A stretch of DNA of 64,000 bases from Candidatus Nomurabacteria bacterium (GTDB lineage: Bacteria > Patescibacteriota > Saccharimonadia > Saccharimonadales > Saccharimonadaceae). Below are positions 1 through 64,000 of this stretch, one piece after another. How positions within the stretch are numbered: the stretch's first letter is position 1; each line of letters begins with the position of its first letter. The notes under the pieces were generated by a model. It was not told the DNA's origin and did not search any database. It saw only the letters and a program-made list of their open reading frames with translations. The stretch spans positions 10,254 to 74,253 of the forward strand of contig JAISOF010000024.1 in assembly GCA_031275815.1 (NCBI GenBank). The letters run 5' to 3'. Made by a program: the position numbers and the translations under genes.

Positions 1-591
1 CAAAAGCTCATGCACTTGCTGCCAATTTTTCGCCCTGTGCATGCCCGCCGCATTTTTCACATCACGATTCCACGAATATTCCCCAAACAAAATGCTTTTA
101 ATGCCGTGCTCTCTCGCTGAAAAACAATGTTTCGGCTGGTCGTCAATCAAGCATTTCGCACCCAGCTCGCGCACAATTTTACCTTTCGTGTGGCGCACGC
201 TGTCCTCCGACACATCATCCCAGAATCCCGCAAAATGCGTGGTTTTTATCACGTCACGGAAATGTTTTTCTAACCATTTTTCCGTCATCTCCGCGAAACA
301 TCCGGGTCGCGACGTCAAAACCACAAAATCATATTTTTCAGAAAGTTTCGCCAAAGTTGTTTTGGCATTTTTGACCGGTTTCATGGTCGGATAAATCTTT
401 TGGTGTTTCACCAAATCCAAATTATATTCCTCCAACTGCCACTCTGAAACGCGCCACAAACTCATCCAATCCTCCGTATAATCTTCCATTTTTGCGTTGC
501 CGCCCCAAAGCGCATTGTTGTACTCCAAAAAACACGGCGCGGAAATCGCCAACACATCATCAACATCTATTGCAATAATCGGTTTTGCCAT
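1..591 (-). CDS. HAD-superfamily 5'(3')-deoxyribonucleotidase-like protein (NT5C-like); C-terminus lies beyond the window edge
   Basis: Not in the ORF track because there is no stop inside the window. Minus-strand translation from the ATG at 591 gives MAKPIIAIDVDDVLAISAPCFLEYNNALWGG...GIKSILFGEYSWNRD. DVDDV matches HAD motif I. The frame stays open for 197 codons to position 1. Confidence 0.6.
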   Translation of the reverse strand, partial: MAKPIIAIDVDDVLAISAPCFLEYNNALWGGNAKMEDYTEDWMSLWRVSEWQLEEYNLDLVKHQKIYPTMKPVKNAKTTLAKLSEKYDFVVLTSRPGCFAEMTEKWLEKHFRDVIKTTHFAGFWDDVSEDSVRHTKGKIVRELGAKCLIDDQPKHCFSAREHGIKSILFGEYSWNRDVKNAAGMHRAKNWQQVHELL

Positions 592-599
592 GTCATAGA

Positions 600-1508
600 T
601 TATATACCAACTTTATCTTTTTTGATAGCGCGTTTGGCGTTGCGCTCCACATATTCGATAATTTTCTCGGCAATATTGCGTCCCGTGACTTTTTCAATGC
701 CAAATCCTGGGCTGGCGTTGACTTCCAAAACCAACGGTCCGCGACTGCTACGCATGAAATCCACACCAGAAACGTGCAGCCCCATCGCTTTGGAAGCTTT
801 TATCACCATTTTTTCTTCTTCGTTCGTCAACTTGATTTTGGTGCCCTCGCCGCCCTTGTGGAGGTTGGAGCGAAAATCGTCATCCAAACTTTGGCGCTTC
901 ATGCTGGCAGCCACGCGCGACCCCACCACAAAAGCCCGAATATCCCTGCCCGCCGATTCCGCAATATATTCTTGCAACAAAATATTCGTGCCATCGTCGT
1001 TCGTGAGATAAAATGCCTGCAGGGCCGACTTGGCAGTTTTGCGACTTTCCGCGAGCACCACGCCGTTGCCGTGCGTGCCAGACGCCAGTTTGATAATCAC
1101 CGGCACACCAATTTCATCCAGCAGACTGTCAATGTCTGCCGTGTTGCGACTAATCACCGTGCGCGGCATTGCCACACCGGCCTTGTTCAAAATCTGCGTG
1201 GCGCGTAATTTGTCACGCGCTCGCGCAATCGCTAGCGAACCCGAAACCGTCCAGACGTTTTGCATTTCAAATTGCCGCACAATCGTCGTGCCGTACTTCG
1301 TCATGTTGTTGGAAATGCGCGGAATAATCGCGTCAAACCCCTCCAACTTTTTGCCTCGATACATAATCCACGGATCACGCGCGTCAATTGAAGCATAGCA
1401 ATTTTTGTATTTGATGACCCGCACAAAATGCCCGCGCTTTTCCGCTTCGTCCACCAAACGCCGTGTGGAATAGTTGGCGTTGCCGTTGCTGAGGATGGCG
1501 ATTTTCAT
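600..1508 (-). CDS. rimK: RimK-type ATP-grasp ligase (ribosomal protein S6 glutamate ligase family)
   Basis: 302-aa ORF. MKIAILS..., VIIKLASGTHGNGVVL and LEVNASPG are typical of RimK. It overlaps the upstream ORF by 4 nt. Confidence 0.8.
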   Translation of the reverse strand: MKIAILSNGNANYSTRRLVDEAEKRGHFVRVIKYKNCYASIDARDPWIMYRGKKLEGFDAIIPRISNNMTKYGTTIVRQFEMQNVWTVSGSLAIARARDKLRATQILNKAGVAMPRTVISRNTADIDSLLDEIGVPVIIKLASGTHGNGVVLAESRKTAKSALQAFYLTNDDGTNILLQEYIAESAGRDIRAFVVGSRVAASMKRQSLDDDFRSNLHKGGEGTKIKLTNEEEKMVIKASKAMGLHVSGVDFMRSSRGPLVLEVNASPGFGIEKVTGRNIAEKIIEYVERNAKRAIKKDKVGI

Positions 1509-1999
1509 TCTCGTCCCTCTTCTTCATCATCCGGAAATGCAATATTGTATTTTTGTTTTAATTCTATGCGGTTCAAGCTGCTTTCATTGGGGTCAACCAA
1601 AAACCGGCAGTTCAAAAGTTTGCGGCCAAGCAAGATGGGATAGATTTTTTTCGATCGGTCTGCCAACGTGAATGAAGATGTAAAAATCTTTGGCCCAAGC
1701 TTGGCTTGTAATCTCACTTCGTATCTTTTTTCGCCATGCCCAAAAGAATTGGCAACCCAAACTTCTTTGTATTTGTTTGAAGTCATAGTTCTCGCCATCA
1801 CCCCGCAAACCGGATGCCCGCCCAACAAAGTGAAATGCAAAATGCCTTTTTTGTCAACAAAAACGTTCTCGGCATGCACTGACGAGCGATACGCCCCAGT
1901 ATCGACTTTCGCCGGAATATCCAACATGCCGAATCCGGTGAATGATAGTTCCTCACTTCTGCCGATGATAGTTTTGTGAAAATCATATTTGGTCGCCAT
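1505..1999 (-). CDS. RimK-associated retropepsin-like 'ATP-dependent zinc protease' family protein (PF05618/COG4067-like)
   Basis: The track ORF is 1505..2083. I prefer the ATG at 1999 (MATKYDFHKTIIGRSE). AKVDTGAYRSSVHA and LLGRKLL..FLVDP match the family pattern. It overlaps rimK by 4 nt. Confidence 0.65.
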   Translation of the reverse strand: MATKYDFHKTIIGRSEELSFTGFGMLDIPAKVDTGAYRSSVHAENVFVDKKGILHFTLLGGHPVCGVMARTMTSNKYKEVWVANSFGHGEKRYEVRLQAKLGPKIFTSSFTLADRSKKIYPILLGRKLLNCRFLVDPNESSLNRIELKQKYNIAFPDDEEEGRE

Positions 2000-2039
2000 A
2001 ATGTTGACTATTTTATCATGATAATATAACATAGTCAAT

Positions 2040-3266
2040 ATGAAAACTATTTTAATTACGGGAAAAAGTTTTTCTGGGCTCACCAGTTACCTGTTGGAAC
2101 ATGGTTATGATTTTGTGGTGCTCCGCGACCAAAAAACCACCAAGTTTCCTGACAAAAAGTTCAAAAAACGCTTGGTGGTTGATTTTTCCGATTCCGAAAG
2201 AATGCTTGAGGCACTGAAACTTCTGAAACGAAAACCTGCCGCCGTCATCACGGTTTACGAAAATTACATCTTGCCGGCAGCAATGATTGCTAAAAAGCTG
2301 GGGTTGTATGGTCTGCCGATAAAATCGGCTGAGGCTTGCACGGACAAATATATTATGCGCTCCATGTTCGCTGAGGCGCCGGAAAAAATCAGTCCGGAGT
2401 TTGCGGAAGTGGACAGCGAACAGACCCTGCGCAAGTTCGCGAACTGCCACACTTTTCCCCTCATTTTGAAGCCCGCTAATTTGGTGAAAAGCTTGTTGGT
2501 CACCAAATCTATGAACATGGATGAGCTACTGGAAAATTACCAAAAATCTTCAAGCCTCATCCAAGAAACTTATGCCAAATACGCTCCTGAACGAAAACCC
2601 AAAATGATTGTTGAAGAATACTTGGAGGGCTCCGTACATTCGGTCGACGCGTTTATTGACAGGGCTGGGGAGCCACATATTTTGTCGCAAATTGTGGATT
2701 ATCAGACTGGATACGACATTGGCTTTGACGATAATTTTCATTACAGCCGGATTTTGCCGACCAAACTACCTCCTGAAAAACAAAAAGATTTATTGCACTG
2801 CGCAAAGTTGGGTGTGGAGGCGCTGGGCATGAAAAACAGTCCGGCGCATATTGAAATTATCATGACCAAAAATGGTGCGCGCATTGTGGAAATTGGTGCG
2901 CGGAACGGCGGCTATCGCGAACGCATGCACTGGCTGGCAAACGGCATCAAACTCACCAAAAACGCTCTGCAAATCGCGATGGGCGAACAACCCGATATCG
3001 CCGCAACCAAAAATGAGCCAGTCGCTGTTTTGGAACTGTTTCCAAAAAACGCTGGTTTCTTCGTCGGAATCAAAAACGAAGCAAAATTGCGCACATTAAA
3101 ATCGTTAAATTACTTAAGTATCAAAGCCAAAAAAGGCAATTTTATCGGCAAATCGTCGGACGGCTATAAAATGGCAGCGGTGGTAATTTTGCATAATTCC
3201 GACAGCGCCCAATTCCAAAAAGACTTGGACTTTGTGAGTAGCGAAGTCGAGGTTGTGACGACCTAA
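2040..3266 (+). CDS. ATP-grasp domain protein (carboxylate-amine / L-amino-acid ligase-like)
   Basis: 408-aa ORF. FPLILKPANLVKS, IVEEYLEGSVHSVD and HIEIIMTKNGARIVEIGARNGG are ATP-grasp_4-type motifs. Confidence 0.7.
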   Translation: MKTILITGKSFSGLTSYLLEHGYDFVVLRDQKTTKFPDKKFKKRLVVDFSDSERMLEALKLLKRKPAAVITVYENYILPAAMIAKKLGLYGLPIKSAEACTDKYIMRSMFAEAPEKISPEFAEVDSEQTLRKFANCHTFPLILKPANLVKSLLVTKSMNMDELLENYQKSSSLIQETYAKYAPERKPKMIVEEYLEGSVHSVDAFIDRAGEPHILSQIVDYQTGYDIGFDDNFHYSRILPTKLPPEKQKDLLHCAKLGVEALGMKNSPAHIEIIMTKNGARIVEIGARNGGYRERMHWLANGIKLTKNALQIAMGEQPDIAATKNEPVAVLELFPKNAGFFVGIKNEAKLRTLKSLNYLSIKAKKGNFIGKSSDGYKMAAVVILHNSDSAQFQKDLDFVSSEVEVVTT

Positions 3267-4168
3267 TTAACTTTAATATTTCTGCCATCATTTTCACCCT
3301 GAGCTAGTGATTGAAAGTAATTATCGACTTTCTGGTGATAGCTTTTCCTATCATTCACGTTTGGAAAAAGTGGCTCACCAAAATTGAAATTGACTTCCAG
3401 CACCACGCTTTTGCCGGTTGATTTATTGGTCAAAATATCCAAGCCCGTGAACTCGCGCCCGACAGCACGCGCTGCGGCAATTGCGATGGGTTCCAATTCT
3501 TTCGGCAAGTCGACAAACTCGGAGTGGCCACCTCTTGCGATATTATTCAAATGGCTCTCTTCTGATTGCCGGATACGCTTATAAGACACAATGACTTTTT
3601 CGCCCGCCACAATCGTGCGATAATCAAAATCATTGGGCAAATAAGGCTGAATAATCGCGTCATCAAAACCCAAATTATCTATGTCGACAGCGCTACCAAC
3701 TTTCACGTTGTGGTTGCCGTTTTTGCCATCAATAGCTTTAACCACCAACGGAAAATCAAAACCCGCTTTTTCAATTGCCGCCAAATAATTCTTCCGGCTA
3801 CTGACATACAAACTATCCGCAACCGGCACACCCTCCAGCGCCATCACCACGTTTTGTTCCAACTTGGTCATGGTCTGAAAATTGAATGATTCCGAGTTTA
3901 CCACAGCAATTTTTTGCGCCCACAGATAAACCGCCAGCGCATGCCGAAGAGGCGCATTCTCCATCCCGCGCAAATACACCAAATCAAAATCCGTCAAGTG
4001 CCCACCATCAGCCAAAAAATCAATCTGCACAATATTATTTTTGATAACCACCATCAGCTCGTCATAACGCCGCGCCACGTACGTGTTGCCGACGTGCAAC
4101 CCATTCAAATTATTTGCCAAGCCTTCGCCCGACGGACTGTGCTGGCTGAGCAAAATCAAACAATTCAT
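3263..4168 (-). CDS. RimK/glutathione-synthetase-like ATP-grasp ligase
   Basis: 301-aa ORF. FPLVVKAIDGKNGNHNV, NNIARGGHSE and GLDIL...VVLEVNFNFG are present. It overlaps the upstream ORF by 4 nt and converges on 2040..3266 with a 4-nt overlap. Confidence 0.65.
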   Translation of the reverse strand: MNCLILLSQHSPSGEGLANNLNGLHVGNTYVARRYDELMVVIKNNIVQIDFLADGGHLTDFDLVYLRGMENAPLRHALAVYLWAQKIAVVNSESFNFQTMTKLEQNVVMALEGVPVADSLYVSSRKNYLAAIEKAGFDFPLVVKAIDGKNGNHNVKVGSAVDIDNLGFDDAIIQPYLPNDFDYRTIVAGEKVIVSYKRIRQSEESHLNNIARGGHSEFVDLPKELEPIAIAAARAVGREFTGLDILTNKSTGKSVVLEVNFNFGEPLFPNVNDRKSYHQKVDNYFQSLAQGENDGRNIKVN

Positions 4169-5940
4169 TTCGTCCTTTCGTTTGCTATTTTGTTCAGCAT
4201 ATCATTAGCCGCCTCCAAAATCAACGGCTGCCAATCTATCGCACCACCCTCCACATCGGGCAACAGGCCATACTTGTGCAACCGCGCTTGGTCGACAAAA
4301 TCCAAACTCGCCACAGCAGTCGCCCGCGATTTCACATCTTCCGGCAAATCTTTAATTTCGTCCATCAAAATCGCCTCTTCCGCATACGTCATAGCCTGCG
4401 AATTGACGCCGCCCATGCGCGTGAGCCGCATGACCCGATCCGCCGCCTCCAGCGCCGCTTTATGTTTATCCATGTTCGGGAACATCTTCATTTTTTCGCG
4501 ATAAAAAGCCTTGATTGCGTCCGCCACGTTTCCACCATCTTCCAGAACTTTCAAAGCCTCGCCATAAGTCAAAGCTCTGGGTTTGTGCGAACCCGCAAGC
4601 TTCATCTCCAACTCCGCTTGTTGCAAGTCCGCACCCGCTTCGCCAAAGCCGCTTGTGCGCTTGCCCCTGAGGTTCGCCACTTTCAAAACTTTCCCCATTT
4701 CTCTGTTCATATCAAATTGATTGACGTGAGTAAGCTCGTGCGCACAACCGACCGTCAAAGTCGTGAATAAATCTCTCGGCTCGCTTGTCACAAAAAACAG
4801 CCCGCGCAAACCATCAACTGAATAAATGCTTTTGTCTGGGCTAATCATTACTTGCCATAAACCATCGCTCGCTCGATTTGTTCGCTCGGCGGAACTTGCG
4901 TCAGGTTTTTCGGCGCTCAATTTCCCCGCTTTCGCCAAGATATTTTCAATCAAACTGGCCGCTTCGTCCGGTTGCACCACATACGCTTTGAGCTGTTCAA
5001 TCTGCGACTCGGAAAACATTGCCTCGTGTGGCTTTGAAGTATCAGTGGCGTTCTCTTCTCCAACGAGCTGTCTCACCCGCTTCGAAACGCCAGTCCACTT
5101 TCCGCCCTCCAAACTGGCGCCGTTTCTCAAAAAATCCAAATTGCGAAAAACTTTTTCCAAATTACCTTTTTCAATCTGCTCCCGCAACGTGGCTGGCATA
5201 ACGTTCATAATATGCGCAAAGCTTTCTTCGTGCCCAATCATCAATTCCTGTGTTCCGGCGTATTCCGAAATCGGCGCCATTTCGGCAATTAACGCATTAA
5301 TCTTGCTCAAATACACGTCCGCCAAAGCCCGTTTCGCGCCATCCAAATTATCCGCAGTCGCTTCAGTATAAGTTTTTCTCAATTCTTTCAATTTGGCTCT
5401 TGCTTCCAACAAATCCGCCATTCTTTCAGCAACTTCTTGTGGCTTCAAAACCAACGACATGCCATAAAACGTCTCTTCCGGAATCTCCGCGCCCGCCAAC
5501 ATCATCTCCGCCACCTTTTCCTTGTAAACTTTCGCGCTGGCGTTAAAGATTTTTCGAAGTTCGGCTTTGTCGGTTTCCGGATTTGCCGCCTGCTCCGCCG
5601 CCCACCATTCCACATCTTCATGCGACTCAAAATCCGGAATGTCAATTTTATCACTCGTGACTTTACCCTCCAAAAATGGTTCCGAAAACATCATCGGCGC
5701 CGTGAAAGATTCTTCTTTTGTGTTTTTAATAACTTCTTCAATGGTCGCATGTCCGCGAAGATTCATCTCCAAAAGATTTTTCTCAAATTGATATGCCGCC
5801 ACCTTTTCTTCATCAGTCAACGGTCGTTCGGGTGGCTTGGTCAATACGTCAAGCATATCTTTGGCATGCTCATTTGGCCGCTCCAAAAAGACGCCCTCAT
5901 AACCCAATTTGGTTGGTGCAGGGCTTTTTTCAGACATCAC
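4165..5940 (-). CDS. Putative gluzincin metallopeptidase, DUF1704/MATCAP-like (QEGLA-type)
   Basis: 591-aa ORF. HExxH is present (GCAHELTHVNQ), followed about 30 aa later by FGEAGA, which resembles the QEGLA third-ligand motif. It is translationally coupled to yebC upstream and an ATP-grasp gene downstream. The family assignment has not been checked by HMM. Confidence 0.5.
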   Translation of the reverse strand: MMSEKSPAPTKLGYEGVFLERPNEHAKDMLDVLTKPPERPLTDEEKVAAYQFEKNLLEMNLRGHATIEEVIKNTKEESFTAPMMFSEPFLEGKVTSDKIDIPDFESHEDVEWWAAEQAANPETDKAELRKIFNASAKVYKEKVAEMMLAGAEIPEETFYGMSLVLKPQEVAERMADLLEARAKLKELRKTYTEATADNLDGAKRALADVYLSKINALIAEMAPISEYAGTQELMIGHEESFAHIMNVMPATLREQIEKGNLEKVFRNLDFLRNGASLEGGKWTGVSKRVRQLVGEENATDTSKPHEAMFSESQIEQLKAYVVQPDEAASLIENILAKAGKLSAEKPDASSAERTNRASDGLWQVMISPDKSIYSVDGLRGLFFVTSEPRDLFTTLTVGCAHELTHVNQFDMNREMGKVLKVANLRGKRTSGFGEAGADLQQAELEMKLAGSHKPRALTYGEALKVLEDGGNVADAIKAFYREKMKMFPNMDKHKAALEAADRVMRLTRMGGVNSQAMTYAEEAILMDEIKDLPEDVKSRATAVASLDFVDQARLHKYGLLPDVEGGAIDWQPLILEAANDMLNKIANERTK

Positions 5941-6644
5941 AGCTCCGCATTCGTCGAAACATTCGAAACGTCGTCCAAATCATCCAGCGCGTCCAAAAGT
6001 TTCATGATTTTCTCGCGCACCGCATTGTCCGCGATTGGCACCGTGACATTCGGCACATATTGCAACTCGGCATTTTTCACAGTCAACCCCGCGTCAAGCA
6101 AGTTTTTGCGCACCTTCATCAAATCTTTCGCGCCCGTATACACCAAAATCCCATCATCTTCCTCCATCGCATCCTCCGCGCCCGCGTCCAAAATCGCAAG
6201 CAACACATCTTCGCCCTTTTCCGAAACCAAAAGTACGCCCTTTCGCGCAAACTGAAACATCACCGAACCCTGATCCGCCATCCGCCCGCCGTTCTTCGTC
6301 AAAGTGTTTTTCACCTCCGGCAAAGTTCGATTCTTGTTGTCGGTCGCCACTTCAATAATAATTCCCGCGCCCGCCGGACCATAAGCCTCATAAACTTCCT
6401 CAATCAACTGCGTTGAACTCTTGTCCGCCACTCGATCAATCGCCCGCTTGATATTTTCATTCGGCATATTCGCCTCGCGCGCTTTCTCAATCACCATCGC
6501 CAGCGCCGGATTGGTCGCCGGATCCGCTCCGCCGCGTGCCGCAATCGCAATTTGGTTGCCGATTTTCGTGAATAACGACCCCCGTTTCGCGTCAACGACA
6601 GCTTTCTGCCGCTTGGTGGTCGCCCATTTACTGTGTCCGCTCAT
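5937..6644 (-). CDS. yebC: YebC/PmpR (TACO1) family protein
   Basis: MSGHSKWATTKRQKAVVDAKRG is the canonical family N-terminus. 235 aa. Confidence 0.9.
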   Translation of the reverse strand: MSGHSKWATTKRQKAVVDAKRGSLFTKIGNQIAIAARGGADPATNPALAMVIEKAREANMPNENIKRAIDRVADKSSTQLIEEVYEAYGPAGAGIIIEVATDNKNRTLPEVKNTLTKNGGRMADQGSVMFQFARKGVLLVSEKGEDVLLAILDAGAEDAMEEDDGILVYTGAKDLMKVRKNLLDAGLTVKNAELQYVPNVTVPIADNAVREKIMKLLDALDDLDDVSNVSTNAEL

Positions 6645-6650
6645 GGAGAC

Positions 6651-6656
6651 ATTCTA
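6651..6656 (-). promoter_or_regulatory. -10 box TAGAAT, 6 nt upstream of the yebC ATG (leaderless-type)
   Basis: The minus strand reads gtgaTAGAATgtctccATG. There is no SD. Confidence 0.5.
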
Positions 6657-6747
6657 TCACTTTTTTCGAAAAAATAACACCCTTTTGCCACCATTTTACT
6701 GCCACGAACTTGGCATTTTTGCCCCTTTTTGTTAAAATGAAAGTGTT

Positions 6748-6822
6748 GCGGGCATCGTATAACGATTAGTATACCTGCCTTCCAAGCAAGTGGCGAGGGT
6801 TTGACTCCCTCTGCCCGCACCA
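6748..6822 (+). tRNA. tRNA-Gly (anticodon UCC), CCA encoded
   Basis: Manual fold. The acceptor GCGGGCA pairs with TGCCCGC. The anticodon loop is CTTCCAA and the T arm is GAGGG-TTTGACT-CCCTC. There is one C.A mismatch in the anticodon stem and the D-loop is atypical (no GG). Confidence 0.8.
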
Positions 6823-6909
6823 ATTGCGTCACAATCATGTTGCGTATGAATACGATGTTGTTTTGCTCGGAAAAACTCACGAAATGAGTTTCTGTTTGTT
6901 TTGTTGTGC

Positions 6910-6915
6910 TACAAT
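6910..6915 (+). promoter_or_regulatory. -10 box TACAAT, 7 nt upstream of ATG 6923 (leaderless-type)
   Basis: Sequence is gcTACAATgttaattATGaat. Confidence 0.5.
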
Positions 6916-6922
6916 GTTAATT

Positions 6923-7474
6923 ATGAATAAAACCCGCCTAGAAAATTTTACTGATGCGATTTTGGCGATTTCGATGACGCTGATGGTGTTGGGTATTGTG
7001 GCGCCGGTGGGGGCGGGACTGGCTGATTTGTGGGGGTTGAGATATCAATTTTTGGTTTACGGCCTCAGTTTTTTCACAGTGGCGATTTATTGGCGGAATC
7101 ATCATTATATTTTTGCGGGTGAGCGGAAGATTTCGGACGGCGTGCTACGGCTCAATATGTTGCTGGTCTTTTTGCTGACGCTATTTCCATTTATTACGGC
7201 ATGGGTTGGCGTGGAAAATAATATTTTTGCTCTCGTGCCAGAGCTGACCTTTGGGACTATAATGTTACTTTCGAATGTCTGTTTCACGGCACTTGATCTT
7301 GCCGTTGCTAAGTCCGACGGCACCAAAGCAATTTTTTCAAAAAACCGTTCGGTCGTGACCATCGCCGTCAACCTAGCGGCACTGGCCCTGTGTTTTATCT
7401 TCCCGCCCGCCGTGCTAATCGGTCGGGCAATCATACTGGCGATTTGGGTAGTTCCTCCCAAAAGGGCGCTATGA
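6923..7474 (+). CDS. TMEM175-family (DUF1211) potassium channel-like membrane protein
   Basis: MNKTRLENFTDAILAISMTLMVL matches the R-x-E-x-F-S/T-D signature, and there are multiple TM segments. The track ORF starts at 6824. I chose 6923 because of the TACAAT-N7-ATG arrangement. Confidence 0.65.
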   Translation: MNKTRLENFTDAILAISMTLMVLGIVAPVGAGLADLWGLRYQFLVYGLSFFTVAIYWRNHHYIFAGERKISDGVLRLNMLLVFLLTLFPFITAWVGVENNIFALVPELTFGTIMLLSNVCFTALDLAVAKSDGTKAIFSKNRSVVTIAVNLAALALCFIFPPAVLIGRAIILAIWVVPPKRAL

Positions 7475-8169
7475 GCCCAACTTGGCGGCAAAAATTACAA
7501 GAGTTAGCCACCGGTAACAGCCAGTTTGCCCAGTTTTCAAAACCCATCATCAACTCCCAAAAAACTATCCTCGGCGTGCGCACGCCGGACCTTCGAAAAC
7601 TCGCCAAAGACTTAGCCCGCCCGCTGGATTTTGCGGGAGTTCAAAGTTTTGCGGAGTCTATTCAGCCCGAGATTTTTGAAGAAGTTTTGCTATTGGGATT
7701 TATTATCAATTATGCCAAACTCAGCGACCTCGAGCGCATTCAACTGACCAAACAATATTTGAAACTGGTTGATAGCTGGGCGCAAATCGATTTGGTGGTT
7801 GCGACCCGCCCCAAAATCAACTCGCCGCTGTGGTGGGATTTTGCGCTGAAATGCTTGAACTCAAAGGCGGAGTTCACGGTGCGTTTTGGCGTGATATTTC
7901 TGATGACGCATTTTCTCACCGACCAGTCCATCGACCAAACTTTTGCGGCTCTCCGCCAAGTCCGCCACGACGGCTATTACGTCAAAATGGCACTAGCTTG
8001 GCTTTATGCCACCGCCGCCGTCAAATATTTCGGTCCGACTTTGCAAGAAATCGCCCGCCCAACTTTGCCAAATTGGACTCGTCAAAAATCCCTCCAAAAA
8101 ATGCTCGAATCCCGCCGTTTTTCGGAAGCTCAAAAACAGCAAATCCGTGCGCTAAAAACTACAAAATAA
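7471..8169 (+). CDS. DNA alkylation repair protein (AlkD-like HEAT-repeat family)
   Basis: Has GVRTPDLRKLAKDL, VDSWAQIDLV and a VKMALAWLY pattern. The ATG at 7471 overlaps the previous stop (ATGA). Confidence 0.6.
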   Translation: MSPTWRQKLQELATGNSQFAQFSKPIINSQKTILGVRTPDLRKLAKDLARPLDFAGVQSFAESIQPEIFEEVLLLGFIINYAKLSDLERIQLTKQYLKLVDSWAQIDLVVATRPKINSPLWWDFALKCLNSKAEFTVRFGVIFLMTHFLTDQSIDQTFAALRQVRHDGYYVKMALAWLYATAAVKYFGPTLQEIARPTLPNWTRQKSLQKMLESRRFSEAQKQQIRALKTTK

Positions 8170-8302
8170 TCAACATTTCGTGTGAGGTTTCCAGACCCGA
8201 CCCTTACTTTGGCATACACTTAAACTATAATAAAACTACATTTTAATTTAACGCTGCGTTGCTCGGAAAAAAAACTTATTTTCTTTTCTCTAACTTCCCT
8301 GT

Positions 8303-8308
8303 TATAAT
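8303..8308 (+). promoter_or_regulatory. -10 box TATAAT, 7 nt upstream of the def ATG (leaderless-type)
   Basis: Sequence is gtTATAATattaaatATGcac. Confidence 0.55.
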
Positions 8309-8315
8309 ATTAAAT

Positions 8316-8888
8316 ATGCACGAATATTTAAACCACAGACGGCAGCCAGAGATTTTGGAGCTTGTTTCTGAAAACAGTCCAGTTTTGCGTGAACAATGTC
8401 GGCGACTAACAAAAGATGAGATTTTGTCAGCGGAAATCCAGAATCTGATTGATGACATTAAGTTTACGTGTAGCGAAAAGAAAACTGGCGTGGGTTTAAG
8501 CGCCAACCAAGTTGGAAAGCCGGTGGCGATTAGTGTGGTCGCCATCAAGCCTACACCTGGGCGGCCAAATTTGGAGCCGTTTGAAAAAGTTTGTATCAAC
8601 ACGGAAATCACTGAAACTTTTGGCGAAAAAGTGCCGCTGTGGGAGGGCTGCCAAAGCACGGCGCTTGACGAAAATGGCGAGCCGGCGATGGCAAAAGTGC
8701 TACGATATGAAAAAGTTCGTATAAAGTATTTTGATGAAAGTGGCGAAGAGCAAGAGGAGATAGTCGAAAGCCTTGTGGCGCACGTGATTCAGCATGAAAC
8801 CGACCATTTGAACGGCATTCTTTTCACGGATTTGATTGACAAGGCGGACTTGATTTCTTATCAAGAATTTTCAAAACTTGAAAAATAA
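8316..8888 (+). CDS. def: Peptide deformylase
   Basis: All three PDF motifs are present: GVGLSANQVG, EGCQS and HVIQHETDHLNG. Confidence 0.85.
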   Translation: MHEYLNHRRQPEILELVSENSPVLREQCRRLTKDEILSAEIQNLIDDIKFTCSEKKTGVGLSANQVGKPVAISVVAIKPTPGRPNLEPFEKVCINTEITETFGEKVPLWEGCQSTALDENGEPAMAKVLRYEKVRIKYFDESGEEQEEIVESLVAHVIQHETDHLNGILFTDLIDKADLISYQEFSKLEK

Positions 8889-9001
8889 TGTGCGATTTTT
8901 AGTTACCTGTTGGGGGTTCGACCTATTAGGTCTTAAAAGTCACCTCGTCGGACGAATATCAGCGATAGTATTTTGGATAGCTTTGACGTATTTTTCATCC
9001 G

Positions 9002-10036
9002 TCACGTCGTGGTTTTATTTGCTGTGCCATCGATTATTTTTCCAATGGATTTCAACCCGTCCAAATAAGCCCGCTCGACGCCGTCCATGGTTTTGACTTG
9101 GTATTTGCGGTATTCTTGTTCGGCTTTTTTGATGGCTTTTTGGTGGCTGATTTTACCAGCGTCCAGCAATTTGCCTTTGCCATAATTCACCGTGAACTTG
9201 TCCAGCTCTTCGACCCAATCACGCATTTTCATCTCGGCATGCGACCGTGCCTTGACCTCCGCCAAATCAAAAAACGCCGAAACCAAACGGTTTAGCCGAA
9301 ACAGCTCATCTTCGGTCAAATAATTCTTAGCAATTCTGACTTCGTCAAGTTCCGGCAAATCACCCCGAAAAACTGTCAAGCCCATAAAATCCTTCTCGGC
9401 GTCCGCTCGATTAAAAACAATCTCCGCCGCCGTCTGCTTACTGACAGCATAATGCAGTTTATTTTGCACCAGCTTGAAAAACTTAATCGACTCTTCGGAT
9501 TTCGGATTGTAGTCGACACTGAGAGCATACAAATCCAAAACTTGCCGATAGAGTGCTTTCTCGCTCGAACGAATATCACGAATCCTATCAAGCAATTCTT
9601 TCCAATAATTCCCACCGCCGTTGCCTTTCAGCCGCTCGTCGTCCATCGTGAAACCTTTGACAATATATTCATGCAACCGAGCCGTCGCCCACTGGCGGAA
9701 TTTGGTGGCAATTTGGCTGTTGATACGATAGCCGAGCGAAATTATCATATCAAGATTATAATGTTCGATTTGGCGGGAAACCTGACGTTTCCCCTCTGTT
9801 TGAACTGTTCGGATTTTCCGAACAGTTGCGCTTTCGTCCAGTTCGCCGTCGGCAAAAATATTCTTAATATGCTCGCTCACATTCGCCTTGCTCGAATCGT
9901 ATAGCTCGACCAACTGCGCCTGCGTCAACCACACCGAATCCCCCTCAATCTTCACGTCCACCTTCGCCACGCCGCCGTCCTGATAAATAACGATTTCGGG
10001 GTGGTTCTCGGCCGGATATGGTTCTGCTTTGCTCAT
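9002..10036 (-). CDS. RhuM-family protein
   Basis: 344-aa ORF. VWLTQAQLVELYDSSKANVSEHIKNIF...RQVSRQIEHYNLDMIISLGYRINS is typical of RhuM. Confidence 0.7.
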   Translation of the reverse strand: MSKAEPYPAENHPEIVIYQDGGVAKVDVKIEGDSVWLTQAQLVELYDSSKANVSEHIKNIFADGELDESATVRKIRTVQTEGKRQVSRQIEHYNLDMIISLGYRINSQIATKFRQWATARLHEYIVKGFTMDDERLKGNGGGNYWKELLDRIRDIRSSEKALYRQVLDLYALSVDYNPKSEESIKFFKLVQNKLHYAVSKQTAAEIVFNRADAEKDFMGLTVFRGDLPELDEVRIAKNYLTEDELFRLNRLVSAFFDLAEVKARSHAEMKMRDWVEELDKFTVNYGKGKLLDAGKISHQKAIKKAEQEYRKYQVKTMDGVERAYLDGLKSIGKIIDGTANKTTT

Positions 10037-10078
10037 ATTTTATTTGCTTCTTTCACTTATTAGTATATCATAAAAACC

Positions 10079-12748
<2,670 letters not shown>

Positions 12749-12757
12749 ATCATAACC

Positions 12758-12763
12758 ATTTTA
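12758..12763 (-). promoter_or_regulatory. Extended -10 (TGaTAAAAT), 9 nt upstream of ATG 12748
   Basis: The minus strand reads TTGCATttccacaaaatgTGaTAAAATggttatgatATG. There is no SD. Confidence 0.4.
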
Positions 12764-12825
12764 TCACATTTTGTGGAAATGCAAACATAGTTTTGGGGTT
12801 GGGGGTTGGTTTTGTTGAGCAAACA

Positions 12826-12956
12826 GGGACGGTTCTCGCTATCAGTAGAGGGGGACAGTTCTTATGAGCGAAAAAACAATATATTAACAGATAAAAAATG
12901 TTTTCTATAAAATGTATTAGAGAACTGTTCCCGAACAGAGTAGGAGAACCGTCCCC
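12826..12956. repeat. Nested inverted-repeat element (GGGACGGTTCTC family), copy X1
   Basis: The outer pair is GGGACGGTTCTC (12826) with GAGAACCGTCCCC (12944). The inner pair is GGGGACAGTTCT (12851) with AGAACTGTTCCC (12921). The core is AT-rich. Confidence 0.7.
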
Positions 12957-13112
12957 ATTTTACTATTTTACAAATTAATATAATTGTTTTTTGTAGTCTA
13001 GCCCGTACGTGCATATTAAAAAATTTCTATAAAAATAAGCTTTATATTATGCATTATTCTTGGCGATATCTCCGGATACTAATTTATCTAATACCATCAA
13101 TAAACTTGGTGT

Positions 13113-14693
13113 CTATCGTCGACGTTTCAATGAATTTATTATATGCCGCAGCCATAACAATAAACGAGATTTTGACATCCATCTATACAATTTTTCGTGT
13201 TTTTCGGCAGTCTCTGGGTTACGAACTCCTTGCTTAATTTTGGATTCCGAGTGTTCTTGTTTCGGTCTTGTTGGCGCTTTAATCTCCGGCATAGCGAAGT
13301 ATTCTTTGACAATATCAATCTTCTCGTCATAATCACCCAATTCAGTTCCCGATTTTTTATGCCCATGCTCATCGAAATAGCCTTTTTTGCATTGTCGTCT
13401 GACACCGGATGAGTTTTCTATATATTTATCCCTTATATCATTTTTTGCCCATTGAATAATCTTATAGTTTGGATAGTCACTTTCTAATGATTTCCTTAAT
13501 CTAGTTTCGCCATCGCCATAGTCAATTAAGATAGCTGCTCGTCGAACCCCAATATCGTGTGCAAGTTTCAGTGATATATCAAAATTAGAATACCCTCCCA
13601 CGCCATACCCAAACAATGTAACGTTATCTGGTATCGCATTGTCAGAGCGAAGGAGCCCGACATCCTCTTGCCCCTCCACAAATAAAATGTCGTCGCAGAA
13701 AAATACCTCTTTTGCAATTTCATCCATCATGAATGGTTTTTGCCAATTATTGCCAGCATTTATCAGTTTCTCGTATTCCGAGGAAGCTTTAAGTGTATGG
13801 ATTTTTGCTTCATTGTCATTGTATTTTGTTACCTTATTCAATACAGCGCCATTTCTTATATATTCCCATACGACAAAATACGGTTCGTGGGTAGATATAA
13901 TTATTTGTTGCTTTTTAGCTTTTTCGGCAAGTAGTTTCACTAATCGCTTTTGGGCTAGTGGATGCAGACTTAGTTCCGGCTCGTCAATAACCAGAGGGAT
14001 ATTAGTGTATTGAATTAAATGACCCACTATGCGCAATATAGATATAACACCATCACCCAGAAAATCTGCACGATGTTTTATTGAGCCATTAGTGACATAT
14101 TCAACATATTCATAATCGTCGTTGGCTATAGCGAAAGATGTGAAATCTGGCAAGACTTGCTTAACTAAATTTATAAATTCATTGTATTTTGCTTGATCTT
14201 TTTCAATAGTTTGTAACAGCCCAGAAACTTCCACATCAGAATAATATGATCCACTATTTTCTATGCGACGTAATGAGTTACGTTGCGCACCTCTAAGTAG
14301 CTCGTTAGGGTCTCTATCCTTATTATTCACTCTTGCGTTCCAATGCCGCCTAGATGGAATAAACAAGGGATATTCTGAGTCATCTAACCTGTATGTGTCT
14401 GTCGCTATTAGTGTGTATGACGCTTCTCTAATAGGGCAGAGCTTACTTTTTATACAATCGTCATCACCAAAAATAGTAAACTCTGATGTTGAGTCATGGC
14501 TATATTCACTAGATCGTAAAGTGTCACCATTATGCTTCTGAAGCGCTTCCAAAAGGCTGGTTTTGCCAGAATTATTTTCCCCAACTATATAGGTAAGCCC
14601 TGAACCTAGCTCCCCGTTGGGGATAGCCAGCTTTAGCTCTTGTCGGGTTTTGAAGCTACGAAAATTTTGAAGTGTAAATTTGCTAAATTTCAT
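13113..14693 (-). CDS. OLD-family nuclease (N-terminal AAA/ABC-type ATPase plus C-terminal Toprim)
   Basis: Walker A is VGENNSGKTSLLEAL and Walker B is LVIDEPELSLHP. The Toprim-like region has FVEGQEDVGLL and ILIDYGDGE. I chose the start at MKFSKFTLQNFRSF (14693), which has a GGTGA SD. Confidence 0.7.
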   Translation of the reverse strand: MKFSKFTLQNFRSFKTRQELKLAIPNGELGSGLTYIVGENNSGKTSLLEALQKHNGDTLRSSEYSHDSTSEFTIFGDDDCIKSKLCPIREASYTLIATDTYRLDDSEYPLFIPSRRHWNARVNNKDRDPNELLRGAQRNSLRRIENSGSYYSDVEVSGLLQTIEKDQAKYNEFINLVKQVLPDFTSFAIANDDYEYVEYVTNGSIKHRADFLGDGVISILRIVGHLIQYTNIPLVIDEPELSLHPLAQKRLVKLLAEKAKKQQIIISTHEPYFVVWEYIRNGAVLNKVTKYNDNEAKIHTLKASSEYEKLINAGNNWQKPFMMDEIAKEVFFCDDILFVEGQEDVGLLRSDNAIPDNVTLFGYGVGGYSNFDISLKLAHDIGVRRAAILIDYGDGETRLRKSLESDYPNYKIIQWAKNDIRDKYIENSSGVRRQCKKGYFDEHGHKKSGTELGDYDEKIDIVKEYFAMPEIKAPTRPKQEHSESKIKQGVRNPETAEKHEKLYRWMSKSRLLLWLRHIINSLKRRR

Positions 14694-14793
14694 ATTTAAT
14701 TCACCAATCCTTTCTCGGTCGTACCCAAATAATTGTATCATAACTAGTCGGTTTTACGTAAAATCTTACCTTAGGAAGGTCTTGTCACATAAT

Positions 14794-14837
14794 CCCCCCC
14801 CCCCAAAAAAAACCAAAAACCAAAATAACCCCCCCCC
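14794..14837. repeat. Homopolymer cluster C11-A8-(N16)-C9
   Basis: C11 is at 14794-14804, A8 at 14805-14812 and C9 at 14829-14837. The cluster lies between the IS5 relic stop and the OLD gene start. Confidence 0.9.
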
Positions 14838-14849
14838 ACCCCCTCCCCA

Positions 14850-15221
14850 CTACCCCGCATACTCTGGTAACCCCATCCGGTTATACCTATTAACCAAACT
14901 AGCCCTAATGCACTGTTCCGTATATTGCGATTCGACTGTTCTGGACCTTAGTTTGTCCCCAAAGATGGTCTTTAGCCTGTAAAAAGTATTTTCTACGATG
15001 TTTCTTCTGTGGTAGCCCACTTCTTGTTTCCACTTCTTTAAACCAATCTCGCTAATTCTCGTAACGACGTTATTACGCTCTTCCCAGCCAGGAGTGTCTT
15101 TAATACCTACTCTCCTGCCACCCGTAACTCTAATGGTAGCGTTCTTGGGGGGTGGGGCAATGAAGTAGAGCCACTCGTTTTCGGCATAGTGATAGAACTC
15201 ATTCTGTTGCGGGTCGGAACG
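14850..15221 (-). pseudogene. IS5-family DDE transposase, C-terminal fragment (5'-truncated relic)
   Basis: My minus-strand translation is ...NEFYHYAENEWLYFIAPPPKNATIRV...YHRRNIVENTFYRLKTIFGDKLRSRTVESQYTEQCIRASLVNRYNRMGLP*. The Y-x-R-x-x-VE-x-x-F-x-x-LK-x-x-FG-x-x-LRSR pattern is typical of IS5. An in-frame TAG lies immediately upstream and there is no start codon. Confidence 0.65.
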
Positions 15222-15257
15222 CTAAGAAAAATCTGTTGCGGGTCGGAACGCTAAGAA
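15204..15257 (+). repeat. Two tandem copies of the 25-bp repeat CTGTTGCGGGTCGGAACGCTAAGAA
   Basis: The copies are at 15204-15228 and 15233-15257. A third copy is at 16866-16890. Confidence 0.9.
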
Positions 15258-15340
15258 ACGCCAAGAAATTCAGATTAGCTCCTACAAACTTTATTGTGTT
15301 TATGTTACAATAGAAATATATAAACAAGGAGAATCGGACT

Positions 15341-16804
15341 ATGGAAAACAACAAACCAATCGCTAAGGAGGGGGAGTTGGCTGCTCCGCCGGCTTCGTTT
15401 GTTCATAAGATAAAGGTTTTGCCGCTTTGGATGAAATTGTTGGTCTTGTTGGGGGTATTGACGTTACTATCGCTAATCGCGGCGACAGCAATTTTCATTT
15501 TTATTATTATTGCAAAAAACGACATGTTGCGCAATAACAACTCTGGTGTCGACAGTAAATACACAGCAATGAATGCACGAGAAGTCCTGGAGGATGTCAA
15601 CAGAGACCTTACCATTGCACCGGCGACGGAGATTTTGGAGTACCAACGTGGTGCCAAAAATCAACCAAATATCGCGTACAAGCTAGAGGATGATAACTTT
15701 AGTACTTTGCCAGACGCGTCTTACGGTGAATTGTTTAACAGCGATGCTACGACTAGCACCGAAAGTGTAGTAGAGGCCGCCAACGCATATTTCGTGGATA
15801 ACGGTTGGACGGAAAAGATTTTTCCATCGACCGCCGAGATGGAAAAATTGCAAGACCATCATTATTACGTACTGAGCAATTTGTTTGTCTGTGCCTATTC
15901 CTCACCAGATGGCACCAGCATTGCGCTAGAATGTGCTACTTTGGCAGATTTCGAGAGCTCCCAAAATGAAGCTAAGGATTATTACAGCGCTTACAAGCAA
16001 TTTGCGGAAACTTATGATGGCGCGATTAAAGAAAATCCAGTTGTGCTTTCAGTGAAGAAAGGCTCCGCTGCCCTGCCTGGTTATGGCAATAAACAAGAGG
16101 GAACTGCCGTCGTGGATGGATTTGATTACGCGATGCTTAGCCTTAGCGAAATAACGGCTATGAGCGATGCGGATGCGGTTTATTACTATCGCCCTGTGGA
16201 TACCGATTGGCGAGCTTATACGATTGAAAAGCTAGCGGATGCTAATCAAGATTATCCGATGTGCAGCAGTCTTAACCTTGACTCTGACCTGACTGCGCGG
16301 GAGGCAATGGCAAAAACGCTCTGTTATATTGGCAATAACAGTACGGAGGTTATAGATTGGAATGACTATTGGCAGAATGACAAATGTGCAGACAAGGTCG
16401 TGTGTTATGATTTGGGCAAACGACGACCAACGGAGCTATGTGGTAGTACTTTTTATGCGACGTTTGATGAAAACGGCGAGGTATTGACGTGTATTAGCGT
16501 TGAAGAGGTGCAGCAGGCAGTGGACGAAGGGCTTTATCAAGAGGTTGGTGACGCCATTGCCATGGATCTGATGCCCGATGCGCCAGAGGAAAGCAAGTGC
16601 CCTGCGGGATACTACGCGATAGGCCGGATGGCTGGTGACCAAGTCAGCTTTTATGCCTGTGTTAACCGTAAAGACAACACCGTGTATCTGCAGGGTTCGT
16701 GCCCCGACAGCCACCCCATTGAAGCTACTATGCCGGATGGCTCAAAAAATTGCTACTATGAGGGCTACTCGCCGCGACCAGAACCCCCATCGTTCTTGTA
16801 TTAG
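15341..16804 (+). CDS. Hypothetical membrane-anchored, Cys-rich extracellular protein
   Basis: 487-aa ORF with an AAGGAG SD 9 nt upstream. There is one N-terminal TM segment (LWMKLLVLLGVLTLLSLIAATAIFIFIII) and many Cys residues. I recognise no family. Confidence 0.6.
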   Translation: MENNKPIAKEGELAAPPASFVHKIKVLPLWMKLLVLLGVLTLLSLIAATAIFIFIIIAKNDMLRNNNSGVDSKYTAMNAREVLEDVNRDLTIAPATEILEYQRGAKNQPNIAYKLEDDNFSTLPDASYGELFNSDATTSTESVVEAANAYFVDNGWTEKIFPSTAEMEKLQDHHYYVLSNLFVCAYSSPDGTSIALECATLADFESSQNEAKDYYSAYKQFAETYDGAIKENPVVLSVKKGSAALPGYGNKQEGTAVVDGFDYAMLSLSEITAMSDADAVYYYRPVDTDWRAYTIEKLADANQDYPMCSSLNLDSDLTAREAMAKTLCYIGNNSTEVIDWNDYWQNDKCADKVVCYDLGKRRPTELCGSTFYATFDENGEVLTCISVEEVQQAVDEGLYQEVGDAIAMDLMPDAPEESKCPAGYYAIGRMAGDQVSFYACVNRKDNTVYLQGSCPDSHPIEATMPDGSKNCYYEGYSPRPEPPSFLY

Positions 16805-16816
16805 TTAAAAAGCGGG

Positions 16817-16833
16817 GCGGTCACCTCGACCGC
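16817..16833 (+). terminator. Possible intrinsic terminator hairpin
   Basis: GCGGTC-acctc-GACCGC followed by tctcttggtt. Confidence 0.3.
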
Positions 16834-16865
16834 TCTCTTGGTTGCATCTTGATCTCAGCTCATAT

Positions 16866-16890
16866 CTGTTGCGGGTCGGAACGCTAAGAA
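16866..16890 (+). repeat. Third copy of the 25-bp repeat CTGTTGCGGGTCGGAACGCTAAGAA
   Basis: Identical to the copies at 15204 and 15233. Confidence 0.9.
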
Positions 16891-17067
16891 TTCGCTAAGA
16901 ATTTTTGCTCAATTCTCGGCAGTTAGTGAAATATTTTTGGGCTATTTCCCCATTGGGGTCTTGTAGCTCTTCATAACAAAGTTTTTTGCGAAATACTTCC
17001 TGATTATGCTACAACATAAATCATAAAATTACACGACCACTAAGAAAAGTCCAAAAAACCGCCAAAA

Positions 17068-17226
17068 ATTTGCATTGTTGCATAATTATCGCCCCTGTCA
17101 AAGAGGCTTTGCTGTTCGCCGAGTGCAGCCAAATCGGTTAAGGCTGAAGGGTGTGGGGTGCCCACACCCTAACCGATTTGACGCGAAACGTGCTCTTTGA
17201 CGGGGTGATAATTATGCAACAATACC
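17068..17226. mobile_element. 159-bp palindromic MITE-like element, copy 1
   Basis: The termini are TTGTTGCATAATTATC...GATAATTATGCAACAA, with an inner palindrome AAATCGGTTAAGG...CCTAACCGATTT. It is the reverse complement of 30143-30301 with only a few mismatches. Confidence 0.75.
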
Positions 17227-17428
17227 CCAAAAATTCTCTATTTTCCAACCTGTTAAAATCGAAATCGGCATTTTTCTCCAGAGATTGAGGAGTATCTGAA
17301 AATTAGTCCTTGAAAATTCCTTGAAAATTCAGTTATTCTAATTCTATCAATCTGATTAGATTGGGTCTGCCACTGGTGTTCTTTCAGTCAGCGGTTCTTC
17401 TTGGCACACTCTGTTGTCGACTCCCAAT

Positions 17429-18682
17429 TCAAAGATTGACATCGGATTCACCCTGATTTTCCACTGTTTTTTGAAACGAGCGGACAGTCTCCGTTGCACT
17501 GCCTTTACGAAGCCTTTGTTCTTGCTCATATATATATGAATGGACCTTCATTAGAGGAACATGGAAAAAACTGGCTGCACGTAAAGCTGCTTTCTGGATG
17601 TGTTCTGGCGCATTATTATTAATCATAATATAGTCTGGCATAATCGGTCTACCGGTTTCTGTTTCATATCTGGATAAGATAACTTCATTATAACCATAAA
17701 CATCTACTATGCTATTCAGTAAGGCGTCGGGGTCTTGCTGCGTAAGCCGACTGTCACGTCTGGTAGAAAACGTGCTAGCGTCCCTTGGGGCAACACCCAG
17801 TAAATCACCGTTATTGATGTGAGAAAATGCATACATTATTGGAGGGACTCTTATAGACAATTCACCACCGAGCCAGAAAAGATTATAATCGCTATCAATG
17901 TATGTAGTACATAAATAGTCATGCCTCCCTCCAAGAATAGGTCTCTTGCCACCGAACCTAAAAGTGTACTCTTCGTCATGCATTGTTAGCCATAAACTTG
18001 GGTCTACATAAAGGGCAGTAGCAGCAATGCTGTCCATTTCACGATGCGGCATGCCTATTGTATCAATATCCTGCAAATTCTTAACAGCGGGCAGGTATTT
18101 ATGATCATCCAAAATTCTATACAGCGTATTGTGGGCTAAAGTTTTGAATTTTAACCCTGTCAGGTCGTAAACTGTAACTTTTTCGCCATCGTCGGTTAAT
18201 ATTTCACCTTGACTGATGCCTGGCGTGTTTTGTTCTGCATTTTGTTTAAAATATTCGGCGGTGGAAAGCACGTCGTTAAATTTTTTCTCAACTTCTGGAA
18301 AACGGAGTTGTTGATTTTCGTACAATTCTTCTTTGAAAAAAGCCTCGTTTCTCTCTTCTTGCTCTTTCCTCTCAATTTCAATTTGATGCACTCGCTCTTC
18401 CCTTTCTGCTTCTCGCTCCGCTGACTCTATCTCGAACTTCCTATGATTGAGCTCTGCAGTTGCCTCAACGCCATATATGCTATACAAATATTGCTCCCAC
18501 CGTTTTTGGGCCTTTTCCTTCCGAAAAGTTTCTTTTCTCCGATAGGTGGGCGAGATGGTTTTAATAGTATGGATGATTTTTTTGCCAATTTTCTCTCTTC
18601 TTTTTAGTAACTCCCTTGTGTATGACTCAATATCGCTCTCGTCTTCACCCAATATCGATGGATAATAACCTATGGCAACCAT
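17429..18682 (-). CDS. Hypothetical protein (Glu/Arg-rich coiled-coil N-terminus, unknown C-terminal domain)
   Basis: 417-aa ORF. I recognise no motif. Confidence 0.55.
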   Translation of the reverse strand: MVAIGYYPSILGEDESDIESYTRELLKRREKIGKKIIHTIKTISPTYRRKETFRKEKAQKRWEQYLYSIYGVEATAELNHRKFEIESAEREAEREERVHQIEIERKEQEERNEAFFKEELYENQQLRFPEVEKKFNDVLSTAEYFKQNAEQNTPGISQGEILTDDGEKVTVYDLTGLKFKTLAHNTLYRILDDHKYLPAVKNLQDIDTIGMPHREMDSIAATALYVDPSLWLTMHDEEYTFRFGGKRPILGGRHDYLCTTYIDSDYNLFWLGGELSIRVPPIMYAFSHINNGDLLGVAPRDASTFSTRRDSRLTQQDPDALLNSIVDVYGYNEVILSRYETETGRPIMPDYIMINNNAPEHIQKAALRAASFFHVPLMKVHSYIYEQEQRLRKGSATETVRSFQKTVENQGESDVNL

Positions 18683-18935
18683 AGCCTTACGATATTCGTC
18701 TGGGGAGTAAGCTCCTTTGTGCCAGCGCTCCAGTTCGCTTTCTGGAGCTTGCTGAAACTTATCATCAGGAAATGATGATTGTGGTCGGGTGTGATTTTAT
18801 GGTTTACTTGCATAAGGATATTGTAGCACTTTTTGTATTACTTGCACATTTGGATTTCATCTTACAGCGTTGTTGAATAATTATTAACAGTAGTAATGGC
18901 AATAAATTTTACAGCATTAATAAATTCCCTGATAG

Positions 18936-19130
18936 CAAGGTCCGACCCTAACCCACCTACACATTGTATTTTCACCCTGTTAAATAGTCGTGAGCTAAAT
19001 CCTCTTTCGTGCTTAATTTTATCAATAGTGCACAGTACATTAGCACATTAAAAAATAATCGATAAAGGTTTTTTATTTAATTTTACTTCTGTTATTTTTT
19101 AATGTGTAGGTGGGTTGGGGTCGGACCTTG
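18936..19130. repeat. 30-bp inverted repeats (29/30 match) bounding a 135-bp AT-rich segment
   Basis: The left arm is caaggtccgaccctaacccacctacacatt (18936-18965). The right arm is aatgtgtaggtgggttggggtcggaccttg (19101-19130). Confidence 0.9.
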
Positions 19131-19182
19131 CCTATGTATCAGTTAATCTTAATGCGCACCTGCGCTTCTTTCTCGCCAGCCA

Positions 19183-20187
19183 TTACTCACCACCTTTCTT
19201 TACAACATATTTTCGTCCTTTATTCTCACCAATCGCATCAAGAAGTCCCAGTTCAACGAACTTCGCAAGATATTGCTTGACGCTGACATCGGATTTGTTG
19301 GTCAAAAGCCGCGCTCGATAATTTGTAATCTCGCCGTTTTTATCTATAAACCCAGCGATTTGCTCCAAAAACTCCAGTTCCGCTCTGGATAGTTTATCGG
19401 TATCTATATCGGTAAATATATCGGTAATTTTATGAACAGGCAGCTCACTCAGTGCCTGATAAATCGCATCTAGCATAAACTCAATAAACGCACCCGAGTC
19501 GGTTGACCGCTCGGAAGTGCCGAGAGCTTCGTAATAGCCACCCTGATTTTCATAAACTACCGTCTCAATCGGAATCCACGCAAAAATCTCGTTCCATTCG
19601 GACAAGATGAGCGTCTGCCAGAGCCGACCTGTGCGACCGTTCCCGTCCGCAAATGGATGGATAAACTCAATCTCAAAGTGGACAATTGCCGATTTAATCA
19701 GCGGGTGGATATCCGTGTCTTTCGCCCAATTCAACAAGTCCGTGATCAATTTTGGCACGAAATCTTGATGAGCGCCAGCGTGTATCAAATTATCTCCGTT
19801 CCAAACCCCAACACCTTTATTCCTATAATGCCCAGCCGAATCAATCAGCCTGTCGGTCATATATTTGTGGGCTCTCAGCAAGTCATCGACAGAATAGGGA
19901 CTGTATTCAAGCAAATGCTCGTAGGCTTCGTAAGCGTTCTTAACCTCTTGAATCTCGCTTGGTTTGCCAAGTATTCGCTTGCCGTTGATAATATCCGTTA
20001 CCTGCTCGATAGATAAAGTGTTCGCCTCAATTGCAAGAGAAGAGTGAATCGAGCGAATGCGATTAACTTTGCGTAGGTGGAGATTGCGAGCATATTCGCC
20101 CGACCCCTGAAGTTCGCCGACCATCTCGGCAATTTTCGCCACCAAGTCCAACGATTTTGGCGTTACTGTAAAAATTGGTGTTTCCAT
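19183..20187 (-). CDS. Fic/DOC family protein (Fic_N plus Fic core plus C-terminal wHTH-like)
   Basis: The Fic motif is HPFADGNGRTGRL. The N-terminal inhibitory-helix-like segment is SLAIEANTLS. I chose the start at METPIF (20187) because of the TATAAT-N7-ATG arrangement. Confidence 0.8.
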   Translation of the reverse strand: METPIFTVTPKSLDLVAKIAEMVGELQGSGEYARNLHLRKVNRIRSIHSSLAIEANTLSIEQVTDIINGKRILGKPSEIQEVKNAYEAYEHLLEYSPYSVDDLLRAHKYMTDRLIDSAGHYRNKGVGVWNGDNLIHAGAHQDFVPKLITDLLNWAKDTDIHPLIKSAIVHFEIEFIHPFADGNGRTGRLWQTLILSEWNEIFAWIPIETVVYENQGGYYEALGTSERSTDSGAFIEFMLDAIYQALSELPVHKITDIFTDIDTDKLSRAELEFLEQIAGFIDKNGEITNYRARLLTNKSDVSVKQYLAKFVELGLLDAIGENKGRKYVVKKGGE

Positions 20188-20194
20188 ATTCAAC

Positions 20195-20200
20195 ATTATA
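20195..20200 (-). promoter_or_regulatory. -10 box TATAAT, 7 nt upstream of the Fic ATG (leaderless-type)
   Basis: The minus strand reads gaTATAATgttgaatATGgaa. Confidence 0.5.
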
Positions 20201-20389
20201 TCATAGATAAAATGGATGTAGTGTTATGTTACATTTCGAAAAACACGGCTTGAAAAAACTGTATCGGCGGGGCGCAACAGACCTACTAACATTCGTCCGA
20301 AGAGATGACCTTTATGCCGTTTTCTTTGAGCGACGCCGCCGTAACTACCTCGCCGGCGACTTTTTGCCCGCCAAACATGGTTTTAATAT

Positions 20390-20418
20390 TTGACATTTGG
20401 TAACTATTATGCTACTAT
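20390..20418 (+). promoter_or_regulatory. Sigma70-type promoter TTGACA-17-TACTAT, 7 nt upstream of ATG 20426
   Basis: Read directly. The TTG 'start' of track ORF 20390 is in fact the -35 box. Confidence 0.6.
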
Positions 20419-20425
20419 AAGCGCT

Positions 20426-22453
20426 ATGGAAAGGTTTCCCACTGGAACGATTGAGTATGATATTCGTGAGCGGCTTAAAAACCGCTATGACGAGATTGTT
20501 AATCGGCAGTTGACGGTTGAGAATATTGATCATTATGCGGACGATGCGCTGGAGGATTTGATTAAGTTGTCGGACGAGATAGTTGAGATTCGGCGCAGCG
20601 ATGGGGCGATGGGTTTTGAGTCGCTGAGAGAGGAGGAGGATACGGCTTTTGCTTATTATGGGCTGGAGGATATGGAGGAGGCTTTGGAGCATATCATTAA
20701 GATCAGGGAAAACTTGATGTATATCGACGATTTCACTGGGCAGTCGCAGCCAGAACCGAGCTCAAGTTCAAATCCAAATCCAAATCTAAACCAAAACCCA
20801 AACCCAAACCCACCAATCGCCAATCAAGTCGAGCTTGGCGCCGATGAAAACGAACAGCCCGCCGCGCCAGAGTCCTGCCTCAAAACCACCTTACGCAACT
20901 TATCTTTGACCAGCGACCACGAGCAACTCACGCCAGAATCTCGCACCAAAACGGTGCTGTTTGTGTTGAAACAAGATTTTGGGATTGATTTTGACGATCC
21001 AGAGCAGGTGAGTATCACGCCAAACACTTTGGTCGCGCCGCTTACGCCAGATACTTCAACAAAGCCACCTGCCTTCAGTTACAATATGATTGAAATACCG
21101 GAATTGCAACGTATTGTGCTGGTTTGCGACATCAAGAGCTCCTCCACTTTTGTGCTGGATGAAGCGGCTTTGCAAGAAAAAAATATCACCCAGCAAGAGC
21201 TTGGCAAAATGCTCGATAAAGAAACTTTGAAAAATCTCATTTCTGAATATCCTGAGCTCGGCAGCAGACTTAGTTATTCCAAAAATTATGTTACCAGAAT
21301 TAAAAAACTGCTGGGCGGCGTGCCGGACGAGAAGGCTGAAGAGCTCGCTAATAGCACCGACATCGATAACGCATATCTGAACAAAGACAAACATAACGCT
21401 GGCGGTAGATATTACAATCGATTTAATCTGCCCGAAGGAGTGCTGACAGTCCATATGTTTGCTAAAAATGTTGGGTGTTTCGTGAACACCTTGAAAAGAT
21501 GGCTCCAAAAAAACTCCGAACTGGTGGGCGAAATCGAGACCTATTCGCTCGACCTTAAGGATGTTCCGTGTCTCACGCCCGAACAGCAACAATGCGTGTT
21601 GGATAATATGGAGTTACTTTCAGCTCCAAAGGCGCCAGAGGGTGTGATGTCAATCCTCCAGCTTGCGAAGAACAGCGGGTTGAGTTATTATCCCATATAT
21701 GATTATCTAAAAAATAACCGTGAAAATATAGGTGAACTCAAAAAGTTTAGATTTCACGATACCGCTGGTATTGGGCTTACCCCAGAACAACAGCAATACA
21801 TACTGGATAAGTTGACTGTTCCGGAGCCTCCAGAAGGTGCAGTGTCAGTCGAGCAGCTTGCGAAAAAAGTTGGTCGATCTTGCTACTCTATTACGCTTTG
21901 GCTGAGTAATAGCTCGGTGGGGGAGCTCAAGCGATATCGCCCTAAAGGGGAAGGAGGCTTTCCCGCTCCTTATCTCACCCCCGAGCAACAACAATATGTG
22001 TTGGATAATATAACGTTCGCCCCCGAAGACGGTGTGGTATCAATTAGTCAGTTTGCGGTAACTCATAAAATAGGACATTATACGTTGCATAAATGGCTAG
22101 CTGCCAACCCTCCAGAGGATGAGCTTAAATCATTCCAGTTCAGAAGTAGAACTGCGCTGGGACTTACTCCGAATCAGCAGCAATATGTGCTGGATAATAT
22201 AGATAGCATAAGACACCTTGTTCCTGCACCGCCAGATGGCGTGGTGTCACTTGTCAGTTTCGCAAAAGAAATCAGGACAGCTCACACAACGCTGACCAAG
22301 TGGCTAGCGGACAATTCTCAAGATACGGGTGAAATTGGAATATATCGGTTTGGCAAGATACCTGGTCGAGGGCTCACCCCCGAACAACAACAAATCATCA
22401 AATCCCGCCTCCACGAAATTGGGAGAAAGGCTTCAAAACCACCGGCGGATTAG
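20426..22453 (+). CDS. Repeat protein: low-complexity N-terminal region plus five tandem HTH-like modules of about 65 aa, each ending in LTPEQQQYVLDN
   Basis: Modules follow the pattern PEGV.S..QLAK..G.S..T...WL..N...GE...YRF....GLTPEQQQ(Y/C/I)(V/I)LD. An Asn/Pro-rich tract (NPNPNLNQNPNPNP) is also present. Confidence 0.65.
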   Translation: MERFPTGTIEYDIRERLKNRYDEIVNRQLTVENIDHYADDALEDLIKLSDEIVEIRRSDGAMGFESLREEEDTAFAYYGLEDMEEALEHIIKIRENLMYIDDFTGQSQPEPSSSSNPNPNLNQNPNPNPPIANQVELGADENEQPAAPESCLKTTLRNLSLTSDHEQLTPESRTKTVLFVLKQDFGIDFDDPEQVSITPNTLVAPLTPDTSTKPPAFSYNMIEIPELQRIVLVCDIKSSSTFVLDEAALQEKNITQQELGKMLDKETLKNLISEYPELGSRLSYSKNYVTRIKKLLGGVPDEKAEELANSTDIDNAYLNKDKHNAGGRYYNRFNLPEGVLTVHMFAKNVGCFVNTLKRWLQKNSELVGEIETYSLDLKDVPCLTPEQQQCVLDNMELLSAPKAPEGVMSILQLAKNSGLSYYPIYDYLKNNRENIGELKKFRFHDTAGIGLTPEQQQYILDKLTVPEPPEGAVSVEQLAKKVGRSCYSITLWLSNSSVGELKRYRPKGEGGFPAPYLTPEQQQYVLDNITFAPEDGVVSISQFAVTHKIGHYTLHKWLAANPPEDELKSFQFRSRTALGLTPNQQQYVLDNIDSIRHLVPAPPDGVVSLVSFAKEIRTAHTTLTKWLADNSQDTGEIGIYRFGKIPGRGLTPEQQQIIKSRLHEIGRKASKPPAD

Positions 22454-22758
22454 GCTTTTTTGTGGCACGATTTGATTTGACGATGTTTTTCTGAAGTCGG
22501 CTGGTTGAGCAGAATAAACTGATTTGTCTGCAAACAACTCATCGCTCAAAGAAAAAGAAAACCCGTTTCCTTTCCTTTTCACGCACAATATCATATTATA
22601 AATAGTAGGTATGCGTAAAATGATCAACCAACCACATTCAAGCTTAATCTGCGCCGGCAAACTCTTTTCCGACTATATATTTATTTTCGAGAGCATTTAT
22701 TTGTTGCAATTTTTGGGTTTGGTGGTTTGCCTGGTTGGCGTGAAAGGAGCAAGATGAA

Positions 22759-23298
22759 ATGAAAGGATTGACTTTAATTACTGGAAGTGCTGGGAAGGCC
22801 AAAGAGTATGTTGTTTTATTGGGATTTGAAATTGAAACTGAAAAGATTGATTTGCCGGAAATCCAGTCAACAAATGTGGTTGAGGTGGTGCGTGAGAAAG
22901 CTAAAGTTGCGTATGAAAAATTACAAAGACCGGTAATTGTCGATGACACTGGTTTGACGATTAAGGCGTGGAAAAACTTGCCCGGCGCATTGATTAAATG
23001 GTTTTTGCAAAATGTTGGCGATCATGGAATTGTTGAAATGTTGGGCGACAAACAAAGAGACGCCCTTGTCACGACGGCGATTGGTTATTGCGATGAGAAC
23101 GGCGTACGTATTTTTACTGGTGAGGTTGCGGGAAAAATTAGCGACAAGCCACGTGGCAAAAATGGCTTTGGGTATGATACGATATTTATCCCAGGCGACT
23201 CTGATTTGACTTATGCCGAGATGACTGACGACGAGAAGAATAAAACATCAATGCGCGCTATGGCTGTTGCGAAATTGAAGGCGTTTTTGCAGAATTAG
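22759..23298 (+). CDS. rdgB: Non-canonical purine NTP pyrophosphatase (RdgB/HAM1 family)
   Basis: Has VDDTGL, PRGKNGFGYDTIFIP and AEM...KN..SMRA. An AAGGAG SD is present. Confidence 0.8.
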   Translation: MKGLTLITGSAGKAKEYVVLLGFEIETEKIDLPEIQSTNVVEVVREKAKVAYEKLQRPVIVDDTGLTIKAWKNLPGALIKWFLQNVGDHGIVEMLGDKQRDALVTTAIGYCDENGVRIFTGEVAGKISDKPRGKNGFGYDTIFIPGDSDLTYAEMTDDEKNKTSMRAMAVAKLKAFLQN

Positions 23299-23459
23299 TT
23301 GTTTTTGTAAATTGTTCGTTGTTTACAATCGTGGCGATTCCAATTAATCAGAATTAACGGGTCGAACCTCCAACACTTGTCAGTTTCGCAAAAGAAATCA
23401 GGAGAAAGACCCCAAAGCCACTGGAGGAGTAGGTTTCCTTTGCTATGGGGTCGAATATA

Positions 23460-24794
23460 TTATATTTTACCACCCTCGCCGCCCTGCCCCACATTCGCTG
23501 GCGACTTCATACCCGTGCGCCCCAACTCCTTTGCCACCTTCTGTTTGCGCACCACGCCCGCCCACTGCGACAACTCCACCGGCGTCAACATTGCCACCAC
23601 CTGCTTGGTCGAAAGCCCCAAATTTTTCAAATCATCAACCGCTTTCAGAGCAACATTTATTTGTTCATGCCACTTTTTAGTTATCGCGTCTAAATTGTCG
23701 GTCGTTTCACTCATCTCGTGACCTTTTTTTATACGCTTAATATACATCGGCAAATACACGTTATCTAGTTTCGCTCTTATTTTTTCGTAATCCTTACCTT
23801 CTATCAAATACGCCAAAATCTCACCACTAATACTATTAGCGCTTTTTTCAACAGCCATTTCCATATCAGTCTTGTCCACTACCTTCCGCCTATGCTCCTC
23901 CGCCCTCCGCCAAAACTGCTCCGGCACATCCTCCAAGCTTTCGACGTCCGCCATTTCTGGCACCGTTTTCACCCTTTCCAATAATAATCTGCGTTCGTTT
24001 TCTATAATCACACTCGGCACACCCAAACCAACTAATCTCTCTAGTCTCACCTTTCGCCACGCTGCATTACTGTATAAGTTATTTTTTTCGTCCATCATCT
24101 GGTCAACGAAAGTCTTGATTTGGTGTTCGTTTTCATGAGCAATGACCTCCTGCACCCGTGGACTATGAGTATTTCTGCCAAATAAGGCCATAAACAATCG
24201 TGATTCAGGGTCCATAAAAATCACCGAATAAGGAAACTTGTCCTTAATGTGGGCAAAACCGCCCCATTTGTCCCATTTATAAGCGCCATTTTCGTCAGGT
24301 TGATGCAACTTATTAAAATCTTTACGCGTCACAAAAATATTGTAATTCACCGGCCCAATCGTCACCTGCGTTCTGGCAGCCACATCGTGCAAAAGTTGGT
24401 CAGTGGCGAGCGCCACTTCAGGCTCTGGCTCAGTTTTGCTCAGGTCATCAAGCGCAACTTCCTCCAAAATCCCCTCCTTCCCAACTCGCGACAAATGATT
24501 CTTCAAACTGCGCCGCCGAAGCATATAAGAGCCAATCCCGTCATAAAACATGCTCTCCGTCTCCTTGTCCAAACCCGTCGCATACTTTTCGATAATCCCC
24601 GTCAGTTTTTTCTCCGTCACCTTGTCACTGCCAGATATTTCGTGCGTCAACTCCACCAAAGCATCAGCAAAATGCCTTCGCGCCTCCTCAATATCATATC
24701 GCAAACCATGCAACCGCTCGCGCGCGCCAGTCGCATCAACCCTCCGCGTGGCTTTGATGTCCTCCAATTCTTTTCGTGGTTGAAACTCGCTCAT
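23460..24794 (-). CDS. Hypothetical protein with an HExxH motif (AHENEHQ)
   Basis: 444-aa ORF. I recognise no family. Confidence 0.5.
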   Translation of the reverse strand: MSEFQPRKELEDIKATRRVDATGARERLHGLRYDIEEARRHFADALVELTHEISGSDKVTEKKLTGIIEKYATGLDKETESMFYDGIGSYMLRRRSLKNHLSRVGKEGILEEVALDDLSKTEPEPEVALATDQLLHDVAARTQVTIGPVNYNIFVTRKDFNKLHQPDENGAYKWDKWGGFAHIKDKFPYSVIFMDPESRLFMALFGRNTHSPRVQEVIAHENEHQIKTFVDQMMDEKNNLYSNAAWRKVRLERLVGLGVPSVIIENERRLLLERVKTVPEMADVESLEDVPEQFWRRAEEHRRKVVDKTDMEMAVEKSANSISGEILAYLIEGKDYEKIRAKLDNVYLPMYIKRIKKGHEMSETTDNLDAITKKWHEQINVALKAVDDLKNLGLSTKQVVAMLTPVELSQWAGVVRKQKVAKELGRTGMKSPANVGQGGEGGKI

Positions 24795-24932
24795 AGCATT
24801 ATCATCTTATACCAATACGGGCGGATTTTCAAGCCAAAGGCGCGAGAGCAACCAATGGACAACCCCCACCCCTATTCCGCAACGTTGAAACCCCCGACCT
24901 GTCCACACTGGTTGTGTACGTGAGATTAGTGA

Positions 24933-25040
24933 GGGACGATTCTTGCTATCTGTTTGGGGGACGGTTCTCACTTTATCTTATGATATCTTTATTGATTTCT
25001 TTTATGAAATGTCCCTTTATAGACGGTAAGAACCGTCCCC
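24933..25040. repeat. GGGACGGTTCTC-family element, copy X2
   Basis: GGGACGATTCTT (24933) and GGGGGACGGTTCTC (24957) face AGAACCGTCCCC (25029). The left half aligns with X1. Confidence 0.65.
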
Positions 25041-25188
25041 TATTTATCAACATAATAATGCAGCGCTCCTCGCTCGGAAATGAACTTGACATTCGTTTCG
25101 CTCGCTTCGTCGTATTATAATATTCGCGCCCAAAGAGAAAAGATAGCTGATTTTCTTTTCCGAAAATGTGGAATATTACAACGTATGT

Positions 25189-25194
25189 TACAAT
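25189..25194 (+). promoter_or_regulatory. -10 box TACAAT, 7 nt upstream of ATG 25202 (leaderless-type)
   Basis: Sequence is gtTACAATattagatATGcac. Confidence 0.5.
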
Positions 25195-25201
25195 ATTAGA
25201 T

Positions 25202-26158
25202 ATGCACACAACAATTGAACCCCTGCCCGGCTACAAGGATGTCAAACCCTTCGTTTATGCTGGGTTTTTTCCGGTCAGCAATGAGGATTATCAGGATTTA
25301 AAAGAGGCGGTGGAGAGGTTGGCGCTGTCTGATTCGGCTTTGCAATTTGAGGCGGAGAACTCGCCGGTGCTCGGTTTTGGGCTTCGGATTGGGTTTTTGG
25401 GGCTGCTGCATATGGATATTATTCGGGAGCGACTGGAGCGGGAGTATGATTTGGACTTGATTGTGACGAATCCGTCGACGGATTATGTTGTAAAAATTAC
25501 AACGGGCGAGGAAATCGACATCAAAAGTGCGGCGGATTTGCCGGATGTCACGAAGATTGCAGAAATTCGTGAGCCGTGGGTGAAGGGTGAAATTATCGTG
25601 CCGAGCGAGTTTATTGGTGTGGTGCTGGATTTGATTATCAGCCGGCGGGGCGTGCAAAAAAACATCAGTTATTTTGACGACCGAGCGCTGATTAGTTTTG
25701 CGGCGCCGATGGCGAACTTGTTGACGGATTTTTATGACAAGTTGAAGTCCGGCACTTCGGGGTACGGCACGTTTAATTATGAGCTGGACGATTATCGTGC
25801 GGAAGATTTGGTTCGAGTCGATTTTTATGTGGCGGGCGAAATGGTGGACGCCCTGAGCGTGATGGCGCACCGATCGGAGGCGGTGGCGGTGGGGCGTGAC
25901 ATCACCAAAAAATTGAAAGAAGTCATCCCGCGCCAAAACTTTGAAGTCGCCCTGCAAGCTGCCATCGGCGCCAAATTCATTGCCCGTGAAACTCTGGGTG
26001 CGTTCCGTAAGGACGTCACGGGATATTTGTACGGTGGCGACGTTTCACGCAAAAAAAAGCTGCTCGCCAAGCAAAAAAAAGGCAAGCAACGCATGAAACG
26101 CTTCGGCAAGGTGGACATTCCGAGCGAGGCTTTTATGGTGATGTTGAAGCGGGATTAG
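25202..26158 (+). CDS. lepA: Elongation factor 4 (LepA), C-terminal portion only; GTPase domain and domain II absent
   Basis: LPGYKDVKPFVYAGFFPVS...GFLGLLHMDIIRERLEREYDLDLI...DVSRKKKLLAKQKKGKQRMK aligns from about E. coli residue 280 to the end. No G-domain coding sequence lies upstream. Confidence 0.75.
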   Translation: MHTTIEPLPGYKDVKPFVYAGFFPVSNEDYQDLKEAVERLALSDSALQFEAENSPVLGFGLRIGFLGLLHMDIIRERLEREYDLDLIVTNPSTDYVVKITTGEEIDIKSAADLPDVTKIAEIREPWVKGEIIVPSEFIGVVLDLIISRRGVQKNISYFDDRALISFAAPMANLLTDFYDKLKSGTSGYGTFNYELDDYRAEDLVRVDFYVAGEMVDALSVMAHRSEAVAVGRDITKKLKEVIPRQNFEVALQAAIGAKFIARETLGAFRKDVTGYLYGGDVSRKKKLLAKQKKGKQRMKRFGKVDIPSEAFMVMLKRD

Positions 26159-26208
26159 CAAGCTCTGTGCGGACGCCCGAGTCGTCAGCAAAAAATCGCA
26201 ATGAAAAG

Positions 26209-26234
26209 CCGCCAGACGACTTTTCATCTGGCGG
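26209..26234. terminator. Hairpin between convergent genes (CCGCCAGA-N10-TCTGGCGG)
   Basis: The stem is 8 bp. A T-rich run follows on the minus strand (cttttcattgcgatttttt). Confidence 0.45.
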
Positions 26235-26252
26235 TTAGACTTTGCGATGAGA

Positions 26253-27002
26253 TTATCCACGTTTTTTCCTCATCTCTCTTCTCACTTCGTGGGCGTAGCA
26301 ACCGATTGCCGCCAACTCAAAAGAAAACCGGATGTTTTTGTCGTGATAAAAAACATCACATGATCCACTCCCTTTTTGGCGAAAAACCCGCCGTGCATAG
26401 TTCCATACTTCTTTAGCTTCCGCGTCTTCAGGTGAAACATGCAAATCCAGTTCTTTCCACGTTGGCTTTAACTTTTTCACGCTTGAACGTATGATTGTGG
26501 TTATTTCAGAGACATTAAGGCCTTCCCGCTTAGCAATTTCTGTCCAGAGATAAGTCTTCAACCGCACGGCAAGTTTTGGGTTATTCATGGAAAATAATAT
26601 GGCCTCCATCGCCCATTGCAACCCCTCGTCTTGCTCGTCCCACTCATATCCAAGCTTTTGGAGGATGTCCATGATAATTGCGGTGTCAGTTTCGATATCG
26701 TCAGATTTTGCGATAACTTCAGCGCTCGGGGTTGGAAAGCCAAGGTCAATGTCGCCTTTCAGCCTCAAACCTACCTCGCCAAGTCTGGTTTTGATGCGCT
26801 CGAGCATGCCAACTGGGACATTTCCACTTCTCAGATCATATTCGGTCTTGACCAACAGGTCGCCTATGGTAAAGATGCCATAACGACGACGCAAGATCCG
26901 GTTGTCCGAATCAAGCAACCTCAATTTCTCAATTGGTATGCTTTTGACTTTGGGTTGTGCGCTTTTTTCGCATTCTTCGTTTTCCGCGCACCTTTCTTTC
27001 AA
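26253..27002 (-). CDS. Hypothetical protein with an RpoA-CTD-like helix-hairpin-helix segment
   Basis: IEKLRLLDSDNRILRRRYGIFTIGDLLVKTEYDLRSGNVPVGMLERIKTRL resembles the alpha-CTD. It has a TTG start with a GGAGG SD. Confidence 0.4.
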   Translation of the reverse strand: MKERCAENEECEKSAQPKVKSIPIEKLRLLDSDNRILRRRYGIFTIGDLLVKTEYDLRSGNVPVGMLERIKTRLGEVGLRLKGDIDLGFPTPSAEVIAKSDDIETDTAIIMDILQKLGYEWDEQDEGLQWAMEAILFSMNNPKLAVRLKTYLWTEIAKREGLNVSEITTIIRSSVKKLKPTWKELDLHVSPEDAEAKEVWNYARRVFRQKGSGSCDVFYHDKNIRFSFELAAIGCYAHEVRREMRKKRG

Positions 27003-27185
27003 AGCCTCCTCAAGTTTTTCAAATAAAAAATATTCCTGCGGAGTAAATCAAGGCCGCAGGGCTAACAAGCCGTTTCTTAAAAACCGCTCCTTAACCCTGT
27101 GGCCAAATAGCCTTCGTTAAGGTGCATTAGTACGAGAACCGTTCCCATATCTTCTTATTATATCACAGTACAAATAAATTGTCAA

Positions 27186-27205
27186 CCCTGCCGTCATCGG
27201 CAGGG
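27186..27205 (-). terminator. Hairpin CCCTGCCG-tcat-CGGCAGGG immediately downstream of the HAD gene
   Basis: 8-bp GC-rich stem. Confidence 0.45.
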
Positions 27206-27211
27206 CGATTT

Positions 27212-27781
27212 TTAGCCCAATAATTCACCAAGTGCATTTTCTAATTGCGAAACTGAAACAAACTGCACGGACATAATACCCAAACCTTCAGCGGCCAACA
27301 CATTCTCCAATTTGTCGTCAATAAAAATCGCTTCGCTGGGCTGCACGCGCAACAAATCCAACGCCACTTGAAAGATTTTCGGGTCGGGTTTGCGCACGCC
27401 GACTTCGCCGGAAACCACAATCTTGTCGAACAATGGTTGCAAACCAAACTCGTCCAATTTGTGGCGCAAGCTACTACTGGCGTTTGACAAAATGGCGGTC
27501 TGATATGTTCCGTGATAACGCCGGACGAGTTCCGGCATGCCACGCACGGGCGCGATGAACGATTTGATTTCGCGTTCGGTTTCCGCCGGCGACTGCCCAG
27601 CCAGTTTCGACAAGCCGGAATACAACTTCTCATCAGAAATCTGGTCAAGGTCGTTTTTTGGATAAAGCTCCGCCGCGGCCAACGCTTGCCGGCCGGCTGG
27701 GTTCAAATGTTTCTCAATCCAATGATCGTTATATTCCGTCAAAACCACCCCCAAACAATCGAAAATCAGAGCCTTAATCAC
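27212..27781 (-). CDS. HAD-family hydrolase (subfamily IA-like)
   Basis: Has MIKALIFDCLGVV, SNAS and FIDDKLENV motifs. Confidence 0.65.
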   Translation of the reverse strand: MIKALIFDCLGVVLTEYNDHWIEKHLNPAGRQALAAAELYPKNDLDQISDEKLYSGLSKLAGQSPAETEREIKSFIAPVRGMPELVRRYHGTYQTAILSNASSSLRHKLDEFGLQPLFDKIVVSGEVGVRKPDPKIFQVALDLLRVQPSEAIFIDDKLENVLAAEGLGIMSVQFVSVSQLENALGELLG

Positions 27782-28413
27782 AACGGATGCCCCATGGCAA
27801 AAGCATACAGCTTTTTCAAAGTTTCCATCACCACCGCTTCCCGCGATTGGTGGGCGTTGACGGGTATCAACACTCCTTGGTCTTTGTAAAACTCCACGAC
27901 CGGCATGGTTTTTTTCGTAAACTCGCTGATACGGGTTTCCAAAACTTCCAATTTGCGGTCGTCGACGCGCTCTTCTTCGCCACGATCATTCAAGTTTTTG
28001 GCAGTTTCCCAACGATTTTTGATTTCATTTTCCGAAACATTCAACAAAATCACAGCTTTCAGAACATGTTGGCTGTCATCCAGCGCCGCCAATACATCGA
28101 ACTGCTCGCCATCCCAACGGCCAAAAGAGCTCAAAAAGAGTGGCAACCCGACCAATTCTTGGCTCGCCAAATACGGCAACACAATTTCGCGAAAATCGTT
28201 GCTGGGCACCAGAAACCCTTTGTCGAGCACGCGGATTTCTTTGTTTTCGCGTTCATGTTCGCGCAAAATCATGCCACTGCTCAAAAATCTGCCACCAAAA
28301 ATCTCCGCGAGTTTGATACCGACGGTGTCTTTGCCAGCAAACGGCAGCCCGAATAAATTGACGGAGCCGGAGCCCAGCCAAGTTTTGATAGTGTTTAGTT
28401 GTTCGTTTTCCAT
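27778..28413 (-). CDS. Adenylate kinase-like nucleoside monophosphate kinase family protein
   Basis: The P-loop-like segment is FGLPFAGKDTVG, followed by FLSSGMILRE. It overlaps the downstream gene by 4 nt. Confidence 0.5.
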   Translation of the reverse strand: MENEQLNTIKTWLGSGSVNLFGLPFAGKDTVGIKLAEIFGGRFLSSGMILREHERENKEIRVLDKGFLVPSNDFREIVLPYLASQELVGLPLFLSSFGRWDGEQFDVLAALDDSQHVLKAVILLNVSENEIKNRWETAKNLNDRGEEERVDDRKLEVLETRISEFTKKTMPVVEFYKDQGVLIPVNAHQSREAVVMETLKKLYAFAMGHPL

Positions 28414-28416
28414 AGG

Positions 28417-29958
28417 CTAATTGTAACACGACTCCGACTCAAAGTCACAAAGTTCGATGGCGCGATTTAATGAAATGGCTTGCATACCGATGGACAGGGC
28501 TTCAGTTTCGATGTAGTAGGTGGACTTTTCGAAACCCAAATTTTTGCCACGCGCGGTGACAATGGCCAATTTCTTGACGGCGAGGCTGGACGGGTCACTG
28601 ATTCTTCGGTCGTCGAGTAGCGCAAGCGGCGCCCAGCCCCCTGCAAACTCCACTTCATTTTCGGCATAATATACATAGTGGCAATCTTGTGGCAAATAGG
28701 GTGCCAGTTCGATGTATGTGTAAAAGTCGTCCACGATGATTTGGTCGGCGCAATAGTCCAAAAGCACAGAGGCCGCGACTTTGGTTTGCGAGCGATTTGT
28801 GCGTTGGAAGTTGTAATTTCCGACGTTAATGAGGTGAATGGTGCCAAAAGTCAAGGTGATGAGCGTAAAAAAGTATCCCAAAATGGCAATTTTTTGCCCT
28901 TTCACCACCGAAGCTGACAAAATCGCGGCAAGCAGGAGATAAAAGAACAGGATGAATACCACAAGATAACGCTCCATGTATGCGGGTTTGCCAAACAGCG
29001 GGTTGGCGATGATAAACAGCAGAACGGTCGGTATAACGGTCAAGAAAATTAGCAAAAACCAGTTGTTTGGGTATACAAAATGCTTCTTTTTGAAACCCCG
29101 CACCGCCAAAAATGTTGTAAAAATTACAACACCCAAAATGAGGGCAATCTGCCACACTTGCAGTTGCCAAACTGGGGTGTAAAGCAGCGCAAAGGAGAAC
29201 ACCCCAACCAGTTGTTCACCCCCAAACGCGGAGCCAACGCCGGACAAGGCACCCCCCGAAAGATGTTTGAAAAGCGTCGGCAACCACACGGCATACAGCG
29301 CGATGGCGCCGAGAAAGGAGAGCAACCATTTCTGTTTGATGAAATGCTTGAAAAACGGCTCGTTGAGCTCCGAGCGCGCGGTGACGAAAATCAACCAAAC
29401 GGCGTGCGCGACGAAGACCAGCGCCATCATGTATGTCAAATACATACCGGTGGCAACCAACAACGCATAGACCGCCCACAACCAGTTGCGTTTGGTTTTC
29501 CACGCCGACCACAGCGCAAAAGTTGCCGATACGCCGACCAAAATGGCGGGCGCGTACATGCGGATTTCAAAACTATACCTCGCGAAAAACGGCGCAATGA
29601 GCAAAAACGGCGCAATGAGCAGGGCGGTTTTTTTGCCGAAGAGTTTTCTGACGAAGATGATGGCGACGAACACGGTGATGGCGGAGACGACAACGCCAAA
29701 GAGCCGCAAAGTCCATTCCGAAAAGCCGAAGATGGAGCCCCAGAAGTGCAACAAAATATAAAATAGTGGCGGGTGGACGTCGGCGCGAGCGAGGTTGATG
29801 ATGGTGGGGAGGTCGTTTTGTGCGACCATGATGGAATAGGATTCGTCGAACCACAACTGTTGCTTGACGGACAGCGCCAACGCAAACGCCAAAAACAACC
29901 CTGCGATAACCACAGCGAACAGCCAAAAGTGTTTTTGCAAAAAACTCCTCATACACAA
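28417..29958 (-). CDS. GT39/ArnT-like integral-membrane glycosyltransferase
   Basis: 513 aa with more than 10 TM segments. Has WFDESYS and ADVHPPLFYILLHFW. Confidence 0.65.
   Translation of the reverse strand: MCMRSFLQKHFWLFAVVIAGLFLAFALALSVKQQLWFDESYSIMVAQNDLPTIINLARADVHPPLFYILLHFWGSIFGFSEWTLRLFGVVVSAITVFVAIIFVRKLFGKKTALLIAPFLLIAPFFARYSFEIRMYAPAILVGVSATFALWSAWKTKRNWLWAVYALLVATGMYLTYMMALVFVAHAVWLIFVTARSELNEPFFKHFIKQKWLLSFLGAIALYAVWLPTLFKHLSGGALSGVGSAFGGEQLVGVFSFALLYTPVWQLQVWQIALILGVVIFTTFLAVRGFKKKHFVYPNNWFLLIFLTVIPTVLLFIIANPLFGKPAYMERYLVVFILFFYLLLAAILSASVVKGQKIAILGYFFTLITLTFGTIHLINVGNYNFQRTNRSQTKVAASVLLDYCADQIIVDDFYTYIELAPYLPQDCHYVYYAENEVEFAGGWAPLALLDDRRISDPSSLAVKKLAIVTARGKNLGFEKSTYYIETEALSIGMQAISLNRAIELCDFESESCYN
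29113..29131. repeat. Copy 2 of the 19-bp palindrome TGTTGTAAAAATTACAACA
   Basis: Exact. It lies inside the GT39 coding region. Confidence 0.9.
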
Positions 29959-30142
29959 GCATTATAGCAGACTTTTGGGGATTTGGGGAGGGTTTTGACG
30001 CAGTATTTATGTCAAGTTTTTGGGTTGTAATGGTTTTGTTGCATAATCACCTGTTGGGCTTATTTTACTTACCGGTCTTGTTGGTGTAATACTCTTGTTG
30101 GTGCAGTTCCCCTGCCGGTCTTGTTGCACAACCACCCAAAGA

Positions 30143-30301
30143 GGTATTGTTGCATAATTATCACCCCGTCAAAGAGTACGTTTCGCGTCAAATCGGTTAA
30201 GGTGCGGGCACCCCACACCCTTCAGCCTTAACCGATTTGGCTGCACTCGGCGAACAGCAGAGCCTCTTTGACGGGGGCGATAATTATGCAACAATGCAAA
30301 T
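30143..30301. mobile_element. 159-bp palindromic MITE-like element, copy 2 (inverted relative to copy 1)
   Basis: Aligned by eye to the reverse complement of 17068-17226. It lies 54 bp upstream of tRNA-Lys. Confidence 0.75.
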
Positions 30302-30354
30302 TCTATCAAGAAAGGTTGATTTTTTTCACGCTTTCCTATATAATCCGCACTTAG

Positions 30355-30431
30355 GAGTCAGTAGCTCAGCTGGTTAGAGCACCTGCCTTTTAAGCAGGGT
30401 GTCGTGAGTTCAAGTCTCACCTGACTCACCA
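30355..30431 (+). tRNA. tRNA-Lys (anticodon UUU), CCA encoded
   Basis: The acceptor GAGTCAG pairs with CTGACTC. The anticodon arm is CCTGC-CTTTTAA-GCAGG and the T arm is GTGAG-TTCAAGT-CTCAC. A TATAAT box lies 12 nt upstream. Confidence 0.9.
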
Positions 30432-30492
30432 TTTCAGAAAACAACTCAACCTTCCCGCCCGTAAAGAGAAATTAAACGCCTATAATTAAAAA

Positions 30493-31626
30493 TCAACTCT
30501 CTGAAAAATACTTCGGAAAATCTCTGCTCAAATTGTCATATTTATGGTCGGGGTCGCTGATTGGTTTGTTGCCGTCTTTTGTTTTGTATCTCAGGAACGC
30601 CAGAATGGCTTTTTTGCCGATTTTTTGGGAGGTGGCAGGCTGGTTGATTTGTTCCAATGTGTAAGCCGTGCGGTTGGTCTTGGATAGGGGTTCTATTTGC
30701 CGATAGCTAGCTCTTAGGTTTTGCTTGTAGCTTTTATCTGGAGGGTTGTCAGCTGCGGTTAGTATGTGGGACTCCATTGGCTTTATCACTAGAGTCAGTA
30801 TGTCCTCTGGTGCAGTCTCAACATTAACAGCATTTTCCAGAACTAATCTGGCTTGAGCTAAAAGTTTTTTTGACGAACTACCAATTAAACTTGGTGCACT
30901 ATTAATAATGTCCTCTGGCGACATATCTTGTCCGCTCAATTTAACGAGACGTCGGGCTAACTTGATTTTTTCTTCAATATATTCTTGGCTAAGACCCAGA
31001 GTTGCTGGGAGAGAGTTAATAATCTTCTTACTGTCCAAGCCCTGCTCGTCAAGAAAGGCTATCTTGTTTTCAATGTTTTCTTGGCTATAACTCAGAGTTG
31101 TTGGGAAAAAGTTAATAATCTTCTTACTATCCAAACCCCGATCATCAAGAAAAGCAATCTTTTCTTCAATGCTTTCTTGGCTACAATTTAGAGCTTGCGG
31201 TAAAGTGTTAATAATCTTCTTACTGTCCAGACCGTTCTCGTTCAAGCAGTAAATCGCTCCTAATACGGTACCGATTGGCAGCAAAGTGGCGTGGAAGTGT
31301 CTAATTTTGTCATAAACATCTGCTTCTAGCAAAGACGCCCCATTCTTAAAACCCAGCACATCATCAAAAAAGCTTTGCCTGACAGCCAGCACCCTCTCCC
31401 TTTCGGCAGAATCTGGGTGAGTTATTAACTTGGTGTCCTCGTCTATCAGCTGATTGGCTTTTTCGAACCATTCTTCATTCAACGCCTCTTTGTCGATGAC
31501 GCTGGCCAGCCACTTGGTGTCAAGATTCGGGTTAAGTTGGCCGCCGTTATAGCGATAAACTGGCTCCAGTTCTTGAGGGTTTGGCGTCGGGGTTTCTTGA
31601 CTTATGTTGATTTTTTCAGTTTTCAT
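30493..31626 (-). CDS. mTERF-like repeat protein
   Basis: Three near-identical units of about 33 aa: GLDSKKIIN.LP..L..SQE.IE.KIAFLD. This matches the mTERF repeat logic (...P.lL..s.e.l..ki.fL...G). Confidence 0.5.
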   Translation of the reverse strand: MKTEKINISQETPTPNPQELEPVYRYNGGQLNPNLDTKWLASVIDKEALNEEWFEKANQLIDEDTKLITHPDSAERERVLAVRQSFFDDVLGFKNGASLLEADVYDKIRHFHATLLPIGTVLGAIYCLNENGLDSKKIINTLPQALNCSQESIEEKIAFLDDRGLDSKKIINFFPTTLSYSQENIENKIAFLDEQGLDSKKIINSLPATLGLSQEYIEEKIKLARRLVKLSGQDMSPEDIINSAPSLIGSSSKKLLAQARLVLENAVNVETAPEDILTLVIKPMESHILTAADNPPDKSYKQNLRASYRQIEPLSKTNRTAYTLEQINQPATSQKIGKKAILAFLRYKTKDGNKPISDPDHKYDNLSRDFPKYFSES

Positions 31627-31874
31627 TATTCGCCTTCCTAGTTACTCAGTAGTATACAACTATTACAATAAAAATACAATGGCCTTGTTGACAAGCCCCC
31701 AAAAAAGTAGTGCTATTGCCCAGAATGTTGATTTCGAAAATGGCTTAAGGCTATCAAATGTCCACTTTGCCTCCAATGGCAATGCCTATCAAAATCTTCA
31801 AACCACCCGTACTGCCGCACGCCAATCCCAACTCCAAAACAACACTTCAGTTACTAAGTCGCCCTTAGCGCCAT

Positions 31875-32666
31875 TTATAAACCAAAATCGGGCGAAGAGT
31901 CGCATTTTTCCGAAAAGTCTTCCATTGCTGCCATAGCGTCGGTGTTCGTCGCGACTGAGAACAGTTTGGTGTAGTCATTATCTATATAGGCGTCTATAAT
32001 GTCGTTCATAGCACCCCTGAAATCTTGGTTTGGGTGCGCGTCGATTGCACTTCTTATCATCGATAACGATTCTTCCGCTTGAGCTTGAGTTTCGCCACCC
32101 GCCGTCAAGTCGCTGGGGGTGAACGAATAATTATTCTCTTCCGACCACTCTTCCATTTCTTGGAACTTCGTGCAAGACAACTCTTCCGACCTCAGCAATC
32201 CAAAGCCGTTGGTCAAAAAGAAAGTCAGCAATAGCCCGCCCAGCACCACCAAAATCGAACCCACGATAATCAACAGTTTGATGGTCTTTTTGGGAACACC
32301 ACCAGAGGTCGGGACAACTGGTGTAGCTGGTATCGAATTGGGTTGTACAGCCAAATTTGGCTGTACAGCTGAATTGGGTTGCATGATAGGGTTTTCGGCT
32401 GGATTGCCGTTCATCGGTGGCTGTGTAGCCACTACTTGTCCGGAATCCACCACTGGTGTGGCTGGTGTGATTGGCATGGTCGGCACCGTTGGTGTTGGCG
32501 GCGCAACTGGTGTGGCTGGTATAGCCTGTGCAACCACCGGCGCGGCTGGCTCCACCTGCGCTGTCGGCACCGCCTCTGCCGGCGTCGCCGGAACATTCGC
32601 CTCTGCCGGCGGCACCGGTGCGCCCCCCTGATTATCGCCCAATATATTATTTGTCTTGTCGTCCAT
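31875..32666 (-). CDS. Hypothetical single-pass membrane protein with a Pro/Ala/Thr/Val-rich N-terminal region
   Basis: 263 aa. The TM segment is LLIIVGSILVVLGGLLLTFFL. Confidence 0.55.
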   Translation of the reverse strand: MDDKTNNILGDNQGGAPVPPAEANVPATPAEAVPTAQVEPAAPVVAQAIPATPVAPPTPTVPTMPITPATPVVDSGQVVATQPPMNGNPAENPIMQPNSAVQPNLAVQPNSIPATPVVPTSGGVPKKTIKLLIIVGSILVVLGGLLLTFFLTNGFGLLRSEELSCTKFQEMEEWSEENNYSFTPSDLTAGGETQAQAEESLSMIRSAIDAHPNQDFRGAMNDIIDAYIDNDYTKLFSVATNTDAMAAMEDFSEKCDSSPDFGL

Positions 32667-33151
32667 TTCTCTTCTCTTTCTATTTTATTTGATAGTTACG
32701 TTCAGTCTACTACATTTATGCTTAAAAAGCAACCGGTAGTTGGTGTAGTTCCCTTGCCGGTTTTCTTGGTATAGTTCTTTGTTGGTATGTTCCTCCTGCC
32801 GCTCTTGTTGCACAACCACCCACATTCACAGGTACAGAACCGTGCCAGCCGGCCCAGCCTGTGGCAGGTCGGTTCCTCGCTTCAATCTGTCGTCACAGAT
32901 TGAAGAGCCCTGTGAAGTGGGGGTTGGTGCCAACAAGACCTTGTTGGTACAGACTTGGGTCAGGTGTTTTAGAGTTGGAGGTTTACCAACAAGATTAAAA
33001 AATCCGATGACGGACGGAAAATTGATAATTTTCAGATTTTGGTGCGGGTACGGAGAGTCGGACTCCGGTCTCGTGCTTGGGAAGCACGCATAATAGCCGT
33101 TATACGATACCCGCTTGCTTTCAAGTATATCACATTTTGTTTCATGCGTGG

Positions 33152-33157
33152 TATACT
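33152..33157 (+). promoter_or_regulatory. -10 box TATACT, 6 nt upstream of the ruvB ATG (leaderless-type)
   Basis: Sequence is gtggTATACTaaatacATGcca. Confidence 0.5.
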
Positions 33158-33163
33158 AAATAC

Positions 33164-34165
33164 ATGCCAGTTGAAAGAATTATTGATATCAAACACCATG
33201 AGGACGACGCGGAGGAGCAAAAAATAGAGGTCACGTTGCGTCCGCAAAACTTCAAGGAGTATATCGGGCAAGAGCGCCTGAAAAACAACTTGAAGCTCGC
33301 CATCGACGCCACCAAAAAGCGCAAGGAGGCTTTGGAGCATGTTTTGTTGTATGGCCCGCCCGGACTGGGCAAAACCACGATGGCGGGGGTGATTGCCAAT
33401 GAGTTGGGCGCAGAAATCCGCATTACGTCCGGTCCCGCTATTGAGCGTCCGGGCGATCTTGCCTCAATTTTGACCAACCTCACCGATAACGACGTACTGT
33501 TCATTGACGAAATCCACCGCCTGAACCGCTCAGTGGAAGAGGTTTTGTATTCCGCAATGGAAGATTTCAAATTGGATATCATCATCGGCAAAGGCCCCGC
33601 CGCACGCTCCGTGCGCCTTGACCTCCCCCGCTTCACTTTGGTTGGCGCCACCACCCGCACCGGCGCGCTCGCCGGCCCCCTCCGCGACCGTTTCGGGCTG
33701 ATTCACCGCTTGGAATATTACAACACCGACGAAATTATCAAAATCATTGAACGCGCCGCCAAGATTCTGAACACTAATCTTGACCACTCCGCCGCCAAAT
33801 TGTTGTCCACGCGCTCACGCCTGACGCCACGTATTGCCAACCGGTTGCTACGGCGAGTGCGCGACTATGCCGACATCCACAATGACGGCAAAATCAATGA
33901 AGACGTTGCCAAACAAGCTTTGTTGTTATTGGAAATTGACGAATTGGGACTGGATCCCGCCGACCGCAACATGCTCCTCGCGATTTTAGACAAATATGGC
34001 GACAAACCGGTTGGGCTGTCTACCATCGCTGCCCTCACCGGTGACGAAACCTCCACAATTGAAGACTTTTATGAGCCCTATCTCATGCAAATCGGTTTTC
34101 TGGAGCGCACTCCACGCGGTCGCGTCGTGACTAATCGCGCAAAAAAACATTTGAATCAGCCATAA
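33164..34165 (+). CDS. ruvB: Holliday junction branch migration helicase RuvB
   Basis: Has [25 protein letters not shown] and FIDEIHRL. Confidence 0.95.
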
Positions 34166-34187
34166 ATGTGCTACAATAGTATACATC

Positions 34188-34577
34188 ATGAACAAAAAAC
34201 GCGGTTTTACAGCCATAGAATTAGTCGTTGTGATTATTTTGGCGGGCGTTGCCACCATCTTTTTCGCTTTCCAAAAAGCCACCACTGACGCACTGGAAAG
34301 AGACAGCTATTCCAAAACTGCCATCAACGCCATGTTTTATAATCTGGAAGAAGTGTTTTATGCTGAACAAGGATTTTACCCAGAAACCATTGGTGAAGAC
34401 AATTTAAAAGCAATGGATCCTGAGTTTTTCACCGACCCCTACGGCATCAACATCGGCGACACTACCTCCTCTTTCACCTATGAACCCACCAGCTGCGAAG
34501 ACGGCAAATGCGCCAAATACACCCTGCGCGCCAAACTCGAAAAAGAAAACGAATACGTCAAGAGCAGCCGGCACTAG
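34188..34577 (+). CDS. Type IV pilin / pseudopilin with a prepilin-type N-terminal methylation motif
   Basis: MNKKRG|FTAIELVVVIILAGV. Confidence 0.8.
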   Translation: MNKKRGFTAIELVVVIILAGVATIFFAFQKATTDALERDSYSKTAINAMFYNLEEVFYAEQGFYPETIGEDNLKAMDPEFFTDPYGINIGDTTSSFTYEPTSCEDGKCAKYTLRAKLEKENEYVKSSRH

Positions 34578-34590
34578 GCGAAGCCAAATT

Positions 34591-35181
34591 TCAAGCCTCC
34601 TTCGCTCCCTCATCCCGCCCGCTGGATTTACCAGATTTTTCTTTCGCCGCATGCACCACCCCCACAATCTCCTGCACCTGTCCCTCCGGATCGCGCACAA
34701 AGCTGAACTGATAAGTTGTTTCGTCTCCGACCGTTGACAGCCGAATCGAACCATAATCCAAAAGATTTTGCAAAATCCCCCGCTTTTTGAAACTGACGTC
34801 CTCAATCGCCGGCAGATCAATCGTCTGTACCGACTTGTCAAACAGGCTGACCGACGTCTGTTGAATAACTTTTTTATTAGTGATGACCAAAAGATTGTTT
34901 TTATAAATCGTGGTTGCCACCCAACTCACCACCAGTGTCAAAACAAGTAGTACTACCGCAATAAGCGATACCAATGATTTCGTACTATTATCCAAAGGCA
35001 AAAATCCCGACTCCGAAACAATCATCACCACCCAAAGCGCCACGATCACCACCATCGCCGCCGCCGACCTCAGCACAATCGACCACCACCCCAACGGATG
35101 TCGCTCAACCTCCACCTTAATCTCCTCGCCTTCGCCTAGCTTGATTTCCGCAACTTCCCTTTTATCCATATCCTCCATCAT
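34591..35181 (-). CDS. Bacterial PH-domain (bPH_2/YdbS-like) membrane protein
   Basis: Two TM segments followed by LLVITNKKVIQQTS...IEDVSFKKRGILQNLLDYGSIRL. I chose the start MMEDMD, which lies directly after the upstream stop. Confidence 0.55.
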   Translation of the reverse strand: MMEDMDKREVAEIKLGEGEEIKVEVERHPLGWWSIVLRSAAAMVVIVALWVVMIVSESGFLPLDNSTKSLVSLIAVVLLVLTLVVSWVATTIYKNNLLVITNKKVIQQTSVSLFDKSVQTIDLPAIEDVSFKKRGILQNLLDYGSIRLSTVGDETTYQFSFVRDPEGQVQEIVGVVHAAKEKSGKSSGRDEGAKEA

Positions 35182-35182
35182 A

Positions 35183-36220
35183 CTACGTTTGGGAGCCAAA
35201 ATCAATTTTTATGTATTCTTTGATTTTGCCTTCAACCCGAAACGTCTCAATCCGCCGCTGCAACTCCATCAAAGGTATCTTCACCGAAACATAACTCACT
35301 TTCGTGTCGTCTTTTTCCGACAGCCGCACAAAATAATAACAATCGCCGGAGTTGGACAAAAACGGCGCCGACACCTGCCCCACCTCCAAACCATGCGCCT
35401 TAATCGCCCGCCCGCCATCCAGATTCATCACATCCACCATCCCGCCCGAAGACTCCACCACCACTTCCTCACCAAACTGCTCCACCACCTCATCGAAATT
35501 ACTGCCGTCTTTCAACAGCCGCGCATCCAAACCATCTTTCAACTCCGTAGCCGCCTCGTCAATCCGCACCAACACCTCTTGTCGAATCAGCGGTATCTCA
35601 ATCACCATGCGCTCATATTCACTTTTTGTCAACCCGTAATCACCCTCCACGATGTCCGTCAAAAACTTCTTCTCGGAAATCTCCACATTACCCACCTTGC
35701 GCCGCTCTTTGAACGCCTCGTCAATCTGTTCACGGCTGATTTTGATGTCTAATTCTTTCGCCAACTTCATCGCATAAGCGTTCACAATGGCATTGTCCAA
35801 GGATTGTCGCTTGTAATATTCAATCTTGCTCTTGTCCTCCAGCGACGCCGCCCCCTCCTGACGCTCCACAATCCGGATGCTACTCCGAAGCTGCATCAGA
35901 TAATCGCTATACAGCACCTTTTCGCCATCCACCTCCGCCACCGGCAACGGGAATACCTTGACAATTCCATAGCTCGCGTCGCTGTAATTGCTCATCTTAT
36001 ACAACCCCACATAAGCCAACACCAAAAGCGCCACCGCCAAAAGCACGCTAATCACTGTGGCATTAATCACAATCTTGTGTTTCTCGTATTGCAAAGGATA
36101 ACGAAACCTGAGCCCCTTTGCCAAAACCTCGCTCCGGTGCTCCTCAATCGTATCGTTCGTAATCGGCTGCCTCGCCATCTTCTCATCGTGTTTTTTGCGG
36201 AAAAATAACTTCTTTTTCAT
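35183..36220 (-). CDS. Membrane-anchored SurA/PrsA-like peptidyl-prolyl isomerase (parvulin family)
   Basis: An N-terminal TM segment and a SurA_N-like region are followed by LLKDGSNFDEVVEQFG...GGMVDVMN...VGQVSAPF...YYFVRL. Confidence 0.55.
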   Translation of the reverse strand: MKKKLFFRKKHDEKMARQPITNDTIEEHRSEVLAKGLRFRYPLQYEKHKIVINATVISVLLAVALLVLAYVGLYKMSNYSDASYGIVKVFPLPVAEVDGEKVLYSDYLMQLRSSIRIVERQEGAASLEDKSKIEYYKRQSLDNAIVNAYAMKLAKELDIKISREQIDEAFKERRKVGNVEISEKKFLTDIVEGDYGLTKSEYERMVIEIPLIRQEVLVRIDEAATELKDGLDARLLKDGSNFDEVVEQFGEEVVVESSGGMVDVMNLDGGRAIKAHGLEVGQVSAPFLSNSGDCYYFVRLSEKDDTKVSYVSVKIPLMELQRRIETFRVEGKIKEYIKIDFGSQT

Positions 36221-36708
36221 GCGTTGCCCTCTTTTGGCGCCTTGTCTATCGCCTCTTGAATATTATCATAGATTTTGTCAGGATGCGAAATATGCGACAA
36301 AGTCAAATCCCCCACCTCTGTTTGAATCACAATCGTGCCATAATGATACAGCCCCGCCATGAAGCCCGGCACCGTATAACTCAAACTGTGAATCTTCGCC
36401 AAAGAAATATCAATCACCGATTTTTTGAAAAAACCCTTTTGGGAAATCTGGCGAATTCGCTCGTTAGTCAACACAAAAACCGAAAAATACCAAAGCAGCC
36501 AATGATAGAAAAAATACAAACAGCCAAAACCGAGCAACCCAAAGCCAATCCACCACTTCACCTCCGGCAAAGGAAACACAAAAAGCAAAATCGCCGTCGC
36601 AAGCAAACAATACCAAACCAAAAACCCCTTGCGTATCGTAATCACATGCCGGCGGAACACTTTCCGCACTTCTTCGCCCTCTCTTTGCCCTTCAAATGCT
36701 TTTGTCAT
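36217..36708 (-). CDS. Bacterial PH-domain (DUF304-like) membrane protein
   Basis: VLTNERIRQISQKGFFKKSVIDISLAKIHSLSY...GTIVIQT. Confidence 0.55.
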   Translation of the reverse strand: MTKAFEGQREGEEVRKVFRRHVITIRKGFLVWYCLLATAILLFVFPLPEVKWWIGFGLLGFGCLYFFYHWLLWYFSVFVLTNERIRQISQKGFFKKSVIDISLAKIHSLSYTVPGFMAGLYHYGTIVIQTEVGDLTLSHISHPDKIYDNIQEAIDKAPKEGNA

Positions 36709-36774
36709 ATATAATATATAATAGCATATAATTTGATGCTTAAGGCAATTTAAGGTTTTGTTGCATAATCAGCT

Positions 36775-37035
36775 TTGGAGGCTAACGACGTGGAGCACAT
36801 TATTAAAGCGTTGCGGGTTGCTATTCGCGCCAAAGGCATGCTCAAAACTTCCAGAGAAACTGGGCTTAATCGTGCTGGGTTTTTTCATTCATTTTACAAA
36901 GATGGCAACAATCCGGGCATCATGACCGTTTCGAAAGTCGCTGACAGTTTGGGTTACCGCACTGCTTTGGTTCCCGCTCGCCACTCAGGCAAAATAGCAA
37001 CCCCTTTACTTTCCTCACCAAATATAATAAAATGA
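36775..37035 (+). CDS. Addiction-module antidote (HigA-type HTH) fragment, N-terminally truncated, with no toxin partner
   Basis: ALRVAIRAKGMLKTSRETGLNRAGFFHSFYKDGNNPGIMTVSKVADSLGY matches the antidote family core. It has a non-ATG (TTG) start and is preceded by a solo MITE terminus (36754-36771). Confidence 0.4.
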   Translation: MEANDVEHIIKALRVAIRAKGMLKTSRETGLNRAGFFHSFYKDGNNPGIMTVSKVADSLGYRTALVPARHSGKIATPLLSSPNIIK

Positions 37036-37063
37036 TACCAATTAAATAACAAAAGGGAAAGAA

Positions 37064-37504
37064 ATGCCAATCATTAAATCAGCCAAAAAACAAGCTCGCG
37101 CCTCTGTGAAACGTCGGGCAAAGAACGAAATTATCAAAAAGAGTATCAAAAGCGCTTTCAAGGCTTTTGCGAAAAAACCCAGCGCCGCGTCCGCTTCAAA
37201 GGTTCAAAGCGAAATTGACAAAGCCGTGAAAAAGGGTTTAATCAAAAAGAACACCGCCAGCCGCCGCAAATCGGCGCTTGCCAAATCTGCCAAAGCCGCC
37301 AATGTCAAGCCCACCACGAAAAAAGCCACCGCACCAGTCGTCGCGAAAACCGTCGCAAAGAAACCCAGCGCAAAAACCGCCACGAAAGCCACTGTCGCAA
37401 AAACTTCTGCGAAAAAGACCGTCGCAAAAACCAAAGCCGTCGCAAAAAAATCCACGACCGCGAAAAAACCTATCGCAAAGCAATCTGCAAAATCAACTTC
37501 TTAA
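37064..37504 (+). CDS. rpsT: 30S ribosomal protein S20 with a Lys/Ala/Thr-rich C-terminal extension of about 60 aa
   Basis: MPIIKSAKKQARASVKRRAKNE is the canonical S20 N-terminus. The tail is KKATAPVVAKTVAKKPSAKTATKATVAKTSAKK... Confidence 0.8.
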   Translation: MPIIKSAKKQARASVKRRAKNEIIKKSIKSAFKAFAKKPSAASASKVQSEIDKAVKKGLIKKNTASRRKSALAKSAKAANVKPTTKKATAPVVAKTVAKKPSAKTATKATVAKTSAKKTVAKTKAVAKKSTTAKKPIAKQSAKSTS

Positions 37505-38192
37505 TCAAAATCCACGCGTCGGACGCGACAGACGTTTTGAGCGCCCTGTCCGTGTCCAAAAACTGCTTCAACATCTCCCGCATCTCACTTTTCGAAAAAT
37601 CCTTGCGATACCGCTCGAACTGCCCCAAAGCAAACGCATGCACGCCCACCTCTTTCGCCACCTCCACACTCGGCTTTTCGGAAAACACCAATGCCGCAAG
37701 ATTTGCCACCTGACTGGCAATCAACCCAAAAAACATTTGCGACTCGTTTTGGTGCTTAATTTTCTCAATCGCCTGCACCGCCTCCGCGTGCCTCCCCGAC
37801 AAAGCCAACCCAAACACCTTGAACACCGCTTTCTCGTCAACTTTCGGCAACCACATTTCGCAAACTTCCGCGTGTTGTTTCAACTGCTTGAAAATATTTG
37901 TTCGTTTATCCAGATTTTTCTCAAACAACACCACCGTCACATCTCGATGTTCAGCCACCTTTTCCAAAAAATCCGGCAAAGCCTCCCACGCCGCCACATT
38001 TTCCGAAAAATCCTTCACCACCACCAGCCGCTTGTCAGAAAACAACGAAGTCCCAAAAAAAATACTCGGCAAATCGCCCCGTCGCAAAGTTTCCGCATTG
38101 ACCTGTTCCGGCGCCACGCCACACTGCTCCGCCAACCGCTGAATCGCGCCCGTGATTCTCACCCTGTCGTCCCCCACGAAAACTTTCAACAT
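37470..38192 (-). CDS. holA: DNA polymerase III delta subunit-like (HolA)
   Basis: MLKVFVGDD...SLFSDKRLVVVKDF...; the length is consistent with HolA. The ATG shares one nt with the mutM stop. Confidence 0.55.
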   Translation of the reverse strand: MLKVFVGDDRVRITGAIQRLAEQCGVAPEQVNAETLRRGDLPSIFFGTSLFSDKRLVVVKDFSENVAAWEALPDFLEKVAEHRDVTVVLFEKNLDKRTNIFKQLKQHAEVCEMWLPKVDEKAVFKVFGLALSGRHAEAVQAIEKIKHQNESQMFFGLIASQVANLAALVFSEKPSVEVAKEVGVHAFALGQFERYRKDFSKSEMREMLKQFLDTDRALKTSVASDAWILIKKLILQIALR

Positions 38193-39055
38193 CACTTCCC
38201 CAACTTCTGACAATTGGGGCAAATATGCGTCCCGCGTCCCACCGACCGAATCTTCACAATCTCTGCCCCACACTTTGGGCACCGCAACCCCTCTTTGTGA
38301 AAAACTTGCGCAAAAAGCTCCAAATAATTGCCTTTTTTTCCGTCCGCCTTGACATAATTTTTCAACGACGACCCGCCCACATCAATCGACTTTTGCATGG
38401 TTTCCCGCACGCCCCGCCAAATCTTCTCAATCTCCTTGTCGTTAAGGCTCCCCACCAACCTTTCCGGATGCACGCCCGCAAAAAACAAACTTTCATCAGC
38501 ATAAATATTCCCCACGCCAGCCACTACCGTCTGGTCAAGTAGCGCCGCTTTCACTTTGGACTTTGGGTGCCTCAAAAACTGCCTCTTCAAATCTCGCCAA
38601 CCAAACTCCTCCGCCAAAGCGTCCGTTCCCAACTTCTTGATAAAACTATCTTGCTCCACCTCGTCGTCAGAAAGCACCTTAATAAACCCAAACTTCCGCT
38701 GGTCGTTAAAAAACAACCGCCCCGCGTCATCAAACTCCACCATCACCCGCGTGTGCGCACTCGGCAAACTATTCAAAAAATCATCCGTCGGATGCCCGCC
38801 GCCCCACCGCCTTGTCCCCACATAAACCAACTGCCCCGTCATCCGAAGGTGCACCAACAAGTTGACTCCCCCCTCAAGCTGAATAATCAGAGCCTTGCCA
38901 CGCCGCGCCAGCCCCATCACCCTCCGTTGCTCCGCTTTTTTCACATCCCCCACAAAACTTTTCGGCTCAAATGTTGTAATTTTTACAACAACCTTGTCAA
39001 TAACCAACTTCCTCAAACCCCGCCTAATTGTCTCCACCTCTGGTAATTCCGGCAT
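38192..39055 (-). CDS. mutM: Formamidopyrimidine-DNA glycosylase
   Basis: Has MPELPEVETIRRGL and a C-terminal zinc finger CPKCG...CPNCQ. Confidence 0.9.
   Translation of the reverse strand: MPELPEVETIRRGLRKLVIDKVVVKITTFEPKSFVGDVKKAEQRRVMGLARRGKALIIQLEGGVNLLVHLRMTGQLVYVGTRRWGGGHPTDDFLNSLPSAHTRVMVEFDDAGRLFFNDQRKFGFIKVLSDDEVEQDSFIKKLGTDALAEEFGWRDLKRQFLRHPKSKVKAALLDQTVVAGVGNIYADESLFFAGVHPERLVGSLNDKEIEKIWRGVRETMQKSIDVGGSSLKNYVKADGKKGNYLELFAQVFHKEGLRCPKCGAEIVKIRSVGRGTHICPNCQKLGK
38972..38990. repeat. Copy 3 of the 19-bp palindrome (TGTTGTAATTTTTACAACA)
   Basis: Exact reverse-complement form. It lies inside the mutM coding region. Confidence 0.9.
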
Positions 39056-39132
39056 ACATCTCCCCTTCTTTCCCCCATTTTACCACAGAAAAACGCCGCT
39101 TGAAAGCGACGCTTAACTCACTTAACTCGTTC

Positions 39133-39666
39133 TCAGTTCGGCATATACCGAGGACTTCTGTGCCCCGCAACCACGCTCCCCGCCGGTACTCTGATATAAA
39201 CATCCTCATAAAAGGGGCTAAATATCAGCCAATAATGCTTGTTGCTCGCCGGATAGCGCCTAGTGACAACTTCAATGCAAGGCGTCCCCTCCCACCCCTC
39301 GTCAATCTCCGCCTTGTCCAACCCAACAATCTCTACCTTTGTCAAAAGGCTATCAGTATACATAACATACTGCGGAAAATCAAAATAGCCGCTGACCTTT
39401 AACACAAAAACACCCTCTTCAATCTCATAAATCTGCGTTTTCGTGCTCCCGACAATTTCAGTTGCCTCTTCATCACTCGGAGTGTCAAGGTGAAGAAAGA
39501 CAAAAGACACAGCCACAAGAGTCACGCAATAAAGCAGTGCTACCAAAAAACCTACACTACCAACAAAGATGGCGCCAAAATCCTCCTTCCATTTAGACTT
39601 AGCACGATAAATCATTGCAATCACAGCGCCGATCACAAGAGCAATCGGAAAAAAATAAATCGCCAT
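39133..39666 (-). CDS. Hypothetical membrane protein
   Basis: 177 aa with two N-terminal TM segments. Confidence 0.5.
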   Translation of the reverse strand: MAIYFFPIALVIGAVIAMIYRAKSKWKEDFGAIFVGSVGFLVALLYCVTLVAVSFVFLHLDTPSDEEATEIVGSTKTQIYEIEEGVFVLKVSGYFDFPQYVMYTDSLLTKVEIVGLDKAEIDEGWEGTPCIEVVTRRYPASNKHYWLIFSPFYEDVYIRVPAGSVVAGHRSPRYMPN

Positions 39667-39821
39667 CTTTCCACCTCCGTTTTTTCAAAAAACCAAGAAC
39701 CAGTTGTTAAGGTACCTTTTACCAACTGCCCCCCCTCAGACGCGCCCGCAAAACTTCACATCTCTTTTTGCACTATACCACAATAACAACTCTTGGTCAA
39801 CAAAAACCCAAAAATCGACAA

Positions 39822-39831
39822 CCCCCCCCCC
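39822..39831. repeat. Poly-C (C10) tract inside a promoter spacer
   Basis: TCGACA (39815) - 20 nt including C10 - TAATAT (39841) - 6 nt - ATG 39853. Confidence 0.85.
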
Positions 39832-39852
39832 AATTCATGTTAATATAAACCC

Positions 39853-41115
39853 ATGAAACAGCTCAAACCCCTCCGCATAGCCATAGCAATCCTCATTTTC
39901 CTCAGCATTATCTTGCTAATGTTAGTGTCAACGTGGTCATCCGGCAGATTCTACGTCTATGCCTCCCTCGCGTCAATCATCCTTGCCCTCATTCTCACCC
40001 TCACCTATATCACCCTCGCCCGCAAACACACCAAAACCTCCAAAACCTTAACAACCGCTCCTTATGCCACCCTCAAAACTCTCGTCCCCGCCATCGTCTT
40101 CCTCATAATATATTCCCTGTCCTCTTTCGCGCCGTGCTCAACACTTTTCGGCTACTGTATCGTTTCCCCCAAAATGGTCGTTTTTGTTTTCTTGGGTCCT
40201 CTGGCTCTCATCATCACCATCATCATCGCCCTCGCCACCCACACTCCCCGCCCAAAAACCACACCAAAATCCAAAAAACTCCATCCAAAGAGCCTCGCCC
40301 CTATACCGACCCCACTATATAACCCGCGCCTAAACCTCTCCCCAATTCTCCCCCACATGCACCTCCACCGCCAACTTAACCGGCAAATCAGGAGCAATCC
40401 CCTCCATCGTCTTTTTCAAAATCTCCGCCACCCGCTCGGCATACTCTTTCGCGCACTCCACCATAATGGAATCATGGATTTGCAAAATCATCCCGCCCAA
40501 ATCACCAAGCTCCGCGTCCAACTTAATCATCGCTTTCTTCATCAAGTCCGCCTCTGTTCCCTGAATCGGCATATTAGTCGTCGCGCGTTTCGCCGCCTCG
40601 CGTACCACAAAAATCGGGGAGCTGAGATCCGGTGTCGGTCGTCGTCGCCCAAACAGCGTCTCCACAAACCCGTCCGTCTTCGCCTTTTCCAAAGTCTTAT
40701 CCATAAAATCCTTAATTGGCTTTCGGAGTTCAAAATAATCCTCAATAAACTGCGCCGCCGCCGCCCTGTCCATCCCCGTTGCCGCCGCCAACCCCGTCGG
40801 GCTCATGCCATAGAGCACCCCAAAATTGATGACTTTCGCCGCCCGTCGCTGCTCCTTGCTCACCTCTTCTATCGGCACCTTGAACACATCACTAGCAGTC
40901 TTGGTGTGCACGTCAACCCCAGAATTAAAATCTTGCATCAGCTGTTCATCCCCAGCCAGCGCCGCCGCCAACCTCAACTCAAACTGCGCATAATCCGCCG
41001 AGACAAACACTTTGCCGCCATCCGCCACAAAACAACTGCGAATCTGCCGCCCCGCGTCGTTGCGCACTGGAATGTTCTGCAAGTTCGGATTGACACTGGA
41101 CAACCGTCCCGTTGA
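39853..41115 (+). CDS. Hypothetical multi-TM protein; only the first ~159 codons (up to ~40329) look genuine, and the rest runs antisense through polA
   Basis: The N-terminus has 4 hydrophobic segments. After 40330 the composition becomes R/L/H/P/Q-rich, as in antisense shadow ORFs. Confidence 0.3.
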   Translation: MKQLKPLRIAIAILIFLSIILLMLVSTWSSGRFYVYASLASIILALILTLTYITLARKHTKTSKTLTTAPYATLKTLVPAIVFLIIYSLSSFAPCSTLFGYCIVSPKMVVFVFLGPLALIITIIIALATHTPRPKTTPKSKKLHPKSLAPIPTPLYNPRLNLSPILPHMHLHRQLNRQIRSNPLHRLFQNLRHPLGILFRALHHNGIMDLQNHPAQITKLRVQLNHRFLHQVRLCSLNRHISRRAFRRLAYHKNRGAEIRCRSSSPKQRLHKPVRLRLFQSLIHKILNWLSEFKIILNKLRRRRPVHPRCRRQPRRAHAIEHPKIDDFRRPSLLLAHLFYRHLEHITSSLGVHVNPRIKILHQLFIPSQRRRQPQLKLRIIRRDKHFAAIRHKTTANLPPRVVAHWNVLQVRIDTGQPSR

Positions 41116-42684
41116 AGTCACATTCTGCGTGAAAGTCGTGTGAATCCTGTCATCTTTGTCTGCCAACTTCGGCAAAGCGTCGATATAAGTGTTCAAAAGT
41201 TTGGACACCTCGCGATAACTTTCCACCAGTGCAATAATCGGGTGCTTGTCCCGCAATTTTTCCAACTCGCTCACCCCCGTGGAATAAGCGCGTTGTTTCT
41301 TTTTTATCCCCTCCGTCGGCAACTTCAGCTCCTCAAACAACACCTCCGAAAGTTGCATGGGGCTGTTCAAATTAAACTCACGTCCTGTCATCTCAAAAAT
41401 CTGCCGCTCTGTTTCCGCCAGCTCCGCCGTCATACTACTCGACAACTCCAAAAACTGCCTCCTGTCAATCTTGATACCTCGCCGCTCCATCTTGTACAAC
41501 ACCGGAATCAGAGGAAAATCCAATTCAAAAGCCACTTTCTTCAGCTTGGGTTTCTCGTCAAACTCCGCCCGCTGCCGGTCAAAAATATCGCTCATCTCGC
41601 CCAAAGACAGCTCCGCATAATCCACTTTTTTCAGGGGGTTCAACAAAAACTCCGCCTGCGTCAGGTCATAAAAGCTCACGTCTTGATATTGTAGCGCTCT
41701 CAATAGCTCTTTTACATTGCCCGCGACCACTAACCCATCCGTGATAGTATCTCCCATATACTCCGTACCGACTATTTCAACTGTATCTGCCAAAACCTCC
41801 GTTTGCACGCCCTGCCCTAAAAACTCCGGATACTTGCGCACCAGACTGAAAAACTCCAACTTTTCCAATTCCCGCTTCACTGCTGCCCCATCCATCGCGG
41901 AAGCGTCTTGGATATCTTTGAGGCTGACCGGCGCGTCCAACATAATCTCCGCAAGCCGCCGGCTCACCTCCACCAACTCTCGGCTACTGCGCAATTTCTC
42001 CCCCACCGAACCCTTAATCCCATCCACATGCTGAAAAATCGCGTCCAGATTCCCATATTCCTGCAACAATTTCACCGCCGTCTTCTCGCCAATCCCTTTC
42101 GCCCCCGGAATATTGTCCGAGGAGTCTCCTTTCAAAGCCTTCAAATCCAAAAACTGTTCCTTTTTGATGCCGTACTTCTCCTCAAAATGCTGTACGTCGA
42201 ACTCCTCAATATTCGAAAACCCCGTTTTCAGAGCAAACAACTTCGTGTGCTCATCCACTACCTGCAACATATCCAAATCCGAGGACACCAAAATCGTTTC
42301 ATAACCCGCCGCGTCCGCCTGTTTCGCCAAAGTCCCCATGATATCATCCGCCTCAAAATCATCGCACTCAAACAACGTCCACCCCAAAACTTCCAACAAC
42401 TCGTGCAAAACCGGCACCTGCGCATAAAAGTCCGGTGGCGCCGGCTTCCGCCCCGCCTTGTATTGTGGATAGATTTCAAGCCGCCGCCGGATATTAGTCT
42501 TCGGCTTGTCCCAAGCCACCGCCACCAAATCCGGCTTCAACTTGTTGATAATCTCCAGCGCCACCACCGCAAAACCATACACCCCGCCGGTCGGCGTCCC
42601 ATCTTTCAAACTGAGGTTCGGCATCGCATAATACCCGCGATAAAACACACTTTTCCCGTCAATAATCACCAATTTCTTCGCCAT
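40330..42684 (-). CDS. polA: DNA polymerase I (5'-nuclease plus polymerase domain; short linker in place of a full 3'-5' exonuclease domain)
   Basis: Has MAKKLVIIDGKSVFYRGYYA, and the pol motifs DYAQFELRLAA and QIHDSIMVE. 784 aa. Confidence 0.9.
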   Translation of the reverse strand: MAKKLVIIDGKSVFYRGYYAMPNLSLKDGTPTGGVYGFAVVALEIINKLKPDLVAVAWDKPKTNIRRRLEIYPQYKAGRKPAPPDFYAQVPVLHELLEVLGWTLFECDDFEADDIMGTLAKQADAAGYETILVSSDLDMLQVVDEHTKLFALKTGFSNIEEFDVQHFEEKYGIKKEQFLDLKALKGDSSDNIPGAKGIGEKTAVKLLQEYGNLDAIFQHVDGIKGSVGEKLRSSRELVEVSRRLAEIMLDAPVSLKDIQDASAMDGAAVKRELEKLEFFSLVRKYPEFLGQGVQTEVLADTVEIVGTEYMGDTITDGLVVAGNVKELLRALQYQDVSFYDLTQAEFLLNPLKKVDYAELSLGEMSDIFDRQRAEFDEKPKLKKVAFELDFPLIPVLYKMERRGIKIDRRQFLELSSSMTAELAETERQIFEMTGREFNLNSPMQLSEVLFEELKLPTEGIKKKQRAYSTGVSELEKLRDKHPIIALVESYREVSKLLNTYIDALPKLADKDDRIHTTFTQNVTSTGRLSSVNPNLQNIPVRNDAGRQIRSCFVADGGKVFVSADYAQFELRLAAALAGDEQLMQDFNSGVDVHTKTASDVFKVPIEEVSKEQRRAAKVINFGVLYGMSPTGLAAATGMDRAAAAQFIEDYFELRKPIKDFMDKTLEKAKTDGFVETLFGRRRPTPDLSSPIFVVREAAKRATTNMPIQGTEADLMKKAMIKLDAELGDLGGMILQIHDSIMVECAKEYAERVAEILKKTMEGIAPDLPVKLAVEVHVGENWGEV

Positions 42685-42691
42685 ACTTCGA

Positions 42692-42697
42692 ATTATA
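42692..42697 (-). promoter_or_regulatory. -10 box TATAAT, 7 nt upstream of the polA ATG (leaderless-type)
   Basis: The minus strand reads agaTATAATtcgaagtATGgcg. Confidence 0.55.
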
Positions 42698-42752
42698 TCT
42701 TAAAAATCCCAAATAAGCTAGTGCCACACTTGATGTAAAAATAACTCTACTG

Positions 42753-42758
42753 TATAAT
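42753..42758 (+). promoter_or_regulatory. -10 box TATAAT, 7 nt upstream of ATG 42766 (leaderless-type)
   Basis: Sequence is ctgTATAATgtgtacaATGttt. Confidence 0.55.
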
Positions 42759-42765
42759 GTGTACA

Positions 42766-44253
42766 ATGTTTCATAAAAACGCTCTCAACTACGATATAGA
42801 CACTGGCGCCGAAAGCGCCACGCTTGTTTGTGACATATTGGATGATAAGCCACTTTTGGAGCAAGATTTGAGCGAAATTGAAAAAATCCGTAAGGAAATT
42901 ACCCACGACGATGATGAAGGTGGCGAGCAATTGTATAATGGGCTGAGAGAATGGTTGACGTCGCTTGACACCGACGCAGGCTGGGACGAAACAAAGGCAA
43001 AAGCGAGACAAGAGCTTGGCTCACTATCCCCAAATGTCTTGGATATTATTCTACAGCGAGTGAGCCCCTTGATGAAAGAGTTGCCTGCTGGACACAGCAA
43101 AGGTCATGCTTTGAGAGATTCTGTGAATATCACCAAAATACTGGGGGACAAAAATTTGGAGCATGATAAATTGGACGAGGTCGAGTTGCTAACTGGCATT
43201 ATCGGCGGAATGATACACGACATTGGAATATCAATCGTTGACCGTTATGCTGAAGTGAATGCTGTGATTGGTCATGCTGAAGTCGGTGCAGTATTGGCTG
43301 ACAAATATTTATCTGATATTATCCCGAACAACTTAAGAAAATTATTAACATATAACATTGCCGCGCACACAAATTATCAGAAAGACCGCGCGGTGGTGCT
43401 GTCGGATGGTCATGAGGCTGTTGCGAAAACTTATGGCGGCAAAGATGACCGGTATAGCCTCTGGCTTACTCGAGCGGCCGACCGCAACGATGCCGCTGGA
43501 ATGCCATCCATTGTCCGGAACATCGCTGTTAACGCCACTAATATTCAAGAATACAATGGGGATTCATTTGATAGATTCGCTGACGAAAAAGATTCATTCA
43601 TCCAACAATTTGATTTGTCGCCCGACAACGCGAAAATTCTGAAACATATCAATATGTTTGCGACTAATTTTTATAAAAATCCTGACGGAACCGGTGAGAA
43701 TATATACAACAAATATGACTCGCCGCATTTTACAAAATTAGTGTCTGACAGCAATAAGGACACCCTGTTGTTTTTTGCAATTATTTCTGATGATGCGAAA
43801 AACGAATTAATAGCCAAAGCGGCGGCTATCCAACCAGACCTATCAACCACTTTTGGCAATTTATTAGATGAACACAAGCAACTAATTGAGCAATATCAAA
43901 CAAAAGAAATCAATGATGATGAAGCAACTCGAATTTGGCAGGAGTTTCGTAGCCTGTGTCATAAAATTGAGCCCGCCAAAGACTTGGACGACAAACTAGA
44001 CATCTGGTTGGATAAAGCCAATCAATGGCTCAGCGCCAGTGATAGAGATCATTGGCTGCGCGGTTTTGCGTTCTTGACAGAAAATATCTTTCCGCGCTGG
44101 AGAAACGAAACTGAAAAACTCTTGGCGCATAACTTGCAACTCGGTAAAAAAATCGAAAGTAACGATGATGGCATCAAAGAACTTTTCACGAAACTTGGAG
44201 ACAATTTGCAAAACATTGCCGAACAATCTTTCCGACAGATGACATCAAAATAG
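42766..44253 (+). CDS. HD-domain phosphohydrolase-like protein
   Basis: Has GHSKGHALRDS and GGMIHDIG (H...HD). Confidence 0.55.
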   Translation: MFHKNALNYDIDTGAESATLVCDILDDKPLLEQDLSEIEKIRKEITHDDDEGGEQLYNGLREWLTSLDTDAGWDETKAKARQELGSLSPNVLDIILQRVSPLMKELPAGHSKGHALRDSVNITKILGDKNLEHDKLDEVELLTGIIGGMIHDIGISIVDRYAEVNAVIGHAEVGAVLADKYLSDIIPNNLRKLLTYNIAAHTNYQKDRAVVLSDGHEAVAKTYGGKDDRYSLWLTRAADRNDAAGMPSIVRNIAVNATNIQEYNGDSFDRFADEKDSFIQQFDLSPDNAKILKHINMFATNFYKNPDGTGENIYNKYDSPHFTKLVSDSNKDTLLFFAIISDDAKNELIAKAAAIQPDLSTTFGNLLDEHKQLIEQYQTKEINDDEATRIWQEFRSLCHKIEPAKDLDDKLDIWLDKANQWLSASDRDHWLRGFAFLTENIFPRWRNETEKLLAHNLQLGKKIESNDDGIKELFTKLGDNLQNIAEQSFRQMTSK

Positions 44254-44263
44254 CCACTACTCG

Positions 44264-45241
44264 TCAAACATTAAACCGAAACTCCACCACATCCTCCGGT
44301 TGCATTACGTAATCCCGCCCCTCTGTGCGCATTTTGCCGGCTTCTTTCACCGCTTTTTCCGATCCCAAGTTTACCAAATCATCATATTTCATCACTTGCG
44401 CTGCGATAAACCCTTTCTGAAAATCCGTGTGAATCACGCCCGCCGCCTCTGGTGCAGTCGCTCCTTTCGGTATCGTCCATGCCCGTACCTCCTTTTTTCC
44501 CGCCGTGAGGTAACTCTGCAGCCCCAAAACGTCATACGCCGCCTGTATCAACTGCTCCAGCCCGCTACTTTCAATCCCAAACGACGCCAAAAACTCTTTC
44601 CGCTCATCCTCGTTCATCCCCGCCATCTCCTCCTCCAGCTTCGCATTCACAAAAATTGCTTTCGCCGGCGCCACCAACTTCTCCAACTCCGCTTTCCGCG
44701 CTACGTCGCCAAGCGTTTTTTCATCCACATTGAACATATAAATCACCGGTTTCTCCGTCAAAAACGGCACATTTTCCGCCTCCGCGGGCTTTTTTTCGGC
44801 ATTTTTCTTCCCCGCCATCTTCTCCCGCGTCTCCAAATCCGCCAACTCCAACTCCGTGTTAATAATCTCAATGTCCTCCTTCGGGTCGACCACCTCACGC
44901 GTGTTCACGACGTTATCATCAAAAAACGCCCTGACCACATGGCAAATCGCGTCGCACTCCCGAATGTGCGCCAAAAACTTGTTGCCCAGCCCCTCGCCCT
45001 TGCTCGCGCCAGCCACCAACCCCGCAATATCCACAAACTTCACGCTTGCCGGTATAATTTTCTCTGTACTGTACATTTTGGCGAGTACATCCAATCTGGC
45101 GTCCGGCACCGGCACAATCCCCACATTCGGCTCAATCGTCGCAAAAGGATAATTCGCGGAGAGCGCCCCCGCGTTCGTCAAAGCATTGAACAACGTACTT
45201 TTCCCCACATTCGGCAACCCCACAATCCCAATCTTTAACAT
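44264..45241 (-). CDS. ychF: Ribosome-binding ATPase YchF (short form, 325 aa)
   Basis: MLKIGIVGLPNVGKSTLFNALT and a C-terminal TGS-like segment. Confidence 0.9.
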   Translation of the reverse strand: MLKIGIVGLPNVGKSTLFNALTNAGALSANYPFATIEPNVGIVPVPDARLDVLAKMYSTEKIIPASVKFVDIAGLVAGASKGEGLGNKFLAHIRECDAICHVVRAFFDDNVVNTREVVDPKEDIEIINTELELADLETREKMAGKKNAEKKPAEAENVPFLTEKPVIYMFNVDEKTLGDVARKAELEKLVAPAKAIFVNAKLEEEMAGMNEDERKEFLASFGIESSGLEQLIQAAYDVLGLQSYLTAGKKEVRAWTIPKGATAPEAAGVIHTDFQKGFIAAQVMKYDDLVNLGSEKAVKEAGKMRTEGRDYVMQPEDVVEFRFNV

Positions 45242-45330
45242 AAATCCCCATCTTTCATAATTACAATCAAATTATATCATAAACTATCCGATTTCCGACA
45301 GCAGCCCTCCCCTCCCCTGATAAAAACCCG

Positions 45331-45498
45331 CAAAAAAGCCGTCCATTCCGAAATCAGACGGCTTTCATGATTGTCCAATCTGGCTAAGAACTGCCCCTCC
45401 CGCCGGCAGAATAGGCACAGTCATCGCTCTCACCCCCTTCAAAAAAAGTCTCAAACCTCAGCCAGACTACCAAAAAGGTGCAGCCCTTTGGGCTCTGT
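45331..45498 (-). ncRNA. Candidate small RNA (~170 nt) or long 3' UTR ending in an intrinsic terminator
   Basis: The minus strand has an extended -10 TGtTACAAT (45505-45513). Internal helices include TCTGGCT with AGCCAGA and CTGCC with GGCAG. The terminator is AGCCGTC-N13-GACGGCT plus TTTTTT (45363-45332). I could not assign a class. Confidence 0.3.
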
Positions 45499-45566
45499 GA
45501 ACTCATTGTAACATAATAGTTATGTTTTGGTACCCAATAAAGCAAAATAATTTTTTGGCGTTTATT

Positions 45567-46202
45567 TCAGTTGACCTCTCCGGTCAAAGTAATTTGGCTG
45601 GTATAATCGCAAGGTTGCTGGCTGTAATCCGCTTTCACCCCAAAATGCAGATAAGTGGTGTCTCCTCCGGTGATGGTGGGTGCGGTTTTGTTGGTGAGAG
45701 TAATCGGCGAGGAAGCCGGAATGGGTTGCCATGTACTGGGGATGGCGGTATTCGTGGCGTGGCTAAACCCCCAAGTGTTTGAATTGAGGTTTCCAGCACT
45801 AGCAATTGATGGGATGGTATAGCTATTATCAGTGCCACAAATAAGGTCTGAATCACTGGTCGAAACTGACATCGTCAACTTATAGCCATTTGTGGCCGTC
45901 GTGTCAACCGTCACCTGCGTATAATCCGAAGTCTCCACGTTGGGCATGACCGCAAGATTGATATCCGACGAAGACAGGGTGAGATAAATCGGGCTCTGAA
46001 TCACAATATTATATCGCTGTATATGCGCGTTGGGAGGTATCGCCGGATTGCCATTAATAATAATCTGGTACCGCTGGACATGCGGATCCGGAGCCGCAAA
46101 AGCCGCCCCTGTTAGCCCCATCGCCAAAAGCACAGAGACTATCGCCCAGTTTCCGACCGACCTTTTTAATGTCGCTAACCTTTTAATACTATCAATTTTC
46201 AT
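45567..46202 (-). CDS. Secreted protein carrying the C-terminal module shared with 10079..12748 and 57154..60483
   Basis: The start MKIDSIKR has a GGAGGT SD 7 nt upstream. The signal peptide is ...LLAMGLTGAAFA. See the findings for the C-terminal alignment. Confidence 0.65.
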   Translation of the reverse strand: MKIDSIKRLATLKRSVGNWAIVSVLLAMGLTGAAFAAPDPHVQRYQIIINGNPAIPPNAHIQRYNIVIQSPIYLTLSSSDINLAVMPNVETSDYTQVTVDTTATNGYKLTMSVSTSDSDLICGTDNSYTIPSIASAGNLNSNTWGFSHATNTAIPSTWQPIPASSPITLTNKTAPTITGGDTTYLHFGVKADYSQQPCDYTSQITLTGEVN

Positions 46203-46420
46203 ATTATGTACCTCCATAGTAGGTATTTCACTATTTATACTATCTACATATATTTTATTAGTTACATCTTTAACTATAAAAACAATATAATTTTATCATA
46301 AGTATCAATATAATACCAACTATTTTTTACATAAAGTTTTCCACAAGCGCTACAACAAAAAGCTACCCCGCATTCCCTGCACGGTCGCCCTCTCTTGTAT
46401 AAATGAAACTCCTCTGAAAA

Positions 46421-46448
46421 AACAGGTGCAATACAACTCACTCCTGTT
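46421..46448 (-). terminator. Hairpin AACAGG-N16-CCTGTT plus TTTTTC downstream of tRNA-Arg
   Basis: Read on the minus strand. Confidence 0.4.
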
Positions 46449-46455
46449 CTTTCAG

Positions 46456-46532
46456 TGGTACACTCGGCGCGATTCGAACGCACGACCTTTGGCTCCGCAA
46501 GCCAACGCTCTATCCAGCTGAGCTACGAGTGC
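46456..46532 (-). tRNA. tRNA-Arg (anticodon GCG), CCA encoded
   Basis: The acceptor GCACTCG pairs with CGAGTGT (G.U). The anticodon arm is TTGGC-TTGCGGA-GCCAA and the T arm is GTGCG-TTCGAAT-CGCGC. Confidence 0.85.
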
Positions 46533-46644
46533 AGGTGTGGGTTAAAACGCCTTTACGGCATCATAACCCACCCAAAAATGAAAGGAGCATCACCGGTGAG
46601 TAACCGATGGCAAAGTCATTGTAGCATATTTATTCACAATATGC

Positions 46645-46650
46645 TATGAT
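46645..46650 (+). promoter_or_regulatory. -10 box TATGAT, 7 nt upstream of ATG 46658 (leaderless-type)
   Basis: Sequence is gcTATGATtatttacATGgaa. Confidence 0.45.
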
Positions 46651-46657
46651 TATTTAC

Positions 46658-47470
46658 ATGGAAGAACAAAATCGGCATGACAATCAACCAAAAACCGGTG
46701 GGAAAAACAAAAACTCTGTTTCAATCGGCAAAAAAGCCAGAAAAACTTATGCCAAAATCGTGGCGGCATTTTATGGCAATCCCGCGCGCAAATTGCAAGT
46801 GATTGCGGTTTCTGGCTCCAACGGCAAGTCTGAAGCCGTCAATTTGATTAATGAAGTGCTGAAAGAGGCAGGACACAAAACCGCCATGCTGGCGGCCGGA
46901 GAGCTGGAAATCGTGAACCAACGACAAAAAAATAACGAAGGCATCAAGCCCTCCATCAGCTTATACCAGCGTTTCTTGTCCGCCGCACAAAAACGCGGTG
47001 CAGAATACGTGGTTTTGGAAGTCGACCACTTTGCCCTGAAAAAAGACTATCTGGCGGATATACCGCTCTGGGCAGCAGTACTGACCAATTTCACCAGTAC
47101 TCACCCAGCGTACAGTACTCCTGAAGAATATGCTACAGTTAAATCAAAACTATTAGATAAATCACCCAAATACACCGTATTGAACTATGATGACGAGTGG
47201 TTTGGCTATTTCAGTCAGTACAAACCAATCGAAAAGACAGTACTGTTTGGGCGCAACCGCAATTCTGACATCCGCATTGACCGCGTGAAGTTCTATAAAA
47301 GAGGCACCGAAATGCAAGCTTTCGTGCGCGACAAATACCCCATCGGCGTGGCAACCTTCTTCACAACCGAAGCCAGCCCCGCCGCCATGTCCGCCGCCAT
47401 TGCCATCGGCGATCTCCTGAACATCCCGCCCGAAAAAGTGCAAAACGGCATTGCCAATCTGGAAGTGTAA
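46658..47470 (+). CDS. Mur-ligase family protein, central (ATP-binding) domain only
   Basis: IAVSGSNGKSEAVNLI is a Mur-ligase P-loop. The 270-aa product lacks the usual C-terminal domain. Confidence 0.55.
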   Translation: MEEQNRHDNQPKTGGKNKNSVSIGKKARKTYAKIVAAFYGNPARKLQVIAVSGSNGKSEAVNLINEVLKEAGHKTAMLAAGELEIVNQRQKNNEGIKPSISLYQRFLSAAQKRGAEYVVLEVDHFALKKDYLADIPLWAAVLTNFTSTHPAYSTPEEYATVKSKLLDKSPKYTVLNYDDEWFGYFSQYKPIEKTVLFGRNRNSDIRIDRVKFYKRGTEMQAFVRDKYPIGVATFFTTEASPAAMSAAIAIGDLLNIPPEKVQNGIANLEV

Positions 47471-47508
47471 ACCGCGAAGCCCTCAACAACGCTTGAATTA
47501 GAAAATCC

Positions 47509-48948
47509 TCAACACGCCAAAGCAAAAAAATCCCAAGGCACCACCACAGACTGCCCGTCGTTAGACACCGCAAGTGTTTGGCTGCAAATCGTAATTCCAT
47601 ACTTGCATTCTATTCGTTTCATTGTGTTAGAAACTTGTTTCGGGGATTTTTTACCTTTGCCTATCTCGATGGCGATAGAATCGGCACCCTTCTTCAAAAT
47701 GAAATCGGCGCCTTTCTCAGCACTATCATAAGACACTTCTCCACGACTTAAACTATTAAAATTTCGATAATAATGCAACCCCGCAATATCCTCCAGTAGC
47801 CGCCCTTCGCGAGTCGACATGGTCGCAGACGACCCCGCCATATGAAAAAACGCTGCCCTTATCACCGAACTAGAAAATAGGTACTTGGAGGGTTTTTTAA
47901 CAGAGTTGAAAGCCGAACCATGAGGCATTATACGTATCAAAAGTTCTGCCTTGGACAACGTCTCCAGTATATTTGCCACTGTCAAGTGGCTGACACCTAA
48001 CACTTCACCCAATTTATAATTACTAATCACATCGCTTTCCGCCAATACATAAAGTAAACGCTTAATTACCGGTATAATATCGAGACTAAACCTCCCTAAT
48101 GTAGGTATATCTTTTGAAATTACCTTGTCCACAGACGCCAAAACTGCCTCATAGACATCTCCCAACGTCCTTTCACTTAAAGCAAACGGCAAGCTCCCCG
48201 CCGCGACATAGTGAGTCCATTGACGCCTGTCAATTTTTGACCAATACCTATCGACACTGCCTTTTAGCGCCGCCAACCTCTTAAAGCATTCATCAGCAGT
48301 CCGGCTATTATATAAAGTGTCCAACAACTCCTTTTTCAACCCCCGCTCCGGATATATCGTATTGCATATCAGCTCATACTCGCAGAAATTCATGGGATAT
48401 AAGCATTCAACAACCGCTCTCCTGCCTGATATGTCTGCATCATCTTGCAGATGAACAGCCGAAGAGCCACTGCACATAATAAAGACCTTACTGGACCGCT
48501 CATTGAGCGCCTTCAAAACTGACGCCCAGTTCGGGTCACTCTGAACTTCATCAATCAACAAAATCACAGGTTTGTTGACCACCTCATAACTTTCTCCGAT
48601 GATTCTTTCGTACTCTGAAAGGAGCGTTTTCAGATCCGCACCTATCGTATCAACAGCCTCGTTAAGGGAGAAATATAATAAGTTTATATCTTCTCCGTAT
48701 CTATCTTGCAAATTATAATAAGTCTGAGCCAGAATAGTCGTCTTCCCCGTCCCACGCAAGCCGGGAATAATCACCCAGCGCTTGCCCGTCTTGCCTCTCA
48801 AAAAGTCGTTCACATACTGTTCAGTTTTGACAAATATTTGCCTGTAAGGATAAGGCTTGCCACGACCATCAATGACATATTTTTTCAGCCTAGCCCTGCC
48901 GAGCGCCATTTGTCGTTGTGTATAAATCAATAATTCATTTTCTTCCAT
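47509..48948 (-). CDS. AAA+ ATPase (AAA_14 plus DUF4143-like)
   Basis: Walker A is PGLRGTGKTT and Walker B is LLIDEVQ. Confidence 0.65.
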   Translation of the reverse strand: MEENELLIYTQRQMALGRARLKKYVIDGRGKPYPYRQIFVKTEQYVNDFLRGKTGKRWVIIPGLRGTGKTTILAQTYYNLQDRYGEDINLLYFSLNEAVDTIGADLKTLLSEYERIIGESYEVVNKPVILLIDEVQSDPNWASVLKALNERSSKVFIMCSGSSAVHLQDDADISGRRAVVECLYPMNFCEYELICNTIYPERGLKKELLDTLYNSRTADECFKRLAALKGSVDRYWSKIDRRQWTHYVAAGSLPFALSERTLGDVYEAVLASVDKVISKDIPTLGRFSLDIIPVIKRLLYVLAESDVISNYKLGEVLGVSHLTVANILETLSKAELLIRIMPHGSAFNSVKKPSKYLFSSSVIRAAFFHMAGSSATMSTREGRLLEDIAGLHYYRNFNSLSRGEVSYDSAEKGADFILKKGADSIAIEIGKGKKSPKQVSNTMKRIECKYGITICSQTLAVSNDGQSVVVPWDFFALAC

Positions 48949-48955
48949 ATCCTCT

Positions 48956-48961
48956 ATTATA
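48956..48961 (-). promoter_or_regulatory. -10 box TATAAT, 7 nt upstream of ATG 48948 (leaderless-type)
   Basis: The minus strand reads ggaaTATAATagaggatATGgaa. Confidence 0.5.
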
Positions 48962-49041
48962 TTCCAATATAACAGCAATGTCAAGTACTATTATACACTA
49001 ATATAACAGAAACATAAAAACTCCTGTACCAAAAAAGTTGC

Positions 49042-49070
49042 TTGACAATTATTCTGCTCATAGTTATAGT
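49042..49070 (+). promoter_or_regulatory. Sigma70-type promoter TTGACA-17-TATAGT for the 1314-codon gene
   Basis: Read directly. A ~50-nt leader follows, with a GGAGGAGGTG SD 5 nt before ATG 49120. Confidence 0.6.
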
Positions 49071-49119
49071 TAAGTCATCAATAACTAGTTAGGTTGGGTA
49101 AAGAATGGAGGAGGTGCCA

Positions 49120-53064
<3,945 letters not shown>

Positions 53065-53125
53065 AAATGGCTTTGCCAAAATAATGTTTGGGACACGCCG
53101 TCATTGATATTTTTGAGTTCTATTA

Positions 53126-53153
53126 TTTACATTCGTTTTTGGTGTGTTATACT
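53126..53153 (+). promoter_or_regulatory. Promoter TTTACA-16-TGtTATACT upstream of the Pmp-like adhesin gene
   Basis: Read directly. A 44-nt leader follows, with GAAAGG 8 nt before ATG 53198. Confidence 0.45.
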
Positions 53154-53209
53154 ACTAATAGTTAGTTAATGTTAGGTAAGAGAGAAAGGCAACACTAATG
53201 CGATTCGCC

Positions 53210-53248
53210 AGAGAGAGAGAGAGAGAAAGAAAGAAAGAGAAAGAAAGG
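53210..53248. repeat. (AG)8 followed by degenerate GAAA/AGAA purine repeats
   Basis: (AG)8 plus A spans 53210-53226. This is followed by aagaaagaaagagaaagaaagg. Confidence 0.9.
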
Positions 53249-53270
53249 ATTCAAACTTCTCATTTCGGCT

Positions 53271-56114
53271 GTGTCAATTATCTTAATCGGCTCCCTAGCT
53301 CTCGTTTTTTATCGCTCCCTCTCCCCCACCAACGCTGTCGCCAATACTCAATATTTTACCGTACAAAACTCCAGCCAACTCAGCAATGCGCTGAGCCACT
53401 CCAGTTGGAACACTGACACGGAATTGGTGGACATAACCATAACAGACGATTTCGACATGAAGACCTCCACCACTTCGGTTTACCTCTGCACCAACGTAGC
53501 CATTCACTCCAATGACACCGTTCACACCCTATTGAAACCCACCACATTTTCCAGCACCGCACTAATCGAAATACGGGCTTGTCCTCAATCCCCAACCGTC
53601 GAAACTCCGACACTGGCTTTAAGCGACATTATCATTGACGGGAACCGTGCCAACTTCCCCGACGGCAACCCATCAACCCTGATTCGATTGATTGGCGGCG
53701 GGGACTTAACTCTTGATGACGGTGCAGTTTTGCAAAATAATTACAACACTTCAGACAACTCATCAAACTACGGCGGTGCAATATCCATGCGCGAACAATC
53801 AACGGTACGCATGCTGGGCGGAATAATCCAAAATAACTATACCACCAACGCTAAAGGCGGCGGGGCAATTTATATGCGGTCAGGCAAAGGTGCATATTTT
53901 GGCAACAGAACACCCAATAATTGTGACCAACACTTTCTTATGAGTGGTGGGAAAATCTTGGATAACACAGCCACTACCTCAGGAGGTGCCATTTATTATG
54001 ACGCCTATGATTGTCAAGGAAACTCCGTTGAAATCTCAGGTACCGCCGAAATCAGCGGCAACACATCTCACCAAACAGACGACGGTTCCGGTGGCGCGAT
54101 TTTTGCCACCAACCGTTTTGCCACTGTACTTGTTTCCGGCGACGCCAAAATCACCGACAATCACGCGGACGGGGGTGGCGGTGGCATCGCCATGAACACC
54201 AACCGGCTCACAGCTTTTTATAAGTACACGAACGATTTGGAGGGCGATTGGGAACTGGATTCAAATTATCTATACAGCGAGCACCCCGATTTAACCACTG
54301 AAGCGCAAGTCGGTGACTATTGCTCCGCGAATCATTATGCCACTCCGCAAAGACAAATTCGCTACCAAAGAGTAGCGCCAGAGCCCTCCCCGTATTATTA
54401 CTATATCACCAACACCATACATTGCACCTCTAACAACAACTATCGTGGGTTCTATCTGAGTGCTCTCGTGTCGCTTGATGACGCTCCGGATTTCAACAGC
54501 ACGCCAACAAAAATCATTATCTCCCCCGATTTCACCTTATTGCAACATTACTACTATTCTGACGGCGTACTCGACACCAGTATCAATCATCCGCCATTTT
54601 CTGTATGCACCTATAACATAGCTGGTCGCGATAAGTTTCAATTTTCCTCCGCCTTATGTGATTACAATCCAGATATGGCACCGCTATTAACAGTCGCTCC
54701 CCTGTCCGCCGATCTGTTCCACTTTGACATTAGCGGCACAGAATACCTCTCCGACCAAGCCCAATACTTGGAAATATCCGGCAACGCCACCATTTCCAAC
54801 AACACAGCCGGCGGTATCGGCGGAGGAATCAGATTGAACGGCACCATTTTCAATATGACGGGCGGACACGTTGACCACAACACGACATACCACATTGATG
54901 GTGGGGGTGGCATTAAATTGAACTCGGACGGCGCAAAAATCAATATCACCGGTGGCACGATGAATCACAACCAATCTCCAAACGGCAGTGGCGGAGCTTT
55001 CTCCATCAGCAAAAATCAGACGGCGAACATTAGCGGCAACACTGAGCTTGTGGGAAACCGTTCCGGCGAAAACGGTGGAGCGATTGACGCTGATTCGGAC
55101 GACGGATGGATGGATTTGAACATCAGCGGTGATGTGGTGATGGCTGAAAATAAGGCCACGTTGAGCGGTGGCGCAATCTTTTATCAATCACCAAAAGGGG
55201 CTTTGGAGGTGTCCGGCCAAGTTCAATTCACCACCAACGACGCCTTGATGTCTGGGGGCGCGATTTACACAAATGCCGAGAACGCGACGACGCAAATCGG
55301 AGGCAGTGTTTCGTTTAACGGCAACACAGCGGGCTATGGTGGCGCCATTTCCGTTTCCAAACCAAACTCCACATTGACCATTACCGAAAATGTGGTTTTC
55401 AACGAAAACTTTGCTACAGTTCGTGGTGGCGCAATAAACATGAATGCAACCCATCAGACCTTTTATATCTCTGGCAATGTGCGCTTTCAGGGAAACAAGA
55501 CCAACGGTGACGGAGGCGGCGTATGGCTAGCGCACAAAGATCTGGCAAACTTAACCGTCGGTCCTGACGCCGTTTTTGTTGATAATACCGCCGCTACCCT
55601 TCGCTCAATTCAGCCAGAAGACCAAGCGACCTATAATGAGCACGTTTTCGCTACAGCATGGTCGAACTCTTTGCCTAATGGTTACAATAATTATGATATA
55701 GCCTATATCAATGGTACAGAAAAAATAGTAGTAACATTTGAAAGTAACGGAGGCTCAACAGTGCCAACGGTGGTCATTGACAAAGGCAGCGCCCTTGCCA
55801 AACCCTCCGACCCGACCCGTGACGGATACGTTTTTGGCGGTTGGCACTCTGACGTTGACTTGATTTCGCAATATGATTTCACAAAAATCCTCCTCCAAAA
55901 CACCATCCTATTCGCCAAATGGTTGCCCACATGCGCGTGGGATTCCACAATCACGTCAAACGACCCCACCTGCACAGAGCCCGCCATTCCCAACACCGGC
56001 CTGTTCGGCATGACCAGTAGCACCGCCGCTCTGTTGTTCAGTACGACCTCTGCTGGCGCGCTAATCACCGTCTTTCTTGTCAGATACAAATTAGCAAAAG
56101 CCAAGCGCCGGTGA
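53271..56114 (+). CDS. Surface adhesin-like protein: Pmp/beta-helix GGA(I/L/V) repeats, Listeria-Bacteroides-type repeat, C-terminal IPNTG sortase-type sorting signal; start uncertain
   Basis: More than 12 GGAI/GGGI motifs. Also has GYVFGGWHSD...NTILFAKW. The C-terminus is IPNTG plus a hydrophobic stretch plus RYKLAKAKRR. The tracked start at 53271 is a GTG. The SD-preceded ATG at 53198 is out of frame by one AG unit. Confidence 0.7.
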   Translation: MSIILIGSLALVFYRSLSPTNAVANTQYFTVQNSSQLSNALSHSSWNTDTELVDITITDDFDMKTSTTSVYLCTNVAIHSNDTVHTLLKPTTFSSTALIEIRACPQSPTVETPTLALSDIIIDGNRANFPDGNPSTLIRLIGGGDLTLDDGAVLQNNYNTSDNSSNYGGAISMREQSTVRMLGGIIQNNYTTNAKGGGAIYMRSGKGAYFGNRTPNNCDQHFLMSGGKILDNTATTSGGAIYYDAYDCQGNSVEISGTAEISGNTSHQTDDGSGGAIFATNRFATVLVSGDAKITDNHADGGGGGIAMNTNRLTAFYKYTNDLEGDWELDSNYLYSEHPDLTTEAQVGDYCSANHYATPQRQIRYQRVAPEPSPYYYYITNTIHCTSNNNYRGFYLSALVSLDDAPDFNSTPTKIIISPDFTLLQHYYYSDGVLDTSINHPPFSVCTYNIAGRDKFQFSSALCDYNPDMAPLLTVAPLSADLFHFDISGTEYLSDQAQYLEISGNATISNNTAGGIGGGIRLNGTIFNMTGGHVDHNTTYHIDGGGGIKLNSDGAKINITGGTMNHNQSPNGSGGAFSISKNQTANISGNTELVGNRSGENGGAIDADSDDGWMDLNISGDVVMAENKATLSGGAIFYQSPKGALEVSGQVQFTTNDALMSGGAIYTNAENATTQIGGSVSFNGNTAGYGGAISVSKPNSTLTITENVVFNENFATVRGGAINMNATHQTFYISGNVRFQGNKTNGDGGGVWLAHKDLANLTVGPDAVFVDNTAATLRSIQPEDQATYNEHVFATAWSNSLPNGYNNYDIAYINGTEKIVVTFESNGGSTVPTVVIDKGSALAKPSDPTRDGYVFGGWHSDVDLISQYDFTKILLQNTILFAKWLPTCAWDSTITSNDPTCTEPAIPNTGLFGMTSSTAALLFSTTSAGALITVFLVRYKLAKAKRR

Positions 56115-56154
56115 CGTTAAAAACTCAAAGCCCGCTCCCCGATTGCTCGAAAGT

Positions 56155-56901
56155 CTATCCCCCCTCAACCTCAAAAACCACCGCACAATGATCGGACAAC
56201 CCCTCAACCAAACGTATCGAAACAAACCTGTACTCCTTTGAAAGCAACAAATGGTCATAGGCAACGCCGTCCTCCGGAAAGGAAACGTAATCTTGAAAAT
56301 CTGTTGATTCTTGGTACTTGTTCGCCCAGATGTCTTGATGTTCCAATAGTTGCTCGCGAGTTATATTGAAGTCGCCAATTATGATTTGGCTGTCGGTGTG
56401 GCGCAACAACTCATCAAGTTGTTGATATGAATTATGATTGGTCGCAAGATGAACATTAGAGATTTTCAGCCCAGACGCCAACTCAATATTTTGCACAAGT
56501 CGCACATGAAAATCCGGACGACCGCGCTCATCCTTTGGGGCAGGCTTTAGCACAAGCCCCTCATAGCGCCTAGCCACCGATTTTGACAAAACCCCCATTC
56601 CGTCAGTCAAATAATCATCAATATGCTCAATGAGCCCTTTTTCCCATTTTTCCGCCGTAGCAGCCGAAAACTTGTCAAATGTGTATTTTTCCGACATGTT
56701 CGCATAAACATACGGATACGGCTTTTTGAGCATCAAGTTAATTCCATCCGCAAGGTTGCTCTTGTCGTCAAAAGTCACCTCTTGCAGGCACACAACGTCC
56801 GCGTCCTCCTGCGAAAGAAAACCCGCAATGTCCGCTATCCGCTTTTGATAGTTCCGACCAAAGTTGCTCCGACCGGCGATGTTTAGTGAAATTATTTTCA
56901 T
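56155..56901 (-). CDS. Endonuclease/exonuclease/phosphatase (EEP) family protein
   Basis: Has MKIISLNIAG, VVCLQEVTF, GDFN and SDHCAV. Confidence 0.75.
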   Translation of the reverse strand: MKIISLNIAGRSNFGRNYQKRIADIAGFLSQEDADVVCLQEVTFDDKSNLADGINLMLKKPYPYVYANMSEKYTFDKFSAATAEKWEKGLIEHIDDYLTDGMGVLSKSVARRYEGLVLKPAPKDERGRPDFHVRLVQNIELASGLKISNVHLATNHNSYQQLDELLRHTDSQIIIGDFNITREQLLEHQDIWANKYQESTDFQDYVSFPEDGVAYDHLLLSKEYRFVSIRLVEGLSDHCAVVFEVEGG

Positions 56902-56919
56902 GGTTTTAACTTATGGTGT

Positions 56920-57007
56920 TGGCGGAAGAGAGAGGATTCGAACCTCCGTTGAGTTGCCCCAAACACGATTTCGAGTCGTGCGCCTTCAACCACTCGGCCA
57001 CTCTTCC
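56920..57007 (-). tRNA. tRNA-Ser (anticodon CGA), CCA encoded
   Basis: The acceptor GGAAGAG pairs with CTCTTCC. The anticodon arm is CACGA-CTCGAAA-TCGTG. There is a long variable arm, and the T arm is GGAGG-TTCGAAT-CCTCT. Confidence 0.9.
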
Positions 57008-57066
57008 TTATATTAAGAAAGCCCTTTTCAAAAAGGTGTTCTTCCTTTCCAAAATCATTCATGCCC

Positions 57067-57093
57067 CTGAATTGGGAGTGAATCCCAATTCAG
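57067..57093. terminator. Perfect 11-bp hairpin (CTGAATTGGGA-gtgaa-TCCCAATTCAG) downstream of 57154..60483
   Basis: There is no U-tract, so the function is uncertain. Confidence 0.3.
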
Positions 57094-57153
57094 AAATGGT
57101 TGATGATTTCAATTGACATCATAGCATTTTTTCACCTGAATGTAAAATGCCGC

Positions 57154-60100
57154 TCATATATTCCCCACCGCTGTCACCATCACCATCCCAGAATAATCAC
57201 AATCCGGCACTGCGAGATTGACCTTCACTCCAAAATACAACTTCGTGACATCCCCCAATTTCGCGGCGGCGCTGGTCGACTTGACGTTGGTGATGGTCAT
57301 GGGAATCTCGTTCCACGAAGTGGGAGTTTCGTCGGAGATTTTATAACCCCACGTATTATCAGCCAAGCTAATGCCCGTCCCCGTCACCGAATTAATAAAC
57401 GCGCTGGGCGACAAGCAAACCAAGCGATTATCCGCCGTGCTGAGCCCCAAACGATAACCCAAAGGATTGTTGGTGGCGGTTGTCAAATCAATTGAACCAG
57501 AAACCGTGCCCGACGTTGAAGCGGCTTTAAGGCTGAGCGGATTAGGGCTGACATACAATGCAATAATCAAATCCTCAAAGCCAATATTTTGGTTGCTCAG
57601 ACCAACCCCCGTCAGCAAATTAATATCCTCCGCCGTGTTACCGTTGGTCACCATATTGGCTGGCGTGGCAACAGTAACACTATAAGTGCCACTGGACAAA
57701 TCAGAAAACCTATACGCGCCGTTCAAATCAGTAACAGTAGTCGCAACCGTTGCGTCGCCTTTCACCAAGCTTACTGTCAAACCAGACAGTCCAATATCAC
57801 CACCGTCAAAAACCCCAGAACCATTAACATCCTTGTAAACCGCCCCCGAAACGCTCGACTTTTTGAACACCGCCGACATAAGCGCCGAATTGGTAATCGT
57901 GCTAGTGAAGCTGGAGTCCAACACCGTGAGAGCATTGTTGATTGTCGCACCATTATCCGCCGTCATCTTCGTGAGCTTGAAAGAAACCTGAAGTGAGGTA
58001 TTGCTCGCCATTTGCGCCGTCGTCCACTTCAGCGCCGTCACCCCCGCCGGCAACTCGCAAGCCACGCAAGCCGCCACCCAAGTCACCGCACCGGTCGGGT
58101 CGTTCCGCACCGCCAGACTGGTCGTATAATAAAAGTTCGTTACTGCACCGGTCGCCGAAAGGCTACTTACTGTATAGCCCGTTATGCCGGTACTGCCATT
58201 TACATCACCGCTATACGGTAACACATCAATCGCCGTCAACCCCGTCACCACACTATTGGTGGTGTTGACGTGTGAAAAAGTGTAAACCTGTTCCATGCCG
58301 GGCTGAATGGTCGCCAGCGACTGCGACTGCACCACCGCAAAAGTTGCGGGCGGAGCCGCCACGTTGAAGGACACCGCCGCCGTGCGCATAGTCGTTTGGG
58401 CGAGGGCGGCGCTACTACTGGTATCCACCAGCGCCGTGATGGTAGCCGTCGTCGGCATCACCGCCGTGGGTGCCACATTTACATCAAAAGTCAGAGCATT
58501 CGTCTGCCCCGCCGCCAGAACTCCCAGATTAAACACCAAAGTCGTCGTGCCGTCACTGTTAATAGTCGTGGTCGGCTCCGTCACACCCACCCCACCAAAA
58601 CGTGCCGAACCGCTCACATAAGCCAAATCGGCCGACAGCGTGACCGTTTCAATCACAGTGGTCGTGGTGTTGACTGTGCTGGTCAGCGTCGGCAAAATGC
58701 TCACCGTTTGAGTTTCGCCCGCCAGCAAGCTGGATTTCGTCACGCTAATCTTGTTGGAGGACACCACGCTAGTGGCAATCATCCTAGCAGGATACGAGGA
58801 AGACACCCGATCAATATTATCCGCTCCCGCCGCCCAAAGTGCCTGAATGGGCGTCCCGTCCGTTAGCGCCGTGCCCACCACGCCATTGGGCGGCGACTTG
58901 ACATCAACCGAAAACCACGGTGAGTTGCCACTAGTAAACTGCTGTCCGTCCAAAACACCCGTCAACTTATATCGCACCGCATTGACCACCCCCGCATTTT
59001 GCGCCTCAGCCAGCGTGGCATACCAGCCGGGTGCCCCATCACCCGCCACGCCGCAAACCGTACTCACCGGCGGATTATTACTAAACACGCCGTATTCTAT
59101 GACTGAGGGCAACGCTTGCAAAACTGCTTGGCGGAAAAACCCCTCCTTCAAAAGCTCCAGACTATTCGGCCGCATCACCAAACAACCCCAAGGATTTTCC
59201 ACCACAAACCCCGTCGGCCCTGTTACCGACAAAGACACATTCAATCGGATATCTGTGCTGGGCAAAATTGGCTGTCCGTTAGCATAGCCATTTATCCAGC
59301 CGGGCAAATTGACATTTGGCGACAAGTTTTCGGTGGCTTGAAGAACATGCAGGTCGCCACCAAAACTTGGTTTAGACGACAAAGCGTAACTCTGACTGCC
59401 AATGACACTGGACGAAACAGGCCCGCCAGATAAAGTGGTCGCCACCAGTGGCGTGGCCGTCAACACCACGTTCGCCGGCGTGGTACTCAAACTAGCCAAC
59501 GGCACGTTAATATCCAACCGCACGTCGGCGTAAAAGGCCTCCGTCAACAGATAACCGGTTGAGCTTTTACTTGGGTATTTGGTGCCGCCAGTGTAACTGT
59601 CAGAAAACGTAATCGTCACGCTTTGCCCATCGACAGCTTTCACGCAACTCGTCGTGCCCGGACGGTAATAATTGCTCACGCCCGAACCGATGTAATTCGG
59701 GATAGCGGAGTTCCCGGTTGATACGCCAGCAGAACAACCCTTAATCGTCCAAGCACTAGGATCGGGAATACTAGCAGTGTTCACCGTAAAAGACATCGGC
59801 GAAGTCAACGGCTCCAGACCCAACACTCCGCCATCAACCAGCGGCGACTTCACCACAAACACCACCCCAATATTCAACCCAGTATCACCACCCGTCGCCG
59901 GCATCCGTGTGGGATAAGTATTATACGTCGCCACGTCATACTGGGCACGACTTGCCACCAGCGTCACCGCCGTCGGCACCACCGGCGAAACGCCCGCTGA
60001 ATCCGTAAAAGTCGGCTGCACCGTCGCCCCATTCGCCCCCAGCACCGTCGCCGACAGCCCCCAAGGTTTCACCTCGCCCGCATTTCCGCTCATCACGCAA

Positions 60101-60483
60101 GTCGCCACGTTCCCCGCTGTGTCAATTGACGATCCCGTCCCGCAGCCATTGATGGCATTGACAGTGGAAGCGTCCCACGTACTCAATTGATTAATCGTCG
60201 CCGTCACTGTCACCGTGCCACTGGTGGTGAAATTATAATTTGCCGTCCATTTCACCGTGTTGTTGGTCAGGACGTGTGTGGCGTCTTCGCCGATTTGCCC
60301 AGTGCCAACCTGTGTATCAGTCGCCGACACCAAACTTGCCACACCAGTATCCGCGGCCATCGCCTTCGGCAACGACCGGCGCCCCATCACAAACATCAGC
60401 CCGCCCACCAACAAAACCGCCGAAAAAACCACCAGCAATTTCGGAAAAATACGCTTATGTCCAAACGTCATAGCCGGTTTCAT
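57154..60483 (-). CDS. Large surface protein (Ig-fold/DUF11-like repeats, SdrD-B/Cna-B-type domain) with a Sec signal peptide and the shared C-terminal module
   Basis: The ATG at 60483 has an AGGAA SD 8 nt upstream. The signal peptide is MKPAMTFGHKRIFPKLLVVFSAVLLVGGLMFVMGRRSLPKAMA|AD. The Cna-B-like segment is VSGAVYKDVNGSGVFDGGDIGLSGLTVSL...GAYRFSDLSSGTYSV. The track ORF extends in frame to 60657 through the (TC)19 tract. Confidence 0.75.
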   Translation of the reverse strand: MKPAMTFGHKRIFPKLLVVFSAVLLVGGLMFVMGRRSLPKAMAADTGVASLVSATDTQVGTGQIGEDATHVLTNNTVKWTANYNFTTSGTVTVTATINQLSTWDASTVNAINGCGTGSSIDTAGNVATCVMSGNAGEVKPWGLSATVLGANGATVQPTFTDSAGVSPVVPTAVTLVASRAQYDVATYNTYPTRMPATGGDTGLNIGVVFVVKSPLVDGGVLGLEPLTSPMSFTVNTASIPDPSAWTIKGCSAGVSTGNSAIPNYIGSGVSNYYRPGTTSCVKAVDGQSVTITFSDSYTGGTKYPSKSSTGYLLTEAFYADVRLDINVPLASLSTTPANVVLTATPLVATTLSGGPVSSSVIGSQSYALSSKPSFGGDLHVLQATENLSPNVNLPGWINGYANGQPILPSTDIRLNVSLSVTGPTGFVVENPWGCLVMRPNSLELLKEGFFRQAVLQALPSVIEYGVFSNNPPVSTVCGVAGDGAPGWYATLAEAQNAGVVNAVRYKLTGVLDGQQFTSGNSPWFSVDVKSPPNGVVGTALTDGTPIQALWAAGADNIDRVSSSYPARMIATSVVSSNKISVTKSSLLAGETQTVSILPTLTSTVNTTTTVIETVTLSADLAYVSGSARFGGVGVTEPTTTINSDGTTTLVFNLGVLAAGQTNALTFDVNVAPTAVMPTTATITALVDTSSSAALAQTTMRTAAVSFNVAAPPATFAVVQSQSLATIQPGMEQVYTFSHVNTTNSVVTGLTAIDVLPYSGDVNGSTGITGYTVSSLSATGAVTNFYYTTSLAVRNDPTGAVTWVAACVACELPAGVTALKWTTAQMASNTSLQVSFKLTKMTADNGATINNALTVLDSSFTSTITNSALMSAVFKKSSVSGAVYKDVNGSGVFDGGDIGLSGLTVSLVKGDATVATTVTDLNGAYRFSDLSSGTYSVTVATPANMVTNGNTAEDINLLTGVGLSNQNIGFEDLIIALYVSPNPLSLKAASTSGTVSGSIDLTTATNNPLGYRLGLSTADNRLVCLSPSAFINSVTGTGISLADNTWGYKISDETPTSWNEIPMTITNVKSTSAAAKLGDVTKLYFGVKVNLAVPDCDYSGMVMVTAVGNI

Positions 60484-60532
60484 ATCAAGTTCCTGCTTTC
60501 GTCGCGAACCAGCCGGTGCAAAAATCGCAACC

Positions 60533-60575
<43 letters not shown>

Positions 60576-60648
60576 GGCGCACGCAAGCCAACACCGCCCT
60601 GCGCAAATCAAGACTCCTTCGCAACTTACTCTTCCATAACATAATTAG

Positions 60649-60678
60649 ATTATACATAACCAGTTAACTATTTGTCAA
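60649..60678 (-). promoter_or_regulatory. Consensus promoter TTGACA-18-TATAAT, 6 nt upstream of ATG 60642
   Basis: The minus strand reads TTGACAaatagttaactggttatgTATAATctaattATGttatgg. Confidence 0.6.
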
Positions 60679-60740
60679 CATATGAAACGTTTTATCACTC
60701 GCCCGATTAAAAATAACGCGCCAAAACCGGCGCGTCACTT

Positions 60741-61442
60741 TCATGAAAGGAGTTCCAAGCCCGCGATAAAAATCATCACGGGAAAAAAGCTGTCGAACCG
60801 ATCCAAAAACCCGCCCTGCGGCTGCAAAAAGTCCTCAATCGGGCCAATCAGCACTCCGCCCCAGTTGCGCAAAATCTCGCCGGAGTCCTTGACCCCCATC
60901 TGGCGTTTCATGGCGCTTTCATACAGGTCGCCAGCCGGCGCGATAATCGGCACCAAAAAGACTGCGGTCAAAACCGGCGCGTTCACCTCAAGCACTCCTG
61001 CCATTTCCAAGCCAATGGTCAACAAGCTGCCCATAACCACACCGGTCAGAATCCCGCCCAGCAGTCCGCCCACCGTCTTGTTCGGCGACACTCTGCCCAA
61101 AGCTCTCGGCAAATGTGGTGTCGGCAACAACTGCCCCACCACAAGCGCCATCACATCTTCGGCAAAAACCGTGAACAGCGCCGCAAAAAACACCAGCACG
61201 TCGCTTCTTGTCGGTACCCTGCTGACTGCAACTAGCATACTCAAAAATACCAACAAAGCCTGCCCCGCCCACAGCCAAAATGTTTTGCCGTTCTTGTTAG
61301 TCAGTATTGATGCCAGTTCAAGATAACACAAACTGCCTATCAACACCACAAAAACTTGCGCCATCACTGGACACGTCAACGACGCCACAAGCGCAAGAAA
61401 AATCACGACAAAAATACACACCCCGACAATTACTAGCTTCAA
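60741..61442 (-). CDS. cdsA: Phosphatidate cytidylyltransferase
   Basis: Has SPNKTVGG, ESAMKRQMGVKD and GGFLDRFDS. It has a TTG start with an AAAGGGGTGAG SD. Confidence 0.7.
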   Translation of the reverse strand: MKLVIVGVCIFVVIFLALVASLTCPVMAQVFVVLIGSLCYLELASILTNKNGKTFWLWAGQALLVFLSMLVAVSRVPTRSDVLVFFAALFTVFAEDVMALVVGQLLPTPHLPRALGRVSPNKTVGGLLGGILTGVVMGSLLTIGLEMAGVLEVNAPVLTAVFLVPIIAPAGDLYESAMKRQMGVKDSGEILRNWGGVLIGPIEDFLQPQGGFLDRFDSFFPVMIFIAGLELLS

Positions 61443-61555
61443 TCATCTCACCCCTTTCACTTTAATCTACAGGACGTTTTTCGCCACGCCCCTTGGCACT
61501 AGCGCACCATTATAGCGGCATTTTCGCAATTACACAAGCATAGCATTTTGTGATT

Positions 61556-61739
61556 GGCGGGTTTCCGTCTCCGATACTGTCAATTCAGTTCTCAGGTTGG
61601 CTGGGTATCTTATAGTGACCTTTACAGTAGTGGTCTGAATAACCCACTTTCCGCGCCCGCCTCACTTTCACATTTAGGTTCACTCCCAACTAAAAACTTT
61701 TCAGATTTTTTGGAAAAGTTTTCAGTTGGGAGTGAACCT
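61556..61739. other. Highly structured intergenic segment: a 106-nt rod closed by GGCGGG with CCCGCC, plus a ~27-bp-stem hairpin
   Basis: The rod spans 61556-61661. The hairpin at 61676-61739 is aggttcactcccaact(a/g)aaaacttttc ... gaaaagttttcagttgggagtgaacct. Confidence 0.4.
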
Positions 61740-61834
61740 TTTGCATATGATAATGGAGTTTGAAGAGGTTTAATTCACCAAAATTACGACATTTTAGTGA
61801 ATACTAATCACCAAAATGTTGATAAATTGGTGAG

Positions 61835-63427
61835 TCAATCAGTTTTCAGGCTTTTGATAAACTCGAAAAACAGAGGGTGGGAGCGCATGGGGCGGGAACG
61901 GAACTCAGGGTGAGCTTGGGTGGCTTGGAAGAATCTGAGAGCGGGCGACTCAATGAACTCCACCAGTTTGCCATCGGGGCTGGTGCCGCTGACTTCAACG
62001 CCGCCTTGTGCAATTTCTGGCAGGAACTTTTGATTGACTTCATAGCGGTGGCGGTGCCTTTCCACCAAGTCCAACGCGCCATAAATCTCGGCGGTTTTGG
62101 AACCTTGTTTCAAACGCGCGGGGTAATCTCCCAGCCGCATGGTGCCACCGGTGGATTCTTTCCCTCTTTGCCCCTCCATGATATAAATCACGTTTTCGGG
62201 AGTTTCTTTGTCAAACTCTTCGGAATTGGCGCGACTCAGTCCCGCACGGCGCGCGGCAGCAATTACTGCCACTTGTAAACCCAAACACAACCCCAAATAC
62301 GGTTTGTCGTGCGCCAAAGCGTAGTTGGCGGCGGCAACTTTCCCCTCAATGCCCCGCATGCCAAACCCGCCCGGCACCAAAAGCCCGTCGACCGCCGCAA
62401 AATCTTCATCGCACGCGGTCTCGGCATTAATCCATCGCAGATCCAAGTTGACGTCGTTACCGAACGCCGCCGCTTTCAGCGCCTCTGTTACGGAGATATA
62501 GGTGTCGGTGTTGCTGACGTATTTCGCCACCAGTCCCACTGAAACAGTTTTGGCGTATTTTTTGCCAGCTTTGCGGTTCAGCTCCGCCCAATCCGACATG
62601 TCGGGAGGTGTTTCGTCGCCGGTCAGTTTGCTTAAGGGGCGCATAATGCCACTTTTTAAGGCATTTAAAGGCACTTTATAAACGGTCTCGGCGTTGGGGA
62701 ACAAGATGACGTCTTCTTCCAGTACGCCGGTGAAAGTAGCGATTTTGTTGGCAATGGAGTTCGGGCCCATTTTGTCCACCCGCGCCACAATCATATTCGG
62801 AATGATGCCAAAGGTGCGCAGGTCGTGGATGGAGTTTTGCGCCGGTTTGGTTTTGAACTCGTGGCTGGTGACGAGATACGGGATGTATACGACGTGCGCA
62901 TAAAAGCAGTTTTCGCGCCCCACGCGGTTGGGAAACTCGCGCAATGCCTCGATGAAGTGCACGCCCTCGAAATCGCCGACTGTACCGCCGATTTCGATGA
63001 TATGGATGTCGCTGCCAAACTCGGCAGCAACCTGTTCAACGGTGTCCTGAATCAATCCCGTGACATGTGGCACCAGTTGCACTTCGTTGCCACCAAACTT
63101 CCCCGCTCTTTCGCGCTCAATGATTTTTTGCATGATTTTGCCAGAGGTGCTGATACAGCTGTTGGTGGTTTCGATGTCCAAAAAGCGTTCATAGTGCCCA
63201 AGGTCAAGGTCGGTTTCGGCGCCGTCTTTGGTGACGAAGCATTCGCCGTGTTTGCCTGGGTTGAGCAGTCCCGCGTCCACACTGTAATAGGGGTCAAACT
63301 TTTGGATTGACACTTTGAACCCTTTGGCTTGCAAAATGGCGCCGATGGACGCCGCCGTAATGCCTTTGCCGACGCCAGACAACACGCCTCCCGTCACGAA
63401 GATATATTTTGTTGGTTTTTGTTTCAT
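61835..63427 (-). CDS. pyrG: CTP synthase
   Basis: Has YIFVTGGVLSGVGKGITAAS and GLCLGLQ. Confidence 0.95.
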   Translation of the reverse strand: MKQKPTKYIFVTGGVLSGVGKGITAASIGAILQAKGFKVSIQKFDPYYSVDAGLLNPGKHGECFVTKDGAETDLDLGHYERFLDIETTNSCISTSGKIMQKIIERERAGKFGGNEVQLVPHVTGLIQDTVEQVAAEFGSDIHIIEIGGTVGDFEGVHFIEALREFPNRVGRENCFYAHVVYIPYLVTSHEFKTKPAQNSIHDLRTFGIIPNMIVARVDKMGPNSIANKIATFTGVLEEDVILFPNAETVYKVPLNALKSGIMRPLSKLTGDETPPDMSDWAELNRKAGKKYAKTVSVGLVAKYVSNTDTYISVTEALKAAAFGNDVNLDLRWINAETACDEDFAAVDGLLVPGGFGMRGIEGKVAAANYALAHDKPYLGLCLGLQVAVIAAARRAGLSRANSEEFDKETPENVIYIMEGQRGKESTGGTMRLGDYPARLKQGSKTAEIYGALDLVERHRHRYEVNQKFLPEIAQGGVEVSGTSPDGKLVEFIESPALRFFQATQAHPEFRSRPMRSHPLFFEFIKSLKTD

Positions 63428-63496
63428 AACTCCTCCATATTAACCAAATTATACACCACAAACCCAGATTTGGTGGATTTTATGTTGTAAAAAACA

Positions 63497-63844
63497 CTAT
63501 TTTTTCTTGATTTCGACGTTAAACTTCTTGACGATGATGTAGACCACGAACGCAATCACCACAAAATTGATGAAATCGTTCAAGAAAACGCCGTAATTGA
63601 TAGTCATAGCGGTTTCTTCGCCCGCGCCGCCGATTTGCAAGGACAAGCCTTTCAAGCCGTCGCTGGAACCCATCAGAAAGCCCAAAGGGGGCATGACGAT
63701 GTTGTTGATCAAGGAGTTGACTAAGGTGGCAGTGGCGGTGCCGAGCACCAAGCCGACGGCCAGCCCCACCACGCCTTGCGTTCGGACAAACTCCAAAAAT
63801 CCTTGAAAGGGGTGGTCTTTGGGGACTTTTAATTTTTTATTCAT
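63497..63844 (-). CDS. mscL: Large-conductance mechanosensitive channel
   Basis: Has FLEFVRTQGVVGLAVGLVLG and NFVVIAFVVYIIVK. Confidence 0.85.
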   Translation of the reverse strand: MNKKLKVPKDHPFQGFLEFVRTQGVVGLAVGLVLGTATATLVNSLINNIVMPPLGFLMGSSDGLKGLSLQIGGAGEETAMTINYGVFLNDFINFVVIAFVVYIIVKKFNVEIKKK

Positions 63845-63847
63845 ACT

Positions 63848-64000
63848 TTAGTAATACTCCAATTTGCCACCTTTCGTCAACCCTTTGCTGGACTTCACGC
63901 TGGATTTTATTGGCAGTTTGAGCTTGGTCGTTGCAGGCGGAATCGTCAGAGTCGTCGGACTCGGCGGTGACACGCTCTTGGTATTCCGGTTGGAGGAAGA
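63848..64000 (-). CDS. C-terminal end of an unidentified ORF that runs off the window (Ser/Pro/Thr/Lys-rich)
   Basis: My minus-strand translation is SSSNRNTKSVSPPSPTTLTIPPATTKLKLPIKSSVKSSKGLTKGGKLEYY*. The frame is open to the edge. Confidence 0.25.
   Translation of the reverse strand, partial: SSSNRNTKSVSPPSPTTLTIPPATTKLKLPIKSSVKSSKGLTKGGKLEYY

Follow-up and report, generated by a model that had tools for sequence, protein, structure and literature searches.

The window analysed here, by which we mean a whole 64-kb stretch of DNA from a MAG of 'Candidatus Nomurabacteria' (CPR), an uncultured ultra-small bacterium, contains a long adhesin frame that lies out of phase with the ATG from which it is probably translated. 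The features of the locus on which our argument depends are the following.

53126-53153, plus strand: promoter-like site, TTTACA, a 16 nt spacer and a TG-extended TATACT.
53157-53179, plus strand: leader motif AATAGTTAGTTAATGTTAGGTAA, recurring at 49080-49101, in the leader that precedes the gene at 49120.
53184-53189, plus strand: SD-like GAAAGG, 8 nt 5′ of ATG 53198.
53198-53200, plus strand: start codon ATG in the context ATGCGATT (Met-Arg-Phe), overlapping the TAA at 53196-53198 that closes the adhesin frame upstream.
53198-53416, plus strand: OFF-state read-out of this ATG as assembled, 72 codons, out of frame (frame reading).
53199-56114, plus strand: adhesin frame, open, 971 codons; PGAP annotates MDR2063677.1, 947 aa, from GTG 53271.
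53210-53225, plus strand: (AG)8 dinucleotide tract, proposed as the slipped-strand switch and encoding (Arg-Glu)n in any frame.
53226-53248, plus strand: degenerate purine tract, (AAAG)3 AG (AAAG)2 G, giving in the ON frame the Lys/Arg-rich n-region KERKRKKG.
53256-53342, plus strand: signal-peptide hydrophobic core LLISAVSIILIGSLALVFY with a probable AVA/N cleavage site, placed by eye; GTG 53271 lies within the core.
55731-55919, plus strand: Flg_new (Listeria-Bacteroides repeat) domain, residues 845-907, E = 3.3e-14.
55986-56111, plus strand: C-terminal sorting-signal-like tail, recognized by eye: IPNTG, 27 mostly hydrophobic residues (LFGMTSSTAALLFSTTSAGALITVFLV) and the basic RYKLAKAKRR.

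Read from ATG 53198, the assembled sequence gives MRFARERERERKKEKER... and ends at TGA 53414-53416 after 72 aa, just as a preliminary description of this DNA had stated. That description had also placed the long adhesin frame at +1 relative to the ATG, open from 53199 and with GTG 53271, inside the hydrophobic core, as its first canonical start, and we reproduced each of these points; the 971 codons of the frame contain no other lesion. Equally reproducible were the GAAAGG 8 nt before the ATG, the ATGCGATT start context shared with the gene at 49120, and the succession of (AG)8 and degenerate AAAG-type repeats between 53210 and 53248. Upstream, the promoter-like site matches the consensus at 10 of 12 positions, with TG preceding the -10, and is one of three such sites in the region around it, compared with a shuffle mean of 1.1. 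The pattern for the leader motif was built from the sequences at 53157 and 49080 themselves, so the match between the two leaders shows that they are alike but does not test this independently. Code 25, with UGA recoding, was considered and rejected, every long ORF being intact under table 11.

The (AG)8 tract begins 9 nt after ATG 53198, inside the reading frame, and has a unit length that is not divisible by three. When we simulated other lengths, 8 AG units gave the 72-aa product whereas 6, 9 or 12 units gave an ORF of 970-974 aa from the ATG; the loss of one AAAG, or the gain of two, likewise restored the adhesin frame, routes that the preliminary description had left unmentioned. The earlier proposal that one additional AG, or two fewer, would produce a signal peptide is borne out by this simulation, in which either change joins the ATG to the long ORF. 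Judged from its sequence, the frame-restored product has an n-region with a net charge of +7, an h-region of 19 residues and an AVA/N site, and it is only in this product that an N-terminal Sec signal peptide is predicted.

Is the annotated start nevertheless the correct one? Both PGAP and IMG annotate GTG 53271 and a 947-aa product, many genes in the window have no obvious SD, and an SD-like AAAGGA is found at the end of the purine tract, 12 nt before an in-frame ATT at 53262 and 21 nt before the GTG. If translation began at this GTG (or at ATT 53262) regardless of the tract, the ATG and the repeat would both be irrelevant. We consider this very unlikely because the GTG lies within the hydrophobic core, so that its product, MSIILIGSLALVFY..., would have no charged n-region and an h-region of 12 residues, because the interval 53226-53270 is open and encodes a textbook n-region in the adhesin frame only, and because the SD-like element stands too far from the GTG. 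SD use across the window is only moderate, and the absence of an SD at GTG 53271 is therefore weak evidence against it. A stronger argument comes from homology: in a BLASTP comparison of the long frame with the homologue P0002, the alignment starts at RKRKKGFKLL, residue 5 of P0002, which is 16 residues upstream of GTG 53271, and since the nearest homologue aligns that far 5′, the PGAP call evidently truncates the signal peptide. The 5′ leader of this closest homologue's gene also contains a dinucleotide tract, with CT as its unit and about 17 copies. The databases searched contained no close orthologue of the adhesin, the best match having 33% identity. For the neighboring GNAT gene the pipeline start is an internal Met. 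ATT 53262 was also considered as a noncanonical start and rejected.

The preliminary description had called the protein a Pmp-like, LPXTG-type adhesin. The first part of that name stands, with matches to Chlam_PMP (Pfam PF02415, E = 8.6e-19) and TIGR01376 (E = 1.7e-15), 14 GGA/GGG[ILVF] motifs and 7 FxxN motifs, and the tail does resemble a sortase signal; "LPXTG-type", on the other hand, holds as a resemblance, as the motif is IPNTG and the curated NCBIfam LPXTG model TIGR01167 has no match in the adhesin at E <= 0.01. Two homologues, P0002 and P0003, have similar C-termini, in which VPNTG is followed by a hydrophobic segment and then by a basic tail. The adhesin has no C-terminal autotransporter beta-barrel, and Pfam at E <= 0.01 gives Chlam_PMP and Flg_new only. 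From the Pmp repeats, the Flg_new domain, the ON-frame signal peptide and the IPNTG tail, the protein is predicted to be exposed at the cell surface.

Three further dinucleotide tracts occur in the window.

49131-49163, plus strand: (AG)16.5, following the SD GGAGGAGG and ATGCGATTACC, in frame (ON) with a 1,314/1,319-aa GNAT-domain protein.
12592-12636, minus strand: (TC)22.5, in the gene of an IPT/TIG surface protein, where it separates a promoter-proximal ATG (12748) from the signal peptide; in frame as assembled.
60537-60574, minus strand: (TC)19, 3′ of a perfect TTGACA-18-TATAAT promoter, at the head of the gene of an SdrD_B-domain protein, in which an internal AGGA+ATG (60483) and the signal peptide both follow the tract.

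The 64 kb thus contain four AG/CT tracts, of 8 to 22.5 units, each at the 5′ end of a large gene. For (AG)6 or longer, dinucleotide-preserving shuffles give an expectation of 0.01 per window, against the 44 overlapping matches observed in these four tracts, and the length distribution is bimodal, with no AG tract of 5-7 units in the window. The genes headed by the tracts at 12592 and 60537 encode surface-type domains (IPT/TIG and SdrD_B, respectively) and a hydrophobic signal-like N-terminus, and both of these minus-strand tracts encode (Leu-Ser)n. That at least four repeat-headed genes are found within 64 kb suggests a set of contingency loci through which the cell surface is varied. The purine strand is the plus strand at all four tracts, an arrangement with a probability of about 1/8 at n = 4.

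Could the two frames be joined at the level of the ribosome or the RNA polymerase instead, with the DNA unchanged? They overlap for 72 codons, so that ribosomes programmed to shift by +1 before 53414 could in principle join them, and a rare AGG codon follows the tract. There is, however, no known +1 site of either the prfB type or the hungry-codon-with-upstream-SD type. Transcriptional slippage on the purine tract would be the other route, but that depends on long homopolymers, and no A run here exceeds 3. The sole slippery heptamer in the region (T TTT TTA, at ~53306) was rejected, as it would shift -1 and lies inside the h-region, and the sister genes are simply in frame. We find recoding of either kind scarcely credible.

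An independent view of the tract is provided by the Logan assembly of run SRR14710916, which is identical to the window at 18,307 of 18,308 bases. The sole mismatch, in contig L175, is a G for C at 53209, the base directly before (AG)8, and the contig ends there. Together the G and the contig end hint at a longer repeat allele, although length heterogeneity at the tract would then rest on one terminal base of one contig, and that base might also stem from a C-to-G SNP, PCR stutter or a contig-end error. A contig on the far side of the tract was sought as a partner, but two guessed partial GNAT products were unrecorded, and with the GNAT C-terminus as a homology query neither a fragment of 100% identity nor even the self cluster emerged. 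The collection contained no alternative-start variants of the neighboring genes, exact look-up of the adhesin and of the 72-aa OFF product returned nothing from the contig index, and a scan of the metagenome collection with the exact 26-nt flank gave 0 matches, meaning that this allele is in no other sample of that collection.

These same data bear on the question of whether the OFF state is an artefact of assembly or consensus, that is, whether the real tract is in frame, for example as (AG)9, and the MAG contig is 2 nt short, with no OFF state or heterogeneity at all. Repeats in MAG consensus sequences can be wrong, and the Logan G before (AG)8 would imply that at least some reads have a longer tract. 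Nonetheless, we regard an error of this kind as unlikely, because a 16-nt repeat is far below read or k-mer length and normally assembles correctly, because the MAG and Logan sequences agree everywhere else, and because a de Bruijn assembler outputs C(AG)8 only from reads that hold C(AG)8. Moreover, a single allele should have been assembled through, whereas a contig break exactly at the tract fits two co-existing alleles.

One-unit differences of this sort were found in other metagenomes, where near-identical loci with a ATGCGATT-(GA)n start differ by a single unit that toggles a 2,327-aa ORF. One pair, L130 and L131, has 99.8% identity over 1,994 nt, and its sole indel is one GA unit, which moves the 2,327-aa signal-peptide protein in or out of frame. 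Tract length also differs within the pairs L128/L164, L159/L160 and L139/L154, and the related cassettes carry ATGs in two frames on the 5′ side of the tract. When genome contigs were scanned with the loose pattern ATGCG-N3-9-(AG)8, the matches listed were mostly from unrelated bacteria, the informative ones being L059 and L070 (Saccharibacteria), L092 and L069.

The (AG)8 at 53210 is both the shortest and the only impure tract among the four in the window, and the adhesin gene is out of frame in the consensus. Is it then a young pseudogene, or a switch locked OFF, with a tract that decay has reduced to (AG)8 and interrupted AAAG repeats and that now slips too seldom to be of use, so that the adhesin was recently inactivated for good? 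Slippage at an interrupted (AG)8 tract may indeed be slow. Among the analogous loci, however, many tracts measure 15-19 nt, by which standard one of 8 units is not exceptionally short, and tracts of 7-9 units head intact giant ORFs. The 2.9-kb frame is also without a second lesion, and the chance of 971 codons staying open is ~1e-20. Furthermore, the G-to-A interruptions create the Lys/Arg n-region of the ON frame and so look selected rather than decayed, and there is the Logan variant at the edge of the tract. Permanent inactivation seems to us quite improbable.

We conclude, with a probability of roughly 70%, that (AG)8 and the adjoining AAAG repeats constitute a slipped-strand translational switch of the adhesin that has been captured in its OFF state. 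The apparent OFF phase that had been proposed for this gene finds support in the N-terminal alignment with the homologue, the three further tracts, the repeat-edge mismatch between the MAG and Logan assemblies and the one-unit ON/OFF polymorphism in the analogous loci. That the tract at 53210 actually switches, and at a useful rate, we infer from these observations.

How would such a switch operate? It would sit within the 5′ coding region of the adhesin gene, downstream of ATG 53198 as the real start and ahead of the signal peptide. Transcription would be driven by the gene's own promoter and ribosomes would start at the SD-preceded ATG; with 8 units they would translate 72 out-of-frame codons and stop, and no adhesin would be exported. 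Slippage during replication (+1 AG, -2 AG or -1 AAAG) would bring the ATG into frame, and the ON product would then comprise the +7 n-region, the 19-residue h-region, AVA/N, the Pmp-type beta-helix repeats, Flg_new and the IPNTG anchoring signal. Since (Arg-Glu)n, in whichever frame the tract is read, adds no net charge, the length of the tract can drift without spoiling the signal peptide.

A broader and more tentative proposal, which we hold to be possible but on balance doubtful, is that CPR/Patescibacteria, and perhaps DPANN archaea, phase-vary batteries of giant surface proteins via modular dinucleotide-repeat "start cassettes", the adhesin at 53198 being one member caught OFF. Such a cassette may combine a shared leader with ATGCGATT (Met-Arg-Leu/Phe) and (AG)n, or else a promoter-proximal ATG with (CT)n, and in some lineages it may be conserved on both sides of the tract, with ATGs in two frames and stops in the off frames. 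If true, this would amount to an undescribed phasome by which obligate episymbionts bet-hedge on host attachment or phage escape. The prevailing view is that CPR bacteria live on host cells to which they attach, and little is understood of the way in which hosts are chosen, held or released. Repeat-switched giant surface proteins, if they form a real set, would give them an attachment surface that is stochastically ON or OFF, as in Helicobacter, Neisseria and Mycoplasma. There is also a lesson for annotation, namely that downstream GTG or internal Met starts hide such switches and lead to mis-predicted localization. Our literature search returned no paper tying SSR phase variation to CPR, Patescibacteria or Saccharibacteria; the nearest (PMC6851277) concerns a surface protein of Gracilibacteria with a 9-nt repeat that stays in frame, a phenomenon of another kind.

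Among known systems, LPXTG sortase substrates with Flg_new/InlB B-repeats resemble the adhesin in architecture: a signal peptide (here once the frame is restored), Flg_new and, at the C-terminus, a motif that precedes a hydrophobic segment and a basic tail; but in the adhesin the motif is IPNTG, and in its homologues VPNTG, and the LPXTG model gives no match at E <= 0.01. With the chlamydial Pmp proteins the adhesin has only the passenger-type GGA[ILV]/FxxN repeats in common, its C-terminus being an IPNTG sorting-type signal in place of the autotransporter beta-barrel. Some Chlamydia pneumoniae pmp genes vary via the length of a poly-G tract.

A close parallel to the switch itself is found in Helicobacter pylori, in which slipped-strand changes of one unit put adhesin genes in or out of frame (PMC3960876). 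The CT repeats of oipA/hopH, hopZ, babA/B and sabA are in the 5′ coding region, and as in our gene a dinucleotide repeat is placed between the start codon and the body of the adhesin and is tolerated inside the signal-sequence region. The H. pylori CT repeat encodes (Leu-Ser)n, as do the two minus-strand tracts of the window, whereas the coding-strand unit of the adhesin gene is AG, encoding (Arg-Glu)n in the n-region. The adhesin is not homologous to the H. pylori proteins and, unlike the beta-barrel OMPs of this proteobacterium, has a putative sortase-type anchor and belongs to a Gram-positive-like CPR host. In lic1/lic2A of Haemophilus influenzae (tetranucleotide) and opa of Neisseria (CTCTT) the repeats are likewise found just past the start codon of genes for surface structures, at several loci per genome, although the repeat unit and the organisms are different. 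The lic loci have multiple ATGs, which the related cassettes with ATGs in two frames resemble, but the adhesin gene has one usable ATG only and, consequently, one of three frames is ON. The mechanism is textbook and the host group is new; it is in that host group, and in the apparent density of four loci in 64 kb, that the value of these observations lies.

The 5′ end of the Pmp-like adhesin gene (plus strand, frame 53199-56114) is laid out as follows:

53126-53153, plus strand: promoter-like TTTACA-16-TGtTATACT, 45 nt 5′ of ATG 53198
53184-53189, plus strand: SD-like GAAAGG, 8 nt 5′ of the ATG
53198-53200, plus strand: start codon ATG, the start reading ATGCGATTCGCC
53210-53225, plus strand: (AG)8 tract, following ATGCGATTCGCC
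up to 53248, plus strand: (AAAG)3 AG (AAAG)2 G, adjoining (AG)8
from GTG 53271, plus strand: adhesin protein MDR2063677.1, 947 aa, called identically by PGAP and IMG

We could reproduce the preliminary description of the sequence in all its elements: the ATG preceded at 8 nt by GAAAGG opens a frame of 72 codons (MRFARERERERKKEKER...) that ends at TGA 53414-53416, and the adhesin frame, one base to its right, is open from 53199 to 56114 (971 codons) with GTG 53271 as its first ATG, GTG or TTG. Directly upstream the adhesin frame is closed by a TAA (53196-53198) that overlaps the ATG. Rebuilding the tract in silico bore out the further claim that one AG unit more, or two fewer, restores both frame and signal sequence: 6, 9 or 12 units join ATG 53198 to an ORF of 970-974 aa, and deleting one AAAG or adding two does likewise. 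With (AG)9 the N-terminus would read MRFAREREREKERKRKKGFK (11 Lys/Arg, 4 Glu), then LLISAVSIILIGSLALVFY and RSLSPTNAVA/NT. The best-supported model, to which we give a probability of roughly 0.7, is that the tract acts as a slipped-strand translational switch, here captured in its OFF state, in which the adhesin frame is not joined to the ATG. The gene's own promoter would drive transcription, initiation would occur at ATG 53198, and the adhesin would be exported only if the repeat length set the signal peptide in frame.

Could translation begin at the annotated GTG, or at an ATT, regardless of the tract? Two annotation pipelines chose this GTG (NCBI source MAG labeled Candidatus Nomurabacteria bacterium, locus tags LBQ02_*, contig of 84,732 bp), and its lack of an SD is a weak argument against it because SD use across the window is only moderate. 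The product would, however, open with MSIILIGSLALVFY, halfway through the hydrophobic core, the GTG lying within the h-region. Moreover, the alignment with the nearest homologue, P0002 (33% identity), begins at residue 5 of P0002 and at RKRKKGFKLL of the adhesin frame, 16 residues upstream of GTG 53271, and coding constraint therefore runs back to the repeat, a region that no start codon in the adhesin frame could serve. Homology and signal-peptide logic are the strong arguments against this start. We regard tract-independent initiation as very improbable and recoding as scarcely credible.

Profile searches matched the adhesin frame to Chlam_PMP repeats (E = 8.6e-19) and TIGR01376 (E = 1.7e-15) and found one Flg_new (Listeria-Bacteroides) repeat domain and no autotransporter barrel; the frame holds 14 GGA[ILV]-type and 7 FxxN motifs. 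Its C-terminus consists of IPNTG, a hydrophobic stretch and KLAKAKRR, and the closest homologues have the same LPXTG-like end with VPNTG. Of the earlier designation "Pmp-like LPXTG-type adhesin", the Pmp repeats hold, whereas the LPXTG part is a resemblance (IPNTG), since a curated LPXTG model gave no match at E ≤ 0.01. The 971-codon frame is intact, which argues against an old pseudogene, and it is unlikely that a frameshift was recently fixed or that the tract has decayed and become locked.

An independent view of the locus comes from Logan contigs of run SRR14710916, which contain the same organism; Logan assembles with k = 31 and keeps k-mers seen at least twice. Contigs L001 (12,510 nt compared, of a contig of about 16 kb) and L002 (2,000 nt) match the window at every base. 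Contig L175 (3,798 nt) corresponds to 53209-57006 and is identical at 3,797 positions, the sole mismatch being its terminal base (53209, G versus C in the window), where the contig stops. It reads G(AG)8AAAG..., a repeat at least half a unit longer, and because the other 18.3 kb compared contain zero SNPs, a repeat-length variant is a more economical explanation than a single-base substitution. If two alleles co-existed, the graph break at the tract would be accounted for as well; the evidence is one base at a contig end, which an error tip, a SNP or stutter in PCR could also explain. Is the MAG consensus simply wrong by 2 nt, the error that the preliminary description wished to see checked? 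We think this rather unlikely: Logan agrees with the window except at that base, and the break and mismatch fit heterogeneity better than error, without proving it. L001 itself ends at 49155, 25 nt into the neighboring GNAT gene's 33-nt AG tract; possible reasons are low coverage, heterogeneity in length, or repeat k-mers that this tract has in common with the other long ones.

The adhesin tract is not alone. Tracts of (AG)6 or longer are expected 0.01 times in the window, and the matches observed form four separate tracts; as AG tracts of 5-7 units are absent from the window, the four are not just the upper end of a random distribution. The other three each lie at the 5′ end of a large gene, downstream of a promoter-like site:

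49131-49163, plus strand: (AG)16.5, following the SD GGAGGAGG, N5 and ATGCGATTACC; in frame with a 1,314/1,319-aa protein with a C-terminal GNAT domain
12592-12636, minus strand: (TC)22.5, 3′ of a promoter-proximal ATG and 5′ of the sequence for an IPT/TIG protein's signal peptide
60537-60574, minus strand: (TC)19, preceded by a perfect TTGACA-18-TATAAT promoter and followed by an internal AGGA+ATG and a signal peptide, that of an SdrD_B-domain protein

The adhesin and GNAT genes, both on the plus strand, have a leader motif and the first eight coding bases in common. AG tracts encode (Arg-Glu)n and CT tracts (Leu-Ser)n in whichever of the three frames, so the tracts are tolerated before and inside signal peptides. 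Elsewhere the window carries ordinary chromosomal genes (CTP synthase, Pol I, YchF, MscL, tRNAs). The purine strand is the plus strand at 4/4 tracts regardless of gene orientation (n = 4, not significant), and GC skew is negative across the whole window.

In the GNAT gene (49105-53064, plus strand) the C-terminal GNAT domain is the sole domain and a signal peptide is absent; it seems that a probably cytoplasmic protein, perhaps an effector, is under the same kind of switch. PGAP starts it at an internal Met 56 codons downstream (1,263 aa), and homologues of its C-terminal 400 aa (~60-69% identity) are just 260-560 aa long. The IPT/TIG gene is flanked by a RhuM-family gene (9002-10036, minus strand) and an AAA_15/AAA_21 (AbiEii-like) ATPase gene (13113-14741, minus strand), a neighborhood that may be a small variable or defence-type island. 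Homopolymers C11, A8 and C9 (14794-14837) lie ~50-95 nt upstream of the ATPase gene start at 14741, and a C10 run (39822-39831) lies inside the intergenic region 39667-40329; these are possible promoter-level repeats. A hexanucleotide repeat (CAAACC-like, ~7 copies, 20769-20812) within ORF 20390-22453 would, being in frame, alter protein length and not phase.

Scanning metagenomes for ATGCGATT-N3-5-(GA)7 gave 54 loci, whose common ATGCGATT is partly imposed by the search pattern itself, which leaves its wider conservation tentative in statistical terms. At a subset the tract leads directly into a signal peptide, the encoded protein being 1,300-2,500 aa long, and each of the three frame states occurs:

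In frame with the ATG: L130, L142, L174
In the +2 frame, for which another ATG is present 13 or 16 nt 5′: L127/L157, L129, L134, L141, L153, L167, L092
In the +1 frame, closed by the cassette's own TAA: L131, L155, L158, L171

L130 and L131 agree at 99.8% of positions across 1,994 nt; a single GA unit, their sole indel, turns a 2,327-aa ORF ON or OFF. Three other near-identical pairs (L128/L164, L159/L160, L139/L154) have unequal tract lengths. Tracts of 15-19 nt are frequent among the scan loci, which places 8 AG units within the working range.

The cassette ATGCGATTAAC-(GA)n-TAGAAGCTCCCTCTAAAAA, kept on both sides of the tract (L127, L129, L130, L131, L134, L141, L142, L153, L155, L158, L167, L171, L174, L092), heads many different giant signal-peptide proteins; 13 or 16 nt upstream it carries the second ATG, in another frame, and immediately 3′ of the tract its off frames run into TAG/TAA stops. 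In the mRNA, base pairing between the GA tract and the cassette's pyrimidine block CTCCCTCT would be possible. Among the matches listed from a separate scan of genome contigs, two Saccharibacteria loci (L059, L070) have an SD followed by ATGCGATTCACC(GA)n. A Nanoarchaeota MAG (L069, JAUWPB010000012.1, ATG 2897), also among those listed, has ATGCGTTC(AG)8 in frame, directly 5′ of the stretch for a 369-aa protein's membrane anchor or signal, the same layout in a DPANN archaeon, another ultra-small episymbiont lineage. Four further listed matches (L021, L050, L111, L118; one labeled Saccharibacteria, the others "bacterium" or Gammaproteobacteria) have conserved flanks in common; their tracts, ATGCGT(T/C)C(AG)n or ATGCGTATG(AG)n, comprise 17-21 units and apparently lie inside a gene.

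The P0002 gene has a (CT) tract of ~17 units in a leader ORF ending 13 codons before its SD+ATG. Its layout (L176, 100-370) is that of the SdrD_B-domain gene (60483-60678, minus strand), where promoter-proximal ATG, (TC)19, internal AGGA+ATG and signal peptide follow in that order; depending on frame, the P0002 leader ORF would end 39 nt before the main ATG, inside the SD, or overlapping the ATG (ATGA). Together the two layouts suggest a second, uORF-type mode of repeat control. For a second adhesin homologue, the 66 nt available for search contained no tract.

Our literature searches turned up no account of phase variation by SSRs in CPR, Patescibacteria or Saccharibacteria, the nearest paper describing an in-frame repeat (PMC6851277). 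That such loci are so dense in an episymbiont lineage, and that relatives have conserved cassettes, offers a directly testable handle on CPR surface variation. As a protein, the adhesin has no beta-barrel and so falls outside the chlamydial Pmp autotransporter family, and it only resembles LPXTG substrates. The mechanism itself would be unsurprising: the tract functionally matches other reviewed contingency loci, and in function it is equivalent to the CT repeats that switch Helicobacter pylori adhesin genes from within their 5′ coding region (PMC3960876).
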